DNA of 32,000 bases from Pirellula staleyi DSM 6068 (lineage in GTDB: Bacteria > Planctomycetota > Planctomycetia > Pirellulales > Pirellulaceae). Of this stretch, positions 1 to 32,000 are shown in pieces. The DNA lies in the NCBI GenBank assembly GCA_000025185.1, contig CP001848.1, forward strand, positions 5,880,001 to 5,912,000, in the 5' to 3' direction. The position numbers and the translations under genes are program-made. Within the stretch, counting starts at the first letter, position 1, and each line of letters opens with the position of its first letter. The notes under the pieces were generated by a model. That model was not told the origin of the DNA, did no database searches, and saw only the letters and a program-made list of their open reading frames with translations.

Positions 1-1
1 C

Positions 2-334
2 GAAACAAACTCCATTCCCGTGGGGCAGATCGCCCAGGAAATGGTTGCTGCTTGGGGAGCCGGTAAACTCGAAATTGCCTCGAAACTCGAAGGTCCTCAC
101 GAAGCTCATCTACTGCAGCTCGACAGCTCCAAAGCCCATACCCAGCTAGGCTGGCGGGCCTTGCTATCGCCTCAAGAGCGTGTCACCTGGACCGCGAATT
201 GGTATCGAGATTGGCTCGCCAATCCCACGCGTCATTGGTCGCTCATCGACAACCAGATCGAACGTTACGACGCTCGGTTACGATCCACTTTGGAGCAAAG
301 TACCGCGAAAGGATTTCAGCATGTTGCTGCCTAA
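2..334 (+). CDS. rfbG: CDP-glucose 4,6-dehydratase, C-terminal fragment (5' end lies off the window)
   Basis: The frame is open from nt 2, so the track's 'M' at 20 is an internal GTG. The tail HEAHLLQLDSSKAHTQLGW...WTANWYRDWL matches my recollection of the conserved C-terminus of RfbG/DdhB enzymes. It sits directly upstream of an rfbH-type gene. Confidence 0.7.
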   Translation, partial: ETNSIPVGQIAQEMVAAWGAGKLEIASKLEGPHEAHLLQLDSSKAHTQLGWRALLSPQERVTWTANWYRDWLANPTRHWSLIDNQIERYDARLRSTLEQSTAKGFQHVAA

Positions 335-1286
335 GCGGGTCCTTGTATTCGGCGGTGAAGGCTTCATCGGCTCGGCAGTAGCGAGCCTGTTACGCGCTCA
401 CGACTGCGAAGTATATTCCGCAACGAAACATTCCGCTGATAGCAAATTGGCCCCGTCGACGTCGACTCAACTCTGCATGCTGAGCGACCAATCTACGGCC
501 TCCTTAACGGCGTTGTTTCAGGAACTACGCCCCGGCGCAATCATCAATCTCGCTGCCAAAGGGGTGACGGGGAAAACGGCCACAGCCTCGCTTGTTGATA
601 CCAATTCGCTCCTACCACTACGACAACTGGAGGCCGCCGCGCAGGCTGGGAAAATTCCGCTGGTCCATACCGGAAGTTGCTTTGAGCTCCGCAGCAGCAC
701 GCAGCAGAAACTTCTTACGGAAACTTCCGATCTCCGACCTCGGACTGCGTATGCAGCGACGAAAGCGGCGGCGTCTCTTTTGCTGCCAATCCTGGCGTCT
801 GAATACGAGACCACAGCGGTCGTGCTCCGACTATTTGGGGTCTATGGCCCTGGCGAAGCCGACTCACGCCTCTTGCCGCAGCTCATTGATTCCCTATCGA
901 GCCATCAGCCCATGGCGCTCACCAGTGGCCGGCAAATCCGTGATCTCTGCTACATCGACGATGTAGCGCAGGCCATCGTGCTCGCCACTTCGCAGGCATC
1001 TGCACTTCCACGAGGGAGCGCTCCTGTTTGGCAGGTGAGCACTGGCATAGGGACCTCGATTAAGCGTGTCGCCATCACCACTGCTCGGCTGCTCCACGCG
1101 CCAGTATCACTCCTTCGATTTGGAGAAATTCCGGATCGTGCGGGAGAACCACGACGTCTGGTCGGAAGTCATCAAGCCCTTTCACAAGCCACAGGCTGGG
1201 CTCCCTCGGTGAGCTTACGCTGCGGGATTCAGCGAACCATCGAAGCGCGACTCGCTCGCTCACCACTCGTTGCCAAAGCATCGTAA
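321..1286 (+). CDS. NAD(P)-dependent SDR-family sugar-nucleotide reductase/epimerase (CDP-paratose/abequose-synthase-like position in the cluster)
   Basis: I chose the ATG at 321 (MLLPKRVLVFGGEGFIGS), which places the Rossmann GxxGxxG motif at the N-terminus. The 180-320 extension has no protein-like character. A catalytic YxxxK is present (YAATK). It overlaps the rfbG stop by 14 nt. Confidence 0.8.
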   Translation: MLLPKRVLVFGGEGFIGSAVASLLRAHDCEVYSATKHSADSKLAPSTSTQLCMLSDQSTASLTALFQELRPGAIINLAAKGVTGKTATASLVDTNSLLPLRQLEAAAQAGKIPLVHTGSCFELRSSTQQKLLTETSDLRPRTAYAATKAAASLLLPILASEYETTAVVLRLFGVYGPGEADSRLLPQLIDSLSSHQPMALTSGRQIRDLCYIDDVAQAIVLATSQASALPRGSAPVWQVSTGIGTSIKRVAITTARLLHAPVSLLRFGEIPDRAGEPRRLVGSHQALSQATGWAPSVSLRCGIQRTIEARLARSPLVAKAS

Positions 1287-1325
1287 GCAGCCACTACCAA
1301 TCGTCCCAAAATCTCGCGACTTTTT

Positions 1326-2729
1326 TTGAAGCAACCGATCATGACCACGACCGCTGACAGTTTGCGACGAGAGATCCTAGAGCGTGTAAGCGAGTTTCAC
1401 GCCCTGCAGTGGCCCACCCGTGGCGAGTTTGTTCCTGGAGTCACTCCGGTGCCGGTGAGTGGGCGTGTATTTGATGCGACCGACGTGCAGACACTTGTCG
1501 ATTCCTCGCTCGACTTTTGGTTGACAGCAGGTCGCTTTGCCGACGAGTTCGAGAAAGATTTTGCGGCCAAGATGGGGGTCCGCAATGCACTCTTGGTAAA
1601 CTCGGGATCGAGTGCCAACTTGCTGGCTATCGCTGCTCTCACTTCGCCCAAACTCGGAAAAAAACGACTGCAACCCGGCGACGAAGTCATCACGGTCGCA
1701 GCTGGCTTTCCGACGACAGTCAACCCAATCGTGCAGCATGGACTGGTGCCTGTTTTCCTCGATGTCTCACTACCGACCTACAACATTGATGTCTCGCGAC
1801 TGGAAGAAGCTCTGAGCGATCGCACTCGCGCGATCATGATCGCGCACACGCTAGGAAACCCTTTCGATCTCCGCACCATCACCGAGTTTGCCCGGAAACA
1901 CAATCTCTGGCTAATCGAAGACACCTGCGATGCCGTCGGTGCTACTTTCGATGGCAAGCCTGTCGGATCGTTCGGAGACATTGCGACCGTCAGCTTTTAT
2001 CCAGCTCACCACATGACGATGGGAGAAGGGGGAGCTGTCCTGACGCAATCTCCAGCGCTAAAGAAGCTGCTTGAATCTTTCCGCGATTGGGGGCGCGACT
2101 GCTGGTGCGCACCAGGCAAGGACGACACCTGCGCCAAACGCTTTGGATGGCAACTCGGCTCGCTCCCCGATGGCTACGATCACAAATACACCTACAGCCA
2201 CCTCGGCTACAACCTGAAGGTGAGCGACATGCAAGCAGCGGTGGGGGTCAGCCAACTCAAAAAGCTCGATCGCTTCATCGACACGCGTCGCGAGAACTTT
2301 CACTACCTCCGTCAGCAGCTTGCGGGGCTGGAAGAGTTTCTCATCCTTCCCGAGGCAACCCCAGGCAGCGAGCCTTCGTGGTTTGGGTTTCCAATCACGG
2401 TCCGCCAGAAATCGGCCCTGCGGCGCACGGAAATCACGCGTCAGCTCGAGTCGCGCAAGATCGGCACACGCCTCTTGTTCGCCGGTAATTTGCTCAGGCA
2501 GCCCGCCTATGCCGGGGTCAAGCACCGGGTGGTCGGCTCGCTCGACGTCACCGACCAGATCATGCACGACACGTTCTGGGTCGGGGTCTATCCGGGGCTG
2601 AATCGCCCGATGCTCGATTATGTGGCGAGTACGATTCGGAGCTGTGTGCTGGGAGAACTCTCGAGCGCATCACTAGCAGGTCCTAGCGCCCCAAACCATG
2701 CGTGCGATCACAAGCTGCGCGTCGCCTAG
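1326..2729 (+). CDS. rfbH: CDP-6-deoxy-D-xylo-4-hexulose-3-dehydrase (E1; DegT/DnrJ/EryC1 fold, PMP/[2Fe-2S] type)
   Basis: [14 protein letters not shown] puts His (2007-2012) where aminotransferases of this fold carry the Schiff-base Lys. The Cys pattern C201-X57-C259-X1-C261-X7-C269 (nt 1926-2132) reproduces the E1 [2Fe-2S] motif C-X57-C-X1-C-X7-C as I recall it. The start is TTG at 1326 or ATG at 1341. Confidence 0.9.
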
Positions 2730-2742
2730 GAGATCCCAGCGC

Positions 2743-3792
2743 ATGAGCGAGAAAGAGATACACGCTACTCACAAAAAACTGATCAGTATCGTTGTTCCCG
2801 TGTTCAACGAAGAGCTGAACGTGCGATCGTGCTACGACCAAGTCGTCGAGCTATTTCAATCGCTCTGCGCGCGCTACGATCTGGAGCTGATCTTTACGGA
2901 CAATCACAGTTCGGATCGCACCTTCGCGATCTTGCAGGAGATTGCTGCGGAAGATTCGCGCGTGATGGCCATTCGCTTCTCGAAGAATTTCGGCTATCAG
3001 CGTTCGATCCTGACTGGGTATCTCCGCGCCCATGGCGAGGCGGTGATTCAGCTCGACTGCGACCTGCAAGATCCCCCTGCCCTGATCGTCGAATTCCTCG
3101 ACCAATGGGAACGTGGTTATCAGGTGGTTTATGGCGTTCGTCGCAAGCGTAAAGAGGGTGCCGGAATCTCGCTACTGCGGCAAATTTTCTATCGCGGACT
3201 CAACTGGCTTTCGGACGAACCACTTCCGATCGATGCGGGGGACTTCCGACTCGTCGATCGGGTTATCGTCGAGCAGTTGCGCGAGCTTGACGATGCCTCC
3301 CCCTATCTACGAGGACAGATTGCCTCGATGGGATTTCGGCAGCTTGGAATCACCTACGATCGATCAGCGCGGCAGCTGGGGGAAAGCAAGTTTCGTTTCA
3401 GGGACCTCGCGCGGCTTGCCATCGATGGACTGATCAACCACTCGACAGTTCCGCTACGACTAGGAACCTACGTTTCGCAGCTCGTGTTTGTGGCGGCGTG
3501 CCTCATCATGCTGACCTACGTCGCGGCCCGCTTGACGATCGGCGCTCAGTGGCCAGCTGGCTTCACCACACTGGCAGTGCTGGTCCTTTGCTCCACCAGC
3601 ATCAACGCGCTGCTACTAGGAATTCAAGGGGAATACATCTCGCGGATCTACAAACAGGTCCGTAAGGGCCCGATCACGATTATCGAAAATCAGGTCTCGA
3701 ATTGCTACGACGGTAGATCACCAGCGTCGCACGTTGAGGGCGATCGTCGCCGCGCGGCTATGAATCTAACAGAATCGCGCAACGCTGCCTGA
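2743..3792 (+). CDS. Family-2 glycosyltransferase, GtrB/ArnC/DPM1-like polyprenyl-phosphate sugar transferase
   Basis: The ATG at 2743 gives MSEKE...ISIVVPVFNEE. A DCDLQDPP (DxD) motif is present, followed by two C-terminal TM helices and a GEYISRIY motif typical of GtrB-type enzymes. The track's 2698 start would overlap rfbH. Confidence 0.85.
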   Translation: MSEKEIHATHKKLISIVVPVFNEELNVRSCYDQVVELFQSLCARYDLELIFTDNHSSDRTFAILQEIAAEDSRVMAIRFSKNFGYQRSILTGYLRAHGEAVIQLDCDLQDPPALIVEFLDQWERGYQVVYGVRRKRKEGAGISLLRQIFYRGLNWLSDEPLPIDAGDFRLVDRVIVEQLRELDDASPYLRGQIASMGFRQLGITYDRSARQLGESKFRFRDLARLAIDGLINHSTVPLRLGTYVSQLVFVAACLIMLTYVAARLTIGAQWPAGFTTLAVLVLCSTSINALLLGIQGEYISRIYKQVRKGPITIIENQVSNCYDGRSPASHVEGDRRRAAMNLTESRNAA

Positions 3793-3900
3793 TTGAAACA
3801 CAGCGGGCGGCTTCAGCACTGTCCACCCACGCATCAAATCACACCGTCACTGCCTATCACTTACGTAGGCCTCGACATCACTTCTAGGCTGCTCAGTCTT

Positions 3901-5526
3901 ATGGCTATCCCTACTCCATCCACAAAATCCAGTGCTGCGAAGCATCTCGACCAGCCTGGCATCTCAGCCACACCAGGGAATGTAGCCTCCACAGCAGTCA
4001 ACGCTCCGTCGCGGCTGAAACAGTGGTGGAGCAATTATGGGCGAAACTACACGATCATTGCCGCGATGCTGACGTTCGCGTACTCCGCAGCCATTACCAC
4101 TCCGTCACTCTTTATGGACGATTACAACTTTCTTTTTCATCCCTTCGATGGCGATGAAATGGTTAAGTGTTTCATCGCCATGGGACGCCCTCTCACTGGC
4201 TACTTTCTCCAGCTTTGTCGGAGCATCATCACGGTTTCATTCGGAAGTGAGCTATGCCATGGACTAGCCCTCCTTGGACTCGTGGGCTTCACTATTTGTC
4301 TTTATCGACTTCTGCGTTACCGGCAGATGTCAACAACAGACTCCATTCTCATTAGCTTGCTATTTGCATTACTTCCTGCTTCGCAAGTCTTCGTTGCATG
4401 GATTACGGCAGGCTCTGCGACTTTTGCTATGGCCCTGTCGGTCTATGCCGTGCAATGGATCGAGCACTCGAAATTCTCGCTGCGATTACGCAATAGCTCG
4501 TCGTCTTGGATTTATCTTTCCCTTGGAATTCTGTCGCAAGTCCTATCGCTCAACATCTATCAGCCCGCCGCGTTTATCTTCTGCAGCGTGGCACTCCTTA
4601 CGATGCTGATCGACTCGAGCGAACCCGCTAAGGAGCGGATTTCTCGTGGATTCATACTCCTTTCGGCAGCGATTGCCAGCGTGGGACTCTATTTTGTCAC
4701 CGGCAAGATCTACCTCTATCTCTCTGGGATTGCCGCAGATCATCGCGCCGAGTTCATCACGATTGCCGACATCCCCACGAAACTTAAATGGTTCGCCGAG
4801 GTGCAACTCTACGAGACACTCTCGCTCTGGTCGCACACCCCCATCCACCCACTCGTCATCGCGACGATCGTATTTATCGTGATTGGAATTGTGGCGGAAC
4901 TGATTCACCAAATGTATCGTCGAGATTTCTCGTGGCTGGATCAAGCACAGCTGGTGATCCTTTCGCTTGGGATCGTTCTCTTCAGTAACTTTTTGAGCCT
5001 CGTGGTCAAACAGAACTGGGCCTCACTTCGGAGTTCGACGGGCCTCGCGGCCTCGATTTTGGTACTGGCGCTCTTGGCAGTCGTAGGCATTAGTAAATGG
5101 CTGCCGAGGTCGCTTTCTATCGCGGGTCGACGCGCCCTGTTGGTGGGCTGCTTAGTGTGGGGTGTCGCCTCGACTCAGACCAATATGACCAATCGCATGG
5201 TCCTTCCTCAATCCTTTGAACTGCAATACATGGCAAGCAAGCTTCCCCCAGCGAAAGTTGACGCAATACGTCGCATTCATGTCATTGAGCCAGAATGGTA
5301 TGAGGGGGTTACGAGAGATGTCAGATACGATGAATTTGGACTCCCCTCGAGCTACGTGGTAGCAAAACCGATGGTGAAGCTGATCCTTCACCAGCGTAAG
5401 GTCGATTATCGCCAGTATGAAATCACGAGCGAAAAAGCGGCGGTGCCTGTCCCTGAAGGGGAGGATGTCCTGGTGGTCGACATGCGCGAGCTAGCGACCA
5501 CGCGCGTGGAGCATGTTTGGCGATAG
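3901..5526 (+). CDS. Polytopic membrane protein, putative GT-C / GtrC (Glucos_trans_II)-like periplasmic glycosyltransferase
   Basis: There are more than 10 hydrophobic helices. The acidic MDDYNF...FDGDE motif (4114-4160) sits in the first predicted external loop, as in GT-C enzymes. A C-terminal soluble domain of about 110 aa follows. The gene lies directly after a GtrB-like gene. I prefer the ATG at 3901 over the TTG at 3793. The product call is an inference. Confidence 0.65.
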   Translation: MAIPTPSTKSSAAKHLDQPGISATPGNVASTAVNAPSRLKQWWSNYGRNYTIIAAMLTFAYSAAITTPSLFMDDYNFLFHPFDGDEMVKCFIAMGRPLTGYFLQLCRSIITVSFGSELCHGLALLGLVGFTICLYRLLRYRQMSTTDSILISLLFALLPASQVFVAWITAGSATFAMALSVYAVQWIEHSKFSLRLRNSSSSWIYLSLGILSQVLSLNIYQPAAFIFCSVALLTMLIDSSEPAKERISRGFILLSAAIASVGLYFVTGKIYLYLSGIAADHRAEFITIADIPTKLKWFAEVQLYETLSLWSHTPIHPLVIATIVFIVIGIVAELIHQMYRRDFSWLDQAQLVILSLGIVLFSNFLSLVVKQNWASLRSSTGLAASILVLALLAVVGISKWLPRSLSIAGRRALLVGCLVWGVASTQTNMTNRMVLPQSFELQYMASKLPPAKVDAIRRIHVIEPEWYEGVTRDVRYDEFGLPSSYVVAKPMVKLILHQRKVDYRQYEITSEKAAVPVPEGEDVLVVDMRELATTRVEHVWR

Positions 5527-5586
5527 AGCCCCAGCCGAGGCTCGGTAGATCTCACTGCGAACCGCTACGCTACTAGTCTGCTGCGA

Positions 5587-6024
5587 TTAGAGGCTGCTCG
5601 TCTTTTCGCGATTCAGCTTGCAGGAGCGATTGACGAAGCGGCCGGAAGTGAAGGCAGCGAGAACCCAGGTGTTCGAGTTCAGCGGAACGCTGACATCCAC
5701 CGTCACCGAAGTGGTGGCGATCGTGATGTTGCTCGGCGTGACGCTGACCGTAGCTCCACTGATCATCGCCGCCGAAAGTGCCGACTGCGCGGCGGTTTGA
5801 GCGCTCGTGGATGTTCCCCCCGGCACAATCGCCGCCCGGGCACCTTCATAAGCTGCGTTCTCGACCGAGTTCTCGATCATAGCGATGCGAGCAAACTCGA
5901 TCATGCCAAAAAACAGCAAAAACAGCAGTGGAATGGTGAGCGCAAACTCCACCGTCACAGCTGCAGAGCGTGCGCGCGTGGTACGTTTGCTGCTCGATCG
6001 ATTGGCAAGGAACTGCTGAAACAT
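5587..6024 (-). CDS. TadE-like pilus assembly / pseudopilin protein
   Basis: The N-terminus ARSAAVTVEFALTIPLLFLLFFGMIEFAR shows the TadE-type hydrophobic segment with conserved Glu. It is the last gene of the minus-strand trio. Confidence 0.8.
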   Translation of the reverse strand: MFQQFLANRSSSKRTTRARSAAVTVEFALTIPLLFLLFFGMIEFARIAMIENSVENAAYEGARAAIVPGGTSTSAQTAAQSALSAAMISGATVSVTPSNITIATTSVTVDVSVPLNSNTWVLAAFTSGRFVNRSCKLNREKTSSL

Positions 6025-6036
6025 GAGCGGGATTCC

Positions 6037-7224
6037 TTACTGCGTGAGCACGATCGGAAGGGTAAGTGCCAGATCGCGAAACGCTTCCTCGAGTTCGGCT
6101 TGATTGCTCGAAACGTAGTACTTGCCGCCAGTGATTTCAGCGACTTGTCGCATCGTGTTTTGAGCACTTCCCGATAGGAACGTAATCGTGTGAATCTGAA
6201 TTCCTTCATCGGCGGCATCTTCTGCCGCATCAATCGGATCGCGACCTTGGTTCCATTGTCCGTCGGTCATCAGAATCATCGTTTTCTTTGCCAATGCGCG
6301 GACTGTGTTGCCGTTGAGAAGCGTCCGCCCAGCATCGATACCAGCCGACATGTTGGTACCACCGAGCATCACCTTAGTGGTGCGTGCTGCAATTTTACTT
6401 TTCACAGCTGCATAGTCGGTCGAGAGTCCCAGTTCGTTAGCCACGGCCACTTCGGTCTTTTTGGTGTAGCTGTATTCCGCTGTGTTCGTGCCAATTGTGG
6501 AGCCCCAAGTGATGAGTGCAACACGAGGGGTGTTGTTCGTTTCGAGAATGGTGTCCATGAACAGATTCACGGAACTCTGTAGCGCAGCCCAGCGACTGAG
6601 GGTGGCATGCGGGGGATAGCAAATGGTGTGAGGAGTAGTTTTCGTCCCTGGTGGATACGACCATTCGACTCCCGACATGTTGAAGCACATCGAATGCGAA
6701 CGATCGATGACGAGGCAAATTTCCTGCTCCATTTGCGATGCGGTGGCTGACTGCGCGGGCTGAAAACTTCCACGTCCCATGAATGTTCCGAGGAACAGTG
6801 GAACGCTGCCAGCGGCCGTACTGTCGCTCATCGAGCTGAGGATTTTCACTGACGTGTACGGAGTTTGATTGGCAGTAAACGACCAGGTTCCATTGGCCTG
6901 TGCGGCGCTGCGTCCCACCTGCACTTGATCGGTGGTAAGCACGAGCGCGCGCCCGGCAACTTTGTTGCGAGCGGCGGCTTGAATGGCAGCGGTTCGTGCG
7001 GAAGCGGCATCACCATCGGTCTTGGCGAGCGCTAAGGTCCCAGCTTTCGCAGCAGCATCGGTAGCGGCTCGAAGTTCTGACCGGACAAGCTGCATGTACG
7101 ACACATCGATCGCAAATGCTGCCATGCAAACCACCACCACGAGCAAAAATGCGATCAGCACGAGCATAGCGCCGCGCCGGGCGAGACGTGGTTTTCGAGA
7201 AGGAACCATTTGAATTTTTGTCAT
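6037..7224 (-). CDS. TadG-like pilus assembly protein with von Willebrand factor A domain
   Basis: The N-terminus RRGAMLVLIAFLLVVVVCMAAFAIDVSYM is a Tad_N/TadG-like anchor. The vWA domain has an intact MIDAS motif DRSHS (DxSxS, nt 6691-6705) and a downstream LMTDG. Confidence 0.8.
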   Translation of the reverse strand: MTKIQMVPSRKPRLARRGAMLVLIAFLLVVVVCMAAFAIDVSYMQLVRSELRAATDAAAKAGTLALAKTDGDAASARTAAIQAAARNKVAGRALVLTTDQVQVGRSAAQANGTWSFTANQTPYTSVKILSSMSDSTAAGSVPLFLGTFMGRGSFQPAQSATASQMEQEICLVIDRSHSMCFNMSGVEWSYPPGTKTTPHTICYPPHATLSRWAALQSSVNLFMDTILETNNTPRVALITWGSTIGTNTAEYSYTKKTEVAVANELGLSTDYAAVKSKIAARTTKVMLGGTNMSAGIDAGRTLLNGNTVRALAKKTMILMTDGQWNQGRDPIDAAEDAADEGIQIHTITFLSGSAQNTMRQVAEITGGKYYVSSNQAELEEAFRDLALTLPIVLTQ

Positions 7225-7279
7225 CGCATCACCTTGTCGTAGCAGGTCCGACGAGTTTGCTGAGCATGTAAATCACGCA

Positions 7280-7699
7280 CTACAGCTTCTGCATTACTAC
7301 CGTCGCGCTGAGCGTTCTTCCGCTGAAAATATAGGCAAAAGCGTACGAGTTCTGATTCACAGGAATCGACGCCGTGACTGTTATGTTCGTACCAGCAGCG
7401 GTTAGGTTGGTGACCGCTGGTGAGATATTGATAGAACCACCGACGATGCTACGCGACGTGAAAAGGGAGGTCCCTTGTGACATCGCTGATGTGCTTGTGC
7501 CTCCCGAGGCAGTGGCTGCTTGCGCCACTTCATAAGCCACGATCGTGGCCGTTTGCTGCAGATGGATTGCCTTAGCTGCTTCCAGCGCACCAAAAATGAG
7601 GGTCACTAGAACTGGCAAACAGATAGCCAATTCAACGGTGGCCGTGGCCCGCCGCTGTGACGAACGTTTGAAGTTTTGCAGGAAACTCATCGCACTCAC
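7280..7699 (-). CDS. TadE-like pilus assembly / pseudopilin protein
   Basis: RRATATVELAICLPVLVTLIFGALEAAK is a TadE-type N-terminus. The start is GTG at 7699 or ATG at 7690. It is the first gene of the trio. Confidence 0.8.
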   Translation of the reverse strand: MSAMSFLQNFKRSSQRRATATVELAICLPVLVTLIFGALEAAKAIHLQQTATIVAYEVAQAATASGGTSTSAMSQGTSLFTSRSIVGGSINISPAVTNLTAAGTNITVTASIPVNQNSYAFAYIFSGRTLSATVVMQKL

Positions 7700-7973
7700 A
7701 CTCTCTCAAAACTACGACCACACATCGCGCCCAGCGTCGATCGCGGGCGAAGGGAGAACCATCCATTGATTTTCCCTCTGGCTCCATGCAACCGTAGGTC
7801 AGCGGAAAGCGCCGCGCGATCGTGCGCTGCGAACAGCTCGTGAGAATCAGCTATTTTCGGGTTCGAATGGTTCCGTTTATGACAATTACTCCGCGCAAGA
7901 GGTCCAGCAAGATAGAATTGTGAGCCAGACGTAGACGCTCGATTTACACCTATTTTCTTCACGAATTCGCCCC

Positions 7974-8792
7974 ATGGCACTTGGCTCCTTACAACGCTCC
8001 CCCTTATGCCGCTGCAGAATGGCGATCTGCTACTTTGTCCCCCTGCTGCTGGCGGGATGCAGCAGTTCAGCCGATCGTTCTGCGCAAAGCGGGGTTTTGA
8101 TATCGGCGGCAGCCAGCACGCGCGATGTGATGGAAGAACTGGCAGCTGATTTCTCGGACAAGCAGCAACTCGACGTCCGTGTGAACTCGGGAGCATCGAG
8201 CGCACTGGCCCGCCAAATTATCGAGGGGGCTCCGGCCCATCTCTTTCTATCGGCCAATCGCGACTGGGCCGAGGAAGTTGAGAAGGAAGGTCGCGCCGCT
8301 CAAATCATCCCGCTCCTCTCGAGTCGTTTGGTGGTTGTCGTTCCGAAAGGAAATCCGGCTGGCATCGACGGCGCAGCCGATCTGTATAGTGACAAAGTGA
8401 AGATCCTTGCGCTGGCCGAATCGCAAGTCCCAGCTGGAAAGTACGCCGACGAAGTGCTCGGGAAACTGCAGTTACTCTCATCTCTCGAAGCGAGCCGAAG
8501 GATCGTGCGCGCGAGCGACGTCCGGACAGCACTCCGTTTCGTGCAGCACCGCGAAGCTGATGCCGCGATCGTCTATGCGACCGATGCTAAAATCTCGAGC
8601 GATGTCGAAGTCCTGTTTGCTTTCGACGAGCGCCTACACTCCAAAATCGAGTACACGCTGGTGATTCTTACTTCTGCTAAGGAGCGGCCCGGAGCCCTCG
8701 AGTTTGCGAAGTTCTTGCAGTCAAGCCAAGCTCATGTGCGATACAAACAACTTGGATTTACGCCTCTCTTCGAACCGGTTGATGCCAAGTAA
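7974..8792 (+). CDS. modA: Molybdate ABC transporter substrate-binding lipoprotein
   Basis: ISAAASTRDV...VNSGASSALARQIIEGAPAHLFLSAN matches ModA family motifs. A lipobox LLAGC follows the alternative start at 8019 (MAICYFVPLLLAGC). modB and modC lie downstream. Confidence 0.9.
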   Translation: MALGSLQRSPLCRCRMAICYFVPLLLAGCSSSADRSAQSGVLISAAASTRDVMEELAADFSDKQQLDVRVNSGASSALARQIIEGAPAHLFLSANRDWAEEVEKEGRAAQIIPLLSSRLVVVVPKGNPAGIDGAADLYSDKVKILALAESQVPAGKYADEVLGKLQLLSSLEASRRIVRASDVRTALRFVQHREADAAIVYATDAKISSDVEVLFAFDERLHSKIEYTLVILTSAKERPGALEFAKFLQSSQAHVRYKQLGFTPLFEPVDAK

Positions 8793-8875
8793 ACTAGAGC
8801 TTCAGCCGAGAGTCACTCGGCCACTTCGAGAACGCCCGCCGAGCAGATCGCTCGTTCATCTTTATCCCCAATCGT

Positions 8876-9577
8876 ATGGCCACAATGAGCGACGCTGAAT
8901 GGGAAGCCATCCGATTGACGCTGCTGGTCGCGCTCACCGCAGTGGCCTTCAGCTTGCCGTTGGCGATGGTCACTGGGTGGGTCTTGGCCAAGTGGCAATT
9001 TCCTGGCAAGTTCCTGCTCGAAACCGCCGTCCATTTGCCACTCGTACTGCCACCAGTCGTCACTGGGTACTTGCTGCTGGTGACTCTCGGGCGTCAAAGC
9101 TTCATCGGTTCGCTGCTCGAGTCGCAACTCGGTTTGAGGATGGTGTTCGACTGGAAAGGGGCCGCCATAGCTTCGGCTGTTGTCGGTTTTCCGCTGCTGG
9201 TCCGTCCCATTCGCTTGGCATTTGCCAGCGTTGATCCTCGATTGATCGAAGCCGCTCGAACCTTGGGGGCTTCTCCGCGCGATGCGTTTTTGTCGATCAC
9301 CCTGCCACTCTCGCGCCCTGGAATTCTCAGCGGCTGTGTCCTCGCTTTTGCGCGGAGCATGGGAGAGTTCGGCGCTACGATGATGATCGCCGGAAGCATC
9401 CCGGGACAAACGCGCACCGTTCCGCTGATGATCTACGCGATGCTCGATACCCCTGGCGGCCAAGCTACCGCCGAACGACTCGTGGTGGCGTCGGTCATCA
9501 TCGCCGCAGCCGCGATGCTGGCGAGTGAACTGCTGCAGCGTTATGCCGCGCGGCAAGCTGAAGGATCTCACGGATGA
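8876..9577 (+). CDS. modB: Molybdate ABC transporter permease
   Basis: This is a multi-TM MetI-like permease with ARTLGASPRDAFLSITLPLSRPG (EAA-loop region), typical of ModB. Its stop overlaps the modC start in an ATGA. Confidence 0.9.
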   Translation: MATMSDAEWEAIRLTLLVALTAVAFSLPLAMVTGWVLAKWQFPGKFLLETAVHLPLVLPPVVTGYLLLVTLGRQSFIGSLLESQLGLRMVFDWKGAAIASAVVGFPLLVRPIRLAFASVDPRLIEAARTLGASPRDAFLSITLPLSRPGILSGCVLAFARSMGEFGATMMIAGSIPGQTRTVPLMIYAMLDTPGGQATAERLVVASVIIAAAAMLASELLQRYAARQAEGSHG

Positions 9578-10212
9578 GTCGCGAGAGCCATCTTCAATTT
9601 AGTGCGGGCACAAAATACGCCACCGGGTTTTCCGTCGAACTAGCGTTTGATGCAGCGCCCGGCATTACGGCAATTGTGGGAAGTTCAGGAAGTGGCAAGA
9701 CGACGATTTTGCAAATGATCGCGGGCCTTGTCACACCGCTGCGCGGCAGCATCTTGCTCGGGAGCCGAACACTCTATTCGCAAACGCTCGGGATTTCGCT
9801 TCCTCCCGAAGATCGCAAAATTGGTTACGTTTTCCAAGACTATCGGCTTTTCCCCCACCTCTCGGTGGAAGCCAACCTGCACTACGGCCTGGCGCGCTCA
9901 CCAGACCAGAAGCTGGAACTTATTCAAGTGGCTGAAAAGCTGCAACTGAAACAGCTACTCAAACGTTTTCCGCGCTCACTGAGTGGCGGAGAACGACAGC
10001 GTGTGGCGGTCGCTCGCGCGGTGCTGCAGTCCCCTGCTCTGCTGCTGCTCGATGAACCGTGGAGCGCTGTCGAGCGAGAGCTGCGCGACACCATGGCCAC
10101 CTGGATCGAAAGCGTCGTCGAGCAACTTTCGATTCCTGCCATCCTCGTCAGTCACGATGAAGCAAGCGTTGCGCGCTATGCCCAGAAAATCGTGACGCTC
10201 GACAAACAGTGA
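9574..10212 (+). CDS. modC: ABC transporter ATP-binding protein, ModC-like but lacking a C-terminal TOBE domain
   Basis: It has Walker A GSSGSGKTT, signature LSGGERQRV, Walker B LLLLDEP and H-loop VSHD. The protein ends at 212 aa, shortly after the H-loop. Confidence 0.85.
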   Translation: MSRESHLQFSAGTKYATGFSVELAFDAAPGITAIVGSSGSGKTTILQMIAGLVTPLRGSILLGSRTLYSQTLGISLPPEDRKIGYVFQDYRLFPHLSVEANLHYGLARSPDQKLELIQVAEKLQLKQLLKRFPRSLSGGERQRVAVARAVLQSPALLLLDEPWSAVERELRDTMATWIESVVEQLSIPAILVSHDEASVARYAQKIVTLDKQ

Positions 10213-10255
10213 CACAGCGACGAAGCGTGATCGTCTAGCTATTGCAATCCTCTAG

Positions 10256-11290
10256 CTATGGATTGTCTGCCAAACGAACTGCGAGCCGAACAGCCGCAAA
10301 CAGACTGCTCGGGTCGGCTTTCCCTTGCCAGGCGATGTCGCAGGCCGTTCCGTGATCGACACTCGTTCGAATCACAGGGAGTCCCAGGGTCGTGTTAACA
10401 GCCTGCTCGAAGGCGAGCGCTTTGACAGGGATATGCCCTTGGTCGTGGTACATGCAAATGAAAGCGTCGGTGATGGCTCGCTTGGCAGGTGTAAAGCAGG
10501 TATCGGGTGGAAGTGGACCATCGATCTGATGGCCGCGCGCTCGAGCCGCTGCGATGGCTGGAATGATCACACGCTCTTCTTCGCGATTACCAAACAACCC
10601 ATGTTCACCCGCATGAGGATTGAGTCCACACACCACCATCTTCGGTGCGCGCCCACGAATTTTCAGGAGAGCGTCGGCTGTAAGATCGATCACATCGCCA
10701 ATGCGCTCGGTCGTCAGCAGTTCGGGCACTTCGTAGTATCCCACATGCACGGTGACGAACGTGCAGGTGATGATCTCGCTGTACTGCATCATGCACGAGC
10801 GCTGACTACTGGTGCGTGAAGCAAAAATCTCTGTATGACCGGGAAACTTCAGCCCCGCCGCATGCAGTGCCTCTTTGCTAATGGGGCCGGTGGTTACCGC
10901 ACAAACATCCTGAGCTATCACGGCATCAATTGCGGCCGAAATATACTCGTAGCTCGCGCGGCCCGTCATCGCGCTGATGCTTCCAGGGACCACACTCGCA
11001 GCATCGAGCGACGGAAGATGCACCACGGTTGGACGAACAATCGCACTCGGCGCACGGTTCCACTCGCCGAGCGAAATCACATCCGCCTGCCATGAAATCC
11101 CAGTGGCTGCCGATACTCGTGTAAGGACCTCAGCATCGCCGATCACGATCGGAATACACTCCCGCACGATCTGCGGATCGGCAAGCAAACGGAGGCAAAT
11201 CTCGGGACCAACGCCGGCGGCATCTCCCATAGTGATCGCCACACGTTTGCTCGGCATAACCATCTCGCAGCCCTTCCCAGATGCTTTCAT
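10256..11290 (-). CDS. pdxA: 4-hydroxythreonine-4-phosphate dehydrogenase
   Basis: ITMGDAAGVGPEI, FPGHTE, NPHAGE, MYHDQG and SVDHGTA.DIA are PdxA family motifs. The true start may be an internal Met (11263 or 11257, MVMPSKR). Confidence 0.9.
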   Translation of the reverse strand: MKASGKGCEMVMPSKRVAITMGDAAGVGPEICLRLLADPQIVRECIPIVIGDAEVLTRVSAATGISWQADVISLGEWNRAPSAIVRPTVVHLPSLDAASVVPGSISAMTGRASYEYISAAIDAVIAQDVCAVTTGPISKEALHAAGLKFPGHTEIFASRTSSQRSCMMQYSEIITCTFVTVHVGYYEVPELLTTERIGDVIDLTADALLKIRGRAPKMVVCGLNPHAGEHGLFGNREEERVIIPAIAAARARGHQIDGPLPPDTCFTPAKRAITDAFICMYHDQGHIPVKALAFEQAVNTTLGLPVIRTSVDHGTACDIAWQGKADPSSLFAAVRLAVRLADNP

Positions 11291-11419
11291 CCGCTCATCT
11301 CAAGATCAACAGCAGCCTTCTCTTGTTCTCCTGATCATCGTTCTCTTCAGTGTCACAGGAAAGGGGCCAAGAGGCTCGGCAATCGAGTCAGCAACACTAG
11401 ACGATCGAATACCCAGGGA

Positions 11420-11449
11420 TTGGCCGGTGACGAGGGTTCTGTCTATACT
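11420..11449 (+). promoter_or_regulatory. Candidate sigma70-type promoter for the beta-propeller gene
   Basis: TTGGCC (11420-11425), an 18-nt spacer, then TATACT (11444-11449), about 165 nt upstream of the ATG at 11614. This is a pattern match only, and planctomycete promoter rules are poorly known. Confidence 0.25.
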
Positions 11450-11613
11450 CGAGTCGAGCCAGCCAAAAGTTGCCCTGCGGAACGATCGAGCGCTTTGCTA
11501 CCGATCGCTCGAGCAAATTCTGCCAGCCGATCGGTCGTTCTCAACGAACTGACAATTTAGTTTCTCGCTGGTTCGTTTCCTGCTGGCTTCTTTTTCTTTG
11601 GGAGATTCGTGCG

Positions 11614-12951
11614 ATGCACGCTCTGGTTCTTGCCCTGACACTTCTAGGCGCTGATGCCGATGCTCGTTGGCCCGGTTTTTTGGGTGCTGGAAGTGGCACC
11701 GTTTTACCGGAATCGATCCCTTCCGAGTGGGCCCCTAATAAAAATATTGCCTGGCAAGTGACCACCGAAGGTCACGGGCAATCGAGCCCGGTGGTTTGGG
11801 GAAATGTGGTGGTGGTCTCGAGTGTTGATGGCGACATGAAGCAAACCAACATCGTCACCGCTGTCGAACTTTCGTCGGGCAAAGTGCTGTGGGTCGACAA
11901 GAGCGATTCGAGCGATCCGGTGAAGAACAGCCTCTATGTCAGCCGCGCGGCGCCGACCCCGGTGGCCGATGCCGATGGGGTGGTGGTGTATTTTGAGAGT
12001 GGCGATGTTCGAGCTTACGACTGGGAAGGGAAAGTTCGCTGGAATCGCTCGCTTTCGGGCGAATTTGGCAAGTTTAAGAACAAATTCGGCCTCTCAGCCT
12101 CCCCCGTTCAGTCCGCCACCACCGTCATTATCCTAGTCGACGATGAAGGCCCTTCGTACCTCATCTCGCTCAAAAAATCAGATGGCACCACCCACTGGAA
12201 AGTGGATCGCACCAGCCGCGTGAGTTGGAGTTCGCCAGCACTCGTCCCTGTGCAGCGTCAGCAGTACGTGGTTTGCAGTTCAGCTGGCAGTGTCGATGGC
12301 TACGAGGTGGCCAGTGGTGAGAAAGCCTTCTCGTACGACGAAGTGGGTGGCAACACCGCAGCGACGCCAATGCCGTTTGGTGAGGGACGTTTTCTGGTGG
12401 CAGCTAGTCCTGGGCGCGATGGGGGTGAACGTGTGGAACTCTCGAAGCAATCGAACTTCGCCATGCAGCTGGAACTAGATCAGGGGAAAGTGACTCCGAA
12501 AATCCTCTGGAAGACGGAAGAAGCAACGCCCACTTTTGGCTCTCCCATGGTTTACGAAGGATATGCCTACTGGGTGAATCGGGTGGGTGTGGTGTACTGC
12601 TTTGATGTCGCCACGGGGGAAAAAAAGTACGCCGAACGCATCAAGCAATCGATTTGGGCCACCCCTGTAGGGCTCGGCGACCGGGTCTACTTCTTTGGCA
12701 AAGATGGCACGACAACGGTGCTCGCCAAGGGCCCCGAGTTCAAAGTGCTGAGCGAAAATCAGCTGTGGGACCCCGAGGCGATTAAACCCGATCCCGCCAA
12801 AGCTGCTGCCGAGGAAACCCCGGAGCGTCGAGCTGCTGCCGCCAATTTTGCAGGTCGCACACAATACGGCGTGGCGGTGACTCCCGGCCGCTTACTGATC
12901 CGCACCGGCGAGGTGCTGTACTGCGTTGCAGCGGAGAACAAGCAACCCTAA
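11614..12951 (+). CDS. Secreted PQQ-like (BamB-like) beta-propeller repeat protein
   Basis: The ATG at 11614 gives the signal peptide MHALVLALTLLGADADA followed by WPGFLG. Repeated W/G-containing beta-strand blades run through the rest. The 11470-11613 extension is not protein-like. Confidence 0.8.
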   Translation: MHALVLALTLLGADADARWPGFLGAGSGTVLPESIPSEWAPNKNIAWQVTTEGHGQSSPVVWGNVVVVSSVDGDMKQTNIVTAVELSSGKVLWVDKSDSSDPVKNSLYVSRAAPTPVADADGVVVYFESGDVRAYDWEGKVRWNRSLSGEFGKFKNKFGLSASPVQSATTVIILVDDEGPSYLISLKKSDGTTHWKVDRTSRVSWSSPALVPVQRQQYVVCSSAGSVDGYEVASGEKAFSYDEVGGNTAATPMPFGEGRFLVAASPGRDGGERVELSKQSNFAMQLELDQGKVTPKILWKTEEATPTFGSPMVYEGYAYWVNRVGVVYCFDVATGEKKYAERIKQSIWATPVGLGDRVYFFGKDGTTTVLAKGPEFKVLSENQLWDPEAIKPDPAKAAAEETPERRAAAANFAGRTQYGVAVTPGRLLIRTGEVLYCVAAENKQP

Positions 12952-12987
12952 AAACCGCCTGTTACGGGCAATACGTCTCCATCCACT

Positions 12988-13023
12988 AAACCACTCGGAG
13001 GTTTCCCCTGCGAGTGGTTTTTG
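12988..13023 (+). terminator. Rho-independent terminator after the beta-propeller gene
   Basis: Stem CCACTCG (12991-12997) pairs with CGAGTGG (13011-13017). Three inner base pairs follow one G.G mismatch, with a 5-nt loop. The run TTTTTG (13018-13023) follows. It lies 37 nt after the stop codon. Confidence 0.65.
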
Positions 13024-13127
13024 CTTGCTAGCACGAGAGTTTTTACGATCACAGCAGAATTAACCCCTTACAGAGATTTCACTTACGATTTCCACATAGA
13101 TCAGGCAAAAAATTCAAGTCGTGGTTG

Positions 13128-13155
13128 TTGACGTCCGGCGCAGGTGCGATACACT
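13128..13155 (+). promoter_or_regulatory. Candidate sigma70-type promoter for the DUF1559 gene
   Basis: TTGACG (13128-13133), a 16-nt spacer, then TACACT (13150-13155). This implies a leader of about 230 nt. Pattern match only. Confidence 0.25.
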
Positions 13156-13391
13156 AAGCAAATCGAGACACGATCTCAATAAATATCTTGATCGTTACCC
13201 CTCAAGTCTCGTCCAACAACCGAAACGCCAGCCACCTTGGAAGTTCGATTCAGGTAGCCAGCGAGAACCAGCGAGTTGGATCGCCACGAGCCTCTTGCTC
13301 CACGCAAAAAGCTCGAGCGCGATTTCCATCATCGCTGATCGTTGTGGGTCCTTTACCCCTCAATGTTTCTCGCCTTCCTGGAGTGGCCTCC

Positions 13392-14279
13392 ATGCTACGC
13401 AATCGTTTCTCGCGACGCGCCTTTACGCTCGTCGAACTTCTTGTCGTGATCGCCATCATCGGGGTGCTGGTCGCCCTGCTTTTGCCCGCTGTGCAAGCCG
13501 CCCGTGAAGCTGCTCGGCGCATGAGTTGCCAGAACAACATGAAGCAAATCGGTATCGCGGTACACAACTACCACGACACCTTGCTCCAGCTTCCACCCGG
13601 TGAAGCGAACGGGACTTACAGTGGCAGCAGCGCCTTTGCCGCGATCCTCCCCTTCCTCGAGCAGAACAACGCGTTTGCTCTGTACGACTTCACGAAGGGG
13701 AACAGCGACGCTGCCAACCTGCAGGTGGTGTCGCAAAAGATCGGCACCTACATCTGCCCCTCGAACGTTTTTGCTCGCCCGGTTCCGATTGCAGGATGCG
13801 ATGCAAATAACCGTGCACCTGGCACCTATGCCTTCTGCGCAGGTTCGCTCGATCCTTATGGCACCCCTGCCAATGGCAATGCTAACAACGGTGCGATTGT
13901 GAACGGACCAAGCGGTCCGACAAACTTTGCCTCGATCGTCGATGGCACCAGCAACACGTTTCTGGCGGGCGAATCGCACTGGAACTTCCGCGATTACACG
14001 TTCACCTCCGGCACCTGCAGCGGCCAAGTTCGTGGTGGTTTCTCTTATTGGTCGAGCCCCTATCCGCTCGCCACGCTCTTCACCACACTCGGCCCCTTCA
14101 ATCCCAAGTCGATGGCGGGCGACAGCAAGCGTCTCATGAATTTTCGCAGCAGCCACCCAGCTGGACTGAACATGGCCAACGTCGATGGCAGCGTTCGGTT
14201 CTGGAGCGAAACGGTCAGCAGCGATGTGCTCAATGCCACCGCATCTCGCAATGGGGCCGAAGCGATTTCGGCTCCCTAG
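13392..14279 (+). CDS. DUF1559 / H-X9-DG prepilin-type N-terminal domain protein
   Basis: The ATG at 13392 gives [43 protein letters not shown]. The C-terminal H-X9-DG motif is [12 protein letters not shown] at 14154-14189. Confidence 0.9.
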
Positions 14280-14370
14280 ACACGTGTTGCACCAAGTCGG
14301 ATTTGCTTCTCACATCGGCCAGCGATCATCACCATGGGCTTGCTGGCCACATTCCTGAGGAACTTTCGCC

Positions 14371-14850
14371 ATGCGTGGCGTTTACTTTTTGATTCGCATG
14401 ACCTTGCCTGCCATCGCCCTCGCAGCACTTACGGTAGCGATGGTCGGCTGTGGAAGCTCGGGGCCTGAGCGGGCACCGATTCGTGGGAGAGTCACCGTAG
14501 CTGGACAGCCACTCGCCTCGGGACGCATCCTGTTCACACCCGTTGCTCCCACCGAAGGACCAGCGACATCCGCCCGGATTGTCAACGGCGAGTATACGAT
14601 TGAACGTAAGGAAGGTCCTCTCGTCGGTAAGAATCGAATCGAGATCGAAGATGATATCGCTACCGATTTTGCCCTCGACGACGAAGCCGCTTATGCCCAG
14701 CGCGCGATGACACGCACGTTGCCTCGCAGCATTGTGCCTCCGCAGTACAACCGACAATCGCAAATCACGATCGAGGTACAGTCGGGTGTTGAAAATGCGT
14801 TTGATCTCGACATCGTGCCAGTACAACAATATTCACAGGCCTATCGCTAG
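14371..14850 (+). CDS. Small lipoprotein, carboxypeptidase-regulatory-like fold (usual partner of DUF1559 genes)
   Basis: Signal peptide plus lipobox AMVGCGSS, then IRGRVTVAGQPLASGRILFTP, typical of this small partner family. Confidence 0.7.
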   Translation: MRGVYFLIRMTLPAIALAALTVAMVGCGSSGPERAPIRGRVTVAGQPLASGRILFTPVAPTEGPATSARIVNGEYTIERKEGPLVGKNRIEIEDDIATDFALDDEAAYAQRAMTRTLPRSIVPPQYNRQSQITIEVQSGVENAFDLDIVPVQQYSQAYR

Positions 14851-14931
14851 TGCCGAGTTCACGCTCGGACCTCGAGATGCTTACCTGGGCGAAACTCTCC
14901 TAGGACAACTCTTTTTTGTGGAACCTTCGTA

Positions 14932-16641
14932 ATGATCTTGCGCAACACTCTCCGGCTGATGCTACCCCTTTTGCTGGGCGTTAGTCTTCAAGCCTTCGCC
15001 GATGAAGCTGCTCCAGCCAAAACCGACGATGGTCAAACCGCTCAATCGATGATGGACGCAGCCCATCATGGTCGTGCGACATGGAACAACTTCACCGGAT
15101 TTCGCGCCAAGATCCATGCTCAGTCTAGCGGCCAATCGGTTCACGGCACGCTGGCAGTGGCGGCTGATGGCAAGCTCGAGCTTAAACTCGAAAATGCTGG
15201 TGAGAACCAGGAGAATGTGGCCTGGATCGAGCGCACCTTGCGATCGACCATCAACCATCGTCTTTCAGAAGACCAAGGGGTGACTAACGTCGCTTTTGCC
15301 GATAACGATACGAGCCATCCGATGGGCCGCCTCGTCAAGAGTAACGATCCCGCGGAAAAGAGCCTCTGGCGAGTGCAAGGGGACGTGCTGACGGAAGTGA
15401 TTCGCAACAACGAAAAAACGCAGATGATCATCAGCGTTAGCGAGGTGCATCGCACCGCCGATGGCAAGCACTTGCCTCACGCGTATGTAGTGACCACCAC
15501 CGAGCAGGCCAGCAGCGAAGCAGCCGCTCCTGGCGCAGTCCTTTCAGTTCGCCAAGTCACCAGCCAGTGGACCACCGTGGGGCACCTCGATTTGCCCAAG
15601 CAACTTACCGCTGTGATTACTAAGCCGGGCGAGCGCCGCGTTGTCGAATCGATCACCTTCAGCGATCACGAGCTCCTGGTGAGCGCTAAGAACGAAGCCG
15701 CTTCGCTTCCTCCCCTCCCAACGCTTGTCACCAGCTTCGGTGCGGCTGTGAGCGAAGGGCATTTGTATGTCTATGGTGGCCAAAAAGGTGATGGGCATAA
15801 GTATTCGGAAGATTCGCAATCCAACAAACTTCAGCGACTCTCGCTCGCTGCTGGCAGCAAGTGGGAAGAACTTCCTGCTGGCCCTCGCCGAACCGGCGTA
15901 GCTGCTGTCGCTCACCAAGGAAAGTTCTATCGCATCGGTGGCTTCGAAGCTCGCAACAAAGATGGCGATGAATGGAACCTGCACAGCACCACCGACTTCG
16001 CTCGTTTCGATCCTGCGACTGGCAAGTGGGAAGAGTTGACTCCTCTTCCCGAAGGACGGAGCAGCCACGACGCCGCTGTGATCGGCAACGAGCTTTACGT
16101 CGTAGGGGGCTGGAAACTTGCCGGCGAAGGTGAAGGTGAGTGGCACGATACGGCCTACAAGTGCGACCTGACTGCGGCCAAAATCGAGTGGACTCCCATC
16201 GCCAAGCCACCGTTCATGCGTCGCGCTTTGGCTGTGGCTGCCCACGGCGACAAGCTTTACGTACTCGGTGGCATGGACGATTCGAACGAGGCGGTAACGA
16301 CCGTGAACGTCTACGACCTCAAAGCCGACAAATGGAGCGACGCCCCTGCTCTCCCTGGTAAGGGATTCGACGGCTTCGGCTGTTCAGCCTTCGGCACCTC
16401 GGCGGGGCTCTTCGCTGGCACCGGTACGGGGCAGGTGTTTCAGCTGTCGAGCGACGGCAAAGAATGGAAGGAAGTGGCCAAGCTGGCCCACCCTCGCTTC
16501 TTCCATCGGATGGTTGCTGGCGAAAACGGACAGCTGGTGGTGGTCGGTGGCACCAGCCGCCAAGGAAAAGTGGCTGAAGTGGAATGGGTGAACCTTCCAG
16601 CAGCAGCAAGTGCTCAGGCCAGCCCCTCGACCGTTCGCTAG
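14932..16641 (+). CDS. Secreted protein: N-terminal domain of unknown function (~260 aa) fused to a six-blade Kelch beta-propeller
   Basis: The signal peptide is MILRNTLRLMLPLLLGVSLQAFA. Six Kelch-type blade signatures are present: GHLYVYGG, GKFYRIGG, NELYVVGG, DKLYVLGG, AGLFAGTG and GQLVVVGG. Confidence 0.8.
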   Translation: MILRNTLRLMLPLLLGVSLQAFADEAAPAKTDDGQTAQSMMDAAHHGRATWNNFTGFRAKIHAQSSGQSVHGTLAVAADGKLELKLENAGENQENVAWIERTLRSTINHRLSEDQGVTNVAFADNDTSHPMGRLVKSNDPAEKSLWRVQGDVLTEVIRNNEKTQMIISVSEVHRTADGKHLPHAYVVTTTEQASSEAAAPGAVLSVRQVTSQWTTVGHLDLPKQLTAVITKPGERRVVESITFSDHELLVSAKNEAASLPPLPTLVTSFGAAVSEGHLYVYGGQKGDGHKYSEDSQSNKLQRLSLAAGSKWEELPAGPRRTGVAAVAHQGKFYRIGGFEARNKDGDEWNLHSTTDFARFDPATGKWEELTPLPEGRSSHDAAVIGNELYVVGGWKLAGEGEGEWHDTAYKCDLTAAKIEWTPIAKPPFMRRALAVAAHGDKLYVLGGMDDSNEAVTTVNVYDLKADKWSDAPALPGKGFDGFGCSAFGTSAGLFAGTGTGQVFQLSSDGKEWKEVAKLAHPRFFHRMVAGENGQLVVVGGTSRQGKVAEVEWVNLPAAASAQASPSTVR

Positions 16642-16691
16642 ACCACCCCTGCTGCTGAACGAGTTCAGCGGCCCTAACGGTACCCCCCAAC

Positions 16692-16740
16692 AAAGCCGCC
16701 CGAGATCCAGCATCTCTGGCGGCTTTTTCTGTTTCTTGAG
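16692..16740 (+). terminator. Rho-independent terminator after the Kelch gene
   Basis: AAAGCCGCC (16692-16700) pairs with GGCGGCTTT (16718-16726). An inner 5-bp stem (16702-16706 with 16712-16716) closes a 5-nt loop. A TTTTTCTGTTTCTT tail follows. Confidence 0.7.
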
Positions 16741-16964
16741 CCTCCTCCATCGCAAATCAAATCGACAACACACACAGATCATTTTGAATACACCCTGCGA
16801 TTTCAGGCAAAGGGCTCGCAACTCAGGACCACCTATAAAACAAGCCTAAATCAAGCATTTTCAGCTATTTCCACTGTAGTCGATCGGATTGGCATAGCCG
16901 TTGCCTTATAGCCCTCCGTGTTCGCAACGCCTTCCAACCAGTTAGTACGACAAGGGAAACTGCC

Positions 16965-17756
16965 ATGCTACTCTCACGACTCTTGATGACTTCGATCTGT
17001 GCTGGGCTTCTGATTTCGATAGCCGCACCAGCTGAGGCCAACCCCAACTTTCCGGGCTACCTCGGGGTGTATGTTTTCGAGGATTCCGATGGGATGCAAA
17101 TCAGCGGATTCATTCCCGATACCCCTGCCGAGAAACTCGCCAGTTTTGGCGACATCAGCACCGGTGACACGATTCTGAAGCTCGGTGGAATGCGGACTCG
17201 AACGCTGCAGGAACTTCGCCACGCACGCAATTCGATTCCGATGAACAGTGAGGCCAAGATGGTGCTGGTCGACCGCTGGGGCGATGTTTATCACGTTTGG
17301 ATTGGCCGCTCGCAAGCGATGGCCGCCATGCAAGCCCGAGGTGCCGCACCACGGTCGATGCCCGACACTTTTTCTCGGGGTGGACGTGGTGAAGGAAACG
17401 AAGGTGACTTCCGCAACAGCCGCGACCGAGCTCCTGGTGACCGTGGTCCGGGCCAAGATGGAGATGGCAGACGAGGTGACGATCGTAACGATAATCGGGG
17501 TGGCAACCGTGACAACAACCGAATCGAGGACCTCGATGATCTCCGCGAAGAACTCCGCGACAACTTGCGAGACCGTAGCAACGGGCAATCGAGTGGTCGC
17601 AGTGGCAACTGGAGTGGTCGACTCGACCTGGGACAGCTGCTCGATCTGGGGCAACTCCGTGGCAACGATCGGAGCGGTGACGACCGGAATGAAGGTCGAG
17701 ATGACAATGATCAGGATGACGATAACGACGATGATTTCCGTCCTCGCCGGAACTAG
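16965..17756 (+). CDS. Secreted PDZ-domain protein with a long Asp/Arg/Asn/Gly low-complexity tail
   Basis: The signal peptide is MLLSRLLMTSICAGLLISIAAPAEA. A PDZ-like core follows (GYLGVYVFEDSDGMQISGFIPDTPAEKLA...GDTILKLGG). From about nt 17380 the sequence is almost only D/R/N/G/E. Confidence 0.75.
   Translation: MLLSRLLMTSICAGLLISIAAPAEANPNFPGYLGVYVFEDSDGMQISGFIPDTPAEKLASFGDISTGDTILKLGGMRTRTLQELRHARNSIPMNSEAKMVLVDRWGDVYHVWIGRSQAMAAMQARGAAPRSMPDTFSRGGRGEGNEGDFRNSRDRAPGDRGPGQDGDGRRGDDRNDNRGGNRDNNRIEDLDDLREELRDNLRDRSNGQSSGRSGNWSGRLDLGQLLDLGQLRGNDRSGDDRNEGRDDNDQDDDNDDDFRPRRN
17622..17657 (+). repeat. Imperfect 18-nt tandem duplication (LDLGQL x2) inside the low-complexity tail
   Basis: ctcgacctgggacagctg is followed by ctcgatctggggcaactc. 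They are 14/18 identical, in frame, and both encode LDLGQL. Confidence 0.6.
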
Positions 17757-18295
17757 TTCGCTCCTTGAATCCCAAGGGAACAGGACGCCACAGCTGATAC
17801 AAACATGGATGCTCCGACGAAGGTAAATTTGACCAGACGCTGATGGGGAAGTCGTGGCGCATGATGCCCCGACTTCCGATGGGACGGGCCTCCGAAACAG
17901 ATGCGGCCTACGTTTCCCAGTGACTTTCGCGTCTTTTCTCACGGGAATTCTTTCCCCGCACTGTCTTCTAAAAACTCTGGGCAGTGCTCAGCTGCGTGAA
18001 ACGCTACAAACGGCAAAGTTCGCGCAGCAGGATGCTCATCGCTGCGACCTATCGGGCCGATCTAGCAAGCACACCTAAGCTTTGCGCCATCAAGTGCATC
18101 TGTCCGACATTTGTCAAACGCGCATCGATCGCGCCGACCTTCAGAATCGGCAATGGCTGCATGCATGGTACCTGGGGGATCATGCAGGAGTCCTCTGGAG
18201 TTGTGCGTCGATGACACAACTAGCGCGATGGGCTCGGATTGCCCTCACGAAACGCTGCTCTGCATGTTTCTACCTGCCAGTCGAGGTTTGGTCGC

Positions 18296-19525
18296 ATGGA
18301 TGGGACACTCCCCCTCGGTGAGCCTGCGCGCTCCCATGGTTTACTACCGTTTCTACTCTCACGAAGACGCTGGATCGCTGCACAAAAGCTTGCCGCCATG
18401 ATCCTGGCCATCGCCGGTGGCGTTATTTCGCTGGCGAGCGATCTGCACGCGCAGTCAAGTTGGCCAGAGCCAGCGCTGCTTTTACCGATGCCCACTGATG
18501 GTCCGGTGCGATCGGAAGTGATCCAGCTTTGTCAGCATCTTCCAGCTCCCGACCAGGGATCGTATTACGACCCCGCCACGATGGGCCCGCCAACAGCCTA
18601 CGACACCGCCACTTACTCGGCGGGTATGCCCAACGCTCCAGCTCCCGTGCTGATGCAGGAGCCGATGTATTACGAAGAAAACGCCGAAAATGTCCACTAC
18701 TGCGAGTGGGGCTGCGATGAGCGCTGGATCGATAACTTCAGCGTCTTCACCGGGCTTGAAGGCTCGAAACAGCCGCAAGACTTTGGCGTGAATGCCCACT
18801 TTGGTGGTCGCGTGGCGACCAATCTCGGCATCGCGCTTCATCGCGATTTGGGGATTGGTTTTCAGATCGGAACTTCGATCAACGCCACTGCTTCTGCAGT
18901 GCAGGTGCTCGAACTGATCGGTGCGGGAACCGGACGCGTTCAAAGCTTCACCACGGTTGGCCTATTTCAGCGCACCGATGGTGGCTGGATCTGGGGCGTC
19001 GGCTACGACTTTTTGTACCAGGAGTACACCGACGTAGCGACCTTGGGACAAGCACGCATTCGGCTCGGCTACGAGTTGACCGAGAACAGCGAAATCGGCG
19101 CGCGGGCGATGATTGCCACACAAGATGCCCAGAACGTCGATTTCGGCGGAGTCGATGTAACACTCGAAGCGATCGACCAGGCACATCTATACTGGCGCAA
19201 GTTCTGGGCTAGTCGCGGTTTCACCGAATGCTGGATCGGTATTTCGGAAGGGCATAGCGAGGCCAACATCGTCACCGGCGATCGTCCCGAACTCGACAAC
19301 CAGTTTGTGTTTGGCTCGAGTTTTCATCAGCCGCTGAACGACTATCTCGCGCTCTATGGCGAAGCCAATCTGATGATGCCGAGCGATACCGGAACCGTCG
19401 ACGCCTTTTTAGGCTTCGAATGCTATCCGGGTGGTGGTTCGTGGAGTTCGCAGCGCAACCGCTATAACCCAGCGCTCGGCGTGGCTAACAACACCAACTT
19501 CTCAGTCAACCTGTTCCGCCAATAG
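18296..19525 (+). CDS. Hypothetical secreted protein, putative outer-membrane beta-barrel (possibly BBP7-like)
   Basis: A signal-like segment SRRRWIAAQKLAAMILAIAGGVISLASDLHA favours the start at 18296 (alternatives 18239 TTG and 18398 ATG). The C-terminal ~300 aa show alternating hydrophobic/polar strands rich in G, Y and F. The family assignment is unverified. Confidence 0.6.
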   Translation: MDGTLPLGEPARSHGLLPFLLSRRRWIAAQKLAAMILAIAGGVISLASDLHAQSSWPEPALLLPMPTDGPVRSEVIQLCQHLPAPDQGSYYDPATMGPPTAYDTATYSAGMPNAPAPVLMQEPMYYEENAENVHYCEWGCDERWIDNFSVFTGLEGSKQPQDFGVNAHFGGRVATNLGIALHRDLGIGFQIGTSINATASAVQVLELIGAGTGRVQSFTTVGLFQRTDGGWIWGVGYDFLYQEYTDVATLGQARIRLGYELTENSEIGARAMIATQDAQNVDFGGVDVTLEAIDQAHLYWRKFWASRGFTECWIGISEGHSEANIVTGDRPELDNQFVFGSSFHQPLNDYLALYGEANLMMPSDTGTVDAFLGFECYPGGGSWSSQRNRYNPALGVANNTNFSVNLFRQ

Positions 19526-19740
19526 CCGTGCGGATCATCGGGCTCTTGCCACATGTAGCGTCTATGCGGCACGCGGCGAGTTTGACTTCATCGATCCAGG
19601 ACCTACGTATGAGAGTAGGCCTGGAAAGTCTGGAACATTGCGTGGGCAATTGACAGCTGGAGGGGCCTGCGAGCCAACGTTTGCACTTGGCAAGCGTTTG
19701 GCGATTCGGCCCCCTGCCGCCAACCCTAGCGCAAAAACTC

Positions 19741-22700
19741 ATGTCGCTTATCGCCCGAGGCTCGACTTCGTCCGGATTGTATCCGACCAGCGCGGAGGGT
19801 CCGATCGTTGGTCGCTACCATATCCTGGGGTGCCTCAGCACCACGGCCGATGGTGTCGCCTATCACGCGATCGATGTCGCCGACAGCATGCCGGTCGAAC
19901 TCCGGGTCCTGACGAGTCATCGTGAGGATAGTGCGCGACGCCGCGAACTTTTCGCGCGCTATCGCCTGCTGAGTCTTGCGAGTTCTCCTTCGATCCGACC
20001 TCTGCTCGCCTGCGAAGAGCATGCGGTTCCCCCGCTCCTTGCGATCGCATTTCCGCGGGCAACGCCGCTGACCGAATACGACGCTACCACACAAACCTTT
20101 GACGCTCGCCTGCGTTTAGCTCGTTCGCTTGTCGCCGCTCTGTTGCAAGCGCATCGCGTCGGACTCGTGCATGGGGGCATCCAGCCCTCTGCAATTCAAG
20201 TCACTCAGCAGGGATATGCTTCGCTCGATTTCACCGGCTGGGGTTTGACGCTCGAAGAGCAACAATCAGCCGACGCTGCGCGCGATCTCACCGCCACCAT
20301 TGCGATCGTACGCTGGCTCCTCGACTCCGACTTGAGCGTGTTGCCGCAACTCGCCGAGTACCTCACCGACTTTGAGCGATCCCACGCCCCCAGCGAGTTC
20401 GCTGTGGTGGAACTACTCGCCGCGCTCGATGGCAATGCCATACCGACGGCCGAGACCGACTTCTCGAAAACGGGGGAAGTCTCCATCGAGCTCTTCGCTC
20501 CCCCAGATGGGATGCATCCCGCGCGCGAACTTGCCCCCGATAAGACAGCCGAGGTGCCAATCGCGCCGATGGCTGGATCAGGGGCCGAGAGTCTGCTCGC
20601 GAACTTACCCGATGCCACGCATCATCAGCCGGTGTTTGGCAATGCGGCAGCTGGAGACGGAGGACTGCTGAATGCCGGCGAAACCTATGTCATCGACACC
20701 TGGAGTTCGCAAGCGCCGGTTGCATCGCGACATCGAACTGCAGAGATCACAGTCGGCACGACCCTCGGTCGCTACCAAATTGAAAGTCGACTCGGTGAAG
20801 GTGGGATGGGAGTTGTTTACAAAGCGATCGATCAATCGAGTGGACAAGTCGTCGCGCTGAAGGTGCTGCATCCGACACTTGTCGGTCGCGGGAACTCGCT
20901 CAAGCGATTTCGCAAAGAAGCTCGCATGCTGGCAGCGGTGAACAATCCGCTCGTCACCAACCTCTATGAAGCCAATGAAGATCAAGGGCTGCACTTCCTG
21001 GCGATGGAATTCATCGACGGGATCGATCTCAAAAAAGTTCTTGGAAGATTAAATCGCCTCCCTGAGTCGCTCGCACTCAAGGTTGTAGCCGACGTCGCCC
21101 GCGCCCTGGCCGACGCCCACGAAAAAGGAATCGTCCACCGCGACATCAAGCCCGAAAACATCTTGGTGCTCGATGGAGAAGCACTCCTGGCCGAAGATCT
21201 CGCCGCAACCAGTGATCCGACGCAAACGCTGGTCCTCGAGCCAACGCAATTTCCCGAGCGGCTGAAGATCAAGCTTTCGGATTTCGGAATTGCGCGACAA
21301 GTAAACCAGTCGGAATCGCTCGCCGCCACCCAGGCTGGGGCCATTCTCGGCACTCCCTACTACATGGCCCCCGAGCAATGCCAGGGCAAAGGGGAGATTG
21401 TTCCGCCGACCGACATCTATGCCCTCGGCTGCACGCTCTTCGAACTCCTTGCCGGTCGGCCGCCGTTTCTCGCCGAAGATGCGATGAAAATCGCATCGAT
21501 GCATTGCTTCGAAGCCCCCCCTGCACTGCGAAAAATCAACCCTGAAGTCAGCGAGCAGACACAGCGTTTGGTCGAGCGCTGCCTGGCAAAGAAACCAGCC
21601 GATCGCTTTGCTGATGCAGCTCATTTTCTCACGGAGCTCGATCAGCTTCGTGGAAGCGAATCGCGTAACTTTCAGCTGCATCCGGTGCTGCCACGACACG
21701 ATCCGGGCCAGCTCTTCCGTGCAGACTTTAGCTGGGATTTGCAAAGCACCGCTGCAGAACTTTGGCCTCTGGTTTCTAACACCGAGCGGCTGAACCGAGC
21801 GATGGGTTTGCCCAGTGTGGTCTATCGCACCGAGCACGATCCGGAACGTGGCACACGGAAGTTCGGCAGCTTTCGCCTCGCTGGCATGACCATCAGCTGG
21901 GAAGAACATCCGTTTGAGTGGGTCGAAGGTCGTCGCATGGGGATCTTGCGCGAGTTCACCCAAGGCCCCTTCAAGTGGTTCCTCAGCACGGTCGAACTGA
22001 CGCCACTTCCCGAAGGAGGAACACGACTCGATCATCGCATTCGGATCGAACCTCGCAACTTCATCGGATGGGCCGTGGCCAACATGGAAGTGAAATGGAA
22101 AGGGCAAGGGAATCTCGATCGTGTCTATCGGCGCATCGATCAAACGCTTCTCGACCGGCCCAGTGGACGCGATCTTGCCGACCCTTTTGAATCACCTCAG
22201 CCCCTTTCGAGGACTTCTCTTAAGCGACTCGAAGATCGCGCGCAACTACTCATCGCACGCGGGGTACGTCGCGAGGTAGCTGATCTGCTCGAGAAGTTCC
22301 TTCGTGAAGCGTCGGCCCAAGAGGTGGCGAAGATTCGGCCCCTTACGCTTGCTAACAGACTCGATCTCGACCCGAGTGAGCTCACCGAAGCCTTGCTGCA
22401 CGCCGCCGCTGAGGGGCTAGTGACACTTCACTGGGATGTGCTGTGCCCCACGTGTCGCGTACCTAGTGATGCGTGTGACACGCTGCGCGAGATCGAAAAA
22501 CATAATCGATGTGAAGCCTGCAATCTGAATTTCGAACTTGATCTGGCCAGCAGTGTCGAGCTGGTGTTCCGAGTCCATCCGGAAATTCGCGCAGCCGATA
22601 CAGGGATGTACTGCATTGGTGGTCCCGAACACTCACCCCATGTGGCAGCGCAAGTTCGCCTCGAAGCTGGTGAACGGATGGAACTTCAGCTCGCTCTGGA

Positions 22701-23577
22701 GGAAGGTGAGTATCTGATTCGTACTCCCCAGATGCGGCAGCAAGTGAAGCTGCGCGTTCGCGCTGTCGGACCGGGACGCTCAGCGGTCGAGTTCTCTCCC
22801 ACAATGGACGACCGCCGAGAACTTCAGCTACGCGCCGTAAATCAGCTTCTGGAGCTCTCTAACGCCTCAGCAGCAACGATCGTGGTGCGTGTCGAACGGA
22901 CCATTGCTCGGGGGGATGTCGTGACCGCCGCGCAAGCCTCTTCGCTGGCACTGTTTCGCGAACTCTTTCCGCAAGAGATGCTCGCCCCTGGTCAGCTGAT
23001 GAGCGTGCAAACGATCACGATCCTAGCCGCAGCGATCGACAATCTGGATGAGCTCTTCGCCACGCTTGGAGACGCCGGAACCTTTGGGGTGATCGAGCGC
23101 CACTATCAGCTGCTCGATCAAGCCGCCCGACGCCATCGCGGGACGATTGTCAAATTCGCCCCCGACGCTGTGATCGCCAGCTTTGCCGATCCTGCCGGGG
23201 CACTTCGGGCTGCGATTGATACACTCGGCACGCTGCGTCACGAAGCCTCGCAACGGGCCGAGGAGTTGGGGAAACCGCCGATTCCCACGCGGCTGAAAAT
23301 TGCCTTGCATCGTGGTCCAGCGCTCGTCACCACGCTGCAAGGACGACTCGACTACTTCGGTACCACCGAGCGCAGCGCAGCTATCTTGGCACAACGGGCT
23401 GCCGCTGGCGACTTGCTCGTTACCGATGCACTTTCGGGCGATGCTGCCTTGGCCGATGTAGTGGCCGAGCACCAGCTCGAAGTCGAACTCACTTCCCCTG
23501 GAGTTAAGCTCGATCGCATCTCCATCGTCGAGCGTTTGCAACTCCCCTCGAACTCGTCACTGGAGCAAGACCGATGA
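19741..23577 (+). CDS. Multidomain Ser/Thr protein kinase: pseudokinase + Hanks kinase + SRPBCC-like + Cys-cluster (DUF5939-like) + degenerate class III cyclase-homology domain
   Basis: The canonical kinase has LGEGGMGVVYKA, VALK (K at 20860), HRDIKPEN (21136-), DFG (21280-) and GTPYYMAPE. The other domains are described in the findings. I chose the ATG at 19741 (the track's TTG at 19681 is possible). No TM segment is seen. Confidence 0.9.
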   Translation: MSLIARGSTSSGLYPTSAEGPIVGRYHILGCLSTTADGVAYHAIDVADSMPVELRVLTSHREDSARRRELFARYRLLSLASSPSIRPLLACEEHAVPPLLAIAFPRATPLTEYDATTQTFDARLRLARSLVAALLQAHRVGLVHGGIQPSAIQVTQQGYASLDFTGWGLTLEEQQSADAARDLTATIAIVRWLLDSDLSVLPQLAEYLTDFERSHAPSEFAVVELLAALDGNAIPTAETDFSKTGEVSIELFAPPDGMHPARELAPDKTAEVPIAPMAGSGAESLLANLPDATHHQPVFGNAAAGDGGLLNAGETYVIDTWSSQAPVASRHRTAEITVGTTLGRYQIESRLGEGGMGVVYKAIDQSSGQVVALKVLHPTLVGRGNSLKRFRKEARMLAAVNNPLVTNLYEANEDQGLHFLAMEFIDGIDLKKVLGRLNRLPESLALKVVADVARALADAHEKGIVHRDIKPENILVLDGEALLAEDLAATSDPTQTLVLEPTQFPERLKIKLSDFGIARQVNQSESLAATQAGAILGTPYYMAPEQCQGKGEIVPPTDIYALGCTLFELLAGRPPFLAEDAMKIASMHCFEAPPALRKINPEVSEQTQRLVERCLAKKPADRFADAAHFLTELDQLRGSESRNFQLHPVLPRHDPGQLFRADFSWDLQSTAAELWPLVSNTERLNRAMGLPSVVYRTEHDPERGTRKFGSFRLAGMTISWEEHPFEWVEGRRMGILREFTQGPFKWFLSTVELTPLPEGGTRLDHRIRIEPRNFIGWAVANMEVKWKGQGNLDRVYRRIDQTLLDRPSGRDLADPFESPQPLSRTSLKRLEDRAQLLIARGVRREVADLLEKFLREASAQEVAKIRPLTLANRLDLDPSELTEALLHAAAEGLVTLHWDVLCPTCRVPSDACDTLREIEKHNRCEACNLNFELDLASSVELVFRVHPEIRAADTGMYCIGGPEHSPHVAAQVRLEAGERMELQLALEEGEYLIRTPQMRQQVKLRVRAVGPGRSAVEFSPTMDDRRELQLRAVNQLLELSNASAATIVVRVERTIARGDVVTAAQASSLALFRELFPQEMLAPGQLMSVQTITILAAAIDNLDELFATLGDAGTFGVIERHYQLLDQAARRHRGTIVKFAPDAVIASFADPAGALRAAIDTLGTLRHEASQRAEELGKPPIPTRLKIALHRGPALVTTLQGRLDYFGTTERSAAILAQRAAAGDLLVTDALSGDAALADVVAEHQLEVELTSPGVKLDRISIVERLQLPSNSSLEQDR

Positions 23578-25601
23578 ACACTGCCGCATCCTCGCTGCAG
23601 GTTTGGTACCTCCATAGCATTGGCGAAGCGAGTAGCATTGCGCGCCAGGTAACAATCACGCCACTGCCATTTCGCGTGGGACGAAGTTCCGACGCGCAGC
23701 TGTGGATTCCCTCGTCGAGCGTCTCCAAAATTCATGCCGAGTTTTTTGAACGCGATGGTCAGCTGTACTTGCGTGACCTGGGGAGCACCAACGGCACGTT
23801 TGTGAATGCCGAACGCATTCGTGGCGATGTAGCCGTGCAATCGGGCGATATCGTTCACTTTTCGACACTCGGATTTCAGATCGATTGCTGGGCAGGCAAC
23901 TTGCTTGGCAACACGATTGAAGAAAACCCATTTCAAACGGCACTCGCCGCGGAAATCGACGAGCGACGTCGCGCGGAAGAGTTGCTCTGGAACAGTCAAG
24001 CACGCTGGCGAGCGGTATTCGACAACGCAGCCGATGGGATCATCACCCTCAACGAATCGCTGCAGGTGGAAACCTACAACACTGCTGCGCAGCGGCTGTT
24101 CGGCTACTCGTGCGAGCAGATCGTAGGACTACAGATCTCGCTCCTGATGCCAGGTGTGGAACTCGACAGCTCCAATGCCGCCGCTCCCCAAGCGGGCCGA
24201 CGGATCGAGACACTCTGTCGCCGCAGCGATGGGAGCATGTTCCTTGCAGATGTGTCGCTCGGAACGGTTCCGCAAAGCAAGAGCCATGGCTATATCGCTA
24301 TTATTCGCGACATTACCCGTCAGCGACGCGATCAACAAGAGCTCGAAGAAGCCAAGCGTGCAGCCGAGTCGGCCAGTCATGCGAAGGACGAATTTCTGGC
24401 CAACATGAGCCACGAGATTCGCACCCCCATTACGGCGATTCTGGGTTTCAGCGATCTCTTGATTCACGATCAACGACTGCAGAATGAATTTCCCAATTGG
24501 TTTGAGTCGGCGCAGACCGTCTATCGAAACGGCGAGCATTTGCTGTCGCTCATTAACGATGTGCTGGACCTTTCGAAGATCGAAGCGGGGCGTCTGCTGA
24601 TTGAGTCGATTCGCTGCTCGCCCCTCGAAATCGTGCGCGACGTTTGTCAGCTGATGTCACTCAAAGCTTCGGAGAAAGACCTGACGCTCGACGTTTCCTT
24701 TCGCACCGATATTCCTGTGACAGCGGTCACCGATCCGACACGCATCAAGCAGGTGCTGATCAATCTGGTAGGGAATGCCGTGAAGTTTACGCCGCGCGGC
24801 AGTGTGCAAATCACGGTCGACATTCACAGCAGTGGTCACGCCACGATGCTGGCGGTGGAGGTGACCGATACCGGCATCGGCATGACCTCGGCGCAGATCG
24901 ACCGACTCTTTCAGCCTTTCACGCAAGCCGATGCGTCGACCACGCGCCGCTTTGGTGGCACGGGGCTTGGCCTGGTGATTTCGAAACGGATTGTCGAAGC
25001 GCTCGGTGGTCAGGTTTCGGTGGTCAGTCAGAGTGGCGAAGGGAGCACGTTTCGCGTGCTGCTCCCGCTGATTGTGCCGACAGAGAGTGCGTGGTTAACG
25101 CCATCCGAAGCACTGACAGCACTTCGCGAGCCTCTCCCTCGCCCCCAGATTTCGGCTGGTCCGCAGCTGACGGGGCGGATCTTGGTAGCCGACGATGGAA
25201 TCGATAATCAGCGACTCTTGCGGCAGATTCTGACGCGCGCGGGAGCCGATGTGACGGTGGCAGAGAATGGACTCGAAGCGGTTCGAGCATGGCAAGCGGC
25301 CAATTTGGCAGGGTGTCCGTTTGCACTGATTTTGATGGATATGCAGATGCCGGAACTGGATGGATACCAGGCGACCCGCAGATTGCGCGAGTTGGGGGCA
25401 ACCATTCCGATCATAGCGCTCACTGCGCACGCCATGACTGGCGATCGCGACCTATGTTTACAGGCAGGGTGCGACGATTACCTGACCAAGCCGTTTGAAC
25501 GCAAGCGTCTCCTCGAGACATTACGCAAACGACTTCTCGAAACACCCCTACTCTCGATAGATCCACATCACGATGGAACCCTCCGCACAAACGCGCCCTA
25601 A
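23574..25601 (+). CDS. FHA-domain hybrid sensor histidine kinase (FHA-PAS-HisKA-HATPase_c-REC)
   Basis: The FHA domain has FRVGRSS (R at 23682), SKIH and STNGTF. A PAS-like segment spans about 23980-24340. The H-box is FLANMSHEIRTP (His at 24411). The N/G boxes are NLVGNAVKFT, DTGIGM and GGTGLGL. The receiver has ILVADD and ILMDMQMP (Asp at 25338) and TKPF. The start ATGA overlaps the upstream stop. Confidence 0.9.
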   Translation: MNTAASSLQVWYLHSIGEASSIARQVTITPLPFRVGRSSDAQLWIPSSSVSKIHAEFFERDGQLYLRDLGSTNGTFVNAERIRGDVAVQSGDIVHFSTLGFQIDCWAGNLLGNTIEENPFQTALAAEIDERRRAEELLWNSQARWRAVFDNAADGIITLNESLQVETYNTAAQRLFGYSCEQIVGLQISLLMPGVELDSSNAAAPQAGRRIETLCRRSDGSMFLADVSLGTVPQSKSHGYIAIIRDITRQRRDQQELEEAKRAAESASHAKDEFLANMSHEIRTPITAILGFSDLLIHDQRLQNEFPNWFESAQTVYRNGEHLLSLINDVLDLSKIEAGRLLIESIRCSPLEIVRDVCQLMSLKASEKDLTLDVSFRTDIPVTAVTDPTRIKQVLINLVGNAVKFTPRGSVQITVDIHSSGHATMLAVEVTDTGIGMTSAQIDRLFQPFTQADASTTRRFGGTGLGLVISKRIVEALGGQVSVVSQSGEGSTFRVLLPLIVPTESAWLTPSEALTALREPLPRPQISAGPQLTGRILVADDGIDNQRLLRQILTRAGADVTVAENGLEAVRAWQAANLAGCPFALILMDMQMPELDGYQATRRLRELGATIPIIALTAHAMTGDRDLCLQAGCDDYLTKPFERKRLLETLRKRLLETPLLSIDPHHDGTLRTNAP

Positions 25602-26706
25602 AGCGTCGTGTATTCCACTTGCCGTTGGCGAGAAGGCCAATTGGCTCCTGGTTGCTTGCTCGGCAGCGACCTCGGGGCTGGCTGGTTTCGAACTCGGCAC
25701 GCGCCCACTTCGTATCGGACGTACGCCCGACATGGATGTTTGCTTGCCACTCGGCAGCATCTCCAAGCATCACGCCACCATCACCCCGCAATCGATGGGG
25801 CTGGTGATTCGTGATAACGGCAGCACCAATGGGACATTCCTCAACGGCGTGCGCGCGACCACCGATATGCTCCTGCGCGAAGGGGACATCGTGCAGTTTG
25901 CCAGTGAAGCGTTTCGACTGTCACGACCTTTGGCAACCTCGCCGATGCACACCGTGGAGACAATTTCTGGCAACTTGGCGATGACGCTAGTGCATTTTGA
26001 TCGACTCCTGAACGAGCCCGCTGTGGTGCCGTTCTATCAGTCGATCGTCGACCTGGCGAGCGCCGAGACTCAGGCCTACGAAGTGCTGGCTCGCAGCAGC
26101 GTGCAAGGGCTCGAAACACCTCGCGCGATGTTCGAAGCGGCTGAACAACTGAGCCTCGAGCGGGAACTCTCCACCGTGATGCGCCGCGAAGGCTCGATCA
26201 TTGGAAGCGGGATCAAAGGCTCGCCGATGCTGTTCCTCAACACGCATCCGATGGAGATGGCAGATCAAAAGCTAATCGATTCGCTCCATGATTTGCGACG
26301 CATGTTGCCTGTACAGCCACTCACGATCGAAATCCACGAACACGCCATCACAAGTCTCGATCAGCTGCGCCGTTTTCGGGCCGTGCTCGACGAACTCGAT
26401 ATGCGACTGGCTTACGACGACTTTGGTGTCGGACAAGCGCGGCTTGTGGAACTCAGCGAAGTGCCACCCGATGTGGTGAAGTTCGATATTCAGCTGATTC
26501 GCAATATCGATCGCGCCCCACCCAGCCGCCAGCGGACACTTTCGCAGCTAGTGAATCTGGTAAAAGATCTCGGTGTGAAAACCTTAGCCGAAGGTGTCGA
26601 AACCGACGCCGAACGCCTCACTTGCCTTGAGCTCGGATTCGAACTCGGGCAGGGCTTTTATTTCAGCCGCCCCGCGCCGGTTGCTTCGCTCGAGAGCAAT
26701 CATTGA
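25573..26706 (+). CDS. FHA-domain EAL-type cyclic-di-GMP phosphodiesterase
   Basis: The FHA domain has LRIGRTP (R at 25720), SKHH and STNGTF. The EAL domain has FYQSIVDL, YEVLARS (26080-26088), LFLNTHP, EIHE, AYDDFGVGQA, VKFD, AEGVET and GQGFYFSRP. The only in-frame start ahead of the FHA core is the ATG at 25573, which overlaps the upstream gene by 29 nt. Confidence 0.85.
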   Translation: MEPSAQTRPKASCIPLAVGEKANWLLVACSAATSGLAGFELGTRPLRIGRTPDMDVCLPLGSISKHHATITPQSMGLVIRDNGSTNGTFLNGVRATTDMLLREGDIVQFASEAFRLSRPLATSPMHTVETISGNLAMTLVHFDRLLNEPAVVPFYQSIVDLASAETQAYEVLARSSVQGLETPRAMFEAAEQLSLERELSTVMRREGSIIGSGIKGSPMLFLNTHPMEMADQKLIDSLHDLRRMLPVQPLTIEIHEHAITSLDQLRRFRAVLDELDMRLAYDDFGVGQARLVELSEVPPDVVKFDIQLIRNIDRAPPSRQRTLSQLVNLVKDLGVKTLAEGVETDAERLTCLELGFELGQGFYFSRPAPVASLESNH

Positions 26707-26753
26707 GATGAGCATAGGCCACGCGGACAAGCATCGACGTGGCTCAAGCAATC

Positions 26754-27764
26754 CTAGCGAGACTCTTCTTTGATCATGCGCATCAAATGCCCAACTTCGG
26801 TCTTGCTACCGACAATCAGCGGCGTGCGCTGATGCAGGCTGGTGGGCTCGATGTCGAGAATTCGGTCGGTCCCATTGGTTGCCATTCCACCCGCTTGTTC
26901 GGCAAGAAGAGCGACCGGATTTGCCTCATAGAGAAGTCGCAACTTCCCCTTGGGATGGGAGTTCGTTGGCGGATAGAGGAAGATCCCTCCTTTGAGCAGC
27001 GTCCGATGAAAATCGGCGACCAGCGAACCGATGTAGCGCGACGAGTAGGTCCGTCCGAGTGCTCCGCTGCGAGCTTGCATCAAGAACTTGCGATAAGCGA
27101 GTGGAAAGCCCTCAAAATTCGCTTCATTCACACTGTACTGGGTTCCTGCGTCGGGCATCGTCACCCGTTCGTGGCTGAGCAAATAGGCGCCGATCGAAGG
27201 ATCGAGTGTAAACCCGAACACACCGTGGCCGGTCGTGTAAACCAGCATCGTCGAAGAGCCATACACCACATAGCCGGCGGCGACTTGCTTGTAGCCGGGC
27301 TGCAACACATCGGCGGTGGTATCGCGCGAGCAATCAGGATCGGGCTCACGACGAAGGACCGAAAAAATAGTCCCCACGCTCACGTTCACATCGATGTTGC
27401 TGGAGCCATCGAGCGGATCGAACACCACCACATAGCGGCCATGTGCCCGATCGCGTTCGACAACGATCGGATCATCGTTTTCTTCCGACGCCATGATCGC
27501 CACATTGCCGCGGTTGCCGAGAAACTGCAGTAGCGTTTGATTGGCAATCACGTCGAGCTTTTGAACCGTCTCCCCCTGCACATTCTGGCTATCGGTGGCT
27601 CCCAGCACGTCGGCCGAAATACCTGCGCGACGCACCTGCGCGGCGACAATCTTGGTGGCTAAAGTGATCCCCGACAGGAGCCACGAAAACTCACCACTCG
27701 CCTGAGGATGGTTGCGACGCTGTTCTTCCAGAATGTGCTGCTGAACGGTAAGGAGCTTGTGCAT
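26754..27764 (-). CDS. fbp: Fructose-1,6-bisphosphatase class 1
   Basis: The full-length protein shows the class I pattern: GEFSWLLSGITLATK, ASEE, DPLDGSSNID, GYVVYGSST and YPPT...GKLRLLYEANP. Confidence 0.9.
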   Translation of the reverse strand: MHKLLTVQQHILEEQRRNHPQASGEFSWLLSGITLATKIVAAQVRRAGISADVLGATDSQNVQGETVQKLDVIANQTLLQFLGNRGNVAIMASEENDDPIVVERDRAHGRYVVVFDPLDGSSNIDVNVSVGTIFSVLRREPDPDCSRDTTADVLQPGYKQVAAGYVVYGSSTMLVYTTGHGVFGFTLDPSIGAYLLSHERVTMPDAGTQYSVNEANFEGFPLAYRKFLMQARSGALGRTYSSRYIGSLVADFHRTLLKGGIFLYPPTNSHPKGKLRLLYEANPVALLAEQAGGMATNGTDRILDIEPTSLHQRTPLIVGSKTEVGHLMRMIKEESR

Positions 27765-27953
27765 TGCAGTAGAGAGTTCCGAGACGTTTCGTAAGCATCA
27801 TGCTTGCGACAAGCGAAGGGCCGATCGCGTGAGAGAGCACGAACGAGTCGCTATTTTACGCGCTCGAAGCACGCTCGGGGAGAGACCGCCCAAGATCGAG
27901 GGGGATCTTCCCAAAACTCGCGAAAACCTGAGAAAGAGCAGCGCAGAATCGCG

Positions 27954-29339
27954 TTAGACGTGGAGCCCTTCGATCGGCTCGGCGCTGTTAATGGCCCGGA
28001 CCATATCCTGCGGCAAACCGGTTAAAAGACGCACTTTTCCCATATCGAGTACGGTGTGCATAATCGTGGCGATCAGGTTCGAGATGCCAATCGGATCGGT
28101 GGCAGGCTCACCAGCCGACTTGTCGCTTTGGCCAATCACTTGCCCCATTTGCAGGCCACCACCGGCGAGGAGCAGCGGCGCAAGGCCACCCCAGTGATCA
28201 CGACCGCCGCCAGCATTCATGCGCGGAGTGCGCCCCATTTCACCAGTGGCGACGAGCAGGATTTTCTTATCGAGCCCGCGCTCTTTTAGATCGTCCATCA
28301 GCGCAGCCACTGCGTGGTCCATCGGTTGTCCGGCGTAACGCATGCCTTCGTCGACACCAGCATTGTTGGCGTCGGCATGAAAGTCCCACACGAAATTAGT
28401 AGTCACCGTCACAAATCGGCAACCTGACTCGCACAAACGACGCGCGAGAAGCAGCAACTTGCCGAGGCACTGCGAGTGATCGACATAGCGCGGGTGGTTG
28501 TTCCACTTCTTACTGATTTGGGAAGGTGCCACGAGTGGCGACGTGTCGTACATCGCGATCGTGCGGGGATCTTCATGCTTGAGATCGAACGCCTGCGCGA
28601 CCCCACCGAGAATGGTGTCGAATGCTTGTTCGCGAAATCGATCGAGCCCTTCCCCCTGGTTCTCGAGCGAGCCTTTGAGTCGATCGAGTCCCGAGAGCAG
28701 ATTGCGGCGATCGTCGAGTCGCGCCATCGGAAGTTCGAGCTGCATATCTTTTTGCAATTGACCGCCGCCACCAGGAACAAAGGGGACGAACCCTTGACCG
28801 AGCGAACCAGCGGCGTCGAACTTACCGAATTGATCGATGTTCGGCATCGCATTGGCATCGACCGCGCGAGGAAACAAGGCGCTCGTCGTCGGCATGCCCG
28901 ACTTGGCATCGGTGGCTCCGAGAACACGTGCAATCACGCTGCCGAGATTCGCGCCGAGCGAGTGCTTGGAAACGACCGGCTTGATATCGTGGTTTCCGTC
29001 CCCGGTATGAAACGAGCGAACCACTGCCAAACGATCGGCGCGGGCGGCCAACTTTTCCATCGTGCTGCCGAAGGTTACACCGGGCAACTTCGTCGGAATC
29101 TCGCCAGTGACGCTCCGCACACCAGCGGGTGCCGACATTTTCGGATCGAACGTTTCCTGCTGAGGTGGCCCGCCGCTGCAGTGCAAAAAGATGACCGATT
29201 TACCGGTCGCCAGTCCCTCGGCCTGTGCAGCTCCCGCTCGCAAAAGATCGGGAAGCGACAGCCCCGCTAAAGCGAGCGAACCGATACGCAAAAATGCCCG
29301 GCGGCTGGGTCCGCGTCTTGGATCGACGAAGGAGAGCAT
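27954..29339 (-). CDS. DUF1501 domain protein (sulfatase/alkaline-phosphatase-like), Tat signal
   Basis: The ATG at 29339 gives MLSFVDPRRGPSRRAFLRIGSLALAG, a twin-arginine motif. It also has IFLHCSGGPPQQETFDPK, GRTP and GRDHW, typical of DUF1501. Confidence 0.85.
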   Translation of the reverse strand: MLSFVDPRRGPSRRAFLRIGSLALAGLSLPDLLRAGAAQAEGLATGKSVIFLHCSGGPPQQETFDPKMSAPAGVRSVTGEIPTKLPGVTFGSTMEKLAARADRLAVVRSFHTGDGNHDIKPVVSKHSLGANLGSVIARVLGATDAKSGMPTTSALFPRAVDANAMPNIDQFGKFDAAGSLGQGFVPFVPGGGGQLQKDMQLELPMARLDDRRNLLSGLDRLKGSLENQGEGLDRFREQAFDTILGGVAQAFDLKHEDPRTIAMYDTSPLVAPSQISKKWNNHPRYVDHSQCLGKLLLLARRLCESGCRFVTVTTNFVWDFHADANNAGVDEGMRYAGQPMDHAVAALMDDLKERGLDKKILLVATGEMGRTPRMNAGGGRDHWGGLAPLLLAGGGLQMGQVIGQSDKSAGEPATDPIGISNLIATIMHTVLDMGKVRLLTGLPQDMVRAINSAEPIEGLHV

Positions 29340-29497
29340 CGCTATCTCCTGACAGGCAAGCACTTTAGGTGGGAACAATCGACGCTTGGCTGGAGCACCG
29401 TAGGGAACCAAAACCAGCCAGCGCATGGGAGGGATGTCAAAACTTATCGACTATCACTGATGCGTGCAAGCAATTTTTCTCGCCGTGGTCGATCCGA

Positions 29498-30997
29498 TCA
29501 GGCAATCATCTTCTCCACAATTTCGCCATGCACGTCGGTCAGGCGGAAGTCGCGTCCTTGGAAACGGAAGGTCAGTTTTTTGTGATCGAGTCCGAGCAAG
29601 TGGAGCAGCGTGGCGTGTAGGTCGTGAACATGCACTTTGTCTTCGACAGCGTAATAGCCAATCTCGTCGGTCCTGCCGATGGAGACGCCGGGTTTCGTGC
29701 CACCACCAGCCAGCCACATGGTGAAGCTCTCGACGTGGTGATCGCGCCCGACGAAGTCGCGCGGCTCTCCTTGAGGTGTGCGTCCGAACTCGCCCCCCCA
29801 AACCACAATCGTGTCTTCGAGCAGCCCACGCTGTTTGAGATCTTGCACCAGCGCCGCGGCACCTTGATCGGTCTCTTGGCAGATTTTGTCGAGCGAAACA
29901 CCTAGCTCGGTCCCACGATTGCCGTGATGGTCCCAGTCGGTGTGATACAGCTGAACGAATCGCACTCCGCGTTCGATTAGGCGGCGTGCAAGCAAGCAGT
30001 TGGTGGCAAACGACGGCTTGCCGGGCTCACAGCCGTAGAGTTTCATCGTCTCGGCGGTCTCTTGCGAAAGATCCATCAACTCCGGCGCGGAGGCTTGCAT
30101 CCGAAACGCCATTTCATAGCTGGCAATGCGCGTTGCAATTTCAGGATCGCCCGTGGCATCCATGCGAAACTTGTTCATCTGCGCGACTGAGGAAGTGAAT
30201 CGCTGCTGCGCTTCGTTATCGATCCCCTCAGGATTGCTGAGATTCAAAATCGGCTGTCCGCTGCTTCGGAGTGGTACGCCTTGGTACGTCGTCGGCAAGA
30301 AACCGCTACCCCAGTTCGGCGCACCACCACGGGGTCCGCGTGGCCCCGACTGCAGCACCACGAAACCTGGTAGATCGGTCGACTCACTACCGATGCCATA
30401 GGTGAGCCAGGCTCCCATACTCGGACGACCAAACAGCGGCGAACCGGTGTTCATGAAAAACTTGGCGGGACCATGGTTGAACACGTCGGTCTTCACCGCG
30501 CGGAGCATGCAGATATCGTCGACGATCTTCGACAAATGGGGCAAGCATTCCGAGACCGTTTGTCCACTCTCGCCATGCTGCGCGAATTTGCGTTTTGTGC
30601 CGAGTAGTTTCGCTTCTCCTTTGATGAAGGCGAAGCGTTTGTTCGACACAAACGAAGGCGGAATCACCTGACCATCGAGTTCCTGTAGTTTGGGCTTGGA
30701 GTCAAAAAGTTCGAGCTGACTCGGTCCACCTGCCATGAACAGGAAAATGACGTTCTTGGCTTTCGCGGGAAAATGCGTCGGCTTGACCGCCAAGGGATTG
30801 ACCGCAGTCGGGCCGGGATTTTCAGCAGCGAAACCGTCCCTCGCAAGGAGCGAACCTGCGGCGATGCCGCCGAGCCCCAACTGGCAATCGCGCAGGAAGT
30901 GACGTCGCGCCACCAGTCGCGCGATCTGCTGCTCGGGAGTTAGCGGGGTCATCATCGGAAGGTTCCTGAGAGCGCTATTCGCGGGTGATCGTTTCAT
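29498..30997 (-). CDS. DUF1501 domain protein, Tat signal
   Basis: ARRHFLRDCQLGLGGIAAG is a twin-arginine motif. It also has IFLFMAGGPSQLELFDSKP, WDHHG, EFGRTP and GRDHH. The start is 30997 (23-nt overlap with the upstream gene) or the MM at 30955. Confidence 0.85.
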   Translation of the reverse strand: MKRSPANSALRNLPMMTPLTPEQQIARLVARRHFLRDCQLGLGGIAAGSLLARDGFAAENPGPTAVNPLAVKPTHFPAKAKNVIFLFMAGGPSQLELFDSKPKLQELDGQVIPPSFVSNKRFAFIKGEAKLLGTKRKFAQHGESGQTVSECLPHLSKIVDDICMLRAVKTDVFNHGPAKFFMNTGSPLFGRPSMGAWLTYGIGSESTDLPGFVVLQSGPRGPRGGAPNWGSGFLPTTYQGVPLRSSGQPILNLSNPEGIDNEAQQRFTSSVAQMNKFRMDATGDPEIATRIASYEMAFRMQASAPELMDLSQETAETMKLYGCEPGKPSFATNCLLARRLIERGVRFVQLYHTDWDHHGNRGTELGVSLDKICQETDQGAAALVQDLKQRGLLEDTIVVWGGEFGRTPQGEPRDFVGRDHHVESFTMWLAGGGTKPGVSIGRTDEIGYYAVEDKVHVHDLHATLLHLLGLDHKKLTFRFQGRDFRLTDVHGEIVEKMIA

Positions 30998-32000
30998 CGA
31001 GGTTCAGCAGAACGCGGCAGAGCCGTACCCAAGGGACAAACTCGCCAGCGGTTCGATCCTGCAGCTTCAGAGGCGTGGCTGGGAGATGCTTGCTGGCAGG
31101 CTCCTGTTGCTTGGGAGCGATCGCTTCACGCTCGGCATGGAGGACCGCGAGAAGCGCCGCCTGTTCATCGCTGGTTGGCTCGCGAGAGGTGGCGAGGACA
31201 AAAGCATATGCTGCGCGAGTTGCATCGTCGGCTGCTGTCGATTCGGCAAGGACTCGATCTGCCATCGCCACCGCACACTCGAAGAACGCCGCATCGTTAG
31301 CCAGCGTGAGGGACTGAAGTGGCGTGTTGCTACGCAAGCGGCGTGTGCAGGAGGTGTTTGCGCCAGGTGCGTCGAAGACCATCAGCGAAGGATCGGGAGC
31401 ACTGCGCCAGAAGAAGGTATACATGCCGCGACGGAAACGCTGATCGTCTTTCGCGACCACCCAATTCTTGCGGTTTTGGGTAAAGGCATACACGCCGTCG
31501 GGCTGCGGAGGAAAGACACTGGGACCGCCCAGCTCGTTTGTGATCAGTCCGCTGGTTGCCAGAGCGACGTCGCGCACGATTTCAGCATCGAGACGCAAAC
31601 GTGACTGTCGCTCGAGAAGAATGTTTTGCGGATCAATCGTCGCTAAATCACTGCGGACACTCGACGACTGCTGATAAACCGCACTCGTCACCATCAGGCG
31701 ATGCATCGCTTTCACGTTCCACTTTTGCTCGAGGAACTCGGCTGCGAGCCACTCGAGTAGCGCGGGATGCGAAGGCTTGGTCCCCTGCACACCAAAATCA
31801 TCTTCCGTTTCCACAATGCCCCGTCCAAAGAACTTCTGCCAGTCGCGGCTCATCACCACGCGCGGTGTCAGAGGCTGATCGGCAGCCACCAACCATTTCG
31901 CGAGATCGAGTCGTCCACCTTCGCCGGTCGTCGTCGCGAGAGGTGGAAGCACGGCGGGTGATTTCCCCGTGACTTGAGGCCCTGGATCGAGAAAATCTCC
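30975..32000 (-). CDS. DUF1553 (PSD1) domain protein, C-terminal part (5' end lies off the window)
   Basis: The frame stays open to nt 32000, so the track's 'M' at 31952 is an internal GTG. LAKWLV...NPLTPRV..NR.W...FGRGIV-type and FDAP...[11 protein letters not shown] motifs are typical of PSD1/DUF1553 C-termini. It shows the classic pairing with a downstream DUF1501 gene. Confidence 0.8.

Follow-up and report, generated by a model that had tools for sequence, protein, structure and literature searches.

A Hanks-type kinase overlapped by two FHA-headed enzymes in Pirellula staleyi: a putative branched Ser/Thr-phosphorylation module

The analysis of three plus-strand genes that overlap one another in Pirellula staleyi DSM 6068 points to what is probably a cytoplasmic Ser/Thr-phosphorylation module with two branches. 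Gene 1 would act as a soluble sensor kinase, and both effectors, a hybrid histidine kinase and a predicted phosphodiesterase, would take their input through a homologous cassette formed by an FHA domain and a linker threonine. In the mechanism that we favour, the kinase would phosphorylate the linker Thr (T114 in the histidine kinase and T127 in the phosphodiesterase), and an FHA domain, either from that subunit or from its partner, would then bind the phosphorylated residue and so re-arrange the output-domain dimer. EAL enzymes and histidine kinases both function as dimers, and in DgcB, GarA, and OdhI the FHA domain binds the protein's own phosphorylated tail. FHA docking on an autophosphorylated T269 of the kinase linker may also gather the enzyme and its substrates, as in PknG-GarA. 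The net outcome would be that one kinase input sets c-di-GMP hydrolysis and the His-Asp phosphorelay together. We infer the kinase-substrate assignments, the direction of regulation, and that the genes are co-transcribed.

Locus layout and the multidomain kinase

Gene 1 (19741..23577, + strand) encodes a 1278-aa soluble multidomain Ser/Thr kinase. Its open reading frame has possible starts at 19681 and 19741, of which 19741 agrees with the 1278-aa GenBank protein (P0121), and the product is 100% identical to the GenBank entry [quoted passage not shown]. Open reading frames and Pfam matches define gene 2 (23574..25601, + strand) as a 675-aa soluble hybrid histidine kinase with the architecture FHA-PAS-HisKA-HATPase_c-REC and gene 3 (25573..26706, + strand) as a 377-aa soluble FHA-EAL protein. 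By direct reading of the sequence, the gene 1 stop and the gene 2 start share an ATGA (23574..23577, + strand), and genes 2 and 3 overlap by 29 nt (25573..25601, + strand), with the gene 3 ATG at 25573 and the gene 2 TAA at 25599-25601. The physical coupling described in the initial annotation is real at both junctions and is kept in the nearest relative (L004/L005), in which gene lengths and both overlaps (4-nt and 29-nt) are identical at 77% nucleotide identity. The annotation's description of three proteins lacking a transmembrane helix was also borne out, with no 19-residue window reaching transmembrane-like hydrophobicity (maximum Kyte-Doolittle value of 1.42), and its domain assignments (kinase, FHA, His-Asp relay, and EAL) all hold in a Pfam scan. 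Judged by their sequences, the catalytic cores of the kinase, the histidine kinase, and the EAL domain all look competent. Upstream lies a gene for a DUF6666 protein (18239..19525, + strand; Pfam DUF6666, E 3e-24) whose residues around position 51 form a hydrophobic segment resembling a signal peptide; L004/L005 and 15 of 83 other kinase loci also have a DUF6666 gene beside the kinase, and the protein may be an accessory component of the module. No phosphatase, HPt protein, or separate response regulator is encoded within the window, that is, the whole 32,000-nucleotide stretch of DNA that was analysed.

The central Hanks-type kinase domain of gene 1 (residues 345-624; 20773..21612, + strand) matches Pfam Pkinase (PF00069) at E 1.5e-50 and 172.5 bits against a cutoff of 31.7, which places it among the Hanks-type Ser/Thr kinases. 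Every kinase motif is present (G352-E-G-G-M-G at 352-357, K374, HRD466-468, N473, DFG514-516, and APE543-545), as expected of the intact-looking kinase first described here. A disordered linker of ~90 residues (244-333; 20470..20739, + strand; pLDDT <50) precedes this domain and holds the motif D-K-T269-A-E-V. Position 269 is Thr in 15 of 27 homologues and is, with P326, one of the two best-conserved linker positions, and a D-x-T motif with a mostly hydrophobic +3 residue is found repeatedly upstream of the kinase domain across the gene 1 family, making T269 a candidate FHA docking or autophosphorylation site. On the C-terminal side, an SRPBCC/START-like region (residues 670-794; 21748..22122, + strand), matched by Polyketide_cyc2 below the Pfam cutoff (E 2.7e-4), is very strongly conserved in the kinase family (WPLVSNTE and WEEHPFEW) and represents a putative ligand-binding sensor. 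The DUF5939 region that follows (22264..22920, + strand; Pfam DUF5939 at residues 842-951, E 4e-18) contains a Cys4 motif (C902, C905, C924, and C927) which, like C958, H964, and H967, is invariant in the family alignments (A2 and A4), and this region is a putative zinc ribbon or metal site.

Two further domains of gene 1, an N-terminal pseudokinase and a C-terminal degenerate cyclase, are additions to the initial annotation. The pseudokinase domain (residues 21-235; 19801..20445, + strand) gave no match in the Pfam scan, and its AlphaFold2 model (pLDDT about 90+) retrieved the PknA/PknB kinase domains as best Foldseek matches (E 5e-11 to about 1e-10), with the Rv3910 pseudokinase also matched. 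Its motifs are degenerate, with VELR55 for VAIK, H144-G-G for HRD, and D163-F-T for DFG, such that model and motifs together describe a kinase fold in which the catalytic Lys, Asp, and DFG Gly are replaced. The class III nucleotidyl cyclase domain (23014..23457, + strand) aligns to the Ma1120 cyclase (4wp8) at E 6e-9, with FTD changed to AAA (loss of the first metal Asp), the transition-state N to T, and R to I; with these catalytic residues lost and a PF00211 score of 13 bits against a cutoff of 21.9, it does not qualify as an active class III cyclase. Four of the gene 1 regions, namely, the pseudokinase, the SRPBCC-like region, DUF5939 with its Cys4 motif, and the dead cyclase, probably serve the kinase for input or regulation.

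Two effectors with a common input cassette

The protein encoded by gene 2 contains FHA (residues 34-96, E 1.7e-18), PAS (144-248), HisKA (270-339), HATPase_c (386-499), and REC (536-650) domains, and no HPt domain was found in it by Pfam. Its input cassette (residues 4-126; 23583..23951, + strand) combines a W-x-L strand and the FHA domain with a linker that contains T114 (N-T-I-E-E), and is followed by the Pfam-defined PAS/HisKA/HATPase_c/REC output part (24003..25523, + strand). The output part has the full set of hybrid histidine kinase motifs (H280 in the H-box, G1 DTGIGM432, G2 GTGLGL462, D540/D541, D589, T617, and K639), and HisKA, HATPase_c, and REC score 67, 105, and 95 bits, respectively. 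Gene 3 begins with an FHA domain (residues 47-109, E 4e-17) and continues into an EAL domain (residues 146-367, E 1.6e-38). AlphaFold2 models its input cassette (25642..25968, + strand) with a confident FHA domain (24-117) and a linker (121-132) at pLDDT <50 that carries T127. The EAL domain (25975..26697, + strand; AlphaFold2 pLDDT >90; 132.9 bits to PF00563) matches the BlrP1 and RocR EAL structures by sequence and has a complete catalytic set, E170, R174, N223, E253, E256, D282, D283, K303, E340, E343, and Q360, all invariant in 30 homologues. These residues correspond to the catalytic positions known from RocR and TBD1265, and gene 3 is accordingly predicted from its sequence to be an active c-di-GMP phosphodiesterase. 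Its relatives in the databases number >2000, and the best 120 of them all have the FHA+EAL architecture.

The phosphothreonine-contact residues that had been reported for both FHA heads are indeed kept in gene 2 (G36-R37, S51..H54, and S71-T-N73-G74) and gene 3 (G49-R50, S64..H67, and S84-T-N86-G87), upstream of outputs that were likewise confirmed as a His-Asp phosphorelay in one protein and an EAL domain in the other. The two FHA domains score 67.3 and 62.8 bits against the PF00498 cutoff of 20.7, and the Arg, Ser, His, and Asn-Gly positions are invariant in 30 homologues; by profile and contact residues, both are of the phosphothreonine-binding type and are predicted to be phosphothreonine readers.

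The resemblance between the two effectors extends beyond the FHA fold. Aligned to the FHA-EAL family profile with hhalign, gene 2 residues 4-126 gave a probability of 99.8% and an E-value of 2.4e-28 over 123 gap-free columns that include the linker, and an HMM of the family N-module scored the gene 2 cassette at 130 bits and the gene 3 cassette at 117 bits. This sequence comparison shows that the input cassettes of genes 2 and 3 share a common origin. The T127 position is Thr in 201 of 233 FHA-EAL family members (86%) while neighbouring residues vary, and the equivalent linker Thr is found in 3/3 FHA-histidine kinases examined. The cassette thus has the first feature of a self-binding FHA switch of the DgcB/GarA type, namely, a conserved Thr that lies in the same chain as the FHA domain, within a flexible stretch. 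The +3 residue is E, V, or L in the FHA-EAL family and T in gene 3, so that no defined FHA-binding motif is evident, and the conserved Thr could have a structural instead of a phospho-acceptor role. By analogy with DgcB or GarA, we infer that the FHA domain and the linker Thr may together form a phospho-switch that is portable. The initial annotation had the kinase writing phosphothreonine marks that two effectors read in parallel; this stands as one option only, since a lone conserved Thr in both post-FHA linkers is also compatible with effectors that become phosphorylated and bind their own mark.

Gene neighbourhoods and competing explanations

Of 69 evaluable loci with a gene 1-type kinase, 11 have an FHA-EAL gene directly downstream (binomial P about 3e-18, assuming a chance adjacency rate of 0.002), and in several the two genes overlap by 4 nt; most of these kinase loci (58/69) have no adjacent FHA gene. 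Viewed from the FHA-EAL side, a Ser/Thr kinase is encoded within 10 kb in 11 of about 26 GTDB loci and is the next gene in 7, with about half of the FHA-EAL loci having no kinase nearby. Three unrelated architectures are represented among these kinases. FHA-EAL genes also adjoin three other kinase types: kinase-tubulin-like fusions, acidobacterial kinases, and a PP2C-kinase fusion. Pirellula-clade genomes carry only about 20-60 Ser/Thr kinases each (PMC11032199). The adjacency of kinase and FHA-EAL therefore recurs from either side, the synteny of the pair is shown to be non-random, and this gene order strongly supports a functional link from the kinase to the FHA-EAL protein. The full trio is present only in the P. 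staleyi window and the L004/L005 relative, and thus does not recur as a module. No FHA-histidine kinase was found in the 83 gene 1-type kinase loci from other genomes and metagenomes, and the two more distant FHA-histidine-kinase homologues that could be placed (51% and 42% identity) are isolated, with neither a kinase nor an FHA-EAL gene in their vicinity; the trio is therefore a lineage-specific elaboration of a two-gene module. Conservation of the neighbourhood, on which the initial proposal depended, consequently holds for the pair and not broadly for the trio.

This distribution, together with the histidine kinase's own PAS sensor identified by Pfam, is what would be expected if only the kinase and FHA-EAL protein formed a functional unit, the FHA-histidine kinase being a secondary insertion that responds to another kinase or to its PAS domain and has only the transcript in common with them. 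We consider this unlikely, as the insertion is precisely phased between the upstream ATGA and the 29-nt downstream overlap and has been kept at 77% identity, and the histidine kinase carries a cassette of the same type as that of its FHA-EAL neighbour, with the better family-profile score of the two. It is very improbable, moreover, that the FHA domains work without any need for phosphorylation, as a plain interaction or dimerisation fold, like the FHA-like domain of YscD, with kinase adjacency reflecting co-regulation only. Gene 3 does score just above the 33.2-bit cutoff of Yop-YscD_cpl (34.4 bits) and no phosphatase gene was found nearby, but the canonical FHA model is far ahead (63-67 bits), the invariant phosphothreonine residues are present in both effectors, and repeated adjacency to differing kinase types is hard to explain without phospho-signalling.

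The model of the initial annotation, in which the effectors are not substrates and the FHA domains dock on the kinase's own phosphothreonines (T269 or the activation loop), with recruitment or allostery switching the outputs, is rather unlikely in our estimation. It draws on the disordered 90-residue kinase linker, the standing of T269 among its two best-conserved positions, and the recurrence of the D-x-T motif in the family. PknG, a soluble kinase, offers a precedent, as its autophosphorylated disordered regions recruit the FHA protein GarA, which is then phosphorylated and binds its own phosphothreonine (PMC12189002). Nevertheless, the kinases found paired with FHA-EAL proteins have at least four unrelated architectures, on each of which a docking site would need to evolve afresh; T269 is conserved in just 56% of homologues, and the feature that travels with the FHA domain, in the FHA-histidine kinases as well, is the effector's own linker Thr.

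Precedents and significance

The domain order of gene 2 (FHA-PAS-HisKA-HATPase-REC) is shared with Myxococcus xanthus EspA (FHA-PAS-HK-REC), and a link to Ser/Thr kinases has been proposed for both. EspA, a hybrid histidine kinase with a receiver domain, is thought to work with the Ser/Thr kinases PktA5 and PktB8 (PMC4320627). Gene 2 was rejected as an EspA orthologue on a weak match to NCBIfam NF052573 (145.3 bits against a cutoff of 1400). The P. staleyi system differs further in that its kinase is a soluble pseudokinase-kinase-SRPBCC-DUF5939-pseudocyclase protein whose gene overlaps that of the histidine kinase, the histidine kinase has an FHA-EAL-type cassette, and the operon contains a second FHA effector (EAL). 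Rv3910 (MviN) is a pseudokinase that serves as an FHA platform with FhaA (PknB-Rv3910-FhaA), and it appears, as noted above, among the fold matches of the gene 1 N-terminus. GarA and OdhI regulate metabolic enzymes as free-standing FHA proteins, whereas in P. staleyi the FHA domains are fused to signalling enzymes; PknG resembles gene 1 in also having a Cys4 metal domain, and neither PknG-GarA/OdhI nor PknB-Rv3910-FhaA has sequence orthology with the P. staleyi proteins. Gene 1 is a full-length member of the "Ser/Thr kinase / class 3 adenylate cyclase" fusion family (Pkinase + DUF5939 + Guanylate_cyc), with 38-50% identity to >100 planctomycete proteins, but its cyclase domain is without key catalytic residues and fails the Pfam threshold. 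The closest parallel for an N-terminal FHA domain fused to a c-di-GMP enzyme, as in gene 3, is Bdellovibrio DgcB (FHA-GGDEF), in which the FHA domain binds a conserved Thr in its own flexible segment, phosphorylation of that Thr activates the enzyme, and the kinase is only suspected (PMC6733907). DgcB synthesizes c-di-GMP through GGDEF, in contrast to the EAL-type degradation of gene 3, and has its Thr in an N-terminal tail and not in the interdomain linker after the FHA domain. In P. staleyi, a candidate kinase is encoded next door.

Most of what is known about cross-talk among Hanks-type kinases, two-component systems, and c-di-GMP comes from isolated examples, EspA and DgcB among them. In the literature searched, no description of the gene 1 fusion family or its FHA-EAL link was found, and the FHA-EAL family and the branched operon appear undescribed. 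The earlier suggestion that the trio is not a described pathway therefore appears to hold for the operon itself, while the concept has precedents in EspA, DgcB, and PknG-GarA. FHA-EAL proteins occur by the thousands across Planctomycetota and are also present in Acidobacteriota and Proteobacteria. It is quite possible, and is put forward here tentatively, that they constitute an uncharacterised class of Ser/Thr-phosphorylation-gated c-di-GMP phosphodiesterases, with a cassette that is portable across EAL and hybrid histidine kinase outputs and at least four kinase architectures.

On that reading, the P. staleyi operon would be a naturally occurring branch point at which one kinase feeds two outputs and Hanks-kinase, two-component, and c-di-GMP signalling come together. 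Because one locus encodes the candidate kinase along with both readers, the usual problem of which kinase feeds an FHA effector, as encountered with DgcB, would be solved here, and given the size of the FHA-EAL family and the lack of any paper found on it, a single biochemical study in P. staleyi could provide annotation for thousands of genes. Such a study could show how Ser/Thr phosphorylation governs the breakdown of c-di-GMP in planctomycetes, a group in which signalling is little understood, and the shared cassette would provide a clean natural example of signalling-module reuse.

Architecture of the overlapping genes

The sequence reveals three overlapping ORFs on the + strand, gene 1 at 19741..23577, gene 2 at 23574..25601 and gene 3 at 25573..26706, and both the ATGA overlap between genes 1 and 2 and the 29-nt overlap between genes 2 and 3 that the initial annotation described can be read directly from it. 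The cluster is bordered upstream, across a 215-nt gap, by a DUF6666 gene (18239-19525, with a signal-peptide-like segment) and downstream, across a 47-nt gap, by a convergent fructose-1,6-bisphosphatase gene, and the surrounding genes (DUF1501, PSD1, DUF1559, and DUF6666) form a neighbourhood characteristic of planctomycetes. Both strands carry long, mutually overlapping ORFs at 16965-17942 (one of 263 aa on the + strand; two of 322 and 235 aa on the - strand), and a Pfam scan of the two longest returned no match. An Rfam search of the window matched no family, with no riboswitch or other known RNA upstream, promoter and terminator scans gave fewer matches than shuffled sequence, and no phosphatase, HPt, or response regulator was found in the window. 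Pfam HMM scanning confirmed the kinase, FHA, histidine kinase, and EAL assignments made earlier, and the proposed lack of TM helices was confirmed as well, with no transmembrane-like segment in any of the three.

The gene 1 product (1278 aa) matches 'serine/threonine protein kinase [Pirellula staleyi DSM 6068]' with 100% identity; it is one of a large family of planctomycete proteins annotated in the sources as 'serine/threonine protein kinase/class 3 adenylate cyclase'. Its strong Pkinase match (residues 345-624), in which all catalytic kinase motifs are intact, is followed by a sub-threshold SRPBCC/Polyketide_cyc2 match (670-794) and by DUF5939 (842-951). Pfam gave no match in the N-terminal 340 residues; residues 21-235 fold confidently in AlphaFold2 (26 homologues), and Foldseek groups this model with bacterial Ser/Thr kinase domains, among them PknA (E 5e-11) and the Rv3910 pseudokinase. 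The family consensus keeps the kinase motif order with altered motifs (VAIK becomes VELR, HRD becomes H-G-x, and DFG becomes DFT), and model and consensus together identify this domain as a pseudokinase. The linker that follows (residues 244-333), predicted to be disordered, contains T269, which is among its two best-conserved residues, the position being Thr in 15 of the 27 homologues; family members repeatedly show a D-x-T motif whose +3 position is mostly hydrophobic. Within DUF5939, the cysteines C902, C905, C924, and C927 (CxxC...CxxC; 22444-22521) and the positions C958, H964, and H967 (YCxGxPxHxPHV; 22612-22641) are invariant in all aligned homologues. This pattern points to a zinc-ribbon or else a metal/redox site, and is reminiscent of PknG's rubredoxin domain. 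The C-terminus aligns with the class III cyclase Ma1120 (E 6e-9) without the first metal-binding Asp and without the transition-state Asn and Arg; with these key catalytic residues lost and a PF00211 score below threshold, an active cyclase was ruled out.

Gene 2 encodes an FHA-PAS-HisKA-HATPase_c-REC protein, an FHA-headed hybrid histidine kinase (FHA-HK) in which all phosphotransfer residues are present and an HPt domain is absent. Its score against the EspA model (145 bits, cutoff 1400) indicates that it is not an EspA orthologue. Gene 3 is FHA-EAL by Pfam, an architecture shared by the best 120 of >2000 family matches. All residues known to be required for EAL catalysis are present, each invariant in 30 homologues. 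AlphaFold2 predicts two confident domains separated by a low-confidence linker (residues 121-132), and a structure database search found no solved structure covering FHA plus EAL.

Conservation of the kinase and FHA-EAL pairing

The neighbourhoods were examined from both partners. Scanning metagenomes with the SRPBCC-DUF5939-cyclase half of gene 1, together with three looked-up loci, yielded 83 kinase loci, and FHA-EAL is the next gene downstream of the kinase in 11 of the 69 that could be evaluated, several with 4-nt overlaps. Seen from FHA-EAL, about 26 GTDB genome loci were informative among the matches listed; a kinase lies within 10 kb in 11 of these 26 (P ~0.005) and is the immediate neighbour in 7 of 26 (P ~2e-6), with chance rates derived from the only ~20-60 Ser/Thr kinases counted in Pirellula-clade genomes (PMC11032199). 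The link between the kinase and FHA-EAL is thus well supported by comparative genomics. A single relative (77% nucleotide and 83% FHA-EAL protein identity) was found to share the full trio, its overlaps identical, and an FHA-histidine kinase was found at none of the 83 other kinase loci, so the suggested three-gene arrangement is not widely conserved and is a local elaboration. Since FHA-EAL recurs beside the kinase, the conserved unit is kinase plus FHA-EAL, often with DUF6666, and the FHA-HK is a lineage-specific insertion between them. DUF6666 adjoins the kinase in 15 of 83 loci (including L086, L088, L091, L109, L111, L113, L117-L119, L122, L124, and L127-L129) and in the relative carrying the trio (L004/L005), lying upstream, downstream, or divergent, whether FHA-EAL is present or not. 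The DUF6666 protein may thus be an additional partner of the DUF5939-type kinase family, perhaps as an envelope protein.

Other kinases also accompany FHA-EAL among the matches listed. A cytoplasmic Pkinase+Tubulin_2 protein of ~815-1190 aa lies nearby in eight planctomycete loci, and the fusion was Pfam-confirmed in seven (L008 12555-16055, L009 1540-5106, L011 6550-9972, L013 4885-8139, L016 11212-14478, L032 11083-14406, and L034 5952-8396), the eighth being a partial ORF with a weak kinase match only (L010 1-1991). Kinase and FHA-EAL are thus paired recurrently in a second way, for which no description was found. Divergently transcribed Ser/Thr kinases occur at two acidobacterial loci, and at one Comamonadaceae locus (MAG, L026) a PP2C phosphatase-Ser/Thr kinase fusion (61-1605) lies directly upstream of FHA-EAL (1692-2804), thereby placing writer and eraser in one protein adjoining the reader.

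The FHA-HK had seemed unique to the P. staleyi lineage. When the first 270 residues of gene 2 were used as query, a word-indexed search gave FHA-EAL proteins only and missed the P. staleyi protein itself; negatives from such searches are unreliable when the query is a multidomain fragment. An exhaustive representative search recovered this protein and two full-length homologues (51% and 42% identity), and the claim of uniqueness was therefore withdrawn, leaving only the operon position as lineage-specific. Both homologues carry the same FHA-linker cassette, and both are orphans: neither a kinase nor an FHA-EAL gene lies within 8 kb of them. An apparent alternative architecture came from MAG GCA_002483025.1 (DLHC01000002.1), which is 98% identical to the window and diverges (L001 8809) at the H-box coding sequence FLANMSHEIRTP of gene 2 (24381-24401), upstream of which a dCache/HAMP membrane sensor and cysS replace the kinase and the FHA-PAS part. 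The breakpoint lies exactly in the conserved H-box, the same point at which two independent Logan assemblies stop (L002/L003 contig ends); chimeric assembly, joining two paralogous histidine-kinase genes, is the probable cause, and real recombination a less likely one.

A shared FHA cassette and its candidate phosphorylation switch

Residues 4-126 of gene 2 align gap-free to the FHA-EAL family profile (probability 99.8%, E 2.4e-28), a stretch that begins at the N-terminal W-x-L strand, spans the FHA domain and reaches into the linker, and the family N-module HMM scores gene 2 (130 bits) above gene 3 (117 bits). Recent duplication of the gene 3 FHA into gene 2 was ruled out by their ~37% identity, each being nearer to other family members. 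A GarA-like Thr in the N-terminal tail of FHA-EAL was dropped, as these tails are unconserved, and the post-FHA linker was therefore examined. Apart from a single Thr (T127 of gene 3), kept in 201 of 233 FHA-EAL proteins, this disordered linker varies; an equivalent Thr occurs in each of the three FHA-HKs compared (N-T114-I-E-E, D-T-A-V, and T-T-V-D). That the Thr is kept though the downstream domain has been replaced shows that it goes with the FHA module and not with the structure of EAL.

FHA domain and linker Thr are thus best read as a candidate phospho-switch cassette, in which the gene 1 kinase would phosphorylate the linker Thr of the effectors, the FHA domain would bind the pThr of its own chain or of the dimer partner, and this binding would re-arrange the dimer of the output domain; docking on the autophosphorylated kinase linker may help. 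Less probably, the effectors could be reader-only docking partners of the kinase, the histidine kinase could be wired independently of it, or the FHA domains could be phospho-independent. The second Pkt kinase associated with EspA is presumably PktB8. PMC4320627 writes PktA8, and the histidine-kinase branch of the proposed switch resembles EspA with PktA5 and this second kinase. The switch also resembles PknG-GarA (PMC12189002), and the FHA-effector cassette is proposed to bind its own Thr similarly to DgcB, in which the FHA domain of an FHA-GGDEF enzyme binds a Thr in the tail of the same protein (PMC6733907). The earlier suggestion of novelty stands in part: in the literature searched, no paper mentions FHA-EAL or DUF5939, but the logic has clear precedents in DgcB, PknG-GarA, and EspA. 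The main value of the analysis is that it names a kinase-reader pair open to direct testing.
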